Shown here piece by piece: positions 1-64,000 of a stretch of 64,000 nt of DNA. The notes below the pieces were generated by a model that worked only from the letters and a program-made list of their open reading frames with translations, was not told the DNA's origin and ran no database searches. Position 1 is the first letter of the stretch, and each line of letters opens with the position of its first letter. Made by a program: the position numbers and the translations under genes. Source of the stretch: Terriglobia bacterium (GTDB lineage Bacteria > Acidobacteriota > Terriglobia > 20CM-2-55-15); contig CBDAOY010000005.1 in the NCBI GenBank assembly GCA_965198225.1, positions 832,001 through 896,000 on the forward strand, written 5' to 3'.

Positions 1-2
1 CA

Positions 3-1598
3 CATCGGGTTTACAAGAAAAGCATTCGACAGATCGCCCGGGAGACCGGGCACACGAGACGGACGGCCCGGAAAGTATTGGCCGGGCAGGATCCGAAGTG
101 TCGGCGGGAGAAGGAGCCGGCCTGTCCGGTGATGGATCCGGTGGCCGGGATCGTGGAGGGCTGGCTGCGGGCCGATCGGGAGCAGCCGGCCAAGCAGCGG
201 CACACGGCGCACCGCGTATGGCGGCGCCTGGTCGATGAGCATGGGTTCACCGGAGCCGAGCCGACGGTGCGCCGGTGGGTCCGGGAACGGAAGATGCGTT
301 TGGGCTGGCACCGGCCGGGGGCGGTGGTGCCGTTGGATCCGGAACAGGCATTGGAAGCCGAAGTGGACTGGGGCACGGCCTGGGTCCGGATGAAGAGTGA
401 AGACGTTCAGGTCAAACTGTTCTGCATGCGGAGCCGGTACTCGGGCAAGTCGTTCGTGCGGGCGTATCCGCGGGAATGGCAGGAGATGTTCCTGGACGGT
501 CACATCCGGGCGTTCGACTGGTACGGCGGCGTATTCCCGACCGTGGTCTTCGATAACCTGAAGACAGCTGTGAGGCGGATTCTGAGGGGGAAGGCCCGGA
601 TCGAGCAGGACCGGTTCACGGCGTTACGAGCCCACTACACCTTTGAATCGCGGTTCTGTAATCCGGCGCGGGGCCATGAGAAAGGGGGTGTGGAGGGCGA
701 AGCCGGTTACTTCCGGCGCAATCACCTGGTGCCGGTGCCCAAGGCTCGGGACCTGGCGGATCTGAACGCGCAGCTGTTGGCCGGTTGCCGAGCCGACGAG
801 GGGCGCAAGATCGGCGGCCGGGTGCAGACGGTGGGTGAAGGGATGCAGATCGAACACCCCCATCTGCTCGCGTTATCGAGGGAAGGTTTCTCTCTAGGAG
901 CCTGTCGGGAATTGGCTCCCTCGAAGCAAGAATCAACAACTTACGAGCCATCCCTGGCCTGTAAGTTGTTGATTCTTGGTTGCAGACTTCTTATTCCCGA
1001 CAGGCTCCTAGCCGAGGACAGCTTTCCACGAGTCGACGGTAAAGGCTGTGTAGGGGTGCGGAACAACTTCTACTCGGTGCCGGTCAAGGCCGGAACCGCG
1101 GTGCGGGCCAGCGTATTGCCGGCTTACGTGAAGGTCTGGCACGATGGCCGATGCGTGGCGCGGCATGAGCGCGGTTATGGAAACGGCCAGCAGTTCTTCA
1201 ATCTGGAACACTATCTGGAGGTGTTGGAGCGGAAGCCGGTCGCGCTGGCCGGGAGCAAGCCTCTGGAGCAATGGCGGCAACAGGGTCGATGGCCGACCAG
1301 CTATGACCAGTTCTGGCAGAGGTTGATCGCGCGTCACGGGAAACAGAGTGGGACCCGCGAGATGGTGGAGTTGCTCCTAATGGGTCGGGAGCACGGCTAT
1401 CGCGAGTTGGATGCCGCATTCCAACAAGCCCTCGACTTGGGATGCTCCGATGCCGCCGCGGCGCGCTATCTGATGACCGAGGCCCGACTCGGCCAGCCGG
1501 CGGCGCCGCGGCTGGAAGTGGCCGCACTACGCGCCTACGAACGGCCCCTGCCCGAGGTAAATGCCTACGATGCACTGCTCACCACGGAGAGGGTCTGA
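3..1598 (+). CDS. istA: IS21 transposase IstA (5' end outside the window; carries a 38-codon in-frame MITE)
   Basis: Frame is open from base 3 (HTH-like SIRQIARETGHTRRT); integrase-core motifs EVDWG, FDNLKTAV, CNPARGHEKGGVE. Confidence 0.9.
   Translation, partial: HRVYKKSIRQIARETGHTRRTARKVLAGQDPKCRREKEPACPVMDPVAGIVEGWLRADREQPAKQRHTAHRVWRRLVDEHGFTGAEPTVRRWVRERKMRLGWHRPGAVVPLDPEQALEAEVDWGTAWVRMKSEDVQVKLFCMRSRYSGKSFVRAYPREWQEMFLDGHIRAFDWYGGVFPTVVFDNLKTAVRRILRGKARIEQDRFTALRAHYTFESRFCNPARGHEKGGVEGEAGYFRRNHLVPVPKARDLADLNAQLLAGCRADEGRKIGGRVQTVGEGMQIEHPHLLALSREGFSLGACRELAPSKQESTTYEPSLACKLLILGCRLLIPDRLLAEDSFPRVDGKGCVGVRNNFYSVPVKAGTAVRASVLPAYVKVWHDGRCVARHERGYGNGQQFFNLEHYLEVLERKPVALAGSKPLEQWRQQGRWPTSYDQFWQRLIARHGKQSGTREMVELLLMGREHGYRELDAAFQQALDLGCSDAAAARYLMTEARLGQPAAPRLEVAALRAYERPLPEVNAYDALLTTERV
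894..1011. mobile_element. MITE with CTAG flanks inserted in frame in istA
   Basis: CTAG at 894-897 and 1008-1011; terminal inverted repeats GAGCCTGTCGGGAAT / ATTCCCGACAGGCTC; internal inverted repeat AAGAATCAACAACTTAC / GTAAGTTGTTGATTCTT; net insertion 114 bp. Confidence 0.88.
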
Positions 1599-2404
1599 TG
1601 TCGGCCGCAGCCCACGCCGTGGAACAGGCAACGATTCAGCAGTACTGTAAAGCGCTCCGCACACCCACGATCGGAGCGCAGTTTGTGGCCCTGGCCGAGC
1701 AGGCTCAGCGGGAAGACCACACCTACACGCGGTATCTGGAAGCCTTGCTGGCCATGGAAGTTGAAGAGCGAGAACACGGTGGCTCGCCGGATTCAAGGCG
1801 CGCGTCTGCCTCGCATGAAGACGCTCGAAGACTTTGACTTCTCGCAGTCGAAGGTTCCAGCGACCCGCATCCGTGGACTCGCTGACGGCGGATATTTGGA
1901 ACGCGCCGAACCCGTCGTCCTGATTGGGGAATGTGGAACCGGCAAGACGCACCGGCCACAGGACTATGCGTGGCCGCGTGCCGGCAGAAGAAGCGTGTTC
2001 GCTTTGCGACGGCCGCCGGCTTGATCAACGAGCTCGTCGAAGCCCAGCACAACAACCAGCTCCGCCGGGTCCTGGCCCGATGGTTCCGATACGAATTGAT
2101 TGCCATCGACGAAGTCGGCTACGTCCCGATGGCGGACCTGGGCGCGGAACTCCTCTTTCAAGTCATCTCGGAACGTGCGGAGCGGGCCACGGTGATCCTG
2201 ACAACGAATCTACCCTTCTCGGAATGGACCCAGGTGTTTCCCAATGTGCGGCTCTGCAAGGCGCTGCTGGACCGGATCACCGATCGCGCACACATCATCG
2301 AGACCGGGGCAGAATCCTACCGCTTCCGTCGCACATTGGAGAACCGACAGAAACCGCGGCGTCCGGCCGGAACGGAGAAACCGGCGAAAAAATCCAGATC
2401 CTGA
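1598..2404 (+). pseudogene. istB: IS21 helper ATPase IstB, split by two frameshifts (about 1775 and 1950)
   Basis: Three frames give successive IstB parts: YLEALLAMEVEERE; KTLEDFDF...GECGTGKTH (Walker A); LIAIDEVGY (Walker B), [14 protein letters not shown]. Confidence 0.88.
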
Positions 2405-2799
2405 GGATCGGGCGGATCCCTGATCGTCGATTCCCGGGGATCCTGGAGCAAAGAATTCCTGTTGAAAACCTCCACGGAGGCAAAAGAAAGAAAAAAACCA
2501 AAAAGAAAGAAATTCGGAGCCCTGATGGAAATGACGCCTGAGAGGAAATCCGCACAAGACGCCGATTCCCTCTCAGGCTTGGAAAAGCTTCGCAAACAAC
2601 GCTCAGCTTTCCCACATTCCCACAGGCCCGGCGGTCATCCACAGGACCTTACTAACCCAAGGGGTGGGCCAAATCAGATGATCAAAAGTGGGCCAGACCG
2701 GGTGGACAAACCCAGCAACTCTGGCCGCCCGCATCACCGGCATTCTTGAAGATGAAGGGCTTTCGCCAGACCCCGCGAAGCGGGTTCCCGGTCTGGCTT

Positions 2800-3175
2800 G
2801 AGAGTTGCGTCGGCCAACCAGGTCCCCGCCACCGACGCCAGCCGGGGCAGGAAGTCATTGTAGGTCTCCCCGTTTTCCCGCCTCACGATCGACCGCATCG
2901 CCGCGTTCGCTTCCAGCGTCGACGCATCCACGCCGATCGTCTTGCCGTCGATCAGGCCGGCCCCGGCCAGCCATCGCAGCATCCAGGAGAACACCTCCCC
3001 ATGGGTTTCCAGATCGATCCGCCGACGGGTCCGCGACACCGTCGAATAGTCCGGCACCGATCCGGTCAGTCCTGTTCCCAGAAATTCCCGCAGGCTCAGC
3101 GAATCGGCGCAGCGCCAAGCGATTCCACGTTCCGAATCGAGGCCTTCGAAGTAGCCGACCAGCTGCATCCGGAAT
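2800..3175 (-). pseudogene. DDE transposase fragment (IS1182/IS5-like)
   Basis: LVGYFEGLDSERGIAWRCADSLSLREFLG...PDYSTVSRTRRR...IGVDASTLEANA; truncated at both ends. Confidence 0.75.
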
Positions 3176-3392
3176 ACCAGCCCCAGCCGACCACACGGAA
3201 ATAGGTGAAGTCGGTCTGCCAGAGTTCGTTCACACCGCGGGTGGGATGCTGGAAGTGGTCGCAGCCTTTCCAACACGATCCGGACCTTCTTCTCAGACGA
3301 GTAGGGGTTACGATAGCAAGGGGTACCGCCCAGATTGCTGCAAAAATGTGTGTCCAGTGAAGGCTGGCATGTTCAGTGGGAGGCAGTCCCAC
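3176..3392 (-). pseudogene. IS3-family integrase-core fragment
   Basis: HPTRGVNELWQTDFTYFRVVGWGWY is the typical IS3 W-x-x-D-F-T-Y segment. Confidence 0.7.
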
Positions 3393-3536
3393 CGGGGTAG
3401 AAGTCAGAGCCCCGGAGCTTGAGTTGTATCTGTGGAGGAGACGAAGAGTTATAACCGAATCTGGTTATGAGGAGGGAATCGACACCTCGGACATGCTGCT
3501 CTCCCTCGCCGGGTTATGGGCTTCGCATAAAGGCCA

Positions 3537-4247
3537 CTACGCTGGCGCGGGAAGAGCCGGCGTCGAGAAGGTAATCGCGGTAATGGCCTTGATGCTTCGG
3601 GCTCCGTACCGGAAAGGAACAATGAGACGAAGCGGTGCGCCGTGCCGTGGCGCAATCGGTTCGTCATTCATCATCCATGCAAGCATCACCTGGGGGTGTC
3701 GGAGCGTCTCCACGGATTCGTCCGCGTAGCGTCCGTCCGAGCCGACGACACGGCAATAATGCACTTCGGGTAAAAGGCCCAGGATGTCGGTAAAGTCGGA
3801 GAAACGGACGCCGGTCCACTTGACGATCCCGCGGGGGTTCGGCGCTCCGCACTGCAGGAGAAAGGTCCCGGACACCCGTGGCAGCGGCTCCAGATCCGAA
3901 AACTGCAGTGTGCCGCCCAGCCGAGCCATGCCGCGGGTATCGACTCGGATCGCCATCCGCCGGTAGTCGAACTCGATTTCAGGGGCCTGGCGGCCCGGGG
4001 TTCGCCACATGAGCGGGTCCGTGATGGGGCCCGCCTCGCTCTCGGGGTGTTCCGGCGCTGAGCCATCCGCATTGAGTGGAAGGGATGCCGGAAAGCCTTC
4101 CCGCCTCGGTCGTTCCACGAGCTGGTCGGGCCAGTCTTCCTGCATTCGAGCTTTCCCCGTCAGGGCTTCGGGCTTAATTATCCCCAGCGACAAGCCCGCC
4201 AGTGTCGAGCCTGAGATCGCGATTGCTTTACGTCGTGAGATCGCCAT
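3537..4247 (-). CDS. Tat-exported molybdopterin-dependent oxidoreductase (sulfite oxidase/MsrP-like)
   Basis: SRRKAI Tat-like signal after an AGGAGG RBS; LQCG...KWTGV and HGAPLRLIVPFRYGARSIK motifs. Confidence 0.8.
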   Translation of the reverse strand: MAISRRKAIAISGSTLAGLSLGIIKPEALTGKARMQEDWPDQLVERPRREGFPASLPLNADGSAPEHPESEAGPITDPLMWRTPGRQAPEIEFDYRRMAIRVDTRGMARLGGTLQFSDLEPLPRVSGTFLLQCGAPNPRGIVKWTGVRFSDFTDILGLLPEVHYCRVVGSDGRYADESVETLRHPQVMLAWMMNDEPIAPRHGAPLRLIVPFRYGARSIKAITAITFSTPALPAPA

Positions 4248-4665
4248 GCTGGAACCTCCTCTTTTTGAAAGAAGCGGACTTTTCCGGAAACCGACGCCGA
4301 TCAATCAAAGCGCCGTCACAAAATTGTATGTAGAATCTTCCTCTTTGAGACTCTGAACGTCAAGGTCGGAGACCCCATACAACAACAAGGCAGCAAAAAC
4401 GGCGGTAGTGGGTCAGTTTGAAATTGAGGTTGATTAGGCTCGATCAAGCCTCAGGGATGATCCCGGCCCGGCCGAGTCCCATAGCTTCCAACAGATGTCT
4501 CCGGATCGGTTCGACCTTCCTCGAAGCGTCGTCTCAAGCAAAACGCATCTGCCAGCATCCGGAGCCATCGATCAACGGATTAACCGAAGGTTCCGGAGGG
4601 GCACGAGCAAATGGCCCTCACAGGCTTCTATGTATGCCTCGTGTGCAGGGGAACCGGACGCCGAT

Positions 4666-5454
4666 CTACTTTTCAGCGACGATGTAAACCACAAAGGTGT
4701 CGTCCGCGTCGCCTTCCTCGGAGGGAGTAAACTCTCCGTTTCCTTCCTCAGTCTCTTCGTCGGTGCCTTCCCAGTAGACAGTGGCACGCTGGAATCCTGC
4801 TTCGAGCAGCAGCTCCCGAATCTCGGGCAAAGTCCAGAGCCTCAAGTCATAGGTAAAGGCATTCTTGATCTTTGAGCCGTCGGGGAAGCTGAAGTGGATG
4901 TGGCATAGCATGTCACCGGTGATGGGGTTGTAGACTTCCTGGTCCCAGATATAGATGAACCGCTTCAGCTTCGTGCGTGCGCGCATTTCCCGGTGCGCAT
5001 CCGGGCCCCCGAAGGCATCGAGCATGAAGAGACCGTCATCCAGAAGCCCGTCGTAGACGTTCTGGAAGTACTGTCGTAGCAAGTCCCGGGTCTTGAAGAT
5101 CCAGTAACTGAAGTTCATCGCCAACACGATGTCGACGGGCGCGCATGACACCTCCATCACATTGGCGTTGATGAGTTCGATGCGCTCCCGAGCTTTGGCG
5201 GTCAGTTCTGCGATGTGATGCTCGCACCCCCATTGCTGAACGTCAGCATCCAGATCGACGCCGATCGCGTGGTTGGCTCTTCGCCGGCGAACCCACTCGC
5301 ACGACGTATTCGCGCTGCCGCAGAAATCCTCGCGCAGCCACTTTGCCTTACGCCGGCGCAACTGGCGATAGGTGTCGTCGACGAAGTCGATTTCGGCATC
5401 CACACACTGGACGGCGTCCTCGTATAGGAGGCGCCGGTCGGAGCGCTGGGCCAT
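4666..5454 (-). CDS. Class I SAM-dependent methyltransferase
   Basis: LREDFCGSA (motif I variant), AIGVDLD, DGLFMLD; start placed at MAQRS after a purine-rich RBS. Confidence 0.78.
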   Translation of the reverse strand: MAQRSDRRLLYEDAVQCVDAEIDFVDDTYRQLRRRKAKWLREDFCGSANTSCEWVRRRRANHAIGVDLDADVQQWGCEHHIAELTAKARERIELINANVMEVSCAPVDIVLAMNFSYWIFKTRDLLRQYFQNVYDGLLDDGLFMLDAFGGPDAHREMRARTKLKRFIYIWDQEVYNPITGDMLCHIHFSFPDGSKIKNAFTYDLRLWTLPEIRELLLEAGFQRATVYWEGTDEETEEGNGEFTPSEEGDADDTFVVYIVAEK

Positions 5455-6076
5455 TGTCGCCCCTTTCTTTTTTCTGGAAAACGTGGACTTTGAGGGCATG
5501 CTGGGTGTCCTTCCGAATGATTGCCGGTGTTTATGACTGGCCCACAGTGACCGCCCCCGGGGGGAAACGATCAATCGTAATCCATCGAGAGCCGGCGCGG
5601 TCGTCGAGGCACGAGATAGTCCGGTCTTGCAGTTTGACCTCGCATGAAGCTGGATAGTGACGCCGATTTTGAGACTCACGAGAATGAAGAGGAGAAATGT
5701 GGGCAGAGCCGAGCATCATGGCGGGATCTCGACGGGGACTGGCCGGCATTGTGACGTTAATCGGATTTACAGCGAAATCGTGGTCACGGTTTTCATTTTC
5801 AAGGAGTTGGCCTCCAAGACGAGAAGTAATGGATGCAGAAGTTCCCCGGCGGTATCGACGGCAGCACCTTCGGGATTGTTCAAGTGGGGGTCATTCCCCC
5901 ATTAGTGTCCCCCTCCGGGATGGGTGAAACCCCTCGCCTTTAGGCGGACCGTGCGTGCGAGAGGGACGGTGTACTGTCATAAGGTCGCCGTCTCATGGAG
6001 GCCGCGAAACCTTGTTGCATGGATCATCCCGAAGGATGCCTTATCATCGTGTTTTTCAACACCGGGGATAACTTAG

Positions 6077-6644
6077 ATGCCACATAAGTTTAACGCAGCC
6101 CGACGGCACAAGTTTGATAAGGCGCAGTATCGGGTGATCAACTGGGCGGAATATAACGAGAGCCTGCGCCAGCGGGGTGATCTGACGATCTGGGTCAGTG
6201 AGGAGGCTCAAAGTGTGTGGAGCGCGCCGCGCCGCACGTCACGGGGTGGCCAGCGGAGATACTCGGATCTCGCGATCGAGACATGCCTGACGCTGCGCAC
6301 GGCGTATCGGCTTGGGTTGCGACAAACGCAGGGGCTGATGGGTTCCATCGGCACGCTCATGGGGCTGGATATACGGGTGCCGGACTTCTCCACACTGTCG
6401 CGTCGTGCAAACGGCTTGAGCATCGCTCAGGTGATGAGGCAAGCCGGGTCTGTGGCTGTCCATCTGGTGGTGGACAGTACCGGCCTCAAGATCTTCGGCG
6501 AAGGGGAATGGCTCGCGCAGAAGCATAAAATCAAGGGAATACGCCGCCGCTGGCGCAAACTCCACCTCGGACTGGACCTGGCCAGCGGTGCGATTGTTTG
6601 CGCCAATCTGACTCACGATGACGTTGGAGACAGCACTGCATTAC
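6077..6644 (+). pseudogene. IS5 transposase, N-terminal part
   Basis: NWAEYNESLRQRGDLTIW, PDFSTLSRR, LVVDSTGLK, WRKLHL; cut by the IS110 at about 6645. Confidence 0.88.
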
Positions 6645-6761
6645 CTGATGGGATGGACTCCTCCTTGATGACTGAGTCGGCATCGTAGTGCCAAAGTCAT
6701 TGTGAAGCCTCGCGATGGTGCGGGCTAAACACGAGGACGTGTAAACAAGAAGGAGTCCGAG

Positions 6762-7796
6762 ATGAAGAGTAAAACGATCGCAGTGGATCTGGCAAAGAAT
6801 GTTTTCGAGATTGGGATTTCCGACCGCCCCGGGCAGATGACGAAGACATACCGTTTAAGCCGGGGAAAGTTCTTGTCGTTTTTTGCGAATCAGGAGCTGG
6901 CGACGGTCGTGATGGAAGCCTGCAGTGCCGCCCATCACTGGGGACGAGAGATCCAGAAACTGGGGCACACAGTGGTACTGATTTCACCGCAGTATGTCCG
7001 GCCCTACGTACCGAGGAGTAAGACGGATCGGGCGGATGTAAAAGGGTTGCTGGAGGCCCACCGGAATGCCGATATTCGGGCGGTACCCATTAAGACGGTG
7101 GCGCAACAGCAACTCACCGCCCTGCACCGCATCCGGTCGACCTGGATGCGGACCCGGACGGCGCGCATCAACATGGTGCGGGGGCTGCTGGGAGAGTTTG
7201 GGCTCGTGCTGCCGACGGGAGCCCGGCGGCTGGTGCCCGGAGTCATGGGGTTGATCGAAGATGCGGATGTTGAGATCCCCATGACCGTACGCGTCATGTT
7301 CTCGGAAGTGTGCACCGAAATCCGCGAGCTGGAGGCACGCATTCAATCGGTGGAGCGGGAGTTGGAAGCCCTGGCCCGTCAGATGCCCGAGGTGGCCCGT
7401 CTGCGCTCGATCCCTGGAATCGGGCTGTTGACTTCCACGGCGATGGTAGGTTTTGTCGGTGACCCCCGACGGTTTCGATCCTGTCGCCACTTTGCCAGTT
7501 ATCTGGGACTCACCCCGCGTGAGCGTTCGAGCGGAAACCGGCGTCGGCTGGGAGCGATCAGCAAACAAGGCAACGTCTACCTGCGGATGCTGCTCATACA
7601 CGGTGGCCGCACTCTGCTATGGAGTGCGCATCGAAAAGGGGCGCAACCTTCGGCTCTGCAGAAATGGGGTCTCCGTCTCCACACACTCCGCGGGCACAAC
7701 ACGGCCACGGTTGCTTTAGCCAACAAACTGGCCCGCACGGTTTGGGCCGTCTGGACACAGGACACGGCGTACGAGGCTGACCGACGGGCGGCCTGA
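6762..7796 (+). CDS. IS110-family DEDD recombinase/transposase
   Basis: IAVDLAK, VVMEAC, SKTDRAD (DEDD); LRSIPGIG, SYLGLTP, SSG, ISKQGN, VALANKLAR. Confidence 0.93.
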   Translation: MKSKTIAVDLAKNVFEIGISDRPGQMTKTYRLSRGKFLSFFANQELATVVMEACSAAHHWGREIQKLGHTVVLISPQYVRPYVPRSKTDRADVKGLLEAHRNADIRAVPIKTVAQQQLTALHRIRSTWMRTRTARINMVRGLLGEFGLVLPTGARRLVPGVMGLIEDADVEIPMTVRVMFSEVCTEIRELEARIQSVERELEALARQMPEVARLRSIPGIGLLTSTAMVGFVGDPRRFRSCRHFASYLGLTPRERSSGNRRRLGAISKQGNVYLRMLLIHGGRTLLWSAHRKGAQPSALQKWGLRLHTLRGHNTATVALANKLARTVWAVWTQDTAYEADRRAA

Positions 7797-7799
7797 CAC

Positions 7800-8000
7800 C
7801 ATGACTGTAGGAACATCCTTTCAGTAGACTGCGACGACGTTCGAGTTGATGACGTACCGGTCAGACCGGCGCGGGGAAACGCCGGAGAAGCCGTGGCCCC
7901 TGGAGGCCGTTTACCCGGTTGGCACCCCGCGCGCGAATTTCATCATGGCCCGGAACTCAAACGTTCCATTCGAGAGGCCGAAGATACGGATGCAGTCGAT
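7800..8000 (+). ncRNA. Candidate bridge RNA/seekRNA of the IS1111-type element (boundaries approximate)
   Basis: Position downstream of the transposase as in IS1111-type elements; short segments match both target flanks and both element ends (see findings). Confidence 0.65.
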
Positions 8001-8101
8001 CTGTCACTCAACTCGAAAATCAAATATCAGGATGCTGAAAAGAATCTTCGGGAAAAGGATATGGGACAGCTGCGCCTACTTGACAGGAGGAGTCCAGATA
8101 C

Positions 8102-8507
8102 GGCTCCTGGATCAACTCGATGCCCCGGTCACGGGCTTTCTGGCTGACGGCGCCTATGATGGAGCTCTACACGAGATCTGCTGAGGGAACGGTATGGGGA
8201 GACCCTGGATGTGGTTATACCGCCGCCAAAGAACGCAGTGATCCGACCGCAATCGGCGCGGGATCCAACCGATCGGGATCGCCATATTGCTCAGATCCGC
8301 AGCAACGGACGCATGGCCTGGCAACTGGCCACAGGGTACAACCAGCGCAGCCGGATAGAAACGCAGATCGGCCGTTGGAAGAGCGTCATCGGCCCCAAGC
8401 TCAAATCCCGCAGCTTCTCCAGGCAAATCACGGAGATCCAGGTCGGCCAGAAAGTTCTGAACACAATGACCGCACTCGGACGGCCTGTGTTCGAACGTAT
8501 CGCCTGA
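8102..8507 (+). pseudogene. IS5 transposase, C-terminal part (further frameshift/stop near 8165-8200)
   Basis: LLDQLDAPVTGFLADGAYD, then VIPPPKNA...GYNQRSRIET...RWK in another frame. Confidence 0.85.
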
Positions 8508-8838
8508 CGCTACCGCTTGGGAAAGGGCGAATTCCATCTCCGCCCCGATCCATGCAACAACGCTCAGCAGTACTGAACTCGACGCCGAGGCGCACAACGC
8601 GATGGCGGAGAGCATGAACGAAGGTCCGGCGTAAGCGGTTTCGGGGATTTGCTTCCTGGGGATGCGCTGCTCTTACCGCGACGCGATTCCATTCACAATA
8701 TGAGGGAGGACGGACCGCGACCGGCCCGCTTCTGGAAGCTCCGCTCATTGCCGAACCGGCGACTTGCAGGCCGGCGCCCTAAACGCCCTCGTCCGGGTGG
8801 GCTTGCGGCCGCTTCACATTTCCGTCGCGTCCGTGGGC

Positions 8839-9435
8839 TCAAGCGCCCGGGCTGTTCCAGATACACTTCATGAAGTTGAATCGCTCTCCGTCCGCCGCGT
8901 CCCGGAATGCATACCGCGGATCTTCCTTTTCCTCCGGGATCGTGTAAGGCAAGCGATATCCAAGCCACACGGCTTTGAACGGATCGAACTCCGGGCGCGT
9001 TCCGGTCTCTAGCAGCTCCAGTATGGATTCTTCGGCTCCAACTCGCGTGCTGCGCGTCGTCAACGGGCTGTTCAGCAGGACCAACAGGTGCCCGCGTCCC
9101 CGCCGCCGGGCCAGTTCACGGTACTTCTTGCGCTTGCGTTCGACCAGATCCCGCGCTCTGACTCCCATCACCGCATCGGGTTCCCAATATCCTCCGCCCA
9201 CGTTTCCGGGCTCCGCGCCCCACAACCACTTAGCTTCGTTCGAGTTGTAATAGGCGCCTGTAACCTCTCCCCAGGAGGTCATGACAGTTCCATCGCACCT
9301 TCGAATGTGGAAGTCGATGTCGGGTGGATCTTCATCGGGCCGGGTCGAACGAACCTCGGCGTCCATATGCTGCCCCAGCGCAACAGCCCAGCAGCTTCCC
9401 CAGTAATCCTCGTGTTGACGTTTCATATTGGACAT
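8839..9435 (-). CDS. Hypothetical protein, possible PD-(D/E)xK-like fold
   Basis: 198-aa ORF; EDPPDIDF...WGEVT pattern. Confidence 0.55.
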   Translation of the reverse strand: MSNMKRQHEDYWGSCWAVALGQHMDAEVRSTRPDEDPPDIDFHIRRCDGTVMTSWGEVTGAYYNSNEAKWLWGAEPGNVGGGYWEPDAVMGVRARDLVERKRKKYRELARRRGRGHLLVLLNSPLTTRSTRVGAEESILELLETGTRPEFDPFKAVWLGYRLPYTIPEEKEDPRYAFRDAADGERFNFMKCIWNSPGA

Positions 9436-9572
9436 TGGTGTGTATGCGCCCGCAGGGACTCAAACGATATCCAGCCGGGCATTTCTGAAACCGGAGCAGG
9501 CAGTCCAGCAGTTCCGTCGCGACTTGAACGTGGGCGCAGATGCTTGTAGCCGGTCTGTTTCAACGCGTCGAG

Positions 9573-11090
9573 GGTTATGTTTCAGAGTCTCTGCAAAAAG
9601 GTCCTGAGATAGGAACGGGCCAGGGTATCTCCGAGAAGTTGTTAATGGACAACTTTGAAATCAAGGAGAAGAACCGATGGCCCGACCCGAGATTAAGCGA
9701 AAGGGAGTGGATTGGAAAGGATTGTTGAGTGAAGACCGGGATCTGATCAAGAGCGCGGTTAAGGAGGTCGTTGAGGAGATTCTCGAGGCGGAGATGGAAC
9801 AGACCGTTGCGGCCGCCAAGAGTGAGCGGACCGCCGGGCGGACCGGGTATCGGAGTGGCTATTACCGGAGGGACCTGGTCACGCGAGTGGGCAAGCTGGA
9901 GTTGCGGGTACCGCAGGACCGGGCGGGCCAATTCAGCACGGAGGTGTTCGAGCGGTACCAGCGGAGCGAGAAAGCCCTGGTGGCCAGCTTGGCGGAGATG
10001 TACGTGCAGGGAGTGTCGACACGGAAAGTGAAGGCGATCACCGAGGAACTGTGTGGGCATGAGTTTTCGGCAAGCACGGTCAGCCGGATCAATAAGACAT
10101 TAGATGGGGAGCTGAAGAAGTTCGCCACCCGAGAGCTGGAGGAGGCGTATCCGTACCTGATTTTGGACGCGCGCTACGAAAAGGTGCGGGAAGACGGGGT
10201 GATCCGGGCCCGGGCGGTCATGGTGGCGATCGGAATCAACTGGGATGGCCGGCGCTGCATCCTGGCTGTGGAGTTGGCGGGACGGGAAAGCACCAGCAGT
10301 TGGCGGGAGTTGCTACTGAATCTGAAACAACGCGGCCTGTGCGGAGTGGACTTCGTGGTGACCGATGATCATGCCGGCTTGAAGAGAGCGATCGCGGAAG
10401 TGCTACCCGAAGCGATCTGGCAACGTTGCTACGTCCACTTTCTGAGAAATGCGCTGGATTATCTGCCACGTAAAGCCGATGACGATTGCCTGCAGGAGCT
10501 GCGTTGGCTCTACGACCGGCGGAACCTCCAGGAAGCGCGGCAGGACCTGGCGGGCTGGTTGACGAAGTGGCAGGGGAAGTATCCGAAACTCTGCGACTGG
10601 GTCGAAGAAAACATCGACGAGACGCTGAGTTTCTACACCCTGCCGCTGCAGCATCACAAGCACATGAAGTCGACCAACATGCTGGAACGGCTCAATGAAG
10701 AGATCAAGCGGCGCACCCACGTGGTGCGGATCTTTCCCAACGCAGCGAGTTGTCTGCGATTGGTTCGAGCACTGGCCACCGAGATGCACGAGAACTGGAT
10801 CGAAGCGATCCGTTATCTGAATATGGATTTGCTCAAGGAGCACAAGAAGGAATGGCACCGATCGACGACAGCGGCGTAAAACCCGTCAGCAAACGTGAAC
10901 CCGAAGATCGACTGGCGGGCCGATCGTCGCTCACAGCACATCCTGGAGCAAAATATTCTGCGGACCGATGTTCGTGGAGGCCCAAGATTCCCACGGAATG
11001 TGGAAAAGCTTCGCTCCGCTCCGCTTTTCCACATTCCGAATCGCCACCAGCTTTCGGAGATTACTTTTGCAGAACTTGACGCACACAACT
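9573..11090 (+). mobile_element. IS256-family element with 8-bp target duplication GCGTCGAG
   Basis: GCGTCGAG at 9565-9572 and 11091-11098; imperfect inverted ends sharing TCTGCAAAA / TTTTGCAGA. Confidence 0.92.
9677..10879 (+). CDS. IS256 (mutator) transposase
   Basis: YRSGYYRR, VPQDR, EMYVQGVSTRKV, YLILDA, VVTDDHAGL, QRCYVHF, STNMLERLNEEIKRR. Confidence 0.95.
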   Translation: MARPEIKRKGVDWKGLLSEDRDLIKSAVKEVVEEILEAEMEQTVAAAKSERTAGRTGYRSGYYRRDLVTRVGKLELRVPQDRAGQFSTEVFERYQRSEKALVASLAEMYVQGVSTRKVKAITEELCGHEFSASTVSRINKTLDGELKKFATRELEEAYPYLILDARYEKVREDGVIRARAVMVAIGINWDGRRCILAVELAGRESTSSWRELLLNLKQRGLCGVDFVVTDDHAGLKRAIAEVLPEAIWQRCYVHFLRNALDYLPRKADDDCLQELRWLYDRRNLQEARQDLAGWLTKWQGKYPKLCDWVEENIDETLSFYTLPLQHHKHMKSTNMLERLNEEIKRRTHVVRIFPNAASCLRLVRALATEMHENWIEAIRYLNMDLLKEHKKEWHRSTTAA

Positions 11091-11555
11091 GCGTCGAGCT
11101 GGAGGCTGGGTTCTGGTCATCCGCTCCGACCCGGACATAGCCGCTCCGGCTCGCCATACGGTATCCCTCCCTTGTCTTGCCCGCCTTCGCTCAAGACATT
11201 GCTCATACCGACGGACCCTGTTTCGGCTTTCCGCCGTTGTCAATGTCCCGAGCCTTACTCTTCGTTGGCCGGTTTTGGGTGTCAGCGATCCCGGCTTTCA
11301 CCCTGAACTGGTCCAACCTCCGGGCTTCTTGGCGGCACTTTCCAACGCGCTCTTGACGGCGGCCGCGTCAAGGCATCCACGCTCAATCATCTGGGCTACA
11401 AAATCCACAACATCCTCCACTTCAAATACTGGAGAGCCACCCGGTCCATATCCCATTTTGAGCCTGCCGCCTCGCTTCCTCGTGTCCTTGTAGTAGGGGT
11501 TCCGACAGTAACGGAGCAAAATCGCACGTTTAGGGGCGCTCTTGGGACCGCCTAG

Positions 11556-13156
11556 CAGCCTGTCGGACTTTTGGGACCGGAATTGGACGCCAGGCATGCC
11601 AGAAACAGGGGCATGAGCGAACGATTCCGAGCGGTCGATCGAGACACGCCGTACTTGTTGCCGCCGTCGGTCCAGGACTGGCTTCCGGAAGAGCACCTGG
11701 CGCGGTTCGTTGTAGAGGTGGTGTCGAAGCTGGACCTGCGTGACCTGGAGAAGGAGTACGCGGGGCGGGGTTCGAAGGCCTACCATCCGGAGATGCTGCT
11801 GGCGTTGCTGTTTTACGGATACGCGACGGGAGTGTTTGCGAGCCGGAAACTGGAACAGGCGACGTGGGATTCGCTGGCGTTCCGATATATCGCGGCGAAC
11901 ACGCATCCGGATCACGACACGATCGCGGCGTTTCGGAAGCGGTTCCTGAAGCAGTTGAAGCCGTTGTTCGTGCAGATTCTTCTCCTGGCGCGGACGATGG
12001 GGTTTTTGAAGCTGGGCAAGATCAGTCTGGATGGGAGCAAGGTCCAGGCGAATGCATCAAAACATAGCGCATTGAGTTGGGGGCACGCGACGGAACTGGA
12101 AGAACGATTGAAGGCGGAAGTGGCGCGGCTGATGGAGTTGGCGTCGGCGGCCGATGCGGACGTGCCCGATGGAATGGACATCCCGGCCGAACTGGAGCGG
12201 CGTGAGGACCGTCTCAAAGCGATCGCCGAGGCGAAAGCGAAGCTGGAAGCGCGGGCGGCCGAACGCCATGCCGCTGAGCAAGCCGAGTACGAGGCCAAGC
12301 GGTCCAAACGTGAAGCTCGGGTCAAACAGCAGGGACGGTGTCCCGGCGGGCGGGCCCCCCAACCGCCGGCACCGGGAGTGCGGAACAGCGACCAGATCAA
12401 TCTTACCGATGAGGAATCGCGGATCATGCCGGCGGGCGGGAAGAGTTTCCAACAGGCCTACAATGTGCAGGCGGGCGTCGATACCGAAAGCATGCTGGTG
12501 GTCACCGAATCCGTCACCACACACGCCAACGACAAACAAGAAGTCGAGCCGACACTAAAGGCGCTGGAAGAACTCCCAGGACCACTTGGACGAGCCGAGG
12601 CGATACTGGCCGATAACGGTTACTACAGCGAAGCCAACGTCCGGGCCTGCGAGGCGGCGGGCGTGACGCCGTACATAGCGATGGGACGCGACCGCCATCA
12701 TCTGACGGTGGAACAACGTTGGGCCGAGCCCCCGCCTGGGGCGCCCGATGCGGGTCCGGTCGACGCGATGGCGCATCGGTTGTCGAGCGTCGATGGCCGG
12801 GCCATTTATGCCAAACGCAAGTCCACCGTCGAACCGGTATTTGGAATCGTCAAGTCCGTGTTGGGATTTCGGCAGTTTCACCTCAGGGGACTCGACGGGG
12901 CATCCGGAGAATGGACGCTGGTCAGCATGGCCTGGAATCTGAAACGGCTCTTCAATCTCACTCAGCAGTCCCCTCCCACAGCCGATCCACGCTCCAACGC
13001 CCGATCCTGGCCGGAAAGCCGCCTGGCTGGACCGCTGCACAAGCCCGTGGATCCAAAATCACAATCACTTTCGACGCTTTTCTTGCGAATGACCTCGGCA
13101 ATGTTCAATTATCGGATCGTCGATGCTCCACTGTCATTGCCAAGTCCGACAGGCTG
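11556..13156 (+). mobile_element. IS1182-family element flanked by CTAG
   Basis: Ends CAGCCTGTCGGACTT / AAGTCCGACAGGCTG; CTAG at 11552-11555 and 13157-13160. Confidence 0.92.
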
Positions 13157-13160
13157 CTAG
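11613..13160 (+). CDS. IS1182-family transposase
   Basis: LLPPSVQDWLPEEHLARF, PDHDTIAAFR, LDGSKVQANAS, LADNGY, RKSTVEPVFGIVK; stop codon lies in the right CTAG. Confidence 0.92.
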   Translation: MSERFRAVDRDTPYLLPPSVQDWLPEEHLARFVVEVVSKLDLRDLEKEYAGRGSKAYHPEMLLALLFYGYATGVFASRKLEQATWDSLAFRYIAANTHPDHDTIAAFRKRFLKQLKPLFVQILLLARTMGFLKLGKISLDGSKVQANASKHSALSWGHATELEERLKAEVARLMELASAADADVPDGMDIPAELERREDRLKAIAEAKAKLEARAAERHAAEQAEYEAKRSKREARVKQQGRCPGGRAPQPPAPGVRNSDQINLTDEESRIMPAGGKSFQQAYNVQAGVDTESMLVVTESVTTHANDKQEVEPTLKALEELPGPLGRAEAILADNGYYSEANVRACEAAGVTPYIAMGRDRHHLTVEQRWAEPPPGAPDAGPVDAMAHRLSSVDGRAIYAKRKSTVEPVFGIVKSVLGFRQFHLRGLDGASGEWTLVSMAWNLKRLFNLTQQSPPTADPRSNARSWPESRLAGPLHKPVDPKSQSLSTLFLRMTSAMFNYRIVDAPLSLPSPTGC

Positions 13161-14446
13161 TAGCTGGAATGATCTTTGGAGTCGTGCCGGCATTGCGAAC
13201 GATGCGTCCGGATCTGATCGAAGTACTACAGGCGTCGGGCAGGGGAACGTCGATCAGCCGGGGGGTGCGGCGATTGAGCGACTTCATGGTCGCCGCTGAG
13301 GTGGCCCTGGCGGTCGTCCTGCTGGTGGGGGCCGGTCTGATGGTGGGCAGCCTCCTTCACCTGCTCGACACGAATCCGGGATTCCGGAAGAGCAACGTCG
13401 TGTCCGCGGTCGTGTCGCTTCCCCGGGCGCGGTATCCGGGACGTGAACAAATGCGACAGTTCTACGGCGACCTGGTGGGGCGTCTCGACGCGCTTCCCGA
13501 CGTCGAATCAGCCGGAGCCGTTTCGGCACTTCCGATGAGCGCGGTCGGAACCGACTTCAATCTTCCGTTTACCCCGCCGGGCCAGGAGATTGCTTCACCC
13601 AGCGAGAGACCGCGCGCCGGAACCCGCATCGTTATCCCGGGTTACTTCCGGGCGATGGGCATCCCGCTCATCAGAGGCCGCGTTCTCGACGAGTTCGACG
13701 GAAGGGAAGACGCGCGCCGTGGCGGGCTGATAAACGAGACCATGGCCCGCCTCTACTTCCGGGAGGTCGAGCCCCTTGGTCAGGTTCTCGCCGTACCGAT
13801 GATGGGCGATATCGAGATCGTCGGCATCGTCGGCGACGTCCGCCACGAAGGCCTGCAGGCCGAAGCCGGTCCCGAAATCTTTGTCCCGTTCAACGTGTTT
13901 CCCCAGCCCGAGATGCACGTTGTAGCCCACGCGACCGGCGATGCGAACAGCATGATCTCGACGATCCGCTCACAGATTCTACAGATCGACCCTCAGCAGC
14001 CGATCACCGAGTCTTCGAGTATCGAACGGTTGCTCTCGACATCGATCGCGCAGCCCCGTTTCAACATGGCGCTGCTGATCGGCCTGGCTTTCTGCGCCGT
14101 GGTGCTTGCCGCCGTGGGCATCTACGCCGTTGTTTCATACGCCGTGGCGAGACGGACGATGGAGATCGGGGTCCGGATGGCGCTTGGGTCGAGCCGGGAC
14201 CAGACGCTCAAGCTCATCGTGGGTGAAGCCCTACGCGTTGTCGCGGTCGGCGCTGCTATCGGTCTGGCCGGGGCTTTTGGCCTGGTTCGCCTGATCCAGA
14301 GCCTGCTCTACGAGGTCCAGCCAACGGACCCACCGACCTATGTCTCGGCGGTCTTCGTGGTTGTCCTCGTTGGCCTGATGGCCGCGATCGTCCCCGCCGT
14401 CCGCGCGACACAGGTGGACCCGGTCGTCGCGCTGCGCGAGGAGTAA
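13161..14446 (+). pseudogene. 5'-truncated ABC-type permease (MacB/FtsX domains, ADOP-like)
   Basis: AEVALAVVLLVGAGL, YFRAMGIPLIRGR, RRTMEIGVRMALG, VDPVVALREE; begins abruptly at the IS1182 end. Confidence 0.85.
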
Positions 14447-14692
14447 GGAATTCACCGCCCGCTTGGACGCGGGCTTCTCCAGGACCCCCTCCCCTCGATC
14501 TGTTTTGGATAAGGATGGTCCGAAATAGCATCTCGCTACGTGAGGTGGGCTCACACAGCCGGTGAGTCGCTCTTACCTCTTATGGAAGATTTTCTGTGGA
14601 AGCACTGCGAGATTGTGAGGCTCCAGCACGTATATTTATTGAAGGACTTACGGCAAGCGGCCGAGGACCTGGTTTCGACAAGGAGTTGAGTT

Positions 14693-14893
14693 TTGACAAA
14701 ACTGTTTCGTTCCCAGACCGACAAGAAGATTGCCGGCATCTGCGGCGGAATCGCGGAGGCCTACGTGCTCGACTCGAATCTGGTTCGAGTCGCCCTGGTT
14801 TTCCTTGGACTCGCTACCGGAGGGATACCCTTCCTGATTGCTTATCTGGTCGGTTGGATCATCATCCCAATCGGTTCTCGACACGTCGAATGA
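14693..14893 (+). CDS. PspC domain protein
   Basis: KLFRSQTDKKIAGICGGIAE...YLVGWIIIP; AAGGAG RBS before a TTG start. Confidence 0.85.
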   Translation: MTKLFRSQTDKKIAGICGGIAEAYVLDSNLVRVALVFLGLATGGIPFLIAYLVGWIIIPIGSRHVE

Positions 14894-15846
14894 CACCCAA
14901 GCGACCGCGTCGCGTCCGTATCGGCATCTCGACCTGCCTGCTCGGAGACCGGGTCCGCTATGATGGGGGCCACAAGCGCGACACCTTCCTCGTCGACCGT
15001 TTTGGGAAATATGTCGAATGGGTGCCTGTCTGTCCCGAGGTAGAGGCGGGGATGTCGATACCCAGGGACTTCCTCCGACTGGTCGACGTCGGCGGGGAGG
15101 TTCGGATGGTCGCGCCGAACACGGGCCGGGACCACACGGCACAGATGCGGCGTTTTGCCCGGGCGCGCGTGCGGACGCTGTCGCAGGAAAGTCTGTCCGG
15201 GTACATCTTCAAGCGCAGTTCGCCGTCCTGCGGCGTCGAGCGGGTCAAGGTCTACAGAGACGGAATCCCAGGCGGAAGGGGCCGCGGCCTGTTCGCCTCG
15301 GCGTTGATCGAGGCGAGCCCCACCCTGCCGGTGGAAGAAGAGGGGCGGTTGAACGACCCCCGGCTGCGGGAGAACTTCGTGTCCCGCGTCTTCGCGCACC
15401 ATCGCTGGCACGAGTTGGGTCGAAAAACCCGCAAGGCAATGATGGAATACCACGCCGCACACAAATTCGTGTTGATGTCGCACAGCCAGCAGGGCATGCG
15501 GCGGCTGGGTGCGATGCTGGGCGGGGCAAAGGAGTATCCCGGAACGCGGGAGCTGACGGACGCCTACTGGGCGGAGTTCTCCGAGATCATGAAGCGAACG
15601 CCCTCACGCCGCAATCACACGAACGTGCTGCAGCATATCGCCGGGTTCGTTTCCGACAGGATCGACGCCGAGGATCGTGCGGAACTGCAGCAGGCGATCG
15701 AGCACTACCGACTGGAGCTGACGCCCTTGATCGTCCCCGTGACCCTGTTGCGTCACTACGTGCGGCGGCTGCGGATCGGGTACCTGCAGGGCCAGGTCTA
15801 TCTCGATCCGCACCCGGATGAACTGATGTTGTTGAACCAGCTGTGA
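14890..15846 (+). CDS. DUF523 (2-thiouracil desulfidase-like) / DUF1722 fusion, YbgA-like
   Basis: GISTCLLGDRVRYDGGHK, VCPEVEAG, KRSSPSCG, EEEGRLND, NHTNVLQH; ATG overlaps the upstream stop. Confidence 0.88.
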   Translation: MTPKRPRRVRIGISTCLLGDRVRYDGGHKRDTFLVDRFGKYVEWVPVCPEVEAGMSIPRDFLRLVDVGGEVRMVAPNTGRDHTAQMRRFARARVRTLSQESLSGYIFKRSSPSCGVERVKVYRDGIPGGRGRGLFASALIEASPTLPVEEEGRLNDPRLRENFVSRVFAHHRWHELGRKTRKAMMEYHAAHKFVLMSHSQQGMRRLGAMLGGAKEYPGTRELTDAYWAEFSEIMKRTPSRRNHTNVLQHIAGFVSDRIDAEDRAELQQAIEHYRLELTPLIVPVTLLRHYVRRLRIGYLQGQVYLDPHPDELMLLNQL

Positions 15847-16331
15847 GCCTCGTCAGGAAGATACTCGCGGGCATTCTTATCTTCACCGTGATCGGCTACG
15901 GCGGCGTCCTCGTCGTTGTCGTGTCTTCACCTGAACCGCCATCGGGTTCCCACGACGGGCTGCTCCCGTGCCCGGAAAGTCCGAACTGCGTGTCGAGTCG
16001 CGCCTCAGCCGACGATTCGACCCATTTCATCGAGCCTTTCCGATTCCAGGGACTTACCGAAGAGGCCTGGACGGCTTTGAAGTCGGGCGTGTCGTCGCTG
16101 CCGCGAAGCACGATCGTGGGCGAGTCTTCGGGTTACCTGCACTTCGAGGTAAGAACGTTCATTTTCCGATTTATCGATGATGTCGAGTTCCTGCTCGTTG
16201 CCGACGAACAGACCATCCATATGCGGTCTGCCTCGAGGCTGGGCTATGGTGACCTGGGGGTGAACCGAAAGCGTGTGGAAACGATCAGGCAGATGCTGGA
16301 TCAGACCCGGACGTTCCGACGCCAACCGTGA
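15843..16331 (+). CDS. DUF1499 family protein
   Basis: PCPESPNCVSS, FIDDVEF, RSASRLGYGDLGVNRKRVE. Confidence 0.88.
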   Translation: MSLVRKILAGILIFTVIGYGGVLVVVVSSPEPPSGSHDGLLPCPESPNCVSSRASADDSTHFIEPFRFQGLTEEAWTALKSGVSSLPRSTIVGESSGYLHFEVRTFIFRFIDDVEFLLVADEQTIHMRSASRLGYGDLGVNRKRVETIRQMLDQTRTFRRQP

Positions 16332-16846
16332 AGACATTCGAATTCCGCAACGAGATCTGGATTCCACGAACATCGAACGAAATCTTTGGCTTCTTTTCCG
16401 ACGCCGGCAATCTGGACTATCTGACCCCGGAGTGGCTGCACTTCCGAATCCTGACACCACGCCCGATCGCCATGGCGGAAGGCACGGAGATCGACTACTA
16501 CCTGCGGCTTCGCGGGCTGCCTCTCCGCTGGCGGAGCCGGATAACAACGTGGGATCCCCCGAATCTCTTCGTCGACGAACAGGTCCGCGGTCCCTATAGA
16601 AGTTGGATCCATGAACACCACTTCCGACCGACCGACGGCGGCACCATGGTCGAAGATCACGTCCGTTACGCCGTCTGGGGAGGCGTCGTCGCAAATCGAC
16701 TTCTGGTCGCACGCGACTTGGCGCGCATCTTTGCATACCGTAGCCGGCGGCTGGCCGAGCACTTCCCTCCAAATGACGACGCGGCTTCGACTCGACTTAC
16801 GGCTGCTCACTCACAAGCCCTTGATTCCAGCAGGCAACGTGACTAG
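16328..16846 (+). CDS. SRPBCC family protein
   Basis: FFSDAGNL..LTP, FVDEQVRGPYRSWIHEHHF, IFAYR. Confidence 0.85.
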   Translation: MKTFEFRNEIWIPRTSNEIFGFFSDAGNLDYLTPEWLHFRILTPRPIAMAEGTEIDYYLRLRGLPLRWRSRITTWDPPNLFVDEQVRGPYRSWIHEHHFRPTDGGTMVEDHVRYAVWGGVVANRLLVARDLARIFAYRSRRLAEHFPPNDDAASTRLTAAHSQALDSSRQRD

Positions 16847-16882
16847 TATTCACACTTCATTCCAGAGGTTCGACCGTAGCCC

Positions 16883-17185
16883 ATGCATCTGACGCCAAGA
16901 GAAATCGAGAAGCTGATGATCTTTACCGCCGGGGAAGTCGCACGCAAACGCCGCGGCCGCGGGCTGAAGCTCAACTACCCGGAGGCGGTGGCGCTGATCA
17001 CGTCGGAAGTCCTGGAAGAGATCCGCAACGGGAAGACCGTTGCGGAGTTGATGGAGTTCGGAAGGACGATCCTGAAGGCCGATGAAGTGATGGAAGGCGT
17101 GCCCGAGATGATCCCCGAGATCCAGATCGAAGGAACGTTTCCGGACGGCACGAAGCTGGTTACGATTCACCACCCGATCACTTAG
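16883..17185 (+). CDS. ureA: Urease subunit gamma
   Basis: [36 protein letters not shown]. Confidence 0.97.
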
Positions 17186-17195
17186 AGAATCCCCG

Positions 17196-17564
17196 ATGAT
17201 TCCAGGCGAATACCAACTCCGGGACGAAGCGATCGAGGCGAATGCGGGCCGGGATACCGTCCGGTTGGAGGTTTCCAACCTTGGCGACCGACCCGTCCAG
17301 GTTGGCTCCCACTGCCATTTCTTCGAGTCCAACCGGTGGCTCGCGTTCGATCGCGAGAGAGCCTACGGGATGCGCTTGAACATTCCCGCCGGAACTGCGG
17401 TTCGCTTCGAGCCGGGCGACACGCGGGAGGTCGATCTTGTTGCGCTGGCCGGCGACCGTGTCGTGCACGGGATCAACGGGTTGGTGAACGGCAAGCTGGA
17501 TGATGCCGAGGTGAAGGCCCGTGCTCTTGCCGCTGCTGCTGCCTTCGAGAGGAAACCGGAATGA
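17196..17564 (+). CDS. ureB: Urease subunit beta
   Basis: [35 protein letters not shown]. Confidence 0.97.
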
Positions 17565-19264
17565 AGATCGACCGGTCCAGTTACGGGGAACATTTCGGAC
17601 CCACCACGGGCGATCGGGTGCGGCTCGGGGATACCGACCTGTTCATCGAGGTCGAATCGGACCACAGCGTCTACGGTGAGGAGGTCAAGTTCGGCGGAGG
17701 CAAGGTCATCCGCGACGGCATGGGGCAATCCGCGTCAGCGTCCCGCGAAGCCGGCTCTCCCGACCTCGTGATCACCAACGCGCTCGTCATCGATCATACG
17801 GGTATCTTCAAAGCCGACATCGCCGTTCGCGACGGCAGGATCTCCGCAATCGGCAAGGCCGGGAACCCCGACATCATGGATGGCGTTACCGAAGGGATGG
17901 CGATCAGCGCATCCACGGAGATTCTCGCGGGCGAGGGACGCATCGTCACGGCCGGCGGTATCGACGCCCACATCCATTTCATATCGCCGAATCAGATTCC
18001 GGAGGCATTCTATTCCGGCGTCACGACCCTGATCGGCGGTGGCACCGGGCCCGCGACGGGGACGAACGCGACGACCTGCACGCCCGGCCCGTGGAACATC
18101 CGACGCATGTACGAGGCGTCTGAGGCATTCCCGCTGAATTTTGGCTTTCTCGGGAAGGGGAACTCTTCGCTGCCAGGAGCTCTGGAAGAACAGATCCGAG
18201 CCGGCGCTCTCGGCCTGAAGCTCCATGAAGACTGGGGAACGACGCCGGCGGCGATTGATCAATGTCTGACAGTCGCCGACCGGTTCGACGTCCAGGTCGC
18301 GATCCACACCGATACGCTCAACGAAGCCGGGTTTGTAGAGGACACGATCGCTGCGTTCAAGGGAAGAACGATCCACACCTACCACACCGAGGGCGCCGGG
18401 GGCGGCCATGCTCCCGACATCATCCGCCTCTGCGGCGAATCGAACGTCCTGCCCTCCTCGACCAATCCCACGATGCCCTTCACGCGGAACACGATGGACG
18501 AGCACCTGGACATGCTGATGGTGTGCCACCATCTGTCGGCATCCATCCCTGAAGACGTCGCGTTTGCCGACTCGCGGATTCGAGCCGAAACGATCGCGGC
18601 CGAGGACATCCTGCACGACATGGGTGCTTTCAGCATCATGGCCTCCGACTCCCAGGCCATGGGCCGGATCGGTGAAGTCATCTGCCGGACCTGGCAGACA
18701 GCCGACAAGATGAAGAAGCAGCGCGGACGTGTCGACGAAACCGGTGACAATGACAACGTCCGGGCCAAGCGCTACGTGTCGAAGTACACGATCAACCCGG
18801 CGATCGCACACGGCATTGCCGGAACGGTGGGATCGGTCGAGGTCGGGAAGATGGCGGACCTGGTTCTGTGGAAACCGGCCTTCTTCGGCGTGAAGCCGGA
18901 GGTCATCGTGAAGGGTGGGTTCATCGCGGGGGCTGCCATGGGTGATGGGAACGCGTCGATCCCCACGCCGCAGCCCTACGTCTACCGGCCGATGTTCGGC
19001 CATCATGGCCAGGCGCTCGATTCGACTTCCGTGCACTTTGTTTCGCAGGCCGGGGTGGAGACCAACGGGCTCGACGGACTGCGCCGCAGACTCGACCCCG
19101 TCCGCGGCTGCCGTACACTCGGCAAGAAAGATCTCAAGTGGAACGATGCGACACCCAATATCGAAGTCAACCCGGAGACCTACGAAGTGCGCGCCGACGG
19201 TGAGCTGCTGACCTGCGACCCGGCCGAAATACTTCCCCTGGCGCAACGTTACTTCCTTTTCTGA
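17561..19264 (+). CDS. ureC: Urease subunit alpha
   Basis: [58 protein letters not shown]. Confidence 0.98.
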
Positions 19265-19265
19265 C

Positions 19266-19718
19266 ATGACGGTGGTCGAACACGTGGCACGGGAGTACGC
19301 GCTTCAGGGAGAGCCGTCCGGTTATCGGCGGACCACGATGACGCTCCCACTTGAAGAGCGTCAGAAGACACACGGTCGACGGCGGTCCGACGACGGGATC
19401 GAATTCGCGATCTCACTCGAGCCGGGCCTGACACTCGGGGACGGGGACTGTCTGCTTCTCGAAGACGAGCGGGTCGCTGTCGTCGTCCGGGAGGCCGCCG
19501 AAGCGGTGTATGTCGTCCGTCCGCGGTCCGCACGGGAGTGGGCGTATTTCGCGTACCAGATCGGCAACCGGCATCAGAAACTCATGATCAGCGAGAAGGA
19601 ACTGGTGTGTTTGCAGGACCCGGCCGTCCGGAGCCTTTTCGAACAGTTGCATGTGGAGTACGTCGAGGACAGCAGACCCTTCACCCCGGCTACAGTAGCG
19701 GGCCATCATAGCCACTGA
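19266..19718 (+). CDS. ureE: Urease accessory protein UreE
   Basis: AYQIGNRH motif and His-containing tail (GHHSH); directly after ureC. Confidence 0.9.
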   Translation: MTVVEHVAREYALQGEPSGYRRTTMTLPLEERQKTHGRRRSDDGIEFAISLEPGLTLGDGDCLLLEDERVAVVVREAAEAVYVVRPRSAREWAYFAYQIGNRHQKLMISEKELVCLQDPAVRSLFEQLHVEYVEDSRPFTPATVAGHHSH

Positions 19719-19737
19719 ACGGAACGCACCGCGAAGT

Positions 19738-19804
19738 GTAAGTGCGCTCTATGAGCGCACAGAAGTCTCGAGTTTGAAGATGTGCGGTCATAGACCGCAC
19801 CTAC
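19738..19804. repeat. Inverted REP doublet (GTAG family)
   Basis: GTGCGCTCTATGAGCGCAC ... GTGCGGTCATAGACCGCACCTAC. Confidence 0.8.
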
Positions 19805-19825
19805 ACCGTTCTGGAGAAAACGCCG

Positions 19826-20512
19826 TTGGACTCAACTCAATTCCTCCAGATCCTCCAGCTTAGCGACGGCCTTTTCCCGATAGGGGCGTTCGCGTTTTCC
19901 GACGGACTGGAGACAGCTGCCCAGCGTGATGAAGTCGTGGATGCGGACGATGTTCGTGTCTGGCTCGAACATTATGTCCGTGACGTTTTCGGAAATTCGG
20001 AAGGACCCGCGCTCGTACAATCCATGGCCGCTTTTCCGGAGGACTGGAAGCGGCTCGAGCGGCTGGACCGCGAACTGACCGCGCTGAGACCTTCATCAGA
20101 GACGCGTGCGAGCAGCCGATCGCTGGGCCTTCGTCTGTTGAAAACGTGCGTCGAGCTCCATCCCGGTCGGGGTCTGGAAGACCTGCTGGAGCGAATCGGG
20201 TCCGGGCAGTGCCATGGAAACGTGGCTCTCGTGCACGGCGCCGTGTTCCGCGCGTTGGGGTTCGACGAAAAGGAAGCGCTCCTCGCGTTTGCGTACTCCC
20301 GTCTGTCGGGAACTGCGTCGGCGGCATTGAGGCTTGCCCCGGTCGGGCAGCAGGAGATACAGGGGGTTCTCAGCAACGTTCTTGGGCGCGTCCCGGACGT
20401 CGTGGACCAGATCCTGCGAAACCCCTTGAGATGCATGACGTCGTTCGTTCCCGTGATGGACGTTGCCCAGATGGAACACCGACATCTCTACAGCCGCCTG
20501 TTCCGGTCTTGA
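19826..20512 (+). CDS. ureF: Urease accessory protein UreF
   Basis: LQLSDGLFPIGAFAFSDGLE; C-terminal HLYSRLFRS. Confidence 0.93.
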   Translation: MDSTQFLQILQLSDGLFPIGAFAFSDGLETAAQRDEVVDADDVRVWLEHYVRDVFGNSEGPALVQSMAAFPEDWKRLERLDRELTALRPSSETRASSRSLGLRLLKTCVELHPGRGLEDLLERIGSGQCHGNVALVHGAVFRALGFDEKEALLAFAYSRLSGTASAALRLAPVGQQEIQGVLSNVLGRVPDVVDQILRNPLRCMTSFVPVMDVAQMEHRHLYSRLFRS

Positions 20513-20533
20513 GTTTGGGAGAGACACCCCCGT

Positions 20534-21400
20534 ATGGATATCACCGTCCTCGTCAACCAGATCTTCTTCCCCTTCTGCATCATCACCATCATGTTCGCTC
20601 TCGGAACGACGCTCGAGGGCGCAGACTTCAAGCGGGTGGCGTTCAAGCCGAAGCCCGTGGTCCTGGGTCTCGTCGGGCAAATGATCCTGATGCCAGCGAC
20701 GGCGTTCTTGTTTACCGTTTTCGTCCCGATGGACCCGGCGGTCGCGATCGGTCTGATCATTCTTTCGGCCTGCCCCGGTGGCGTGACGTCCAACGCGATC
20801 GTCTTCGTTGCCCGCGCCGACCTTGCCCTGTCGGTGACGCTGACAGCGCTGTCGAGCAGCCTCACGACCGTCACCGTTCCGTTGATCGTGTCTGCGGGCC
20901 TGCGGCTTCATGCCGGCGGCGGACAGGAATTCTCGATGCCGGTGCTGGACACGATGATCCGGCTGTTCCTGTTCACGATACTGCCCATGTCGATCGGAAT
21001 GTCTTTCAAGCGGTGGGCTCCTGCCATCGAAGCCGCATGGCGCAAATCGCTGCGCCTGTTCACCCTGCTCGTGATGATCGCGATGGTCTCGGTGGGAACT
21101 TTCACGTCGGTGGATTTCCTGGCGAGCAACCTTTTCGGCATGGTTCTCGCGACGCTCGGACTCGTAGTCATGACGATGTCGTTAGGCTACCTGCTGGCCC
21201 GGATCTTCCGTCTGGACAAACAACAGGGAGTCACGATCTCGGTGGAAGTTGGGGTGCAAAACGTGGCAGTAGCGCTCGTCGTTGCCATGACGATCCTCGA
21301 TCGCCGCGAACTGGCCGTGACGCCGGGGATCTACGGTGTAATCATGTATGTGGTAGTTACGATCTTCCTGGTGTCGATGCGGAGGAGAAAACGCCTATAA
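20534..21400 (+). CDS. Bile acid:sodium symporter (BASS) family transporter
   Basis: MFALG, ACPGGVTSN, ADLALSVTLT, TISVEVGVQN. Confidence 0.88.
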   Translation: MDITVLVNQIFFPFCIITIMFALGTTLEGADFKRVAFKPKPVVLGLVGQMILMPATAFLFTVFVPMDPAVAIGLIILSACPGGVTSNAIVFVARADLALSVTLTALSSSLTTVTVPLIVSAGLRLHAGGGQEFSMPVLDTMIRLFLFTILPMSIGMSFKRWAPAIEAAWRKSLRLFTLLVMIAMVSVGTFTSVDFLASNLFGMVLATLGLVVMTMSLGYLLARIFRLDKQQGVTISVEVGVQNVAVALVVAMTILDRRELAVTPGIYGVIMYVVVTIFLVSMRRRKRL

Positions 21401-21454
21401 CAGGCCACTACCAGTGTGTAGGGACCGCTCGCCTGCAACCGGAGAAACAATGCA

Positions 21455-22093
21455 ATGAGAAAGCCCGTGCGTATCGGAATCGGAGGACCTGTTGGTTCGG
21501 GAAAAACCGCTCTTGTGGACTGTCTCTGCAAGAACATGCGCGACGACTACCGTCTAGGGGTCGTGACGAACGACATCTTCACCCGCGAAGACATGGAGTT
21601 CCTTGTCCGGAGTGAGGCTCTGCCGCCAGACCGGCTGATGGCGGTCGAGACCGGCGGTTGTCCGCACACGGCGATCCGTGAGGACGCGTCGCTGAACTTC
21701 GAGGCGATCGAGAAGATGGTTGCCCGGTTTCCGGACCTGGAGATTCTCTTCCTGGAGAGTGGGGGAGACAACCTTGCTGCCAGCTTCTCACCGGAGCTGG
21801 TCGATGCCTCGATATACGTCATCGACGTGTCGGGCGGCGACAAGATCCCACGGAAGGGCGGCCCGGGCATCACGCGCTCCGACCTCCTGGTCATCAACAA
21901 AACCGACCTCGCACCGCATGTCGGCGCAGATCTGGGGGTCATGGACCGTGATTCCCGAAGGATGCGCGGGGACCGGCCGTTCGTGTTCACAAACTTGAAG
22001 ATGCAGGAAGGCGTCGACGGCGTCGCGTCCTGGATCCGTCGCGAGCTCCTTTTTGAAGATGTCGAGCTTTCCTCTTCCGTCTCCCGAGCCTGA
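21455..22093 (+). CDS. ureG: Urease accessory GTPase UreG
   Basis: [33 protein letters not shown]. Confidence 0.97.
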
Positions 22094-22931
22094 GGGGCGG
22101 GTCAACCCTCTACCTGTCCGAGACGTCGGGCGGTCCGGCCGTCTCGACATGCGCTTCAGCGTCCGACGTGGCCGGACGGTCCTGGGCCGTCTGTATCACG
22201 AATCCCCGTTCAAGGTGACCCGGGCGCACTATTCTCCCGCCTCCTCCCTGGCTCGCGTGATCGTGATGCACTCGAGCCCCGGCCTATTCGGAGGCGATCG
22301 GCTGGAGGCGCGGATTCACGTCGAGGCCGGCGCCCGGGCCCTCGTGACCTCGCAGTCGGCGATGAAGATCCACCCTTCCGGTATCGCGCCGGCGTGCCAG
22401 TCGCTTCGAATCGCAGTCGAGACCGGCGGCGAGCTGCACTACTACGTCGACCCGGTCATCCCATTTGCCGACAGCCGCCTCCGGCAGGACATCCGGGTTG
22501 AACTGGGAACCGGTGCCCGTTTCTACTATTGGGATGGACTGATGGCCGGCCGCGTCCGAAGAGGCGAGAGCTGGCGCTTCGCCGAACTACGCTCGGAGAC
22601 CTCGGTCTTTGTAGATGCCGAACTCGCCTACCTGGACCGGTTTGAGCTGCGAGGATCCGACGAGTCTCCCACGGGGCGATGGGCGATGGACCAGCACGGG
22701 TACATGGCGACCGCGGTCGCTTACGCTCCATCTATCGACGAGGAAAGACTCGCATCCATCCGTTCCGACATCGTCTCGTCGGACGATTGCTTCGCCTGCG
22801 GCCTCGACGTTCCTTTCGAACGACTAATGATCGGCCGTTTCCTGGCAGACAACGGAGCAACCTTCAGAAAGGCCAGGGAACGCTACGAGCTTACGATTTC
22901 CCGACATCTAGTAGCCGAGCCAGATTGTTAA
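22053..22931 (+). CDS. ureD: Urease accessory protein UreD (start uncertain)
   Basis: [28 protein letters not shown]; position after ureG. Confidence 0.88.
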
Positions 22932-22933
22932 GT

Positions 22934-22998
22934 GTCGGTGCGCTCTATGAGCGCACGTCCTCGCAATGAGACAATGTGCGGTCATAGACCGCACCTAC
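22934..22998. repeat. Inverted REP doublet (GTAG family)
   Basis: GTGCGCTCTATGAGCGCAC ... GTGCGGTCATAGACCGCACCTAC. Confidence 0.8.
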
Positions 22999-23014
22999 AC
23001 GAGTAGCGATTCCC

Positions 23015-24202
23015 ATGCTCTGTCCCGTAGACCATCACGACTTGACCGACCATGGTTCCGGCCCTCTGTGCGTTGGTTCTTGTTCCGAATGCAACGGCCT
23101 CTGGATCAGTCACACCAGTCTCGTAGCCTTCAAGAGTCTCGAACGACTTGTTGACGACCCGGACTTCCGGGAGTCTCTCCTCGCGGTCAATCGGTCGCCG
23201 GACACTTCATCAAATGAGCGATCTTCCGAGTCGCTTCGGTGCCCGTCCTGTTCCGTGCCGCTGGAGGAACGCGAGACCGGTGCTGTGGTGGTCGACGTCT
23301 GTCTCAGGTGCGGTGGGATGTGGCTCGAAGCCCGCGAGTTGGATAACCTCCTGGGTCCCTACGCAGGCGACGGAACTCCGCCAGGCGAGCCGGAGACAGA
23401 TGTCCATGCTCCCGAGGAGCCTGCCGAGCGGTTCGATCGACTTTCCTTCGACACCCCGTTCAGCCACCGGTTTGCACTGCCTTCGGCGTTCGTCATCGCA
23501 ATCGTCATCAACGCCACTCCGTTCGTCTTCTTCTTCGTTCCGCTTCACGTGTGGACCCATGAATTCGGCCACGCGACCGTCGCCTGGCTTAGCGGGCGTC
23601 GAGCGCTGCCGTTGCCTTTCGGGTGGACCAGTGTTCAGTTTGATCGATCGACGATCGTCTACATCGCGCTGGCTTTCCTGCTCGCCGTTTTGTTCCACAC
23701 CGCCTGGCGGGAACGACTCCGTTGGGCCATGGGGCTCGCGGGCGCGTTCCTGCTGTTGCAGTTCTACATGACCTGGATGGTCTCGCCGTTGACGATCGAA
23801 TTGTGGATCACCTTCGGCGGTATCGGCGGGGAGTTCTACCTCAGCGCGTTTCTTATGGCCGCCTTCTATTTCCCGATGCCGGATCGGTGGCGCTGGGACT
23901 TCTGGCGTTACCCCGTACTCGTCATCGCCGCGAGCACGTTCTGGGACAGTTTCATCCAGTGGCATCGCATTCGAGCGGGCGAAGCGCAGATTCCTTGGGG
24001 ATCGATCTTCGGGGAAGGGGATGCAGGCGGAGACATGAACACCCTGGCCTTCCAGTACGGGTGGGGAAGCGAGCGTATCATCGATACGTACAATCGACTC
24101 GGTGAGTTCTGTCTCGTGGTCCTGATCTCCGTGTACGTGGCGTTCTTCCTGAAGAACCGGGCAAGGACAGGGACCAGTTCTGGGAATCGCAAGACGGGGT
24201 AA
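23015..24202 (+). CDS. Zinc-ribbon (zf-TFIIB-like, two copies) membrane protein with HExxH motif (M50-like)
   Basis: CSECNGLW and CPSC...DVCLRCGGMWL ribbons; THEFGHA; several hydrophobic helices; late GGDM. Confidence 0.68.
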   Translation: MLCPVDHHDLTDHGSGPLCVGSCSECNGLWISHTSLVAFKSLERLVDDPDFRESLLAVNRSPDTSSNERSSESLRCPSCSVPLEERETGAVVVDVCLRCGGMWLEARELDNLLGPYAGDGTPPGEPETDVHAPEEPAERFDRLSFDTPFSHRFALPSAFVIAIVINATPFVFFFVPLHVWTHEFGHATVAWLSGRRALPLPFGWTSVQFDRSTIVYIALAFLLAVLFHTAWRERLRWAMGLAGAFLLLQFYMTWMVSPLTIELWITFGGIGGEFYLSAFLMAAFYFPMPDRWRWDFWRYPVLVIAASTFWDSFIQWHRIRAGEAQIPWGSIFGEGDAGGDMNTLAFQYGWGSERIIDTYNRLGEFCLVVLISVYVAFFLKNRARTGTSSGNRKTG

Positions 24203-24236
24203 GAGCTTTTGTGATCAACAGATAGAGAAAAACCGC

Positions 24237-24265
24237 TTGACCGTCCTCGGGGCGACACTTATAAC
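24237..24265 (+). promoter_or_regulatory. Sigma70-type promoter of the porin-urt operon
   Basis: TTGACC (24237-24242), 17 bp, TATAAC (24260-24265). Confidence 0.75.
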
Positions 24266-24277
24266 TCTTACATCCCA

Positions 24278-24345
24278 GCACAACGGCGTGCGGCGGGTGC
24301 GACACTGAAGTCTTCGGCCGATCAGTCGGTCCGAGGACTTTTTTT
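24278..24345 (+). promoter_or_regulatory. ANTAR-type dual-hairpin antiterminator plus intrinsic terminator, unit 1
   Basis: GCAC-AACGGC-GTGC and GAC-ACTGAA-GTC (hexaloops with A1/G4); second hairpin overlaps terminator stem AAGTCTTCGG / CCGAGGACTT followed by a T run. Confidence 0.8.
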
Positions 24346-24351
24346 GTACGC

Positions 24352-24427
24352 GACACCGAAGTCTTCCATTGGACATCGACGTCCTGGCGTGAGCGGAAAG
24401 CTCTCACTCAGGGCGTTTTTTCTTTTC
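24352..24427 (+). promoter_or_regulatory. ANTAR-type dual-hairpin antiterminator plus intrinsic terminator, unit 2
   Basis: GAC-ACCGAA-GTC and GGAC-ATCGAC-GTCC; overlaps stem CGTCCTG...CAGGGCG followed by TTTTTTCTTTT. Confidence 0.75.
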
Positions 24428-24454
24428 TGGTGAAAGTCTGGAGGACATGAGTTG

Positions 24455-25519
24455 ATGAAACGAATTCTGTTGAGACGACTGATCTTCTGCGCGCTGCTCG
24501 CGACAAGGCTGGGCCTTGGCGCGACGACGGTGAACGGACAGGCTAAGATCGAACTCGACGATGGGCGTTGGGTCAGTGTAGGCGGAGGTATCCGCGCCAC
24601 GTTCCGGGCGGCCGAGCAGCCCGGCGGTTCTTACACGAACGAGGTCGACCTCGATAACGCCCGGCTCTACTTCAACGCACAGGCTCACGAGTCCTTCCTC
24701 GTCGAGTTGAACACCGAGTACGTGCAGTCGACGTCAGATATCAAGGTGCTGGATGCCGTGGCGAAGTTCGGGCCCAAAGAGTACTTCAACGTGTGGGCAG
24801 GCCGACATCTGCCGCCATCGGACCGGGCCAATCTGGACGGACCGTTTTTCCTGTCGGCCTACGAGTACCCGGGCCTCGTGTCCCGCTATCCGGCGATTTT
24901 TGCGGGCCGTGACGACGGGGTTTCCGTTTCGGGACAGGTCGATGGCGGAGTCTTCAAGTATGCATTCGGTGTGTACAAAGGGATTCCAGCGATCGTCGGC
25001 CAGGACGACAGCTCGCTTTACGCCGGACGCTTTACATACAACTTCCTGGATCCGGAGCCCGGTTACTACACCAGCAGCAGCTACTATGGGGCAAAGGACG
25101 TCCTGGCTGTCGCGTTCGCGGTCCAGTTTCAGAACGAAGCCATCGACGGGCCAACGGCTGCTTTCGAGAACTTCCGTGGCTATAACTTCGACGTCCTTTT
25201 CGAGAAGAAGATGCCCAACGACGGCGTGATCAGCCTCGAAGGCGCCTACTACGACTACGATCTCGGCGCCGCGGCCGGCGGGGGTGACGCCTATCTGGCT
25301 CAGGCAGGCTACCTGCTTCCGCCGAAGGTAGGGCCCGGTCAGTTTCAACCCATGATTCGCTTCCAGGAATTCGAAGGTGATTCCATGTTCGATGCCGGAG
25401 TCAACTACGTTATCCGTGGGCATAGCGCCCGTCTGTCGCTGATGTATTCCAGGAGCGACCTCAAAGCCGATGGCGGTCAACGAAATCGCTTTATCCTGGG
25501 CACTCAATTCCAGTTCTGA
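24455..25519 (+). CDS. Outer-membrane porin, probably for urea/short amides (FmdC-like)
   Basis: Signal peptide, alternating beta-strand pattern, C-terminal Phe (TQFQF); directly upstream of urtA. Confidence 0.78.
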   Translation: MKRILLRRLIFCALLATRLGLGATTVNGQAKIELDDGRWVSVGGGIRATFRAAEQPGGSYTNEVDLDNARLYFNAQAHESFLVELNTEYVQSTSDIKVLDAVAKFGPKEYFNVWAGRHLPPSDRANLDGPFFLSAYEYPGLVSRYPAIFAGRDDGVSVSGQVDGGVFKYAFGVYKGIPAIVGQDDSSLYAGRFTYNFLDPEPGYYTSSSYYGAKDVLAVAFAVQFQNEAIDGPTAAFENFRGYNFDVLFEKKMPNDGVISLEGAYYDYDLGAAAGGGDAYLAQAGYLLPPKVGPGQFQPMIRFQEFEGDSMFDAGVNYVIRGHSARLSLMYSRSDLKADGGQRNRFILGTQFQF

Positions 25520-25555
25520 TACTTCCCGAACAGCTTTTATAGGAGAAAAAACGAA

Positions 25556-26818
25556 ATGTTCAGTCGCACTCTCAAAGGAAACCGCCGTCCGCGGTCGGTC
25601 GGCGCTTTCGTCGCCCTTATGGCGCTCGCGCTCATGACGGTTTCGGCATGTACCACGCGGGTCGAGCCGGTCAAGGTCGGTGTTCTGCACTCCTTGACCG
25701 GAACCATGGCAATCTCGGAAACGTCACTGCGCGACGTCGTCCAGATGGCCATCGATGAAATCAACGCCGAAGGCGGCGTCCTGGGTCGGCCGATCGAGTC
25801 CGTCGTCGTCGACCCGGCCTCCAACTGGGACCTCTTTGCCGAGAAGGCTCGCGAACTGCTCGTCCAGGACGAGGTGGCCGCGATCTTCGGCTGCTGGACG
25901 TCGGTCAGCCGGAAATCCGTCCTGCCGGTCTTCGAGTCCTACAATGGCCTGCTGTTCTACCCCGTTCAGTACGAAGGCGAAGAGCAGAGCCCCAATATCT
26001 TCTACACGGGCGCAACTCCGAACCAGCAGTTGATCCCGGCGGCCCAGTACCTGATGGGCCCCGAAGGTGGGGAGAAGAAGAAATTCTACCTGCTCGGCAC
26101 CGACTACGTGTTCCCGCGGACGGCTAACAAGATCCTCAAGGCCTTCCTGCTCGCCGAGGGCGTTCCCGAGGAGAACATCATCGAGGAGTACACCCCGTTC
26201 AGTCACGCCGACTACCAGACGATCGTCGGAAAGATCAAGGACTTCAGCCAGGACGGGGATGCGGCCGTGCTTTCGACGATCAACGGCGACAGCAACGTTC
26301 CCTTTTACAAGGAATTCGCCAACCAGGGGCTGACCTCGGCCGACATTCCGATCATGGCCTTCTCGGTCGCGGAAGACGAACTGCGTTCGATGGAAACCGA
26401 GCACCTCGTGGGGCACCTGGCGGCTTGGAACTACTTCCAGTCGATCGATATCCCGTCCAACAACGCTTTCGTCGAGTCCTTCAAGGCGTATGCCGAGGCG
26501 AAGGGACTGCCCGGTGGCCGATCCCGTGTGACCGACGATCCGATCGAAGCGGCCTACTTCGGGGTGTACGTCTGGAAAGCTGCGGTCGAACGAGCCAACT
26601 CCTTCGAGGTGGACGCGGTGCGCGAAGAGGTCCTCGGGCTGGAGTTCGACGCCCCGGGCGGCCCGAAGAGGATGCACGCGGAGAACCACCATACGTACAA
26701 GCCTGTGTATATCGGCGAGATCCTGGCCGACGGCCAGTTCGACGTCATCTGGGAGACCCCCGGGCTCGTCGAGCCTGAGGCGTTCAGCCGGTATCTCCAG
26801 CAGGCCAGCAACCAGTAG
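25556..26818 (+). CDS. urtA: Urea ABC transporter substrate-binding protein
   Basis: KVGVLHSLTGTMAISE, DPASNWDLF, GCWTSVSRKSVLP, YPVQYEG, GTDYVFPR; lipobox-like VSAC. Confidence 0.95.
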   Translation: MFSRTLKGNRRPRSVGAFVALMALALMTVSACTTRVEPVKVGVLHSLTGTMAISETSLRDVVQMAIDEINAEGGVLGRPIESVVVDPASNWDLFAEKARELLVQDEVAAIFGCWTSVSRKSVLPVFESYNGLLFYPVQYEGEEQSPNIFYTGATPNQQLIPAAQYLMGPEGGEKKKFYLLGTDYVFPRTANKILKAFLLAEGVPEENIIEEYTPFSHADYQTIVGKIKDFSQDGDAAVLSTINGDSNVPFYKEFANQGLTSADIPIMAFSVAEDELRSMETEHLVGHLAAWNYFQSIDIPSNNAFVESFKAYAEAKGLPGGRSRVTDDPIEAAYFGVYVWKAAVERANSFEVDAVREEVLGLEFDAPGGPKRMHAENHHTYKPVYIGEILADGQFDVIWETPGLVEPEAFSRYLQQASNQ

Positions 26819-26828
26819 GCGCGCTGGC

Positions 26829-28502
26829 GTGAAGAGGGCGTTCCTTCCCGCTCTGATCTCTGTTTCCCTCCTGTGGGTGACCTGCGCCGAGACCCTGGCG
26901 CAGGTGCCCGCGGTGAGCGCGGACATGCGGAACGCCCTATTGAACGTGATCAGCGCTGACCCCGAAGCGCGGCAGAGCGCCATCGGCGAGATTGCCGCCT
27001 CGAAGGAGGCGGTCCTGGTCCCGGCGCTCGAGGCTTACAGCGCCGGCCTGCTCGAACAGCGGGCGGACGGTCTTTTCGTCATCTACCGGAGCCGTGTCGA
27101 GGTCCTCGGCGAAACCCTCTATCCTCTCGTCGACGCCTTCACGCTCGAACCCATAATCGCGCCGGATGGAGACCCCGCTTATGCGGGGCGACTCTCCGGC
27201 GATATGTTGCGGGCGGACGCTTCGGCCCGACGGCTGCTGGGACCCCTGATCTCGGAGCTGTCGATCTACCATCCCGATCCAGACCGGCGCAGCGCGGCCA
27301 TCGTCGATGCCGCGACCCGGAGCGATCCTGAACTGCTCGACGAACTGAAGTCGCAGCTCGAGGCCGACGATGGCGGGCCCTTCACGAGGGTGCTGAGTGA
27401 ATCGATCGCAAGGATAGGCCTGGTTCACGGGGATGCCTCGGCCCGGGCGACCGCGGTCGAAACACTCGCCGAGCTGGGTTCGAGCCGTGGCGTGGGAGAA
27501 CTGCGGCGCAGCCTGGAGGCCGCCGAAACCGATGGAGACGCCGCTTTTGCGGCGCGCGTTGAAGCGGCGCTCGGGGAGATCGAATCCTACCAGCAGAAGG
27601 TCCGACTGGCACACCACACCTTCGCCGGACTCTCGCTGGGCAGCATTCTGATCCTTCTGGCGCTGGGGCTGTCGATCATCTTCGGGCTGATGCGCGTGAT
27701 CAACCTCGCCCACGGCGAGTTCATGATGGTGGGCGCCTACACGACCTATGTCGTCAGCGAGATCTTCAAGGGATGGCTGCCGCCGGGCGCTTTTGACTAC
27801 TACTTCCTCGTCGCCCTCCCGCTGGCGTTCCTGGTGGCGGGTTTCGTCGGCCTGCTTTGTGAGGTGTTCGTCATCCAGCATTTGTACGGGCGGCCGATGG
27901 AGACGCTGCTGGCGACCTGGGGTATCAGCCTGTTGTTGATCCAGAGCGTGCGGGTCATTTTCGGGGACACAACGTCGCTCACACCTCCGGGATGGCTCCA
28001 GGGCGGGTGGGAGGTGGCGCCCGACCTGGTGTTTCCGCTCAACCGGGTGTTCATCATCGTCTTCTGTGGCGGCGCGATCGCGGCCGTGTACTTTCTCGTT
28101 CTGCGCACGAAGTTCGGCCTGTTGCTCCGGGCGACGACACAGGATCGTGAGATCGCCTCCACACTGGGAGTCCGCACGCGCAGGATCGACGCGCTGACAT
28201 TCAGCTTCGGTGCCGGCCTGGCCGGGCTGGCCGGGACGGCCGTGCCGCTGTTCGACAAACTCAACCCGAACCTGGGGCAGAGCTACATCGTCGACAGTTT
28301 CATGGTGGTCGTCGTCGGGGGAGTTGGAAAGCTGGCGGGGGTCATCAGCGCCGGCGCCGGCCTCGGCTTCCTGACGAAGTACATCGAACCGTGGCTCGAG
28401 GCGGTGTACGGGAAACTGGCGGTGCTCGGCCTGATCATCCTGTTCCTCCAATGGCGTCCCTCGGGGCTCTTCCCGCCCAGAGGGCGTATCGCCGAAGACT
28501 AG
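26829..28502 (+). CDS. urtB: Urea ABC transporter permease UrtB
   Basis: GLSLGSILILLALGL, INLAHGEFMMVGAY, LYGRPMETLLATWG, DSFMVVVVGG; long N-terminal soluble domain. Confidence 0.92.
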   Translation: MKRAFLPALISVSLLWVTCAETLAQVPAVSADMRNALLNVISADPEARQSAIGEIAASKEAVLVPALEAYSAGLLEQRADGLFVIYRSRVEVLGETLYPLVDAFTLEPIIAPDGDPAYAGRLSGDMLRADASARRLLGPLISELSIYHPDPDRRSAAIVDAATRSDPELLDELKSQLEADDGGPFTRVLSESIARIGLVHGDASARATAVETLAELGSSRGVGELRRSLEAAETDGDAAFAARVEAALGEIESYQQKVRLAHHTFAGLSLGSILILLALGLSIIFGLMRVINLAHGEFMMVGAYTTYVVSEIFKGWLPPGAFDYYFLVALPLAFLVAGFVGLLCEVFVIQHLYGRPMETLLATWGISLLLIQSVRVIFGDTTSLTPPGWLQGGWEVAPDLVFPLNRVFIIVFCGGAIAAVYFLVLRTKFGLLLRATTQDREIASTLGVRTRRIDALTFSFGAGLAGLAGTAVPLFDKLNPNLGQSYIVDSFMVVVVGGVGKLAGVISAGAGLGFLTKYIEPWLEAVYGKLAVLGLIILFLQWRPSGLFPPRGRIAED

Positions 28503-28504
28503 CC

Positions 28505-29992
28505 ATGCAGCTGCCGCAGCGTCTGAAGTTCGAATTTCCCTCCGTTCGGTCCCCCTACCCCGAGGTTCAGCGGTTTCGGGAGCGGGCCGTCGTCGCGCTC
28601 CTGGTGTTTGCCTTTCTCGTCGTGCCGGCGATGAACCTGGCCGGAGTGATCGAGCCGCATGACCTCAACCGTATCGGGCGCTATCTCTGTTTTGCGATAG
28701 CGGCGCTCGGGCTCGATTTGATTTGGGGGTTTACCGGCACGCTGTCGCTCTGCCACGCCCTTTTCTTCTGCATCGGCGGTTACGCGATGGCCATGCACCT
28801 GAGCCTGCCGGCGGGTGGCGGGGACGTCCGCCCGGAATACAACAACATCCCGCAGTTCTTCTTCTTCAACAACGTCGACACGCTACCCGCGTGGTGGGAG
28901 CCGTTCTCGTCGCTGCCGTTGACCGTGATCGCCGCCCTGGTGCTACCCGCCGCCCTCGCCCTGGCCCTGGGGTTTTTCATTTTCAGGAATCGCGTCCGTG
29001 GCGTCTACTTTGCGATCATCACGCAGGCGCTGGCCTGGGGCGCGTTCCTGGCCTTTTCACGGAACGAAATGCTGCTCGGGGGGACGAACGGCCTCACGAA
29101 TTTCTACAAGCCACTCAACACCGAGAACACGTGGATCCTCGGCCTGTACCTGCTGGCGGCGACGACCCTGGGCCTGGCGTTCTGGGCCTGCAGCCACATC
29201 ACGCGCTCGCGCCTGGGCCGCGTTCTCATTGCTGTTCGGGACAACGAGACGCGTCTGTATTTCACGGGCTACCGAGCCGACCTCTACAAGGTCTTCGCCT
29301 TTTCAACGGCGGCGTTGATCGGAGGGCTCGCCGGCTTGCTCTACGTGCCGCAGAACGGGATCATCACCCCGAACGTCATGCGCGTGGAGGATTCGATCTG
29401 GATGGTCATCTGGGTGGCGGTCGGCGGTAGGGGTAAGTTGTGGGGCGCGGTGTTCGGTGCGCTGCTGGTGAACTTTACCTACTCGGCATTGACGAGCGAC
29501 ATGCCCAGGGCGTGGCCCTTCATCCAGGGTGCGCTGTTTCTTGCGGTCCTGTTCTTCCCGAACGGGATCGCAGGTTTGTGGGAGCGTCTGGAGAGCGAAG
29601 TCCGATCCGGAGACAGCATCCGGCGCCTCCTGCTCGCTCTCGTGTTCGTCGAACTCTTCCTCATCGTCGACAAACTCGGGTACCTGCCTGGTGCCGGCGC
29701 CAACCTTCTGGTGGCCGGAATAGAAGTGCAGTATCTGGTCATGCTCGCCGGAGCGGCGCTCATCTGTTGGACGCGCGTCGCGCACACGGCCATACCTCTA
29801 ACGGCGCTGGTCTGGTTCATCTTGACCGAAGCGCTCGGCATCATGCCCGGCTCGTTCGACATCGTGAAGTACGCCATCCTGCTCGGTTCAGGGACGCTGT
29901 ACGCGTACCTGCGCTGGTCGGAGTCGCCGAGACCGGGTGCCGATAGACCGGCGTTCGCATCCAGGGTGCTGATGGCGGTGGGACTGAAATGA
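28505..29992 (+). CDS. urtC: Urea ABC transporter permease UrtC (C-terminally extended)
   Basis: GLDLIWGFTGTLSL, RVRGVYFAIITQAL, GGTNGLT, AVRDNE, WVAVGGRG. Confidence 0.9.
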   Translation: MQLPQRLKFEFPSVRSPYPEVQRFRERAVVALLVFAFLVVPAMNLAGVIEPHDLNRIGRYLCFAIAALGLDLIWGFTGTLSLCHALFFCIGGYAMAMHLSLPAGGGDVRPEYNNIPQFFFFNNVDTLPAWWEPFSSLPLTVIAALVLPAALALALGFFIFRNRVRGVYFAIITQALAWGAFLAFSRNEMLLGGTNGLTNFYKPLNTENTWILGLYLLAATTLGLAFWACSHITRSRLGRVLIAVRDNETRLYFTGYRADLYKVFAFSTAALIGGLAGLLYVPQNGIITPNVMRVEDSIWMVIWVAVGGRGKLWGAVFGALLVNFTYSALTSDMPRAWPFIQGALFLAVLFFPNGIAGLWERLESEVRSGDSIRRLLLALVFVELFLIVDKLGYLPGAGANLLVAGIEVQYLVMLAGAALICWTRVAHTAIPLTALVWFILTEALGIMPGSFDIVKYAILLGSGTLYAYLRWSESPRPGADRPAFASRVLMAVGLK

Positions 29993-30768
29993 TGAGTAGA
30001 ACACAGGAAACATCGACGACGGAACCGGCGGGTAATGGCACGCTGCTGCGGCTAGAGGGAGCCTCCGTCGTGTTCGACGGGTTCAAAGCCCTGGACGTCG
30101 GGAAGTTCGATGTTGAGAGCAACGAACTGCGGGTCGTCATCGGTCCGAACGGGGCGGGCAAGACGACGCTGTGCGACGTGATCAGCGGGAAGACGCGCCT
30201 GTCGAGCGGAAGCGTGATGTTCGATGGCAGTGACATCACGCGCTGCAGCGAATTCGAGATTGCCCGCAAGGGGGTGGGACGAAAGTTCCAGACGCCGATG
30301 GGCTTCGGCAGCTTGACGGTGTACGAGAACGTCGAGCTGGCGCTGCCCGACTCTCACGGTGTGCTGGAGAACATGTGGAGCCGTCCTTCGCCGAAGGTCA
30401 AGGATGAGATCTTCGAGGTGCTGGAAGCGGTCGGTCTGGCTTATTCGTCACGCGTCAAGGCCCACAACCTGAGTCACGGCCAACGGCAGTCGCTGGAGAT
30501 CGCGATGCTCCTGATCGCCAAGCCGAAGCTCCTGCTCGTCGACGAGCCCGCCGCCGGCCTCAGCGATGCGGAGGCGTTCGGAACCGCCGAGCTGCTGCTC
30601 CGCCTCAAAGGACGACATACGATGATCGTGATCGAGCACGACATGGATTTCGTACGGCATCTGGACTCCCGCGTGACCGTGCTCAACGAAGGAAGGGTCC
30701 TGGCCGAGGGACCGATGCAGGAAGTGCAGACGAACCCGCTCGTAATCGAGGCATACCTGGGACGCTGA
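29989..30768 (+). CDS. urtD: Urea ABC transporter ATP-binding protein UrtD
   Basis: GPNGAGKTT, GRKFQTP, LSHGQRQ, LLVDEP, IEHDM, EAYLGR. Confidence 0.93.
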   Translation: MMSRTQETSTTEPAGNGTLLRLEGASVVFDGFKALDVGKFDVESNELRVVIGPNGAGKTTLCDVISGKTRLSSGSVMFDGSDITRCSEFEIARKGVGRKFQTPMGFGSLTVYENVELALPDSHGVLENMWSRPSPKVKDEIFEVLEAVGLAYSSRVKAHNLSHGQRQSLEIAMLLIAKPKLLLVDEPAAGLSDAEAFGTAELLLRLKGRHTMIVIEHDMDFVRHLDSRVTVLNEGRVLAEGPMQEVQTNPLVIEAYLGR

Positions 30769-30774
30769 TAGACG

Positions 30775-31470
30775 ATGCTTCAGATTCAGAACCTGTCGTT
30801 TTCATACGGCGCCGCACTGGTGTTCGACGAGATCGACATGAGCATGCCCGAAGGGAAGGTGACCTGCATCATCGGTCGCAACGGAGTCGGGAAAACGACC
30901 CTTCTGATGAACGTCATGGGTGTCCTTCGACCGACGACGGGTTCCATCCTTCTGGGGGACACCGACATGACGCAAATGGCGCCGGAAGCGCGTGCCCGGG
31001 CCGGCTTGGGGCTGGTGCCGCAGGGTCGACGCATCTTCGGGCGACTGACGGTCGAAGAAAACCTCAGGATCGGTCTCGAGGCGCGAGGCGATGGCATTAC
31101 CGAGGTTCCCGAAGAAGTGTACGACCTGTTTCCGGTCCTCAAGACCATGTCGAACCGGATGGGTGGAGATCTGTCCGGAGGGCAGCAACAGCAGCTCGCG
31201 ATCGCGCGAGCCCTGATCGGTCGTCCCAAGGTACTGATGCTCGACGAGCCGACCGAAGGGATCCAACCAAACATCATCCAGGAGATTGGCCGGGTCCTGC
31301 ACCGGCTCGTCGATGAGCTGAAGATCACGGTCGTGATGGTGGAGCAGTACCTGGCCTTCGTCCAGGACGTCGGTCACCGCTTCTACCTCATGGATCGCCG
31401 TCGGGTCGTTGCCGAGGGGCCTACCGCCGACCTTACTTCGGATCTGATACACAGGCATCTGCAGGTGTAG
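30775..31470 (+). CDS. urtE: Urea ABC transporter ATP-binding protein UrtE
   Basis: GRNGVGKTT, LSGGQQQQLAIARAL, LDEPTEGIQP. Confidence 0.93.
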   Translation: MLQIQNLSFSYGAALVFDEIDMSMPEGKVTCIIGRNGVGKTTLLMNVMGVLRPTTGSILLGDTDMTQMAPEARARAGLGLVPQGRRIFGRLTVEENLRIGLEARGDGITEVPEEVYDLFPVLKTMSNRMGGDLSGGQQQQLAIARALIGRPKVLMLDEPTEGIQPNIIQEIGRVLHRLVDELKITVVMVEQYLAFVQDVGHRFYLMDRRRVVAEGPTADLTSDLIHRHLQV

Positions 31471-31504
31471 GGGAGGGGGGAGGGGAACGTAGGCCGTAGG
31501 CCGA

Positions 31505-31670
31505 CTCAATTTGAGATTTCGAATTTCCAATCTCGAATTTCCAATGTGGAATGTTCGTTAGCCAACCTGCAATGACCGCGCACGAATCCGTCTTAGATGC
31601 ATTGCAGATTTTCTGTCGGAAAATCCGCATTGGAAATTTCATCATTGGAAAATGGAAATTGGAGATTGAG
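31505..31670. repeat. Inverted blocks of degenerate AT-rich heptamer repeats
   Basis: ATTTCGAATTTCCAATCTCGAATTTCCAATG on the left; CATTGGAAAATGGAAATTGGAGATTGAG on the right. Confidence 0.6.
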
Positions 31671-31671
31671 T

Positions 31672-31694
31672 GTAGGTGCGGTCTATGACCGCAC
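31672..31694. repeat. Single GTAG-family REP
   Basis: GTAGGTGCGGTCTATGACCGCAC. Confidence 0.8.
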
Positions 31695-31711
31695 ACGGCT
31701 GCTGCCAAGAC

Positions 31712-31874
31712 TCCCCTCCTTGGATAGATAAGGAGGGGTGGATGCGCCGCCAGGCGCAGACGGGGTGGTTCGAATTCACCGGGTGGATGCGCCGCCAGGT
31801 GCAGACGGGGCAGTTGAATTTCTGATCAACACCACCCCGGCGCTTCGCGCCACCCCTCCTCAGCTGAGGAGGGG
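31712..31874. repeat. Second palindromic repeat family (CCCCTCCT...AGGAGGGG hairpins)
   Basis: CCCCTCCTT...AAGGAGGGG and CACCCCGGCGCTTCGCGCCACCCCTCCTCAGCTGAGGAGGGG; related copies at about 52736-52815 and 53078-53125. Confidence 0.72.
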
Positions 31875-31891
31875 TGCTTTGGGGGATCGGG

Positions 31892-33751
31892 CTACGTGAT
31901 TTGGATCACGACCTCGCTCTCCCGTTCTTGAAACAGCACCTCGACCAGGCTCGCCCGGCGGTCCAGGACGGCGCGTTGGTTGATGTAGCCCTTGTCGGTG
32001 ATTTCGCCGGCGTCGATCGAGGGTGGCTCTTCCAGGACCAGTGCCCGCGTGGCGTAGGTCGAACTGCCGGAACCTTGCGCACGCAGCGATTCCATTCCAT
32101 CCCGGATTCGTTCCCGAACGCGTTCGTCTGCCAGCACTACAGCGAGGGAAGCTTCGTCGTCGAGTTCGGGGCACAGGCCGCGGCATCCCGACAGGTTCGG
32201 CATGATCAAGAAGCCGATTTCGTCGCGGTCGTGGCCCGCGATGACGATGTCCTGTGCGACCGGGCTCAGAGCCGAAATCGCACGCACGCGAAGCGCGCCG
32301 GTGTGGACCCATGTGCCGGTCGTCAGTTTGAACTCTTCGGCCAGGCGGCCAGCGAACTCGATGCCTTTCGATGAGTCATCGGTGTCCGCGAAACGGCCGG
32401 CGTCGCCGATCTTGTAGAAGCCCTCGTCGTCGAACGCCGCATCGGTGAGGTCGTCCCTCCGCCAGTACCCGGGTGTGACGTTCGGGCCCCGTACGAGCAA
32501 CTCGTACTTTTCGCCATCGCCGGTGGGAACCATCTTGACCTCACATCCCGGAACCGGAAGCCCGATCACACTCGGTCGAACGGGCTCAAAGTGCGCCGAG
32601 GTCACCAGCGGCGCGGTCTCGGTCGATCCCCAGGATGAAGTCAGCCGCACGCGCCTACCCAGTTGGGCGATCGAAAGACGGTCGAGGCGCTCATAGAGGC
32701 TTGCCGGAAGCGCGGCTGCAGCGTACAGGATCAGCTTCAAACGTTCGAAGAAACTGCTTCGCAAAGCCGCGTCGGATTCCAGGTGGGGCATCAGGAGGTC
32801 GTATCCGCGGGGCGCGTTGAGGTAGATGGTAGGCGAGATCTCGCTGAGATTACGGACGGTCTTCGCGATCAGTCCCGGCGCCGGCTTGCCGTCATCGATG
32901 TAGAGCTGCCCGCCTTGCGCCATCACGAGGTTGAAGTTGTGGTTGCCGCCGAAAGTGTGGTTCCAGGGGAGCCAGTCGACCAGAACCGGCGGCTCTTGGG
33001 TCACGAAGGGCCAGCAGACGGCCAGCATCGCCTGGTTCGAACAGAGCATGCGCTGCGTGTTGATCACGGCCTTGGGTTGGCCGGTGGAACCGGAGGTGAG
33101 CAGGAACTTCGCGATCGTGTCGCCGTTCACAGTCGCGAAGGCCGCGTCGACCGCCCCCTGAGGGGAGTCTTCGAGAAGCCCTTCGAAAGGCATAGACGGC
33201 CTCCGGACGCCTTCCGGGTTGCCTGAAACGACCAGCTCGAATTCGCGTTCACCCAGCGCGTCGATTGCATGCGCAAACCGGTTTGCATCATGGACGAAGA
33301 CCAAGCCGGGCTGCAGCAGGTCGAAGACTGTCCGCAGTTTGCCGAAGTCTTTCGACATGAGCGAGTAGGCGGGCGAGACCGGCGCGACCGGCACGCCGAT
33401 GTGCATCGCGGCCAGGGCGACGAGACCGTGCTCGATGGAGTTATCCGACAGGACCACGACCGGACGATCCGCCGAGAGATCTCTTTTCAGGAGATTGGCG
33501 GCAATCGCCCGCACTTGGCTCCTGGCATCGGCCCAGGCCAGGGTCCGCCAACTCCCCGCTTCACGCTGTGCAAGGAACGTTGCATCCGCTTTCTCCTGCG
33601 CCCACCGTTCCAGGTACTCGCCCAGGCATCGCGGGTAGGACGGAAGGGCCACCGGCGACCGGGCGACGAGGGAGCCGTCGTCCTTGGCTTCGAGATCGAC
33701 TCTGGCGGGGAGAAATTCGACCGGCACGAACGGGGCGTTGTCTTCTGACAT
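31892..33751 (-). CDS. fcs: Feruloyl-CoA synthase-like acyl-CoA ligase
   Basis: FLLTSGSTGQPKAV, DWLPWNHTFGGNHN, WGSTETAP, EITDKGYINQR. Confidence 0.85.
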   Translation of the reverse strand: MSEDNAPFVPVEFLPARVDLEAKDDGSLVARSPVALPSYPRCLGEYLERWAQEKADATFLAQREAGSWRTLAWADARSQVRAIAANLLKRDLSADRPVVVLSDNSIEHGLVALAAMHIGVPVAPVSPAYSLMSKDFGKLRTVFDLLQPGLVFVHDANRFAHAIDALGEREFELVVSGNPEGVRRPSMPFEGLLEDSPQGAVDAAFATVNGDTIAKFLLTSGSTGQPKAVINTQRMLCSNQAMLAVCWPFVTQEPPVLVDWLPWNHTFGGNHNFNLVMAQGGQLYIDDGKPAPGLIAKTVRNLSEISPTIYLNAPRGYDLLMPHLESDAALRSSFFERLKLILYAAAALPASLYERLDRLSIAQLGRRVRLTSSWGSTETAPLVTSAHFEPVRPSVIGLPVPGCEVKMVPTGDGEKYELLVRGPNVTPGYWRRDDLTDAAFDDEGFYKIGDAGRFADTDDSSKGIEFAGRLAEEFKLTTGTWVHTGALRVRAISALSPVAQDIVIAGHDRDEIGFLIMPNLSGCRGLCPELDDEASLAVVLADERVRERIRDGMESLRAQGSGSSTYATRALVLEEPPSIDAGEITDKGYINQRAVLDRRASLVEVLFQERESEVVIQIT

Positions 33752-33809
33752 AGCGGTTGATTCAGACCCAGGGTTTCAACGGGGTAGAATACCCTATTCG
33801 GGCTAGGGT

Positions 33810-33957
33810 GTAGGTGCGGTCTATGACTGTCCATGACCGCACACGTTTCGATTGGTGAGACTTTTGTGCGCTCATAGAGCGCACCTACACCCCAGCGAAA
33901 GATACGCGGTGGGTGAATGTAGTGTCACGCAACTGTAGGTGCGGTCTATGACCGCAC
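33810..33957. repeat. GTAG-family REP cluster (three units)
   Basis: Units at about 33810-33843, 33866-33888 (inverted) and 33935-33957. Confidence 0.78.
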
Positions 33958-33977
33958 ACATTTCGGACCGAAACGAT

Positions 33978-34550
33978 GTGCGAAGTCCAACCGTGCCGGT
34001 ATACATTCTTGCCGGAGGCCGGAGCCGGCGCTACGGAAGCGACAAGGCCCGGCTCGTCATCGAGGGGCAGCCCCTCCTGGTTCGGGTCGCGCGCGAGTTG
34101 GCCGACCTGGCGTCGTCCATGACCGTCGTCGCGAGGTCGGCCGGGGACTATGATGACCTGGGGTTGAGGACCATCCGTGACTCGATACCCGACAAGGGAC
34201 CGATGGGAGGGCTCCTTGCGGCCTTCGAGGATGCCGGTCCGGCCGAGTGGCTCTTTCTTACCGCCTGCGACTGGGTCGGAATCCGCGTCGGGTGGGCTCG
34301 CAAACTGGTCGACGCGCGGAGGGAAGATGTCCGGGCTGTCGTCTATCGTTCCGACCGTTATCATCCGCTCTTCGGCCTGTATCATACGGCCGCACAGGAC
34401 GACGTCCTGCGTCATATCCATGACGACGATCTGAAGATGCAACACCTGCTCGACCGATTGCCCACTCGATCGATGCCGGTTCCCGATGACTGGGACGAGT
34501 TGATCAACCTGAACCGCCCGGCGGAGAAAAACGGCCATGGCGAAGCCTAG
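33978..34550 (+). CDS. mobA: Molybdenum cofactor guanylyltransferase (start uncertain)
   Basis: ILAGGRSRRYGSDKA, GPMGG, ACD, HPLFGLY, NLNRP. Confidence 0.88.
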   Translation: MRSPTVPVYILAGGRSRRYGSDKARLVIEGQPLLVRVARELADLASSMTVVARSAGDYDDLGLRTIRDSIPDKGPMGGLLAAFEDAGPAEWLFLTACDWVGIRVGWARKLVDARREDVRAVVYRSDRYHPLFGLYHTAAQDDVLRHIHDDDLKMQHLLDRLPTRSMPVPDDWDELINLNRPAEKNGHGEA

Positions 34551-36717
34551 AATATCCTCCGGCGGAGGTTGGGCCGCGATCGACTACGCCATCCGGAAGG
34601 GCCTGGAGACGGGCGGCCTGTTCAAGTTCTACCGGCGTATGCGCACGCGTAACACCTGCAAGACCTGTGCGCTCGGGATGGGTGGTCGGAGTGGCGGGAT
34701 GGTGAACGAGTCGGGTGGGTTCCCGGAGGTGTGCAAGAAGTCTCTGCAGGCTCAGGCCGGCGACATGCAGGGGCCGATTACGGAGAGTCTGCTTCATGCC
34801 TACCCCTTTGCCCACCTGAAAACTCTCACTTCCGCTGAGCTCGACCGCCTGGGCCGAATCGCCTTTCCCATGATCGCCGAAGACGGCGACGCGCATTACC
34901 GGCGTATCAGCTGGGATGCCGCGTTGGACTTTGCGGCCGAGGCGTTTCGCGACGCATCACCCGAGGAGGTGTTCTTCTATTCCTCAGGCCGTTCGAGCAA
35001 TGAGGCGGCCTTCCTGATGCAGGTCGTGGCACGCGCCTACGGCACGCCGAACATAAACAACTGCTCCTGCTACTGTCACAACGCCTCCGGAGTCGGCCTT
35101 TCTCGAGTCTACGGTTCGGGGACGGCGTCGGTCGTACTCGAAGACCTGGAAAAGGCGGATCTGGCATTGATCGCGGGCGCAAACCCGGCCAGCAATCACC
35201 CCAGGCTGATCAGCCAGCTGGTCCGACTGCGCCGGCGCGGCGGATGTGTGATCGTCGTCAACCCGCTTCGCGAGCTGGGGTTGACCCGTTTCCGCGTGCC
35301 GTCGGATTGGCGGAGCATGCTGTTCGGGTCGACGGTTTCGGATCTGTACCTGCAGCCCCACGTGGGTTCCGACGTCGCGCTTTTCAAAGCCCTGCTGAAG
35401 GGGATCCTCGAGCGCGGCGGGGTGGACGAGGACTACGTGCGTCACTACACGGGCGGATGGGACGCGGTAAAAGCTGACATCGAAGCGGAGTCCTGGGACG
35501 ACCTGCTGTCTTCCTGCGGAGTCGGATCTGATCAGGTCGCGTCCGCCACCGAGATGCTCATCCGAGCCAGGCGCGGCGTTTTCTGCTGGGCGATGGGACT
35601 GACCCATCACGAGCACGGCGTCGACAACGTCCTTGCCCTGTCCAACATGGCCCTGGCCCGTGGCTGGCTGGGCCGGCCCGGAACCGGTCTGCTCCCGATT
35701 CGCGGCCACTCGAACGTCCAGGGCGTGGGTTCGGTCGGGGTCACCCCTGTACTGAAGAAGGCGTTCGCCGAGAGGCTCGAGAGACTTTACGGCATCGAAC
35801 AGCGCGAAGGCGTCGGCATGGACACGTTCCGTTCCATGGAAGCGGCATCCGAAGGCCGAATCCGGGCGGCTTTCCTGCTCGGCGGGAACCTGTTTGCGAG
35901 CAACCCGGACCGTGACTGGGCTTCCGCGAGTCTGCGGAAGATTCCCACTTCCATCCATGTGTCGACAAAGCTCAACGAAGGCCACGTCCACGGCCGTGGG
36001 AGCCGCACGATGATCCTGCCGGCGCTTGCGCGTGATGAGGAGTTGCAGGCGACGACACAGGAGTCGATGTTCAACTTTGTGCGCCTGTCGGCCGGTGGTG
36101 TTCAGGCCGCGGGAAGCGAGATGCGCTCCGAGGTCGAAATCATCGCATCCCTGGCGGAGCGTATTCTCCCGGAAGACCGGTTCGATTGGACCTCGTTGCG
36201 CTCGCATCGCGAACTGCGTACAGCCATCTCGGCGACCGTTCCCGGCTACGAAGCGATCGGCGAGATCGACGGACGGGGCGGTGAATTCCAGATCAACGGC
36301 CGAACCTTCCACGAACCGACATTTTCGACTCCCGACGGCAAAGCCCATTTTCACGTGACACCGTTGCCGGATTTCAGTGCAGCTGAGGGCGAGTTCCGCT
36401 TGATGACACTGCGTTCGGAGGGGCAGTTCAACACCGTTGTCTACGAGGAAGAGGACCTGTACCGCGGAAATACGCGCCGCGACGTGGTCATGATGGCCGA
36501 GGCGGACGCGGGCCGGATGAACCTGGCCGAGGGCGATCGTGTGGCAGTCGTTACCGGAACAGGTCGTCTCGAAGTCGTGGTCGCAATCGTCGACATCCGG
36601 GCCGGCAACCTTGCCATGTACTACCCCGAAGCCAATGTGCTCGTGCCAAGGCGCGTCGACAAGCTTTCTGGAACACCTGCCTTCAAGTCGGTCCGGGCTC
36701 GAATCGAGCGATGTTAG
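34537..36717 (+). CDS. FdhF/YdeP-family molybdopterin oxidoreductase
   Basis: CKTCALGMGG, YSSGRSSNEA, NNCSCYCH, NPASNHPR, PIRGHSNVQG, TLRSEGQFNT, PAFKS. Confidence 0.9.
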   Translation: MAKPRISSGGGWAAIDYAIRKGLETGGLFKFYRRMRTRNTCKTCALGMGGRSGGMVNESGGFPEVCKKSLQAQAGDMQGPITESLLHAYPFAHLKTLTSAELDRLGRIAFPMIAEDGDAHYRRISWDAALDFAAEAFRDASPEEVFFYSSGRSSNEAAFLMQVVARAYGTPNINNCSCYCHNASGVGLSRVYGSGTASVVLEDLEKADLALIAGANPASNHPRLISQLVRLRRRGGCVIVVNPLRELGLTRFRVPSDWRSMLFGSTVSDLYLQPHVGSDVALFKALLKGILERGGVDEDYVRHYTGGWDAVKADIEAESWDDLLSSCGVGSDQVASATEMLIRARRGVFCWAMGLTHHEHGVDNVLALSNMALARGWLGRPGTGLLPIRGHSNVQGVGSVGVTPVLKKAFAERLERLYGIEQREGVGMDTFRSMEAASEGRIRAAFLLGGNLFASNPDRDWASASLRKIPTSIHVSTKLNEGHVHGRGSRTMILPALARDEELQATTQESMFNFVRLSAGGVQAAGSEMRSEVEIIASLAERILPEDRFDWTSLRSHRELRTAISATVPGYEAIGEIDGRGGEFQINGRTFHEPTFSTPDGKAHFHVTPLPDFSAAEGEFRLMTLRSEGQFNTVVYEEEDLYRGNTRRDVVMMAEADAGRMNLAEGDRVAVVTGTGRLEVVVAIVDIRAGNLAMYYPEANVLVPRRVDKLSGTPAFKSVRARIERC

Positions 36718-36721
36718 CTGT

Positions 36722-36987
36722 GTAGGTGCGGTCTATGACCGCACATTCTTCGAACCGAAACACGTGCGCTCATACAAGCTGTGAACGAATGCCATTTGTT
36801 TGAGAATCGGGTGGCGGGGCTTTTCATGAAGAACCTGCGATCCTCAAGTGTAGGTGCGCTCTATGAGCGCACAAATGCCCGCGGGACCACAAGTTGTGCG
36901 GTCATAGACCGCACCTACACTTGAAAAGCCCCGCCACCCGTTTTTCCGTTCCCATAATTCGTTCACAGCTTCATAGAGCGCACCTAC
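36722..36987. repeat. REP doublet containing a MITE that itself contains a second REP doublet
   Basis: Outer REP split at its loop; inverted ends AAGCTGTGAACGAAT / ATTCGTTCACAGCTT; inner REP pair at about 36850-36918. Confidence 0.75.
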
Positions 36988-37017
36988 ACCTGATCCAAGA
37001 GCTTTGCTTGCATCCGG

Positions 37018-37623
37018 CTAGCGTGGTGGATCTCGAAGCTCTGTGATTTGACGCGCCCTGGTTTCGAGCGCGACGGATCTTTCCTGGACCTCTTGAAGCA
37101 AGATGAAGGCGTCCCGGTAGTTTCCGCCTTCGAAAGTTTCCCGAGCCAGGGTGAGCGTCGCGAAGATGCCGGCGAGTTCATCGTCGAGTGTCTGTAGATC
37201 CCGTCTCGTCACCGGGCCGGCCCGCGCCCTCTCAAGGGTCTCGACGGCGACTTGAAACAGGCGCTCGGCTTCGGGCACCGCGTTCTGGGCCTGCCGAAAT
37301 ACACGGTCCCTGTTCTCCATGGCGAGCACCGCGGCTTGACCGGCCTGCTCGTACGCTCGTACGCCAGGTCGAGGAGATCGACCGCAGCTCTGTAGTCCCG
37401 ACGCCAGGGCGGCTCGGCTTCCTGTTCCTCGATCGCCATCGCTCCACTTTCGAGATTCATCAAGGCGAAGTCGTATTCGTCGGCAGCGTAGATGTCCGCT
37501 TCGGCATCCAACGCCTGGGCCAGGGCCTCTTCGACCTGTTGTAGCTCCAATACCGGCTTTTCAGCGCATCCCGCCAGCAGGCAGAGTCCAAAGACCAGGA
37601 TTGGTTTGCGACCACTTCTCATG
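37018..37623 (-). pseudogene. DUF4398-like lipoprotein frameshifted by an 8-bp tandem duplication
   Basis: Lipobox LLAGC; AEADIYA; GCTCGTAC doubled at 37347-37362, and removing one copy joins the two ORFs. Confidence 0.72.
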
Positions 37624-37721
37624 TCGCTTCCTCTATATGGCGAACGCTCCTCCGGAGTCAACCTATCTGGAACGGTAGCGAGGAGAGGCGGTGGCCCGGG
37701 AAAAGGGTGGGTGGCGGTCTT

Positions 37722-38636
37722 CTACGCCCGCTTCAAGACGACGAGGCTCACGTCGTCCGACGGTTTGCCGAAGCTCATCATGTCTTCCGTGATCGCATCG
37801 TAGATTTGGCGGGCCGATCGATCCTTAGCGTCGCGAAGGGTCCGCTCGAGATGATGGGGGAAGTAGCCTTCCGTACCGTTGGTATGTTCAGCCAGACCGT
37901 CTGTGTAAAGCAGCAGGATGTCGCCCTCTCCCATCAGTTTCCACTCGTTGAGCTGATACTGGTCCTTGAAACCGAGAACGCTCCCCCTCGTCCCACTATC
38001 GATCAACCCCTGAGACGGGAGCGTTCCGATGGGTGGAAACGTCACGGCCAGGTCCTCATGAACTTCCATAAACCGGTCCTGCTCGCTCGAGAACACGACA
38101 GGGTGCGGATGGGCCGCGGTCAGAAATCGGAAGGTGAAGTCTTCGGAAATCTCGCCGTAGATCATCGTGACGAACTTTCTCACGCTGGAGGAATCGTAGA
38201 ATCTCGTGTTCAGGTTCTCGAAGAGGTGCTTCGTGATGTGACCGAACATGTCGAGCTCATAGATCGCACCCAACAGGAAGGCCTGGTGCATCATGGCCGC
38301 CAGAAGCGCGTCGGTGGCCCTGTGGCCGGCGACGTCGATGAGTGCGATCCCGGCCATCCTGCGGCAGCGTTCGAGGTGTGCCACGACGTCGCTTCTTCCG
38401 TCTGCCGCAGCCTGCCGGATGCGGGCTTCCATGTCGTAGCGCTGTTTGAAATCGACGTAAATGATGTGGTCGCCACCGACCACTCCATTCAGAGGGATCG
38501 TGTCGCCGAAGACGTCGATTCCGGCCAGCCTCGGAATCTCACCCGGCAGCGGCGTGATGTTTCCGGCGATGTCCTGGAAATTATCCAGCTCGCTTCGAAG
38601 CTGGTGGAGGGAAGTCTTGCTGTCGGATTCGGACAT
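37722..38636 (-). CDS. PP2C/SpoIIE-family phosphatase
   Basis: VGGDH, IDVAGH, AAHP, LLLYTDGLAE, DDVSLVV. Confidence 0.88.
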   Translation of the reverse strand: MSESDSKTSLHQLRSELDNFQDIAGNITPLPGEIPRLAGIDVFGDTIPLNGVVGGDHIIYVDFKQRYDMEARIRQAAADGRSDVVAHLERCRRMAGIALIDVAGHRATDALLAAMMHQAFLLGAIYELDMFGHITKHLFENLNTRFYDSSSVRKFVTMIYGEISEDFTFRFLTAAHPHPVVFSSEQDRFMEVHEDLAVTFPPIGTLPSQGLIDSGTRGSVLGFKDQYQLNEWKLMGEGDILLLYTDGLAEHTNGTEGYFPHHLERTLRDAKDRSARQIYDAITEDMMSFGKPSDDVSLVVLKRA

Positions 38637-38669
38637 AGCGTGTGAGATGCCGTGCAGGCCTGGGAGGCG

Positions 38670-39053
38670 TCAGTGTCGACCCTCGTGCGTCCACCGGGGG
38701 TCCTCAAAGCGCTGTATTTCGATCAGATATCCGTTGGGGTCCCGAAGGAGGCAGTGGTAGATCCGGTACTCCGCGTTATGGGACGGGGGCTTTTCGAATT
38801 CGACGCCCTGCTCCCGGATTTGCTCGTACCAGCCGTCCACGTCGTCGGTGACGAGCGTTATGAAGATGCCGTCCGGGTCTCGAACCTCGTCGCGCCGGCA
38901 GAACCCGATGAACGCGTTGCCGTTCGTGGAGTAGATCCGACACGATCCCTGGTCCAGCGCCAACGGCAGGGCCAGGACGTTCTCGTAAAACGCGGCCGTC
39001 CGGGCAAGATCCGTCGTCGGGAAGAAGGTGATCTGGGACTGAATATCCCTCAT
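38670..39053 (-). CDS. VOC/glyoxalase family protein
   Basis: DLARTAAFYENVL, VTDDVD, RDPNGYLIEI. Confidence 0.88.
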   Translation of the reverse strand: MRDIQSQITFFPTTDLARTAAFYENVLALPLALDQGSCRIYSTNGNAFIGFCRRDEVRDPDGIFITLVTDDVDGWYEQIREQGVEFEKPPSHNAEYRIYHCLLRDPNGYLIEIQRFEDPRWTHEGRH

Positions 39054-39913
39054 CCGCCCGGAGGAACCTCGCCTTTGAATTCCAGGGTGATATCGACGAT
39101 CGCAATTTCGACGCGTCGGTTCTTCGCGCGAGCCGCCGAGGTGGTTTCGGCAACCCGGGGGCTGGATTTGCCGTATCCCTTCGCGCTGATGATCGTTGGA
39201 TCGATGCCCGCTTCGATCAGGTAGTCCGTGACGGCACGCGCGCGCTGCTCAGACAGATCCAGGTTGTAGACGTCCGAGCCTACATCATCGGTGTGGCCGT
39301 AGACGTAGATCGAATGGCCGGGTGACGTCAACAGGATGCCCGCGATGCGACTGAGTAACTCGCGGTTCTGCGGCCGCAGTTCGGCCCGATCGAAATCGAA
39401 CTCGACGGCGTCGCTTCCCAGGTTCATCACCAGCCCCAGCGCCGTCCGCCTGGTCTCTGCGACCTCACTCAAAGCTTCATACAGACGGTCCAGTTCTCGC
39501 TGACGTTCCTCCCGGATCGTGGCTGCTTCCTGGCGCGCCAGTTCGGCATCCCGGTTTGCAGATTCGGCTTCGTCGCGGGCCGCGGCCGCTTCGTCCTCCG
39601 CCTCCCTACGGGCCCCGGCGGCTTCGTCCGCCCGGCGGGCGGACGCGCCGGCCCGCTCCAGTGCCGCCGAAGCGGCGGCGGCGGAATCCTGCGCCATCCC
39701 GGCAGCCGTCCTGCTCTCGAGCGCAACCGATTCGACGTGTTGGTTCAATGCCGCCATCTGCCGGCGCAATCCCCGTAACTCGTTGAGGGTCAGTGCGCCA
39801 GCTCCGATCGCAATTGTCGCCAGGGCGATGGCGAGGACGGTCCACCGTCGCGACGAAGCGGGAGCGGGACCCGGCGGTGGGCTGGGTTCGTTCGGCATCG
39901 GTGTTTTCTCCAC
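39050..39913 (-). CDS. OmpA-family protein with N-terminal anchor and Ala-rich coiled coil
   Basis: FDFDRAEL, GHTDDVG, NLDLSEQRA, GYGKSSP, KNRRVEI. Confidence 0.9.
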   Translation of the reverse strand: MEKTPMPNEPSPPPGPAPASSRRWTVLAIALATIAIGAGALTLNELRGLRRQMAALNQHVESVALESRTAAGMAQDSAAAASAALERAGASARRADEAAGARREAEDEAAAARDEAESANRDAELARQEAATIREERQRELDRLYEALSEVAETRRTALGLVMNLGSDAVEFDFDRAELRPQNRELLSRIAGILLTSPGHSIYVYGHTDDVGSDVYNLDLSEQRARAVTDYLIEAGIDPTIISAKGYGKSSPRVAETTSAARAKNRRVEIAIVDITLEFKGEVPPGG

Positions 39914-40083
39914 TAGTTCATTCTACCGAAAAAATATTCGAAATTTTCGGTTAGGCGATCAGCCGTCGGCTACCAGCTCAATCGGTTGGGACTATCGCCC
40001 CGTTTTCGAAACGAGATCGAGCGGGCGCCGACCGGCCAGGCCACTAGTTGACTCCCCGACGATGGCATGCCATCGTCGGGGCG

Positions 40084-41447
40084 ATGTCGATCGAGGTCAA
40101 ACTGGACAGGGACCGAATGGAAGCGGTTGTCGAGGTGCAGCGACAGGAGGAAGAATCGATCGGTCTCGAGCTGATCAAACAGCTGCTGGACGAACCTGCC
40201 TGGACGAAGCCGGAGTCTGCCACGGCATCGATGAAGCCCTCTGCACCGAGTTCATCGACTCCGTCAGCAAGGCGCCGCCGGGTGGAAGGATTCGCCAGGC
40301 TGTCGCCCGGGGCACGGCCCCTGTAAAAGGAGATGACGGCAGCATCGAGATGACGGTCGAAACCGGGCGGGAAGAGGTCGGTGTCGCGCGGGAGTCGGGC
40401 AGCATCGACTTCCATGAACGCGGTTCATTCACGCCTATCGAAAAAGAGCAGTTGATCGCTCGTGTCGTCCCACCAACGGAGGGGACGCCTGGAAAGAACG
40501 TTCGAGGGGAGGAACTCCACGCGGAGCCCGGAACGAAGGCGAGCCTCAATACCGGATCCGGCACGGCCATGGCAGCGGGAGGCACCGAACTGCGCGCAAC
40601 TCGAGCAGGTGACCTGCGCTTTGTGGGAGATCGGATCGAAGTTTCGGAACTCATCCGAGTCTTGGGAAACCTCGATTACAAGATGGGGAGCATCGAATGT
40701 CAGGGCTCGGTAACCGTGGAAGGGGACGTCTTGCCCGGGTTCCACATACGGGCCGAGGGGGACGTGACGATCGGAGGTATCGTGGACTCCGCCGAAGTCA
40801 AAGCCGCCGGTAGCGTGACGGTCCGTCAGGGTGTCGTCCGTGGTAGCCGGATTTCGGCCGGAGGAGAACTAAGAGTTGGCTATGTAAGCGGATCCTACCT
40901 GGAGAGTGATGCCAAGGTCACGATCCAGAAGGAGGCGATGCACAGTACCGTGGTTTCCGGGGATTCAATCGCGGTCCCAGGCTCCGGCCGTGCGGTCGGG
41001 GGCAGCCTGCAGGCAAAGAAAGGAATCGAGATCGGTGTTGCCGGACACGAAAACGGTGTTGCGACTGTCCTGGCCGCCGGGGTGACCCCTCTGAAGGAAT
41101 TGGAGGAAGCGAAACTCAAGGCTCGGATGAAGCGGACAGCAGCCGTCAAGGTCCAGATCGAGAAGATCAAGGATCTCGCCAAGCCGGATCAGCATGACCG
41201 CCTGGATCAGTTGGCTTCGAGCCACGAAACTACGGAGGAAAAGAGCGCTGAGGCATTGGCCGAACTGGAAAAAAAGGAAAGCGATGGGCTGTCAGAGTGC
41301 CGGATAACCGTGAGCCGGGCCGTCCATTCGGGCGTGCGCGTTCGAATCGGTCCCGGCGAGCTGGCAATCGTAGAAGACCATCGAAGTGCGAAGTTTCAAT
41401 ATTACAAGGACGCGAGTGAGGTGATCGGAGTTTATTCGGGAGGCTAG
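40084..41447 (+). pseudogene. FapA/DUF342-family protein with a frameshift near 40195
   Basis: PPTEGTPGKNVRGE, GNLDYKMGSI, GDVLPGF; CTGGACGAA repeated at 40186-40194 and 40200-40208, and a 14-bp deletion restores the frame. Confidence 0.75.
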
Positions 41448-41449
41448 CA

Positions 41450-41818
41450 ATGACTGTTCGTGATGCCATGAGCACCCAGGTGATTACCGTTCGAGAATCA
41501 GACTCGGCCTTGGATGGCTTGAAGCTACTCGTTACAAAAGGCATCAGCGGCGCCCCTGTCGTTGATGAAGAATCTCGCATGGTCGGAGTCGTGACCGAAT
41601 TCGACCTGCTGCTTGCGCTCGATCACGTCGGCGAACAAGTGCCGATCGCAAGGATCATGACCGAGGACGCGTCTTCGGTGAGTCCCGATACCAGCCTCGA
41701 CGAGGCTCGGGAACTGATGATCGGTCACAATTGGCGCCGGCTGCCCGTCGTCGAGGACGACAAGATCGTGGGTGTTCTGTCGCGCAGGGACATCCTTCGG
41801 GTGCGTTTCGGGCTCTGA
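41450..41818 (+). CDS. CBS domain pair protein
   Basis: VRDAMS, ISGAPVVDE, VGVVTEFDL, RRLPVVE, SRRDIL. Confidence 0.9.
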   Translation: MTVRDAMSTQVITVRESDSALDGLKLLVTKGISGAPVVDEESRMVGVVTEFDLLLALDHVGEQVPIARIMTEDASSVSPDTSLDEARELMIGHNWRRLPVVEDDKIVGVLSRRDILRVRFGL

Positions 41819-41827
41819 CCTGACCAG

Positions 41828-42094
41828 TGGCCTGTAACAGTGCTATCGGCACCATCGCCGATGGGTCTTGCGGGCGAGGTCGAGGAGGGAGACGGAAAGC
41901 GATGCTCTTTCATCGGTGACGGCTTCCGACAAAGAGATCGCCCGCAACCCCCATCGGCCCGAAGGGTTCGGCCCAACGGCGCCGTCTTCGGTGTTGTAAC
42001 GCCCTCGCAATGAAACAGCATTGGCTCGAGCGTCACTCCTAGAATCCGACGCCGTTCCGCCGAACGCTGGTACCGATAGCACTGTTACAGGCCA
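41828..42094. mobile_element. MITE A (CCAG/CTAG flanks)
   Basis: Ends TGGCCTGTAACAGTGCTATCGG / CCGATAGCACTGTTACAGGCCA; no coding capacity. Confidence 0.8.
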
Positions 42095-42098
42095 CTAG

Positions 42099-42262
42099 CC
42101 CGGATTATTCCTGGTTGTCGTCGCGAAGCGGTGGAGACGCCGTAGAGACAAGGCGCGCGAGGCCGGCGTGTCTGGATCCAATGCCGAGGCCGACCCGTTA
42201 GCCGAACGCCTTATCTGCGAGTGTATCCGCCGCTGCAGTAGACAATTCATGAATAATCCGGG
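42099..42262. mobile_element. MITE B (CTAG flanks)
   Basis: Ends CCCGGATTATTC / GAATAATCCGGG; CTAG at 42095-42098 and 42263-42266. Confidence 0.8.
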
Positions 42263-42266
42263 CTAG

Positions 42267-43803
42267 GAGTCTGCGCGGCAGAAGGACCGGAATTGGGCGG
42301 ATAAAGATCGAAGATATGTCATGGCACGAACCTATCGGACTTATAGCCCAGAACAAACACTGCTGATGCCACCGTCGTTGAGAGATTGGTTGGCCGAAGA
42401 TCACCTGTCGTACTTCATATCGGACGCGGTGGACGCGATGGATTTGAGCGCGTTCGAACAGCGGTATGGAACCGAGGGTCCGGGCAATCAGGCGTTTGAT
42501 CCGCGGATGATGGTGAAGGTGCTGATTTATGGGTACGCGACCGGAGTGTTCTCGTCCAGGAAGATCGCGGCGAAGTTGACCGACGACGTAGCGTTCCGGA
42601 TGTTGGGAGCGGAGAACTTTCCGGCGCACCGAACGATCTCGGATTTTCGCAAACTGCATCTTGAGGAGTTCGGAAACCTGTTTGTGCAAGTGGTGATGAT
42701 GGCGCGGGAAGCGGGACTGGTGAAGATGGGAACCGTGGCGGTGGACGGGACCAAGATGCGGGCGAATGCAAGCAAACGCAAAGCGATGAGCTACGAACGC
42801 ATGAAAAAGCAGGAGACCGAATTGGGTGAACAGATTCGGGATCTGTTGAACCGGGCCGAGGCGACCGATGAGGACGAAGACGAGCGATACGGCAAGGACC
42901 GGCGCGGAGACGAACTGCCCGACGGGTTGGCCACGCGCAAGAAGCGCCTGGCCACGATACAGGCGGCCATGAAGCGGCTCGAAGAACGTCAGATGGCCGC
43001 GGACAAGGAAGCGGGACGGAACACCAAAGATCACAAACCCGGATGCGGAAAGAAGCCATTCAAACGTCCCATGGGGGAACCTAAACCCACGGCCCAGGAC
43101 AACTTCACCGACCCGGAAAGCCGGATGATGAAGACCTCCACCGAAGGGTTCCAGCAATGCTACAACGCGCAAGCGGTGGTGGATTCCCAGGCCCGGATCA
43201 TCGTGGCAACAACGGTGACTGACAATGCATCGGATGTGGGGCAGTTGGAACCCACGCTGGATGCGTTGAGCGACAATCTGGGGGAGCGTCCCGACCGCGT
43301 GCTGGCCGATGCGGGATATCGATCCGAGTCAAATCTGGGGATGTTGGAACAACGTCAGATTGACGGGTATGTTGCGATGGGTCGCGAGAAGGATCTCGCC
43401 CGTGCCCCACTCCCACCCAAAGACACCGCTGTTGGTCGGATGATGAGAAAGATGAAAACCAAGCGTGGGCGTGACCGCTACCGGGCCCGAAAGCACATTG
43501 GTGAGCCGCCCTTCGGGTGGATCAAGTCGGTGCTCGGATTCCGACAGTTCAGTCTACGCGGTTTGGACAAAGTGACCGGGGAGTGGAATCTGGTCACTCT
43601 GGCGGTGAACTTACGACGGATGAACGGGAAGATCGAATGGGCATAATCCGGAAAACCGCAACCCGGCAGACCCGATACACGGCCAATTACGGGTGTCCGT
43701 ACAACTCTGAACTCGTCGTATCGGAAGAATCGGTCGATTCTCCTCCGAAGACCCTCTCAAATCCCAATCAGTCCGAGTTCTTTGCGCTCTGCCGCGCAGA
43801 CTC
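42267..43803 (+). mobile_element. IS1182-family element flanked by CTAG
   Basis: Ends GAGTCTGCGCGGCAGA / TCTGCCGCGCAGACTC; CTAG at 42263-42266 and 43804-43807. Confidence 0.92.
42321..43646 (+). CDS. IS1182-family transposase
   Basis: LMPPSLRDWL, PAHRTISDFR, VDGTKMRANAS, NFTDPESR, LADAGY, EPPFGWIK. Confidence 0.93.
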   Translation: MARTYRTYSPEQTLLMPPSLRDWLAEDHLSYFISDAVDAMDLSAFEQRYGTEGPGNQAFDPRMMVKVLIYGYATGVFSSRKIAAKLTDDVAFRMLGAENFPAHRTISDFRKLHLEEFGNLFVQVVMMAREAGLVKMGTVAVDGTKMRANASKRKAMSYERMKKQETELGEQIRDLLNRAEATDEDEDERYGKDRRGDELPDGLATRKKRLATIQAAMKRLEERQMAADKEAGRNTKDHKPGCGKKPFKRPMGEPKPTAQDNFTDPESRMMKTSTEGFQQCYNAQAVVDSQARIIVATTVTDNASDVGQLEPTLDALSDNLGERPDRVLADAGYRSESNLGMLEQRQIDGYVAMGREKDLARAPLPPKDTAVGRMMRKMKTKRGRDRYRARKHIGEPPFGWIKSVLGFRQFSLRGLDKVTGEWNLVTLAVNLRRMNGKIEWA

Positions 43804-43822
43804 CTAGCTTCGCTGTCGGGGC

Positions 43823-44488
43823 CTACCCCTCTCGGGAGCCCGTCGCGGATGCTGCGTTTTCGTCGAATTTCACGTTCCAATGGGCGCCGTTGCAGAACGG
43901 CTTGTTCTTGCTCGCCCCGCACCGGCACAGCGTCAGATGGTCGGTCGTCGCACCCTCGCCCAGCTCGACGCCGACAAGAGCGGCACCCCCCGTCACGACG
44001 TAGGGACCGTTCGGCACGAACGCGATACCGGGATCGCCACCATGGTCCCGGTGCTCTTCACCCTCGGTGGAGTAACTCAGCGCGCCTGAGGGACATCCGC
44101 GTATCGTCAGTATGATTTCATCGACGGGAGCTCCCTCCGGATCGACCCAGGGCTCTGTGCCCAGGCGGAAGACGGTCCCTAGACCCTCGGTGCATTTTGC
44201 CGCGTGCGCGCACACGCCGCGGTTGTCGTGAATCGTGATCCCCTTGCCCTCATAGTTGTCCCGCCTGTCGGCCATCCGGTCGGGTTCCTTGGCACTCGAG
44301 AATCCCACTCGCTTGTGGGAGCCATCGCAGAATGGCTTGTTGCCCGACGCGCCGCACCGGCACAGGGCAGCCCGATCGCCCAGTTCATGCACCTTGCCGT
44401 CGGAGAAACTTCGCAAGCTGCCGGCTCCTTCCACGATGTATGGTCCGTTCTCGGTCGGTTGAATTCTCCTGCGATTCTCATTGCTCAT
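43823..44488 (-). CDS. CDGSH iron-sulfur protein (CDGSH - 4Fe-4S-like - CDGSH)
   Basis: CRCGASGNKPFCDGSH; CAHAAKC...CPSGAL; CRCGASKNKPFCNGAH. Confidence 0.9.
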   Translation of the reverse strand: MSNENRRRIQPTENGPYIVEGAGSLRSFSDGKVHELGDRAALCRCGASGNKPFCDGSHKRVGFSSAKEPDRMADRRDNYEGKGITIHDNRGVCAHAAKCTEGLGTVFRLGTEPWVDPEGAPVDEIILTIRGCPSGALSYSTEGEEHRDHGGDPGIAFVPNGPYVVTGGAALVGVELGEGATTDHLTLCRCGASKNKPFCNGAHWNVKFDENAASATGSREG

Positions 44489-44639
44489 TCGGAACTCCTT
44501 GACGCCATCTTCCTGGCACGTTTAATTGCAGCGCATATTGTATTTCGAGTGACGGCCAAACGTCACCCGGCCTCGGCCGGCGTGCTCGATTGCGCCCCGA
44601 CCGTCAGAGGCTGTATCCTGATGCGGCCGGAAGGATAAC

Positions 44640-45659
44640 ATGCAGCATGAAGAACGCTTGTCCGCCGATGCCGGGTTGAAGCGATTCGTACGGTATGCGG
44701 TTGCGCTGCCCGTCGCGATGTTCGTCTTTGCTGGGACTGCGCACGCACAGCGGGCGTATGTCTCCAACGAACGTGACGGTACGATCACGATCATCGACAC
44801 GTCGACCGATTCGGTCGTGGACTCGATCTTTGTGGGCTCTCGCCCTCGGGGGATTCAGTTGTTGCCCAGCAGACGGGGGCTCTACGTCGCGCTCTCCCGA
44901 CCGCCGGATGACCTTATCTCACCTTTCGAGGAGAAACTCGCCATCATCGCGCTCAGCTCGTACAAAGTTCTGCGTCTGCTCGACGTGGGGTCGGAACCCG
45001 TGAATTTCTCTTTCCTGGGAATCAGCGAATACGCCATTGTGGCGAACGGTAATGCCGAGACGGCCTCGGTCGTGGACGTCGCGGGCCTTCGTGTCCTCAC
45101 GAAGGTGACGGTCGGAGCCCAACCCGAGGCGGTCGCGACATCACCGGACGGCCGCTGGACGTACGTGGCCTCGGAGGTTGCGAATCAGGTGACCGTCATC
45201 GACAGTCAGGCGCTTCACGATACCCGGTCGTTCGATACCGGGCCCCGACCCAAGGGTATTGCATTCTCGCCGGATGGAGCGCGGGCGTATGTCACTTCGG
45301 CGGATGGCGCGAGCGTTGCGATCATCGACGCCCGTCGCCATGAGCCTGTCGGTTCGATCGAGCTCCGGGAGGGTTCCCGACCCAACGGCATCGTGCTGTC
45401 AGCCGACGGCAGCCGAGCCTACGTGTCGAATGGTCTCGGAGCGGATGTCGCCGTGCTCGACCTGCAGACCGGGGAGGCGATCAGCTACATCCCTGCCGGG
45501 GAACGGGTCTGGGGCATTGCCCTGACCCCAGACGGCCGAAAGCTCTACGCGGCGGACAGTCTGGGTAACGAGATCGCGGTCATCGATACCGAAACGCTGG
45601 AGGTTGTCCGAACAATAGCGACAGGAGACGGCCCCTGGGGCATCGTCATCGGTCCTTGA
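44640..45659 (+). CDS. YVTN/YncE-type beta-propeller protein
   Basis: Signal peptide; repeats such as SPDGRWTYV, SPDGARAYVT, TPDGRKLY. Confidence 0.85.
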   Translation: MQHEERLSADAGLKRFVRYAVALPVAMFVFAGTAHAQRAYVSNERDGTITIIDTSTDSVVDSIFVGSRPRGIQLLPSRRGLYVALSRPPDDLISPFEEKLAIIALSSYKVLRLLDVGSEPVNFSFLGISEYAIVANGNAETASVVDVAGLRVLTKVTVGAQPEAVATSPDGRWTYVASEVANQVTVIDSQALHDTRSFDTGPRPKGIAFSPDGARAYVTSADGASVAIIDARRHEPVGSIELREGSRPNGIVLSADGSRAYVSNGLGADVAVLDLQTGEAISYIPAGERVWGIALTPDGRKLYAADSLGNEIAVIDTETLEVVRTIATGDGPWGIVIGP

Positions 45660-46241
45660 ATGCCGGCCGAACTCACTTCCCGCCAGCGAAGGCTATGGCT
45701 GAGTGCGGTGATTGTGGTCCTCCTCGTTCTGACCGCCCTCCAGCTTAATAGCCAGGGTCGTCTGTGGCTGTGCTCCTGCGGCGAGTTGTACCTCTGGGCA
45801 GGCGACATCAACAGCGCGCACAATTCGCAGCATCTCCTCGATCCCTACAGTTTCACCCACCTGCTTCATGGCCTGGCGTTCTTCTGGCTCCTGACGTTGG
45901 CGGCGGGGCGACTCTCTTCGGAACTGCACGTCGGTCTGACCGTTCTGATGGAGTCTGTCTGGGAGGTCGTCGAAAACTCCCGCTTCATCATCGACCGCTA
46001 CCGTGAGGCGACGATAGCGCTCGGCTATGAAGGAGACACTATCGTGAACTCCATGGCGGACATTGCGATCTGTACGGGGGGCTTCGTGCTGGGCGTCTAC
46101 CTGGGTCTACGCCGTTCTATCGTGCTGTTTGCGGCGACCGAGGTCGTGCTGGCGTTCTGGATCCGAGACGGTCTGTTGCTGAACATTGTGATGTTGATCT
46201 ACCCGTTCGAGGCGATCAAATCCTGGCAGATGGGGCTTTAG
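45660..46241 (+). CDS. DUF2585 family membrane protein
   Basis: HNSQHLLDPYSFTHLLHG, WEVVENS, IIDRYR, GDTIVNS, IRDGLLLN. Confidence 0.85.
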   Translation: MPAELTSRQRRLWLSAVIVVLLVLTALQLNSQGRLWLCSCGELYLWAGDINSAHNSQHLLDPYSFTHLLHGLAFFWLLTLAAGRLSSELHVGLTVLMESVWEVVENSRFIIDRYREATIALGYEGDTIVNSMADIAICTGGFVLGVYLGLRRSIVLFAATEVVLAFWIRDGLLLNIVMLIYPFEAIKSWQMGL

Positions 46242-47831
46242 CGGAGTCTCGTCCCTCCCCGAGGACAGATGGGGAGCTTCGACACCTGCCGAGCCTTCTT
46301 CGTGCGGCCCGCCCTTCGATTTCAGACTCAAACGCAGCCCTTCCACGATCAGCCCGAAGATGTTCGGCGAGTGCTGCAGGAGCAGAGAAAACCATTGCGA
46401 CTTCCGCATCTGTGGGAAATAGATTCCCCGAAACGCGAGGGAGGCGCAGAACAGGGTCGCTCGCTCGACGAACGGACGATGGGCGATTTTCCGGAGTCCC
46501 GCCGTGATGCCGGAGCGGGAATAGGATCGTCGCCAGGCTCCGCGCACCTCGGTCTCGGCCTGGGGGATCGTGAGGTTCCGGGGTGTGAAAGCCATCCTGA
46601 ACGGGCGGAAGTCGAGCCAATGTGTCGGGCGCGTCAAGCGGCCTTCATCGGCCAATCGATCATAGAGCGGTGTGGCCGGGTACGGGGTGAGCAGGCCGTA
46701 GACGGGCAGACCGGGGGGCCAGCTCTCAATCTGTTCCACCGTCCGATCTGCGACACCAGGCGTATCGCCGTCCATTCCGAATATGAAGGAGGTGATCGCA
46801 TACACACCGCGATCGGCCAGACGGTTCAGAATCCCTCCGTATTCCGCCGGTTTGTTGAAACCCTTGCTGACCTCCTTCAGGCTGGCGGGGTCGATCGACT
46901 CCATTCCGATGAAGACCCAGCGTCCGCCGCTATCGGCGATCAAATCCAGCAGTTCCTCGTCGCGCAGGAGGTTGATGCTGATCTGCGCGACCCAGGGGAT
47001 GACTGCATCCCTCGCGATGATTTCACGAAGCAGCGACTTGGTTCGCTTCACGTTGATCGCGAAGTTGTCGTCGATGAAGAAAGCCGCGATCTTGCCGGGG
47101 TCTCGGTCTGCGCGTTCTTTCAGCAGCAACAGCTCTTCGACGACACTTTCGTTGGAGCGGAAGCGGATGGAATCGCCGAAGAACCCGGTCACGGTGCAAA
47201 AATCACATCCATAGGGGCATCCCCTGCCCGACTCGATCGGAACGACGTGCAGGGTCTTCCACGACCACCCAAGCTTCCGCAGCACAAACCGCACAGCCGA
47301 GGGAATCGGCCGCAGCAAGTTGAATTGCTCAAGGTCGAGTGTGTCCCAGGGAATTCTCGGATACTCAGCCAGGTCCGGCTTGATCTCGGTTCCCGAAGCA
47401 TCGACCGGGGCGTAGATCTCCTGCAGTTGTCCCCGGGCGGCATCCTCGACGATCCTGGGCCAGGTTTGATCGGCCTCTCCCAGCGCAACGGCGTCCGCGT
47501 GTCTCGGCTCACCGCTCCGGCCCAGAGGTTCGTCCGGTACTTCGGTCACGTGGGGACCGCCGAACACCACCTTGGCTCCCGCCGCGCGTATGGCGTCCGC
47601 TGCCCGGTATGCGCGTGCCGCCATACGGGTCATCGCACCGATCCCGACCAGCTCGATTTCGTTGGTCCGGACGTAGGAGGCCAGCTCGGACTCCGACATC
47701 GGCCGGGCGTTACCGTCGATGAGAAACACACGGTGTTCCGCGGGCGTCAGAGACTTCAGCAGGAACATCCATAGATGCGGCATGAAGTTCCGAGTGACCC
47801 CGTTGTCGGGGTTATATAGAAGGATGTTCAT
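46107..47831 (-). CDS. B12-binding domain radical SAM protein (3' end uncertain; overlaps the convergent gene)
   Basis: VVFGGPH; GRGCPYGCDFC (CxxxCxxC); FFIDDN; FIGMES; TPYPATP. Confidence 0.88.
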   Translation of the reverse strand: MNILLYNPDNGVTRNFMPHLWMFLLKSLTPAEHRVFLIDGNARPMSESELASYVRTNEIELVGIGAMTRMAARAYRAADAIRAAGAKVVFGGPHVTEVPDEPLGRSGEPRHADAVALGEADQTWPRIVEDAARGQLQEIYAPVDASGTEIKPDLAEYPRIPWDTLDLEQFNLLRPIPSAVRFVLRKLGWSWKTLHVVPIESGRGCPYGCDFCTVTGFFGDSIRFRSNESVVEELLLLKERADRDPGKIAAFFIDDNFAINVKRTKSLLREIIARDAVIPWVAQISINLLRDEELLDLIADSGGRWVFIGMESIDPASLKEVSKGFNKPAEYGGILNRLADRGVYAITSFIFGMDGDTPGVADRTVEQIESWPPGLPVYGLLTPYPATPLYDRLADEGRLTRPTHWLDFRPFRMAFTPRNLTIPQAETEVRGAWRRSYSRSGITAGLRKIAHRPFVERATLFCASLAFRGIYFPQMRKSQWFSLLLQHSPNIFGLIVEGLRLSLKSKGGPHEEGSAGVEAPHLSSGRDETPLKPHLPGFDRLERVDQHHNVQQQTVSDPERQHDLGRRKQHDRTA

Positions 47832-48113
47832 AGGGGCCGATGCTGAGGATTCAGGTCCGAGGGATGGTGCGTCCCTTTAGCGCGTCCTGCCTCAAAGGCG
47901 CGTTCGTGCAAACAAACCCGAAGGGAGTGTACGACCATGTGGTTGAGAAGTAAATAGAGATCGGGGTAGTGCAACAGAAAACTGTAGCACTACCGAGCTC
48001 GGATAGGCGAACGGGCCGGCGAGCCTGTTTCGAAGGGAAGTGGCTTCACAGGGCGTTCGGTTTGTTGGCGGCCAGGAGCCCCACTTCCAGGCTGTGCGCC
48101 TGGTCATTCCACG

Positions 48114-48142
48114 TTGACCGGGTAGGACGCCGGGCATAGAAT
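48114..48142 (+). promoter_or_regulatory. Sigma70-type promoter upstream of the molybdoenzyme operon
   Basis: TTGACC (48114-48119), 17 bp, TAGAAT (48137-48142). Confidence 0.6.
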
Positions 48143-48252
48143 CGGGAAACGCTCAACGAAAGGTTCTGAATGCGATCTTGATCCAGGCAGCGACGTAGGG
48201 TTGCCACCGTGGAGCAACCAGTACGTCCGGCGAAGGTTCAATAGGAGACGCA

Positions 48253-49230
48253 ATGGCACAAGATAAGGAGTTCTCCGAATCCAAACTCAAGGAACAGAAA
48301 GCACCTGGCGCGGCCCAACCTCAAAAACCGCGGCCGACGATGACGCGGCGCGACTTTCTGAAAAAGGGCAATACCGGCGCCGTCGCGGTCGGTGTCATGA
48401 GCGGCGCCGGCTTCGCCGCCCTGGTTCCCGAACCGGCGACAGCGACCCAATCCACCCCGGCCGATCCTGTAACGAGTCGCCGAGTGACGCTCGACATCGA
48501 TGGAAAAGAACACGATGTCACGGTCGATGTGCGGGAGAGCTTGTGGGAGACCATGAATTACCAGTTGGGCCTGTCCAACTGCAACCTGGGCTGCGACCGT
48601 GCCCAGTGTGGCGCGTGCACCGTGGTCATGGATGGCCGGGCGGTCAACGGGTGTGCTCTCCTGACGGCGCGTTGCGGCCGCGGCCAGGAAATCGTGACCG
48701 TGGCCAGTCTCGCGGATGGGCCCGGCGTCGAAGGGCTGCATCCGCTTCAGCGCGCTTTCTGGTTCGAGGGGGGGTTCCAGTGCGGCATCTGCACGCGCGG
48801 TTTCATCATGGCCTCCCACGCCCTGCTCGAGGACAACCCGAACCCGACGACGGCAGAAATCAAAGAAGCGCTCGCGGGCAACATCTGCCGCTGCGGCGAA
48901 TACCCCAAGATACTGAACGCGGTGAGGAAAGCGGCAGCCGAATTACGGGGCGAGCAGATCACATACGCCGCGCCGTTGATTTCGGGCGAGGAGCCCGCGC
49001 CCACCGAGGTCGCCGGAGGAAGAACCTCCAGGCAGTTCTCGTTCGCAACAGCGCTGGGCACGATCGAGGATTATGACGAACTGGCTGCCGAGCTGGCTCT
49101 GAGGCCCGGCATCCTGGACGTGTCGGGGACCGAACGCACGATCACGCCCACCTGGGACCCCGCCAGGCTCGATGAAGCCAGGGTCCGACAGATCCTTGAG
49201 GAATTGGGCCACGCCGTGAGGCCGGACTAA
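48253..49230 (+). CDS. Xanthine dehydrogenase-family 2Fe-2S subunit with Tat signal (PaoA-like)
   Basis: TRRDFLK; GCDRAQCGACTV; QCGICTRG; GNICRCG. Confidence 0.9.
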   Translation: MAQDKEFSESKLKEQKAPGAAQPQKPRPTMTRRDFLKKGNTGAVAVGVMSGAGFAALVPEPATATQSTPADPVTSRRVTLDIDGKEHDVTVDVRESLWETMNYQLGLSNCNLGCDRAQCGACTVVMDGRAVNGCALLTARCGRGQEIVTVASLADGPGVEGLHPLQRAFWFEGGFQCGICTRGFIMASHALLEDNPNPTTAEIKEALAGNICRCGEYPKILNAVRKAAAELRGEQITYAAPLISGEEPAPTEVAGGRTSRQFSFATALGTIEDYDELAAELALRPGILDVSGTERTITPTWDPARLDEARVRQILEELGHAVRPD

Positions 49231-49242
49231 GGAGGAAACGAC

Positions 49243-51732
49243 ATGGAGCAAAAAGTTGACGCCCTGCGAGTCGTTCAAGACCCCGCCTACGCGGCCCGGC
49301 TGACGGACGCCGAATGGCGGACCCTTGCCGACGACCCCGAATGGAACGAGCTCGTCGGAGAATACGCCGAGATGGTCGAACCTGTGATGGAGCTCTATGC
49401 TTCGAACCTGGGTGTGCCGGCGCCTCGTGCCGTCGCTCCGGGCCCGCCGCCTCAACAAGAGCCGGAACGGTTCGAGGTCATCGGCAAGCCGATTCCTCGC
49501 CTGCACGGTCTGGGCGTGGTCACAAACCTCGGCCAATACGTCCAGAACATGCGGATGAACGGAATGCTCTTTACCCGGACCCTTCGAAGCCCGTATCCCC
49601 ATGCGCGGATCACGAGCGTCCGGACGGAGAGGGCGGAGCGGATGCCCGGCGTGGTGGCCGTGCTGCACCGCGGCAACCTTCCGGCCGAGTACCGGGATGT
49701 GCGATTGGGAAGCGGCCCCCCGAACCGCTACCTGTTCAACGAGGAGGTGTTTCAGGTCGGGGCGCCGGTGGCGGTCGTGGCGGCCGAAAGCGAACACATC
49801 GCCGATGAGGCCGTCCGCGAGATCGACGTCGACTACCAGACCCTTCCGGCCACCCTGGGCATGATGGAAGGAGCCGGGCCGTTCGCCCTCAAGCAATGGG
49901 ACAACACGGAAGACGGGACGATTATCTCTGTGACACCGCCCCTGGTCCGGGGTGAACCGGACGGTGCGCGCGCCGACACCACGATCGATGAGGTCCTGAC
50001 CAAATCCACGGAACAGCACCTGGCGCTGGAGCTGACCAACTCCCTGATGTACTGGGATCAGGATCGTCTGGTCGTGTATTACACGAACCAGCACGCGCAC
50101 GGCACCCGGGCCGGTCTTTCGCAGGCGCTCAAGATTCCGGCGAACCGCATCCGTGTGATCCAGCCCGGCTACATGGGATCGGGGTACGGCTATCGGTCGC
50201 GCAACGACGTGGCCGAGGTGCACGCGGCCATCCTGGCTCGGATGACCGGGCGTCCCATCAAGACGATGTACACCCGGGAGGAAGACTTCATCACGCGCAC
50301 ACACCGGCCGCAATTCCGTAACGAAATGAGGCTCGGCGTCAACCGCGAAGGAAAGATTCAATTCGGTCAATTCCGGGTGTTTGCCAATGTCGGCGCCCAG
50401 CGTGGGGGCGGTGCCAATGGGGCGTGGTATCCGATGCAGCACCTCTATTCGATCCCGAACCTGAAGCTCGAGGCGACCGACATTTTCACAAACAGCTACC
50501 GGTCCGGACCCTACCGTTGCGTGAGCCATCCGAACGGGACCTTCGCCCTCGAGATGATGGTCGAGAGGGCGGCTGACGCTATCGGTATGGATCCAGTGGA
50601 GCTTCGGCTCCAGAACCTCAACGAGGAAGGGAACCTCGATACGGGCAGGCCGTTCAGCAACCCCGGCATCCGGGACTGCATCAACGCCGCAGCCGACCGC
50701 ATCGACTGGGCGCAGACCTGGCACGCTCCCCGCGCCAGGGAGCTGCGGCCCGGCGTCTACCATGGCATCGGCCTCTCGGCCCACGCCTGCAGCCATGGCG
50801 GCGGAACAAACCCGGCAACCGGTCAGGTGATCGTCAACACAGACGGGAGCGTGCAGTGCGTTTCCGGCTCCACAGAAATCGGACCGGGACAGCGGACACA
50901 GATGGCCATGATTGCCGCCGAGGCGCTCGGCGTGCCCCTGGAAACGGTCAGCATTGCTCCGTATGTGGACACCGACAACACGACCGATACGGGAAGCACG
51001 AGCGGCAGCCGGCAGACCAATACCGGCGGTCGCGGTATGTACGAAGCGGCCGTCGATGCCAAGAACCAGATTCTGAGATACGCCGCCGAAAGACTCATCA
51101 GGGACGCGAGCCGGCGCAACGAGCAGCTCCAGATCACCCCGGAGGAGTTGGACATCGAGAACGGCGAGGTCTTTGTGAAGGCGGATCCATCGACCAGGCT
51201 CCCGATGGGAGTCGTGGTGCAGTCGGCCGGTTTCTCCATCCTCGGCCGGGCAATCTACAGGCAGGACACCGACTGGCAGCGAACGGCCTGGGCGTCGCAT
51301 GCCGCTGAAGTCGAAGTCGACACCGGTACCGGAACGGTCACCGTCACGAGGTATGTGGCAGCCCACGACGTTGGACGGGCGATCAACCCGTTCGCGCTGG
51401 AACAACAGATCGAGGGCGGCGTCGTCATGGCGCTCGGCGCCGTGCTGAACGAAGAACTGCTGGTCGACTCCGGGACGGGCTTGCCGCTGAATGCGAACAT
51501 GCTGGACTATCGGGCGCCCAGCATCCTGGACGTGCCCGACGAGATTGAAGTCGTCCTGATCGAGAAGCCCAAGGCATACGGAGTTTTCGGTGCGCACGGG
51601 ATCGGCGAACCGCCGATGTCTCCCCCCGCGCCGGCAGTGGCGGCGGCCGTCCACAACGCTGTCGGAGTGTGGATGGACGACATGCCGATAACACGGGAAA
51701 AGTTGTTCGCCCAACTCAGGAACGTGAGGTAA
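49243..51732 (+). CDS. Xanthine dehydrogenase-family molybdopterin-binding subunit (PaoC-like)
   Basis: RSPYPHARI, TREED, EIGPGQRT, AAHDVGRAINP, QIEGG, GAHGIGEPP. Confidence 0.92.
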   Translation: MEQKVDALRVVQDPAYAARLTDAEWRTLADDPEWNELVGEYAEMVEPVMELYASNLGVPAPRAVAPGPPPQQEPERFEVIGKPIPRLHGLGVVTNLGQYVQNMRMNGMLFTRTLRSPYPHARITSVRTERAERMPGVVAVLHRGNLPAEYRDVRLGSGPPNRYLFNEEVFQVGAPVAVVAAESEHIADEAVREIDVDYQTLPATLGMMEGAGPFALKQWDNTEDGTIISVTPPLVRGEPDGARADTTIDEVLTKSTEQHLALELTNSLMYWDQDRLVVYYTNQHAHGTRAGLSQALKIPANRIRVIQPGYMGSGYGYRSRNDVAEVHAAILARMTGRPIKTMYTREEDFITRTHRPQFRNEMRLGVNREGKIQFGQFRVFANVGAQRGGGANGAWYPMQHLYSIPNLKLEATDIFTNSYRSGPYRCVSHPNGTFALEMMVERAADAIGMDPVELRLQNLNEEGNLDTGRPFSNPGIRDCINAAADRIDWAQTWHAPRARELRPGVYHGIGLSAHACSHGGGTNPATGQVIVNTDGSVQCVSGSTEIGPGQRTQMAMIAAEALGVPLETVSIAPYVDTDNTTDTGSTSGSRQTNTGGRGMYEAAVDAKNQILRYAAERLIRDASRRNEQLQITPEELDIENGEVFVKADPSTRLPMGVVVQSAGFSILGRAIYRQDTDWQRTAWASHAAEVEVDTGTGTVTVTRYVAAHDVGRAINPFALEQQIEGGVVMALGAVLNEELLVDSGTGLPLNANMLDYRAPSILDVPDEIEVVLIEKPKAYGVFGAHGIGEPPMSPPAPAVAAAVHNAVGVWMDDMPITREKLFAQLRNVR

Positions 51733-51737
51733 CCGAG

Positions 51738-52730
51738 ATGAAGAGCTTTGAACTCCACGAACCCACGACAGTTCGCGAAGCGGTCGAAACGCTAGACAGG
51801 CTCGGTTCCAAGGCCAAAGTCCTTGCGGGCGGAAGCGATCTTGTTTCCGGCGTGATGAAGGACTGGGTGGAAGGCGACGGCATGCCCCTGCCCGAGGCGC
51901 TGGTCGACCTGACGACCATCCCTCAACTCGAAGGCATAACCCTCGACGAGAGCGGTGCCACGATCGGGGCCAACACGACCCTGACCACCATCGTCGAATC
52001 CGAGGCGCTCGTCGAACGGTTCCCGCTGCTCACCGAAGCTGCTGCCAGCGTGGCTTCGAAGCTGATACGCAATTTCGCCACGCTGGGCGGCAACATCAAC
52101 CAGCGGCCGCGCTGCTGGTTCTTCAGGGGGAAGGATTTCGATTGCTTGAAGAAAGGCGGCGACTTCTGCTTCTCCGTCGGCGGCGACAATCGTTACCATG
52201 CCATCATCGGTAGCGATCAGTGCTACATCGTCCATCCGTCCGATACGGCCACGGCCCTGCTCGCTTTGAATGCCCAAGCGAGAATTGCCGGACCCGACGG
52301 TGAACGGATAGTCCCCTTCGACGACTACTTCATCAGTCCGAGCCAAGACATCCTGCGCGAAAACATCCTCCAGGACAACGAATTGCTGATGGAGGTGTTC
52401 CTACCCACTCCTGCCCAAGGTACGAAGCAAGCCTGGATGAAACTGAAGAACCGCCAGGTCTATGACTTTGCCCTCGTCTCGGTCGCCGCGGCATTCACGG
52501 CGGACAACGACACCTGGAACGAGGGTCGCATCGTGCTGGGCGGTGTGGCGCCGGTCCCGTACCGGGCCACGGTGATCGAAGACCAGCTTCGGGGCACAAA
52601 CGCCAGGAGCGGCGCCAGGCAGGCCGCCGCCTTGATCCGCACCGTCGCGCGCCCGATGAGCATGAACGCCTACAAGGTGGACATCGCCCAGAACATGGTG
52701 GAGCGAACCATCCTGCAGGGGCTCGGATAG
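51738..52730 (+). CDS. Xanthine dehydrogenase-family FAD subunit with Cys insert (PaoB-like)
   Basis: LAGGSDL, IRNFATLGGNI, RPRCWFFR..DCLKKGGDFC..CYIVHPSD, LGGVAPVP. Confidence 0.92.
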   Translation: MKSFELHEPTTVREAVETLDRLGSKAKVLAGGSDLVSGVMKDWVEGDGMPLPEALVDLTTIPQLEGITLDESGATIGANTTLTTIVESEALVERFPLLTEAAASVASKLIRNFATLGGNINQRPRCWFFRGKDFDCLKKGGDFCFSVGGDNRYHAIIGSDQCYIVHPSDTATALLALNAQARIAGPDGERIVPFDDYFISPSQDILRENILQDNELLMEVFLPTPAQGTKQAWMKLKNRQVYDFALVSVAAAFTADNDTWNEGRIVLGGVAPVPYRATVIEDQLRGTNARSGARQAAALIRTVARPMSMNAYKVDIAQNMVERTILQGLG

Positions 52731-52792
52731 GACAACCACCCCGTCTGCACCTTCGGTGCATCCACCCCTCCTTATTCTAAGGAGGGGAGCCC

Positions 52793-53306
52793 GGGGTGGC
52801 GCGAAGCGCCGGGATGGTGTTGACCAAGAAAACCATCCCCGTCTGTCTGAGGCGTATCTAGACTAAGAAAACCATTCCCGTCTGCACCTGTCGCCCAGAA
52901 CCCGGTGTAGGTGCGGTCTATGACCGCACAACTCGTGGCACCGCGTGCCGTCCACTCGGGGGTCCGTGCACCGTGCGGTCATAGACCGCACCTACACCGA
53001 CCTACGTTTCCACTCTAATCGGGAAGTGACGAAACTTCGGAATCGGGTGTAGGTGTGCTTCGTGAGCGCAGGTTGCACTCCCCTCCTCAGATGAGGAGGG
53101 GTGGCGCGAAGCGCCGGGGTGGTGTTGACCAAGAAAACCATCCCGTCTGTCTGAGGCGTATCTAGTCCAAGAAAACCATCCCCGTCTGCACCTGTCGCCC
53201 AGAACCCGGTGTAGGTGCGGTCTATGACCGCACAACTCGTGGCACCGCGTGCTGTCCACTCGGGGGTCCGTGCACCGTGCGGTCATAGACCGCACCTACA
53301 CCGACC
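52793..53306. repeat. About 210-bp near-identical direct duplication of a composite repeat unit
   Basis: 52793-53003 recurs at 53098-53306; each copy has a GTAG-REP doublet and the second repeat family. Confidence 0.85.
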
Positions 53307-53318
53307 TGCGGCACCCGG

Positions 53319-54179
53319 CTAGTCAGGCTCCGGTTTCTGGACTGCGCTCGTGCGGTCGGGCCGGGGAAGACTCGTCACGGCCTGTATGCAGTTGAGCGCC
53401 GAGCCGTGGATCACGTCGTTGCTCGCGATGTAGCCCCCGTCGGAGTAGAGCCAGGTGAGACCATCGGCGTCGGTCAGTATTCCACCGGCACGCTCGAGGA
53501 TCAGGCTGGCCGCCGCAACGTCCCATATCGTCAAATCCAGATGCCAGTAAGCGTGCAGTCGGCCGGCGGCAACGTTGCAGAGTCCCAGCGCCGGCGAACC
53601 CATCAGGGTGCACTGGTTGACCTGGTCGGCCATCAGTCCCAGGATCAGCCTGGTCTGTTCACGACTCTCACCACCCTGAGGCCAGTCTGTTCCGACGATT
53701 GCGCTCTCCCAGGCTTCGGTGCCTTCCAATATCTGCTGAACGACAATCTTTTTGTCGTTGAGGATCGCCGGGGTTTCGGTCGTCGCCTCAAACAGCTCGT
53801 CCCGACAAGGATCGTAAACGACACCGACGTGGATGGCGCCCTCGGACCGTAGAGCCACCGAAACTCCAAAGTAAGGGATGCCCTGGACAAAGTTCAGGCT
53901 GCCGCAGATCGGGTCCACGATCCAGAGTTGGGGAGCGTCCACGGGCATGGGCGCGTCCTCCGGCCCTTCTCTGGCCAGGATCCCGGCCTCAGGAAATTCC
54001 GTCAGAATGACCGAGACGATCGCTTCCTGAACTTCCAGGGAAGCCTCGGATGCCACGTCCCGCAGGCCCTTCCATTTCAGATAGCCCGGTTCGCCAAGGC
54101 GGGCCCGAGCCAATTCGCCGCCCTTACGTGCCGCGCGTATCGCAACCTCGAGAGCCTGGTTGGTGTCGGGTGTTTCCAC
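53319..54179 (-). CDS. Inositol monophosphatase family protein
   Basis: WIVDPICGSLNF, VVYDP, WDVAAA, AGG. Confidence 0.85.
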   Translation of the reverse strand: METPDTNQALEVAIRAARKGGELARARLGEPGYLKWKGLRDVASEASLEVQEAIVSVILTEFPEAGILAREGPEDAPMPVDAPQLWIVDPICGSLNFVQGIPYFGVSVALRSEGAIHVGVVYDPCRDELFEATTETPAILNDKKIVVQQILEGTEAWESAIVGTDWPQGGESREQTRLILGLMADQVNQCTLMGSPALGLCNVAAGRLHAYWHLDLTIWDVAAASLILERAGGILTDADGLTWLYSDGGYIASNDVIHGSALNCIQAVTSLPRPDRTSAVQKPEPD

Positions 54180-54285
54180 GGTTTACAGTATATATTGAGC
54201 TTTTCATCACACCGAAAAGTGGTCGCAGACCTTCGGTTCTTGGCCAGCGAGAAGGGGCGGACCCTCTGATAGTGAGAAGACGCGA

Positions 54286-54870
54286 GTGACGAAGCCTGCA
54301 TCGGCGGAAGTAACCAAGCTGCTGTTGGCCTGGGGTGACGGGGACAAGGACGCCCTCGGGCGGCTGATGCCTCTCGTCGAACGGGAGCTACACCGACTGG
54401 CTCATATGTATATGGTCGGGGAGCGTCAGGGGCACACGCTGCAGACTTCGGCGCTGGTCAACGAAGCCTACTTGAAACTCGTCGATGTCCGGCGCGTCGA
54501 ATGGCAGAACCGGGCGCATTTCTTCGGGGTGTCCGCCCAGCTGATGCGGCGGATTCTCGTCGATTTCGCCCGGCGACGACGATATCAGAAACGTGGCGGG
54601 GGCGTGCCGCCCGTCACACTGAACGAGGAGTTGGTCGGGGCCCCGGATCAACCCCAGGACCTGATCGCGATCGATGATGCCTTGAACGCCCTGGCCGAGG
54701 TCGATCCGAGGAAAGTACGCATTGTCGAGTTGCGGTTCTTCTCCGGCCTGAGCGTGCGGGAGACAGCCGAGGCGCTGAAGGTCTCCGAGGACACGGTCTT
54801 CCGCGACTGGAGGTTGGCCAAGGCCTGGTTGAAGCGCCATTTGAAACAGCAACAGAGCGCCGAGGACTGA
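54286..54870 (+). CDS. ECF-type sigma factor of the kinase-associated group
   Basis: VTKLLLAW, HTLQTSALVNEAYLKL, NRAHFF, MRRILVD, VELRFFSGL, RDWRLAKAWL. Confidence 0.92.
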   Translation: MTKPASAEVTKLLLAWGDGDKDALGRLMPLVERELHRLAHMYMVGERQGHTLQTSALVNEAYLKLVDVRRVEWQNRAHFFGVSAQLMRRILVDFARRRRYQKRGGGVPPVTLNEELVGAPDQPQDLIAIDDALNALAEVDPRKVRIVELRFFSGLSVRETAEALKVSEDTVFRDWRLAKAWLKRHLKQQQSAED

Positions 54871-54883
54871 CCGACCCCGCCGG

Positions 54884-55022
54884 TCATCGCTGCGCGGTTT
54901 GAGCCGGCAGCGCCGCGCGTATCAAGTCCGCCTCTTCGGGCGTGAAGAGAAGACTCTCCCGGAACGCCTTTTCCCAGCTCTTCAGATCCGTCCGCGCCTT
55001 CATGAATCCCTGTGGTGTTGTG
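54884..55022 (-). repeat. Diverged duplicate of the 3' end of the gene at 55621-56268
   Basis: Near-identical to 55621-55758, down to the stop codon (ALPAQTAQR* vs ALFGQTAQQ*). Confidence 0.85.
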
Positions 55023-55104
55023 CGAGCTTGACTGTCCGGATCCCCGTTCCCGGGAGCGGATTAGGGAAGGGAAGTGGTAAAATTGCCCTCGAAGTCGATG
55101 AATC

Positions 55105-55296
55105 ATGTCTGAGGCAACACCCATCAAAGAAGAAGCCCGCCGACTCGTTGACGAGCTACCGGAAAACGCCACCTGGACGGATTTCGCGCGGCTGGTCATC
55201 GAGCGGCAGCGTGTCAAAGACGGAATCGCTGATCTGGACGCCGGCATTACGTGGAGCAGCGACGAGATTCGAGAGAAGCTCAGTATCCCCAAGTGA
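55105..55296 (+). CDS. Putative antitoxin
   Basis: 63-aa ORF (LVDELPENATW...GIADLDAG) overlapping the toxin start (GTGA). Confidence 0.75.
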   Translation: MSEATPIKEEARRLVDELPENATWTDFARLVIERQRVKDGIADLDAGITWSSDEIREKLSIPK

Positions 55297-55580
55297 AAGT
55301 CGTCTGGTCCGATCGGGCGCTTCGATCCCTGGCCGATATCCACTCTCACATTTCAGCCGATTCTTTGGACGCTGCGAACCGGACCGTCGATGCCATCTTG
55401 AAGCGTGGGGACCGGCTGGCTCAATTTCCACATCTCGGTCGTGTCGTCGAGCGTTACGCCCAGCCCGACATCCGTGAGTTGGTCGAGAGTCCGTACCGCA
55501 TCGTGTATCGAGTACGCTCTGAATCGGTTGAAGTGATCGATGTCTTTCACTCGGCGCAACTCCCTCCTTGGGAACGCTGA
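55293..55580 (+). CDS. RelE/ParE-family toxin
   Basis: VVWSDRALRSLADI, FPHLGRVV, IRELVESPYRIVYR, IDVFH. Confidence 0.88.
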   Translation: MKVVWSDRALRSLADIHSHISADSLDAANRTVDAILKRGDRLAQFPHLGRVVERYAQPDIRELVESPYRIVYRVRSESVEVIDVFHSAQLPPWER

Positions 55581-55620
55581 AGTATGAATACAAGGGGACC
55601 AGGACTGACTCCCCTGCCGT

Positions 55621-56268
55621 TCACTGCTGCGCGGTCTGTCCGAACAGCGCCGCGCGGATCAACTCCGCCTCTTCGGGCGTGAAGAGAAGACTCTCCCGGA
55701 ACGCCTTTTCCCAGCTCTTCAGATCCGTGCGCGCCTTCATGATCCCCTTGGTGTTGTGGGCGCCGTGCGGAAGCATCAGATGTCCGGCCTCGTGTGCGAT
55801 GACATGGCCGAGGACGAGCCCCCGGGCGGTTTTCAAGTTCGGAACGTGCGTCTTGCGGAGCACCTGGTCGGCCTGATCGTTGACGCGGCGAGAGAAAACA
55901 TACGCCCGGCGAGCGCCCCGGCCGTCGTTGCCGACGGCGAAACCGGTGCAGGCGCTTGCCTGTTCGAACGGGCCGGCAAGGTGTGGAGGCAGAAGCACGA
56001 TGGTCAGCTCGATCGCATTCCCCTCGGACATTCCTTCGTCACCGTCCATCCGCCAGACGATCTGAATTCCGATGTTCCGGTAGATCCGTTCGACGTGATC
56101 TCTTGCCGGGGTGAGGACTTTGTTCGGTATTCCAGCTTTGTTCACGACGTTCAGGATCAGTATTCGGACCGCATCGTTCGGCTCGGCGAAGGCCGTTGAT
56201 CGAAGCAAACAGGCGTTCAAAGTCCAAACCAGAATCAAAGTGAAAAGACCGTGTCCCAATCGTGTCAT
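55621..56268 (-). CDS. Secreted hypothetical protein with HExxH (zincin-like) motif
   Basis: Signal peptide; LGHVIAHEAGHLML...H...GIM. Confidence 0.7.
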   Translation of the reverse strand: MTRLGHGLFTLILVWTLNACLLRSTAFAEPNDAVRILILNVVNKAGIPNKVLTPARDHVERIYRNIGIQIVWRMDGDEGMSEGNAIELTIVLLPPHLAGPFEQASACTGFAVGNDGRGARRAYVFSRRVNDQADQVLRKTHVPNLKTARGLVLGHVIAHEAGHLMLPHGAHNTKGIMKARTDLKSWEKAFRESLLFTPEEAELIRAALFGQTAQQ

Positions 56269-56535
56269 CGCTGCCTCCCGGTGTCTCAGCGCGTTGTGCG
56301 CTCACCGGGAAAGCGAGAACCGAATGGGAAAACTTGAACGTTCCAGGAAATTTCTTGTTGGTACCGATCTCGCGTCTGCCGGCCAGAACGCCCGAGAACA
56401 CGCACGTCGACGGTCAAAGCTCAGCGTTCAAAGGGTTTAAGGGTGTCTGTCAGGAGTTCTAGGGGTGCTATACTGGTCCCACATTCAAACCGCATTCACA
56501 CCACGGGATTGGTCGAACAGGGCGAGGATCACACG

Positions 56536-56811
56536 ATGGCGGACAGGTGGCGCCAGGTCGAGGAACTCTTTCACCGCGCGCTGGAGCGCGAGGAGCCGGA
56601 TCGGTCTGCGTTTCTGGACGAGGCTTGCGCCGGCGACGAGGCCCTGCGCCGGGACGTCGAATCACTGCTCGTTGAGGAGGCCGAGTCCGGCTTCATGGAA
56701 ACACCGGCGATGGAAGGCGAGGCGCGGGAACTGGCCCAGGAGAACCGGCCGGGTCTGGAAGGACGCAGAATCGGGACCTTCGAAATCCTCTCGCTGCTGG
56801 GCCGGGGCGGG
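56536..56811 (+). pseudogene. Ser/Thr protein kinase N-terminal stub
   Basis: RWRQVEELFHRALE...AFLDEACAGDEALRRDVESLL...IGTFEILSLLGRGG; stops inside the Gly-rich loop. Confidence 0.85.
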
Positions 56812-57426
56812 CAAAGGACCTTTCCGAGCGTCCAGTTCGAGCGGTATGCGGACGATGCCATCGTCCATTGCAGGAGCGAACGGCAGGCGCGAGCAGTATT
56901 GGAGGCCATTCGGGGTCGGTTCGAGCAGTGCGGTTTGGAGCTTCATCCTGTGAAGACCCGTATCGTTTACTGCAAGGACGACGACCGGCCTGGGGACTAC
57001 GAACACGTCAAGTTCGACTTCCTCGGGTACACCTTCCAACCTCGGCGGGCGAAGAATCGCTGTTGGAAATTCTTCGTGAGCTTCCTACCGGCGATCAGCG
57101 CCAAGGCCGCCAAGAAGATCCGGGCCACCATCCGCGAATGGCGGATGGCGTCCACCAGGAACAACCAGCGTCTGGAGGACTTGGCACGGCTCATCAACCC
57201 GTCGGTACGTGGCTGGATGAACTACTACGGACGGTTCTACCGGTCGAAGTGTGTTCAGGTCCTTCGCCATCTCAACGAGGCCCTCGCGGCATGGGCGCGA
57301 TGGAAATACAAGCGGTTTCGGCGACGTGAGCGTGCGTCGATGCACTGGCTGGGGCGCATCGCGCGACGGGACAGGCAGCTGTTTGTCCTGTGGCAACTCG
57401 GCATCGTACCCGAGGCTGGAGAGTAG
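56812..57426 (+). pseudogene. ltrA: Group II intron RT/maturase, C-terminal half (in frame with the kinase stub)
   Basis: ERYADD, GLELHPVKT, FDFLGYTF, INPSVRGWMNYYG; upstream RT subdomains absent. Confidence 0.88.
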
Positions 57427-57500
57427 GAGCCGGATGAGGCGAGAGTTTCACGTCCGGTTCTGGGAGGGCCCGGGGGGGAAGTTCCCCCGGGCTACTCGAC
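57427..57500 (+). ncRNA. Group II intron domains V-VI (intron A 3' end)
   Basis: GAGCCGGATGAGGCGAGAGTTTCACGTCCGGTTC with AGC triad; DVI hairpin ending CTACTCGAC. Confidence 0.88.
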
Positions 57501-57955
57501 GTGTGCCACGAGCACTGACGGGCGCAAGTCGGGTCAGTGCGCAACTGTTTCACTGATGAGGGAGGGCCCCTCGGAGCCGGCGTGCAGGAGCCGGCTTCAA
57601 ACCACCTTCGGTGGCTGTGGTTAAAAGCCATGGTCGTGAGCGCAGAAGGAAAAGGCCCGGGAAGAACCGGGTCAGGTGGCTGGCAAGAAGAGGACCGCAA
57701 GGGAATCACTGATGACGTGTCGAAAGCGTAGGGACGATGTCAAAACCGTGGGGAGTCATTACCGCGGGATCAGTTCAGACGAGAATCTGCTTACGGGCTG
57801 AGCGGCATCCGGCATAAAGGTGGCCTGAGCTTGCCGAGAGGCGGTGAAACGGAACGTGGGAACCTGAGATTCCGATGCTAACGGAGACGCCACAAGTGGA
57901 AGAACCACGAGGGCCAGAGTACGAAAGCGGAGTCTCAGGGGCGGAATGGCCCGTA
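57501..57955 (+). ncRNA. Group II intron 5' domains (intron B, interrupted)
   Basis: GTGTG 5' end directly after the 3' end of intron A; GGAACGTGGGAACC and GGGGCGGA...CCCGTA segments typical of the DI-DIII region. Confidence 0.68.
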
Positions 57956-58863
57956 GTGCGTGCCTGGCAGCACGCGTTTCCGGCGGGTTAAAGTCCCGCT
58001 CGGCCCGAGGCCACGGGTCGATATCCAACAAGTGGGGGTAATGCCTCACTGGCCGGAGTGTAGGCAGGTATGGCAGATGCCTAAACGGGCACGAAGGCGA
58101 AAGCCGGATACGGCCAAGGCAAAGCTGGAGCCAGCTACGGAAACTTTGGAGGGCAGGGCGCCCACCGCGAGGTGGGGTCTGAAGGGCATGAGGAGAACCA
58201 CCGGGTCGTAATCGACGGGAGCCATCCCGAGGATGAACCGGTCGGCCAAAGATGGGGAATGGTCGAGCCCGCACTATTGGGGCGAAGGCGCATTGGTTCC
58301 ACCCCATCGCACCAAGGTGTGTGCGGGCGACACGGTGGAGAAGAGACGCGAGTGACCCAGGGAGGCCTGGTATCGTCCGAGCGGAAGGTAAGGTCGAGAT
58401 GATGTGGCACCCGCAGACGAAAGGGCGGGCAACCGAGAAGACAAACATCGACCTAGAGCCCTGCGCGGTAGGTGCGGATATAAGCGAGAGCGAAATTCCG
58501 GCCGACGCGGTGTCAGGAATCGGATCGGGGAATAGTACTCAGGAACGAGACGGCAAACATAAGGTCTCGGATCGTTGCTTCGAGCAGCGGCGCTGGCGGG
58601 TCCAAAAGGCCCGTTGGAGGGGGAAGTCCCCGTACTCAGTCGTGAATGTGCGAGCGATGGGAAACGCGGAGATATCGTGGAATTGGATAGTTCCCTTAGC
58701 GAAAGACCCAAACGCGGTACGAACGAAGCCGCCACCTGCCGCCACACAGCGAATTCCGAACGAGGAGCAACTGAGGAAAGCGGCTTGCGGGAAAACCGCA
58801 CGAGCCGTTTGATTGAGCGGACGGTGGAAGGGCGGAGATCGGCCCGACCACTTTCGACTCTAC
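57956..58863 (+). ncRNA. ORF-less group II intron (intron C)
   Basis: GTGCG 5' end; DV AAGCGGCTTGCGGGAAAACCGCACGAGCCGTTT at about 58778-58810; 3' end CGACTCTAC; no RT ORF inside. Confidence 0.7.
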
Positions 58864-58989
58864 ACTCCGAGGTCGGGAGAGCCGATCACATGGGGAAGCG
58901 GCCAGCAGAAGTGGACTCGTTCTTGGGAAACATGAGCTCCATGCAACGGGAGGATACGGTCCTCTATGCAACGAGAGGAACAACCAGTC

Positions 58990-60312
58990 ATGGAAACGAA
59001 ACTGGAACGAATAGCGGCGAAAGCTCGGAGTGAGCCAAAGCTCCGGTTCACGTCACTGGCGCATCATGTCACCCGAGAGCGTGTGTGGAAGAACCTGTGT
59101 CAAGTGCCCCGCAACACGGCTCCCGGATGTGATGGTCAGAGGGTACCGGAGGCGAAGGAGGAATTCGGAGTCTGGGTGGAGCCAATGCTCCAGTCTGTTC
59201 ACCAGAAGGGATATCGCGCTCCGCCGATTCGGCGGGTGTATATCCCCAAGCCCGGCAAGCAGGAGAAACGTCCCCTGGGCGTGCCCTGTGTTCAAGATCG
59301 GGCCCTTCAGCGCAGCGTGGCCGAGGTATTGGTCGCCATCTACGAGCAGGACTTCTTGCCCTGTTCCTTTGGTGGCCGGCCTGGGCTGGGCGCCCACAAT
59401 GCACTGGCAACCCTCCATGAGGTGATTTCCGGATGCAAGGTGAGTTGGGTGTTGGAGGCGGACTTGAAGAACTTTTTCGGGAGTTTAGACCATGGATGGC
59501 TACTCCGCTTTGTGGAGCATCGAGTCGGAGATCCGCGGATCATCAGTCTGATACGACGATGGTTAAAGGCGGGCGTTTTCGAAGACGGGGAATTGCATTC
59601 GAACGAAGAGGGAACCCCGCAAGGTGGGTCGATCAGCGTTCTGCTGAGCAATCTGTACCTGCATTATGTGCTTGACCTGTGGTTTGACCGGATGGTCCGG
59701 CCACGCCTGAAGGGTGAAGCGTATCTGGTGCGGTACATCGACGACTTTGTCGTGTGTTTCCAATATCGGGACGATGCGCTTCGTTTCCAGAACGTTCTGC
59801 GCAAGCGACTGGGAAAGTTTGGACTGGTTCCGGAGCCGACCAAGACGAAGCTCGTCGAATTCGGCCGCTATGCCCAGCGCGATGTCGTCCGGCGCGGGAG
59901 AAAACGTCCAGAGACGATCTATTTTCTGGGCATGACCCTGTACTGTACGCGTAATCGCAAAGGCAATTTTAGAGTGGGACTGCGAACAGAGAAGTCTCGA
60001 CTTCGACGCAGTCTGGCTCATCTACGCGGCGTGATGAGGCGAATGCGTCACTTGCCGGTCCGGGAGCAAGTGCACAATCTGAACCGAGTCTTGCGCGGGC
60101 ACTACGCCTACTATGGCATTGCCGGGAACCTCCGGGCTCTGCAGCACGTCGCTCGGGCCGTGGAACGTTACTGGCGCCAAATGCTCAGCAGTCGTAGTCG
60201 TGCAGGCTTCGTCCGGTGGGAAGTATTCAACCGGATTCAGCTGCACTTTCCGTTACAGCGTCCCAAGTTGGCTCTCCGCTATCGGGAGTTCCAGTCTCTC
60301 GCTGTGCTGTAA
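58990..60312 (+). CDS. ltrA: Group II intron reverse transcriptase/maturase (no endonuclease domain)
   Basis: RRVYIPKPG, RPLGVP, DRALQ, ADLKNFFG, GTPQGG, VRYIDDF, LRGHYAYYG; alternative start at 58966. Confidence 0.94.
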   Translation: METKLERIAAKARSEPKLRFTSLAHHVTRERVWKNLCQVPRNTAPGCDGQRVPEAKEEFGVWVEPMLQSVHQKGYRAPPIRRVYIPKPGKQEKRPLGVPCVQDRALQRSVAEVLVAIYEQDFLPCSFGGRPGLGAHNALATLHEVISGCKVSWVLEADLKNFFGSLDHGWLLRFVEHRVGDPRIISLIRRWLKAGVFEDGELHSNEEGTPQGGSISVLLSNLYLHYVLDLWFDRMVRPRLKGEAYLVRYIDDFVVCFQYRDDALRFQNVLRKRLGKFGLVPEPTKTKLVEFGRYAQRDVVRRGRKRPETIYFLGMTLYCTRNRKGNFRVGLRTEKSRLRRSLAHLRGVMRRMRHLPVREQVHNLNRVLRGHYAYYGIAGNLRALQHVARAVERYWRQMLSSRSRAGFVRWEVFNRIQLHFPLQRPKLALRYREFQSLAVL

Positions 60313-60322
60313 ATCCAATTCT

Positions 60323-60399
60323 GAAGAGCGCAGTGCGGGAAATCCGCACGCTGCGTTCTGTGGGAGCCGGAGGCGGGCAACTGCCTCCGGCCACCCGGT
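60323..60399 (+). ncRNA. Group II intron domains V-VI (intron D 3' end)
   Basis: GAGCGCAGTGCGGGAAATCCGCACGCTGCGTTC; DVI GCCGGAGGC...GCCTCCGGC then CACCCGGT. Confidence 0.85.
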
Positions 60400-60508
60400 G
60401 CGACTGGAAACGAAGCCACGGCGAGGAGTGAGGCACCGGAATCGGCGAAAGCCACCGGCAACAGCTACCCCCTTTGCCTACCGCCACCGCGCCAGTCGTC
60501 GACTCTAC
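60400..60508 (+). ncRNA. Orphan group II intron domain VI-like end
   Basis: GCGACTGG...CCAGTCGT stem ending CGACTCTAC, the same terminus as at 58863. Confidence 0.6.
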
Positions 60509-60668
60509 ACGAATGTGGGCGCTACCCTAAACTGGCGCAGAAGAGCTTCGGATTCTGGAACAACGACGCGGATGCCGTCTACGATCAGTTATAGGGGGGG
60601 GGGAGGAGACGTCGTTCTCGTTTCCGTTTTACCGACCTTACCTCCACGAAGCGCCGGTCAGCACTCTC

Positions 60669-61388
60669 CTAATCCATCCATGCTGTGAACCTTTCTCGTT
60701 TTGGCGGATCGCTCATCCATGAAGTGTCAGGCAGCGGCAGGTCCTGGGCTTCTTTCACCGTCAGCCAGCCGCCTGGCAGGGGCATCGTGTGCCTGTAGTC
60801 GCGGCGCGTGATCCACGCGAGTTCCTTGAGGTCCTCGCACAATACGGCCAGTTCGGCCGTCACCATCGTGTCCTGGGTCACGTAGGCCAGGACGTCATCG
60901 TACCGCCCCTCGGCCCATGCGGCCGGCGCTTCTGCTCCGCTCATCTCGGCGAGCTTGCCCGCGATCTCCATCCCTTCGGCGGCTTTCTGAAGGCTGATCG
61001 GATGGCCGAGAACGCAGAGCGCGTGAAACAACATATCGACGTGGTTCATGGCCAGCTCGACGCATTCGGCCCGCCTGCCGGATTCCTCGGCAACGATGTC
61101 GAAATCGAACCCCGCGCCGTTCCAGGTGACGAGCGTATAGCCGTCGTCGACATAACGCTCAAGGTCGTCGATCATGCCTCCGGCTTCCGTTTCCGACATC
61201 CGCGGCGCGGGATCGCCGCTCGATGTCCAACCGTGCCACGCGAGGGTCTCGCCCGTATCGCTGAGAGATGCGGCAGCGCAACTGATCCCTAGCGGCCGAT
61301 ATGCGAGGATCTCCGATGCGCCTTCGGGCAATACCTGGGCCGTTTCGATGTCGAAGGCGATGTAACGGGTGGGAAAGAGGTTGGGCAT
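60669..61388 (-). CDS. RNase H-like/DEDD 3'-5' exonuclease domain protein
   Basis: IAFDIET, LVTWNGAGFDF, HVDM, SLQKAA, YVTQD. Confidence 0.8.
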   Translation of the reverse strand: MPNLFPTRYIAFDIETAQVLPEGASEILAYRPLGISCAAASLSDTGETLAWHGWTSSGDPAPRMSETEAGGMIDDLERYVDDGYTLVTWNGAGFDFDIVAEESGRRAECVELAMNHVDMLFHALCVLGHPISLQKAAEGMEIAGKLAEMSGAEAPAAWAEGRYDDVLAYVTQDTMVTAELAVLCEDLKELAWITRRDYRHTMPLPGGWLTVKEAQDLPLPDTSWMSDPPKRERFTAWMD

Positions 61389-61540
61389 GGTGTGGGAGTA
61401 ATTCTCATCGAGGCGGGGTTCATGCCAGGTCCCGGGGCATTCCCTTACACCGCCGACACGCAGATCCTGTATTGTATTCGGCGGCAACGGCCACCAGCAG
61501 AATCTGCAATCGTGAACATGAAGACCTGCAAGAAGAGTCG

Positions 61541-62338
61541 ATGCGCTTAGCCTCCTGGAACGTGAACGGCATCCGGGCCGCGATCAAGAAAGGCTTCGCC
61601 GCCGCGCTCGAGGGTATGGCCGTGGACGTTCTCTGCCTGCAGGAAACCAAGGCCCAGAACGCACAGGTGCTCGAGGCCCTGGCCGGCATCGGTGGCTATC
61701 GGATCTACACGAATTCGGCGGAAAAGAAAGGCTATGCCGGTACTGCGATCCTCACGCGCCGCGAACCGCTCTCGATCCGCAAGGACATGGGCGTGGCAGT
61801 CCACGACCGGGAGGGGCGCGTCCTGGCCGTCGAGATGGATTCCTATTTTCTCGTCACGACTTACACGCCCAATTCGGGCGAGGGGCTGCGGCGGCTGGAA
61901 TACCGCCAGCAGTGGGATGCGGACTTTCTAAAGTACGTGAAGAAACTGGAAAAAGAGAAGCCCGTGGTCCTCTGCGGTGACCTGAACGTAGCCCATACTG
62001 AGATGGATATCGCCCGTCCCCAGGCGAATTACAACAAGAGCCCCGGCTATACGCAGGCCGAGATCGACGGCATGAACTGCCTGATCGACTCCGGACTGGT
62101 CGATACCTTCCGGCACAAGAACCCAGACCAGGTCAAGTACAGCTGGTGGAGCTTCCGCGCCGGCGCCCGGGCGCGAAACGTGGGTTGGAGAATCGACTAC
62201 TTTCTGGTGTCGGAGGCCCTGCGCGACCAGATCGCCCACGCCGATATTCTGAATGAGGTTGAGGGCTCGGATCACTGTCCGGTGGTGCTGGAGTTGGGGA
62301 GTGGGAAGAAAGCGGCGGGGAAGGGGAAGAAGGGGTGA
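61541..62338 (+). CDS. xth: Exodeoxyribonuclease III (AP endonuclease)
   Basis: SWNVNGIRA, LCLQETK, YTPNS, GDLNVAH, YSWWS, GWRIDYF, GSDHCP. Confidence 0.95.
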   Translation: MRLASWNVNGIRAAIKKGFAAALEGMAVDVLCLQETKAQNAQVLEALAGIGGYRIYTNSAEKKGYAGTAILTRREPLSIRKDMGVAVHDREGRVLAVEMDSYFLVTTYTPNSGEGLRRLEYRQQWDADFLKYVKKLEKEKPVVLCGDLNVAHTEMDIARPQANYNKSPGYTQAEIDGMNCLIDSGLVDTFRHKNPDQVKYSWWSFRAGARARNVGWRIDYFLVSEALRDQIAHADILNEVEGSDHCPVVLELGSGKKAAGKGKKG

Positions 62339-62365
62339 CAAGAAAGTCCAGATCCCGATAGCCGA

Positions 62366-63352
62366 ATGAGCACAGACAGCTTTGTAGCCATTGACGTCGA
62401 GACCGCCAATGCGGACCTTGCCAGTATCTGCCAGATCGGCCTGGTGACGTTTGCCGACGGACAGATCGTGTCCGGGTGGCAGTCGCTGATCGACCCGGAA
62501 GACGAGTTCAACGAGATCAATATCTCAATTCATGGCATCGACGAATCCTCTGTTCAAGGCGCTCCGCACTTCAACGACCTTGCTGTCCATATTGGCAAGA
62601 CACTCGAAGGTCAGGTTGTTGCGAGCCATACCTCTTTCGATCGTGTGGCCCTCCACCGTGTTCATACGAAGTACGCGCTTCCGATGGTCGAGTGCCGGTG
62701 GCTGGATACAGCTCGGGTCGTTCGCAGGGCTTGGACACAATTTGCGAAGCGTGGGTACGGGCTTGCCCAAGTCTCTGAGTTCTGTGGCATTCAGTTTCAA
62801 CACCACAGTGCTGTCGAGGACGCCCGAGCGGCCGGAGAAATCCTGGTCCGGGCGATCTCGGAGACCGGTCTCGGGCTCCATGATTGGCTGGTGCGGATCC
62901 AGCAACCCATTGACTCCTACGGGGAGGCGCATGCCCGGGCTGGCAATCCAGACGGTGAGCTGTTCGGTGAAGAGGTCGTATTTACTGGAGCCCTTTCAAT
63001 GTCCAGGCGCGAAGCTACTGATTTGGCCGCGACAGCGGGTTGTGCTGTACCGGGTTCCGTTCGGAAGACCACAACGCTTCTGGTCGTCGGCGATCAGGAC
63101 ATAAGGAAGCTTGGCGGTAAGACGAAGAGTTCGAAGCACCGAAAAGCGGAGCAACTGATCTCGGAAGGACAGCCGATTCGAGTTCTGACTGAATCGGACT
63201 TTAGATCCCTGGTAGAGAGTCAGGCAAGCTCTTTTTCCAAAGCCAGCCAGCAGTCTTCGACCGACCTCGGCAACTTCATTGCTTCTGCTATTCGAGAACA
63301 ATGTTCGAGGAATATGGTCTCGACATCGCTCTTCAAGTCCCTGCTTCTTTGA
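62366..63352 (+). CDS. DEDDh exonuclease (DnaQ-like) with C-terminal BRCT domain
   Basis: VAIDVETAN, SHTSFD, LDT, HHSAVEDA; VVFTGAL, SVRKTTTLLVVGDQD, SSKHRKA. Confidence 0.85.
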   Translation: MSTDSFVAIDVETANADLASICQIGLVTFADGQIVSGWQSLIDPEDEFNEINISIHGIDESSVQGAPHFNDLAVHIGKTLEGQVVASHTSFDRVALHRVHTKYALPMVECRWLDTARVVRRAWTQFAKRGYGLAQVSEFCGIQFQHHSAVEDARAAGEILVRAISETGLGLHDWLVRIQQPIDSYGEAHARAGNPDGELFGEEVVFTGALSMSRREATDLAATAGCAVPGSVRKTTTLLVVGDQDIRKLGGKTKSSKHRKAEQLISEGQPIRVLTESDFRSLVESQASSFSKASQQSSTDLGNFIASAIREQCSRNMVSTSLFKSLLL

Positions 63353-63690
63353 GATTTTATGGATTCGATCAACGATGCCCGGAGCCAGGAAAGCGCTGTG
63401 CTCCGGATCGAATGCCGGGAAACGACTCATTAGATCCGGGTCACTCATTCCTCCCACGTTGTTAGGCCCGTTCAGATCGAGATAGCAGACTTCAAGATAG
63501 GTTCGAAGGGCTGCGTCGAGTTTCATTCGACGCCGCAGAATTTCTCCGGTTTGGAACTTGGCGTTCCGATACAGGCCCCAGTCTCCTTCGCCTGCGTGCG
63601 TCAGTAGAGCTTCGTTTGCAAGGCTCCAATTGATGTCATCCTCGGACGGCTCTCGTCCTCCGAATCTCTTTCTGAGGCGAGTCGGAATGA
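63200..63690 (-). pseudogene. Fragment of a hypothetical helical protein, 5' part replaced by an IS end (boundaries uncertain)
   Basis: DINWSLAN...WGLYRN...YLEVCYLDLNG...LAPGI reads like real protein; no credible start before the IS-derived sequence. Confidence 0.5.
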
Positions 63691-63699
63691 AAACGGAAC

Positions 63700-63977
63700 G
63701 GAACAAGACAAACCAGTGGCCTGTGGAAAATGACGCCTATGGGAATCCACAAAAAACGTGGATTCCCACAGCCTTGGAAAAGCCTGCGACTTTCCCACAT
63801 TTACACACAGGCCCGGCGACCAACAACAACGTTATGAAAGGATTCAAACAAGAATCGTGGACTTCGGGAGGTCTAAACTGAGATCCTAAACTTCGCTTCG
63901 CTCCGGCGGGTGATCACAATCACCGGAATCCGTGATCAGGATCCCGGAACTGCTGATCACGTTCAGCGGAATACACA
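63700..63977 (+). mobile_element. Orphan IS21-type terminal region without transposase
   Basis: Three spaced repeats of TGATCA...CGGAA (63910-63971) ending GGAATACACA; preceded by the same structured motif as the IS21 at 2520-2632. Confidence 0.68.
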
Positions 63978-64000
63978 GCAAACAATCCGCCAACAAATTC

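What the first reader, a model, noticed from the sequence alone, without database searches (positions are those of the whole stretch)
6641..8107. IS1111-type element whose non-coding region contains matches to its target and its own ends
Established: IS110/IS1111 recombinases use a non-coding RNA (bridge RNA/seekRNA) that pairs with target and donor; in IS1111-type elements it lies downstream of the ORF. Seen: both junctions share AC (6643-6644, 8100-8101). The region contains, in order, AGCCGT (7889-7894; reverse complement of right junction ACGGCT), TTAC (7911-7914; left flank), CATCA (7941-7945; reverse complement of left end TGATG) and AGATAC (7982-7987; right end). Inference: these are the four guide segments of an intact RNA-guided recombinase with a target close to TTACGGCT. 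Each match is only 4-6 nt, so order and context carry the argument.
Basis: partly seen in the sequence, partly recalled or inferred. Interest (0 to 1): 0.72.

Follow-up and report, generated by a model that had tools for sequence, protein, structure and literature searches.

The report
IS1111-type insertion sequence with guide RNA
This is an intact, recently mobile insertion sequence of the known IS1111 type whose downstream non-coding RNA carries short stretches matching its insertion site and its own ends; it is an ordinary member of a recently described class of RNA-guided mobile elements.

Summary
The element is real. It is a 1,455-bp IS1111-group insertion sequence (window 6646-8100) with a 344-aa DEDD transposase, perfect 12-nt subterminal inverted repeats and a 304-nt downstream non-coding region.

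Several details were wrong. Empty paralogous sites show the target is TTACC^CGGCT(T), with no duplication, so the "shared AC" is a coincidence.

- **Target guides:** AGAAGCCG(U) (7886-7894) and UUACCCGG (7911-7918) are the two strands of an internal loop around a conserved GGCC hairpin. In 12 related element types these strands change in step with the flanks.
- **Right-end guide:** AGAUA (7982-7986, followed by CGG) tracks the right end in distant relatives.
- **Left-end guide:** CAUCA (7941-7945) tracks the left end in distant relatives, but it can also pair inside the RNA.

The order (top-strand match 5' of bottom-strand match) is the one published for IS1111 seekRNAs. This is a new member of a known kind. 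Expression of the RNA, the circular form and activity were not shown.

The parts
6646..8100 (+). Whole insertion sequence, 1,455 bp (TGATGGGA...CCAGATA)
   Evidence: Boundaries come from two occupied and five empty paralogous sites. There are four identical copies in the genome and four more in two other genomes.
6641..6645 (+). Left half of the target (TTACC), flank
   Evidence: TTACC precedes the element at 8 of 8 copies.
8101..8108 (+). Right half of the target (CGGCTCCT in this copy), flank
   Evidence: the flank is CGGCT or CGGGCT at 8 of 8 copies.
6646..6653 (+). Left terminal extension TGATGGGA (left end, 'right donor' half-site)
   Evidence: TGATGRG is conserved in close relatives.
6654..6665 (+). 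Left subterminal inverted repeat
   Evidence: pair I3: 12 nt, 100% complementary to 8085-8096.
6762..7796 (+). Transposase gene, 344 aa, with RBS AAGGAG at 6750-6755
   Evidence: One search gives the ORF. PF01548 and PF02371. NF033542, E 6.8e-92; the C-terminal domain matches the IS621 and ISCro4 transposases.
7820..8039 (+). Structured non-coding RNA domain (predicted seekRNA/bridge RNA, long form)
   Evidence: The outer helix 7820-7831/8028-8039 and inner helices come from RNAalifold and pair counts on 12 element types.
7881..7885 (+). 5' strand of the basal stem of the target-binding loop (GCCGG); pairs with 7919-7923 (UUGGC)
   Evidence: helix 5: 96.7% of cells paired, one pair with a change on both sides.
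7886..7894 (+). Right target guide AGAAGCCG plus U7894; complementary to the top strand of A|CGGCTTCT
   Evidence: this strand varies among 12 types in step with each type's right flank.
7895..7908 (+). Conserved apical hairpin GGCC-loop-GGCC of the target-binding loop
   Evidence: helix 6: invariant in 12 of 12 types.
7911..7918 (+). Left target guide UUACCCGG; identical to the top strand of the empty target from -5 to +3
   Evidence: an 8-nt match at 5 of 5 distinct sites. Searches agree.
7919..7923 (+). 3' strand of the basal stem (UUGGC)
   Evidence: helix 5.
7940..7945 (+). UCAUCA: complementary to the left end TGATG(G). It is the putative right donor guide and also one strand of the alternative helix with 7847-7852.
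7947..7979 (+). Conserved stem-loop of the donor loop (GGCC...GGCC with inner GGAA/UUCC)
   Evidence: helices 7 and 8. The same module is present in the distant family.
7982..7989 (+). AGAUA-CGG: the putative left donor guide. AGATA equals the right end and CGG equals the first three flank bases.
7840..7853 (+). 5' strand of the long-range helix with 8003-8017. Its UGAUGA (7847-7852) can alternatively pair with 7940-7945.
   Evidence: pair I6; (minimum-free-energy fold), helix 2: 82.7% paired, four pairs with changes on both sides.
8080..8085 (+). Outward-facing TTGACA, 15 nt from the right tip; candidate -35 of a junction promoter
   Evidence: TTGACA in 9 of 12 types. A promoter role is inference only.
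8085..8096 (+). Right subterminal inverted repeat
   Evidence: pair I3.
8097..8100 (+). Right terminal extension GATA

Best explanation
Window 6646-8100 is an intact IS1111-group member of the IS110 family. Its DEDD/serine recombinase (6762-7796) is guided by a non-coding RNA encoded downstream of the gene (about 7820-8039). One internal loop of that RNA is the target-binding loop. Its 5' strand (AGAAGCCG, then U7894) pairs with the top strand to the right of the insertion point. Its 3' strand (UUACCCGG) pairs with the bottom strand across the insertion point. Together they specify TTACC^CGGCTT. A second module (7936-7990) carries UCAUCA and AGAUA(CGG) on either side of a conserved GGCC stem-loop; these most likely pair with the left end (TGATG) and the right end (AGATA). 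The element inserts precisely, without duplication, and by analogy with studied relatives moves through a circular form. Shown here: the anatomy, the exact insertion point, and covariation of guides with flanks and ends. Inferred: that the RNA is made, binds the protein and directs strand exchange.
For: - **Protein.** PF01548 and PF02371 match, as does NF033542 'IS110 family RNA-guided transposase', E 6.8e-92. The GLTPRERSSG motif is present. The C-terminal domain aligns to the IS621 and ISCro4 transposases.
- **Anatomy.** The subterminal repeats are 12 nt and perfect. The non-coding DNA is 304 nt downstream of the gene and 116 nt upstream.
- **Recent mobility.** There are 4 identical copies in this genome and 4 more in two other genomes, giving 5 distinct sites.
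- **Exact target.** It comes from 5 empty and 2 occupied paralogous sites. Public contigs also join 6645 to 8102 through 'CG', which is the empty IS5-type site.
- **Target guides.** The 3' loop strand matches 8 nt at 5 of 5 distinct sites. Across 12 element types the longest exact match of the two loop strands to their own target averages 6.98 and 5.96 nt. Against other types' targets it averages 4.25 and 3.67 nt, and against shuffled targets 3.55 and 3.61 nt. One type (L069, 11 copies) matches 9 of 9 nt.
- **Structure.** 96.4% of 563 cells are paired, and 9 pairs have changes on both sides against 3.0 +/- 1.1 in shuffles.
- **Right end.** In 9 distant element types the right end is CCATACATT, and the homologous RNA position reads AAUACAUU in 8 of 9.
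- **Left end.** In those 9 types, left-end position 6 (G or A) is matched by C or U in 9 of 9. There both strands lie in an internal loop closed by a covarying helix. L012, with left end GACTGGGA, has CCCCAGCC at this place.
- **Order of matches.** The order agrees with Siddiquee 2024, sections 9 and 12.
Against: - No evidence of transcription or processing. The RNA-library contigs that cover the element cannot show expression.
- No circle-junction joint was seen in the 4 runs laid, but contigs drop rare forms.
- No Rfam family matches.
- Single-sequence folding energy is unremarkable: z -1.73 for 7797-8101 and z -0.53 for 7855-8010.
- In this window's own copy the right guide matches only 5 contiguous bases, or 7 of 9 counted in fixed register.
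- In the close family, UCAUCA pairs with an upstream UGAUGR in 12 of 12 types, with covariation. Left-end position 6 is matched in only 9 of 12 types (8 Watson-Crick, 1 G-U, 3 A:C; read).
- AGAUACGG matches the integrated right junction, not the expected circle junction AGATA^TGA.
- Eleven perfect TTACCCGGCT sites in the genome are unoccupied.
- Relatives are kin, so the shuffle controls overstate significance.
Confidence: 0.85

Rival explanations
1. Only the target-binding loop is a DNA guide. UCAUCA (7940-7945) is simply one strand of an RNA helix with UGAUGA (7847-7852), and the ends are recognised by the protein through the subterminal repeats. On this view the resemblance of CAUCA and AGAUA to the ends is conserved scaffold.
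For: - The helix 7847-7852/7940-7945 is paired in 12 of 12 types, and its variable pair reads GC 7, AU 3, GU 2.
- Left-end position 6 is mismatched to the RNA in 3 of 12 close types.
- Siddiquee 2024 reports that an 82-nt short seekRNA with only the target matches sufficed for ISEc11, and that how the ends are bound is not known (sections 10 and 14).
Against: - In the distant family both strands lie in an internal loop, and both differ from the window's in step with the ends: ATACATT with the right end, CUCAU or CCAU with left ends ATGAG or ATGGG (9 of 9).
- L012 has two compensatory changes toward its own left end.
- The same upstream strand can instead form the 14-bp helix with 8003-8017, which frees UCAUCA.
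Confidence: 0.2
2. This is the first reader's IS621-like model: an AC core dinucleotide is shared by target and donor and flanks the integrated element, and the target is TTAC/GGCT.
For: AC is present at 6643-6644 and 8100-8101.
Against: - Five empty sites read TTACC^CGGCTT with three C, and the occupied ones carry two C on the left and one on the right.
- Intact IS5-type copies read TTGCCCGGGCT.
- The base before TGATG varies with the flank and with the guide in relatives (C, T, A, G).
- One site has G instead of C after AGATA (L060).
Confidence: 0.02
3. The four matches are chance, and the downstream region is only a 3' untranslated region or terminator.
For: Each match is short. The fold energy is unremarkable. 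No Rfam family matches.
Against: - The four strings appeared together and in order in 0 of 20,000 shuffles.
- The strands flanking an invariant hairpin change with the flanks in 12 types.
- The structure is conserved, with covariation, across relatives of 35-77% protein identity.
Confidence: 0.01

Closest known systems
seekRNAs of the IS1111-family elements ISEc11, ISPa11, ISKpn4 and ISPst6 (Siddiquee et al. 2024, PMC11187229; I read sections 6, 9, 10, 12, 13, 14)
   Same: - The non-coding region lies downstream of a transposase of about 340 aa.
- Subterminal inverted repeats are present.
- Insertion is precise and without duplication.
- Two overlapping matches exist, one to each target strand, with the top-strand match 5' of the bottom-strand match.
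- Relatives of about 72% identity are naturally redirected by changes in these segments.
- ^CG lies right of the insertion point, as listed for ISPa11 and ISKpn4 (review PMC13604230, Table 1).
   Different: - The host phylum is different (a Terriglobia genome by the record titles), and so is the target.
- Here a second module matching both element ends is evident. That paper states that end recognition is unknown and that the short RNA sufficed.
- I could not see its figures or supplements.
Predicted IS1111-group bridge RNAs (Durrant et al. 2024, PMC11208160; I read passages only)
   Same: The RNA lies in the right end, with target- and donor-complementary nucleotides in its loops. [quoted passage not shown] This agrees with the alternative helices seen here.
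   Different: This element was not among the six they inspected by hand. Their guide maps (Extended Data Fig. 10c) were not visible to me, so I cannot say whether a flank-containing donor guide was drawn there.
IS621 bridge RNA (IS110 group; Durrant 2024; Hiraizumi 2024, PMC11208158, passages; Hiraizumi 2026, PMC13626964, abstract)
   Same: - There are two loops, each with one strand pairing to the bottom strand of a left half-site and one strand pairing to the top strand of a right half-site.
- The right target guide runs on into the donor's last base(s), like a handshake guide.
- The recombinase has DEDD and Tnp domains.
   Different: - The RNA is downstream of the gene, not upstream.
- The order of guides is reversed.
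- The subterminal repeats are long.
- No core dinucleotide is shared by target and donor, and none is duplicated.
- The three bases that three guide strands share (CGG) lie wholly to the right of the insertion point.

Membership tests
IS110 family, IS1111 group (insertion sequence) | Transposase with an N-terminal DEDD (RuvC-like) domain and a C-terminal PF02371 domain | tested here: met
   PF01548 E 2.4e-08 (above cutoff) and PF02371 E 5.9e-24. NF033542, 308 bits against a cutoff of 140.
IS110 family, IS1111 group (insertion sequence) | GL-P----S(T)G motif and a length of 330-350 aa (criteria from Siddiquee 2024, section 6) | tested here: met
   The translation contains GLTPRERSSG, and the protein is 344 aa.
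IS110 family, IS1111 group (insertion sequence) | Subterminal inverted repeats of 7-17 bp with short terminal extensions | tested here: met
   pair I3: 12 nt, 100% complementary (6654-6665 / 8085-8096). The extensions are 8 nt and 4 nt.
IS110 family, IS1111 group (insertion sequence) | The longer non-coding region lies downstream of the transposase gene | tested here: met
   304 nt lie downstream (7797-8100) and 116 nt upstream (6646-6761).
IS110 family, IS1111 group (insertion sequence) | Site- and orientation-specific insertion without target duplication | tested here: met
   One search compares empty and occupied sites. All 8 copies lie at TTACC^CGG. One search shows the joined empty form.
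IS110 family, IS1111 group (insertion sequence) | A circular intermediate with abutted ends and a junction promoter | not testable with these tools
   No back-joining contig was found in the 4 runs laid, and contigs cannot show rare forms. TTGACA lies 15 nt from the right tip, but the -10 candidate is weak.
IS1111-type seekRNA / bridge RNA | [quoted passage not shown] | tested here: met
   7886-7893 is the reverse complement of CGGCTTCT, and 7911-7918 reads TTACCCGG. They overlap on CGG.
IS1111-type seekRNA / bridge RNA | Guide segments change with the target in relatives (natural reprogramming) while the scaffold is kept | tested here: met
   12 types were compared. Own-target matches average 6.98 and 5.96 nt, against 3.55 and 3.61 nt for shuffled targets. 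The hairpin and stems are conserved.
IS1111-type seekRNA / bridge RNA | Guide segments are unpaired (loop strands) in the conserved structure | tested here: met
   This holds for the two target guides and for AGAUA. For UCAUCA it is inconclusive: paired in one conserved alternative, free in the other, and in an internal loop in the distant family.
IS1111-type seekRNA / bridge RNA | Donor-binding segments complementary to the element ends | tested here: inconclusive
   The matches are present and covary with the ends across families. Within the close family the ends do not vary, and one position disagrees in 3 of 12 types.
IS1111-type seekRNA / bridge RNA | The RNA is made, binds the transposase and is required for movement | not testable with these tools
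   Only contigs of RNA libraries were available.
IS621-type (IS110 group) bridge recombination | A core dinucleotide shared by target and donor that flanks the integrated element on both sides | tested here: not met
   One search shows no duplication. The left junction is TTACC|TGA and the right junction is AGATA|CGG.
IS621-type (IS110 group) bridge recombination | The RNA is encoded upstream of the gene, with the left target guide 5' of the right target guide | tested here: not met
   The RNA is downstream and the order is reversed.

The most novel reading that the evidence does not exclude
In this IS1111 lineage the RNA is built around the excision substrate and product as much as around the free target. 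The three bases right of the insertion point (CGG) are read by three guide strands: the 3' ends of the left target guide, the right target guide and the donor-loop strand AGAUACGG. They are read as a core would be in IS621. Yet the DNA shows no shared or duplicated core, and the donor-loop strand equals the integrated right junction rather than the circle junction. In addition, the left-end-complementary strand can be masked by a covarying alternative helix, which suggests a conformational switch. If real, IS1111 recombination uses a crossover geometry and a regulation different from IS621.
Probability: 0.2. Interest if true: 0.55.

Novelty: new member of a known kind. Interest (0 to 1): 0.3.

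Why it matters
RNA-guided IS110/IS1111 recombinases are being developed as programmable genome-insertion tools, and the IS1111 branch is much less understood than IS621. This locus adds no new principle. With its relatives it does give a clean natural series: 12 guide variants on one scaffold, with exact empty and occupied sites. The series fixes the register of both target guides relative to the insertion point. It shows that insertion needs no shared core. It also points to the end-matching strands, which the experimental IS1111 paper I read left open. That could help in designing guides for IS1111-type enzymes.

Tried and rejected
- **AC-core model:** rejected by the empty sites.
- **Rfam:** an E-value search of 6000-9000 gave only a chance mir-191 match on the other strand (E 0.3), outside the element.
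- **Single-sequence folds:** the energies are not exceptional. The minimum-free-energy fold pairs parts of the guide strands with each other, but those pairs are not kept in relatives.
- **Promoter and terminator scan:** one promoter-like site (7919-7946) against 0.6 expected by chance. No use was made of it.
- my first scoring script used a fixed register and a faulty pattern for the basal stem. Its left-guide figures are meaningless. It was replaced by the register-free longest-match test.
- several helix coordinates were off by a few bases. They were redone by alignment column.
- **Loci left out of the counts:**
  - L011, L020 and L053: no right end was found within the DNA held.
  - L062 and L080: my end motifs were not found.
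  - L010 is the same place as L048.
  - L026, L027, L064 and L065 are partial or broken genes and were not analysed.
- **Read laying:**
  - No joint joins the right end back to the left end.
  - Run X16 has no cover over 7852-8049.
  - One X3 contig skips 7884-8079 with only 24 letters on its shorter side.
  - None of these three observations is evidence of anything.
- **Expression:** the RNA-library contigs cover the element but cannot show transcription.
- **Flank matching in the distant family:** the bases after ATACATT in the RNA (UG, GG, GC) do not match the right flanks there. The CGG match of the window family is therefore not general.
- **Literature:**
  - No paper in the held library with IS1111 in its title or abstract gives a structure of an IS1111 complex.
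  - Figures and supplements were not visible. Siddiquee's supplementary folds and Durrant's Extended Data Fig. 10c and Supplementary Table 5 may already show donor guides for IS1111 elements.
- **Unpublished genome G335 (locus L039):** it was only scanned and gave nothing relevant.
Full report
**What is there.** The region holds one ORF of 344 aa (6762-7796, + strand) preceded by AAGGAG. It matches the two Pfam domains of IS110-family transposases (PF01548, PF02371). It also matches NCBIfam NF033542, 'IS110 family RNA-guided transposase' (E 6.8e-92). Its C-terminal domain aligns with the solved IS621 and ISCro4 transposases. The ORFs on either side (6077-6688 and 8211-8507) are the two halves of an IS5-type DDE transposase gene, so the element sits inside another insertion sequence.

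**Copies and exact boundaries.**
- The own genome holds four identical copies. Two other genomes of the same bacterial family hold two each. Together these are 8 copies at 5 distinct sequence contexts.
- Two copies lie in a repeat that has five unoccupied copies in the same genome. The empty copies read GGCATTACC^CGGCTT, and the occupied ones read GGCATTACC|TGATGGG...CCAGATA|CGGCTT.
- The element is therefore 6646-8100 (1,455 bp). It inserts between CC and CG and duplicates nothing.
- Intact IS5-type copies read TTGCCCGGGCT (5 of 5).
- Public contigs in 3 of the 4 runs laid join 6645 to 8102 through the two letters CG. That is the empty TTACC-CG-GGCT form.
- The subterminal inverted repeats are 12 nt and perfect (6654-6665 / 8085-8096), with terminal extensions of 8 and 4 nt. 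The long non-coding region is downstream of the gene. All of these are IS1111-group characters as listed by Siddiquee 2024 (section 6) and Durrant 2024 (passages).

**The target-binding loop.**
- I collected relatives from genomes of the same class and family.
- Twelve element types of 61-77% protein identity share a scaffold. It runs: basal stem GCCGN/NUGGC, a variable strand, U-GGCC-loop-GGCC-GU, a second variable strand.
- In every type the reverse complement of the 5' variable strand resembles its own right flank, and the 3' variable strand resembles its own left flank followed by CGG.
- The longest exact match to the element's own reconstructed empty target averages 6.98 nt for the 5' strand and 5.96 nt for the 3' strand. 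Against other types' targets the figures are 4.25 and 3.67 nt, several of which are similar. Against shuffled targets they are 3.55 and 3.61 nt, and matches of 7 nt or more occur in 0.7% and 0.5% of shuffles.
- For the window's type the 3' strand UUACCCGG (7911-7918) matches positions -5 to +3 at 5 of 5 distinct sites. The 5' strand AGAAGCCG (7886-7893) matches 4-6 contiguous bases from the insertion point: 5 in the window copy, 6 at the CGGCTTT sites, and 4 at the CGGGCT sites.
- The best case is the L069 type: 11 copies, with 9 of 9 bases in the right guide.
- The order, top-strand match first, is the one reported for all IS1111 seekRNAs tested and is the reverse of the IS110 type (Siddiquee, sections 9 and 12).

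**Structure.**
- RNAalifold on the 12 types gives a domain from about 7820 to 8039.
- Counting pairs, 96.4% of 563 cells are standard pairs. Nine pairs have changes on both sides, against 3.0 +/- 1.1 in shuffles. Sliding the 3' partners drops pairing to 32-47%.
- The sequences are related, so these controls overstate the case.
- The two target guides and AGAUA are unpaired in this consensus.

**The end-matching module.**
- Downstream of the target loop, all close relatives carry ...YCAUCA-U-GGCC...GGCC-G-R-AGAUACG....
- CAUCA is the reverse complement of the left end TGATG. AGAUA equals the right end. With the next three bases (AGAUACGG, 7982-7989) it equals the integrated right junction 8096-8103.
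- Within the close family the ends do not vary, so I looked at nine element types of 35-40% protein identity, whose ends I defined from multi-copy sets.
- Their ends are TAATGRGATGG... and ...CCATACATT. At the homologous RNA positions they carry CUCAUC or CCAUC and AAUACAUU (8 of 9; one has AAUACCUU).
- Left-end position 6 (G in 3 types, A in 6) is matched by C or U in 9 of 9.
- There the two strands face each other across an internal loop. The loop is closed by a helix whose inner pair covaries (GC 4, CG 3, 2 broken).
- A Gemmatimonadota relative (L012, 46% identity) has left end GACTGGGA and CCCCAGCC in place of UUUCAUCA. That gives six of eight possible pairs, two of them compensatory relative to the window.
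- I conclude that both segments are most likely donor guides.

**The caveat on CAUCA.**
- In the close family UCAUCA can pair with an upstream UGAUGR (7847-7852). It is paired in 12 of 12 types, and the variable pair reads GC 7, AU 3, GU 2.
- Left-end position 6 is matched by the RNA in only 9 of 12 types.
- The same upstream strand can instead form a 14-bp helix with 8003-8017 (82.7% paired, four pairs with changes on both sides). This is the pairing chosen in the single-sequence fold, and it leaves UCAUCA free.
- The two helices exclude each other, and I cannot tell which one forms, or when.

**How it most likely works.**
- By homology with ISEc11 and IS621, the transposase binds the RNA. 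The target loop pairs with both strands of TTACC^CGGCTT, and the second module pairs with the two element ends. Strand exchange then joins them without loss or gain of bases. These steps are inferred.
- Two details differ from IS621. First, there is no shared core. Second, the bases that several guide strands have in common (CGG) lie entirely right of the insertion point.
- The right target guide runs on into the element's last base (U7894 opposite A8100). In distant relatives this extension reaches 2-3 bases. This resembles the handshake guides of IS621, which pair with the product after strand exchange (Hiraizumi 2024, passages).
- AGAUACGG matches the right junction. This fits the finding that excision substrates bind across both loops (Hiraizumi 2026, abstract) and that IS1111 donors need the correct flanks (Siddiquee, section 14).
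- However, the flank match is not seen in the distant family, so I treat it as unexplained.

**What was not shown.** Transcription, processing, protein binding, the circular form and activity were not shown. The RNA-library contigs that cover the element cannot show expression, and no back-joined contig was found. A conserved outward TTGACA lies 15 nt from the right tip (9 of 12 types). It would suit a junction promoter, but the -10 candidate in the left end is weak.

**Novelty.** Durrant 2024 predicted bridge RNAs in 93% of catalogued IS1111 elements, and Siddiquee 2024 proved the principle for four of them. This is one more member, in a Terriglobia genome by the record titles.

Noticed in passing
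window 6077-6645 and 8101-8507: The host IS5-type transposase gene in this copy has CGGCT right of the insertion. The 4 other occupied IS5-type copies and the 5 intact ones have CGGGCT, so its frame would stay broken even after precise excision. All 5 intact copies in the genome read TTG where the left target guide needs TTA. An empty TTA form exists in public contigs.
   Followed up: partly
L002 2957-4340 (G000 C5:744857-746311 and flank); also L003: The second target of the element lies about 340 bp upstream of the likely start of another IS110-family transposase gene. The surrounding repeat is present at least 7 times, with 5 empty sites. One RNA-guided element is therefore inserted into the upstream region of another.
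   Followed up: partly
window 6655-6672 and 6741-6758: The left subterminal repeat is 83% complementary over 18 nt to the ribosome-binding region of the transposase gene (pair I1). In read-through transcripts it could mask the start.
   Followed up: no
loci L022, L049, L051, L052-L055, L068 versus L069-L079 (genomes G064, G128): Two related element lineages insert at the two sides of the loop of one REP-like palindrome (ATTCTCAACGTCCG^AGAAGATGATTTCT^CAGGACTTGAGAAT), in opposite orientations. Each lineage has matching guides.
   Followed up: partly
L005 (G000 C4:92181-93570, minus strand): This is a 72%-identical single-copy relative in the same genome. Its right end reads CCAGAGG instead of CCAGATA|C, and its right flank fits its guide poorly. 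It is probably a decayed copy.
   Followed up: no
window 7847-7852, 7940-7945, 8003-8010: There is three-way covariation. The variable base of UGAUGR pairs with the variable base of both possible partner strands (12 of 12 and 11 of 12 types). This would suit a switch between two RNA conformations.
   Followed up: partly
L044 (oriented so that the transposase gene is on +) 2674 and 2805: The conserved stem-loop module that carries the end-matching strands occurs twice, identically, 131 nt apart.
   Followed up: no
G000, genome-wide: Eleven unoccupied TTACCCGGCT sites exist (7 with a further T) beside the 4 occupied sites. The element is far from saturating its targets.
   Followed up: no
window 6762-7796 (protein residues 181-264): There is a weak match, below the cutoff, to the NCBIfam model for the TIGR-Tas RNA-guided endonuclease (E 3.5e-08, 33.7 bits against a cutoff of 100).
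   Followed up: no
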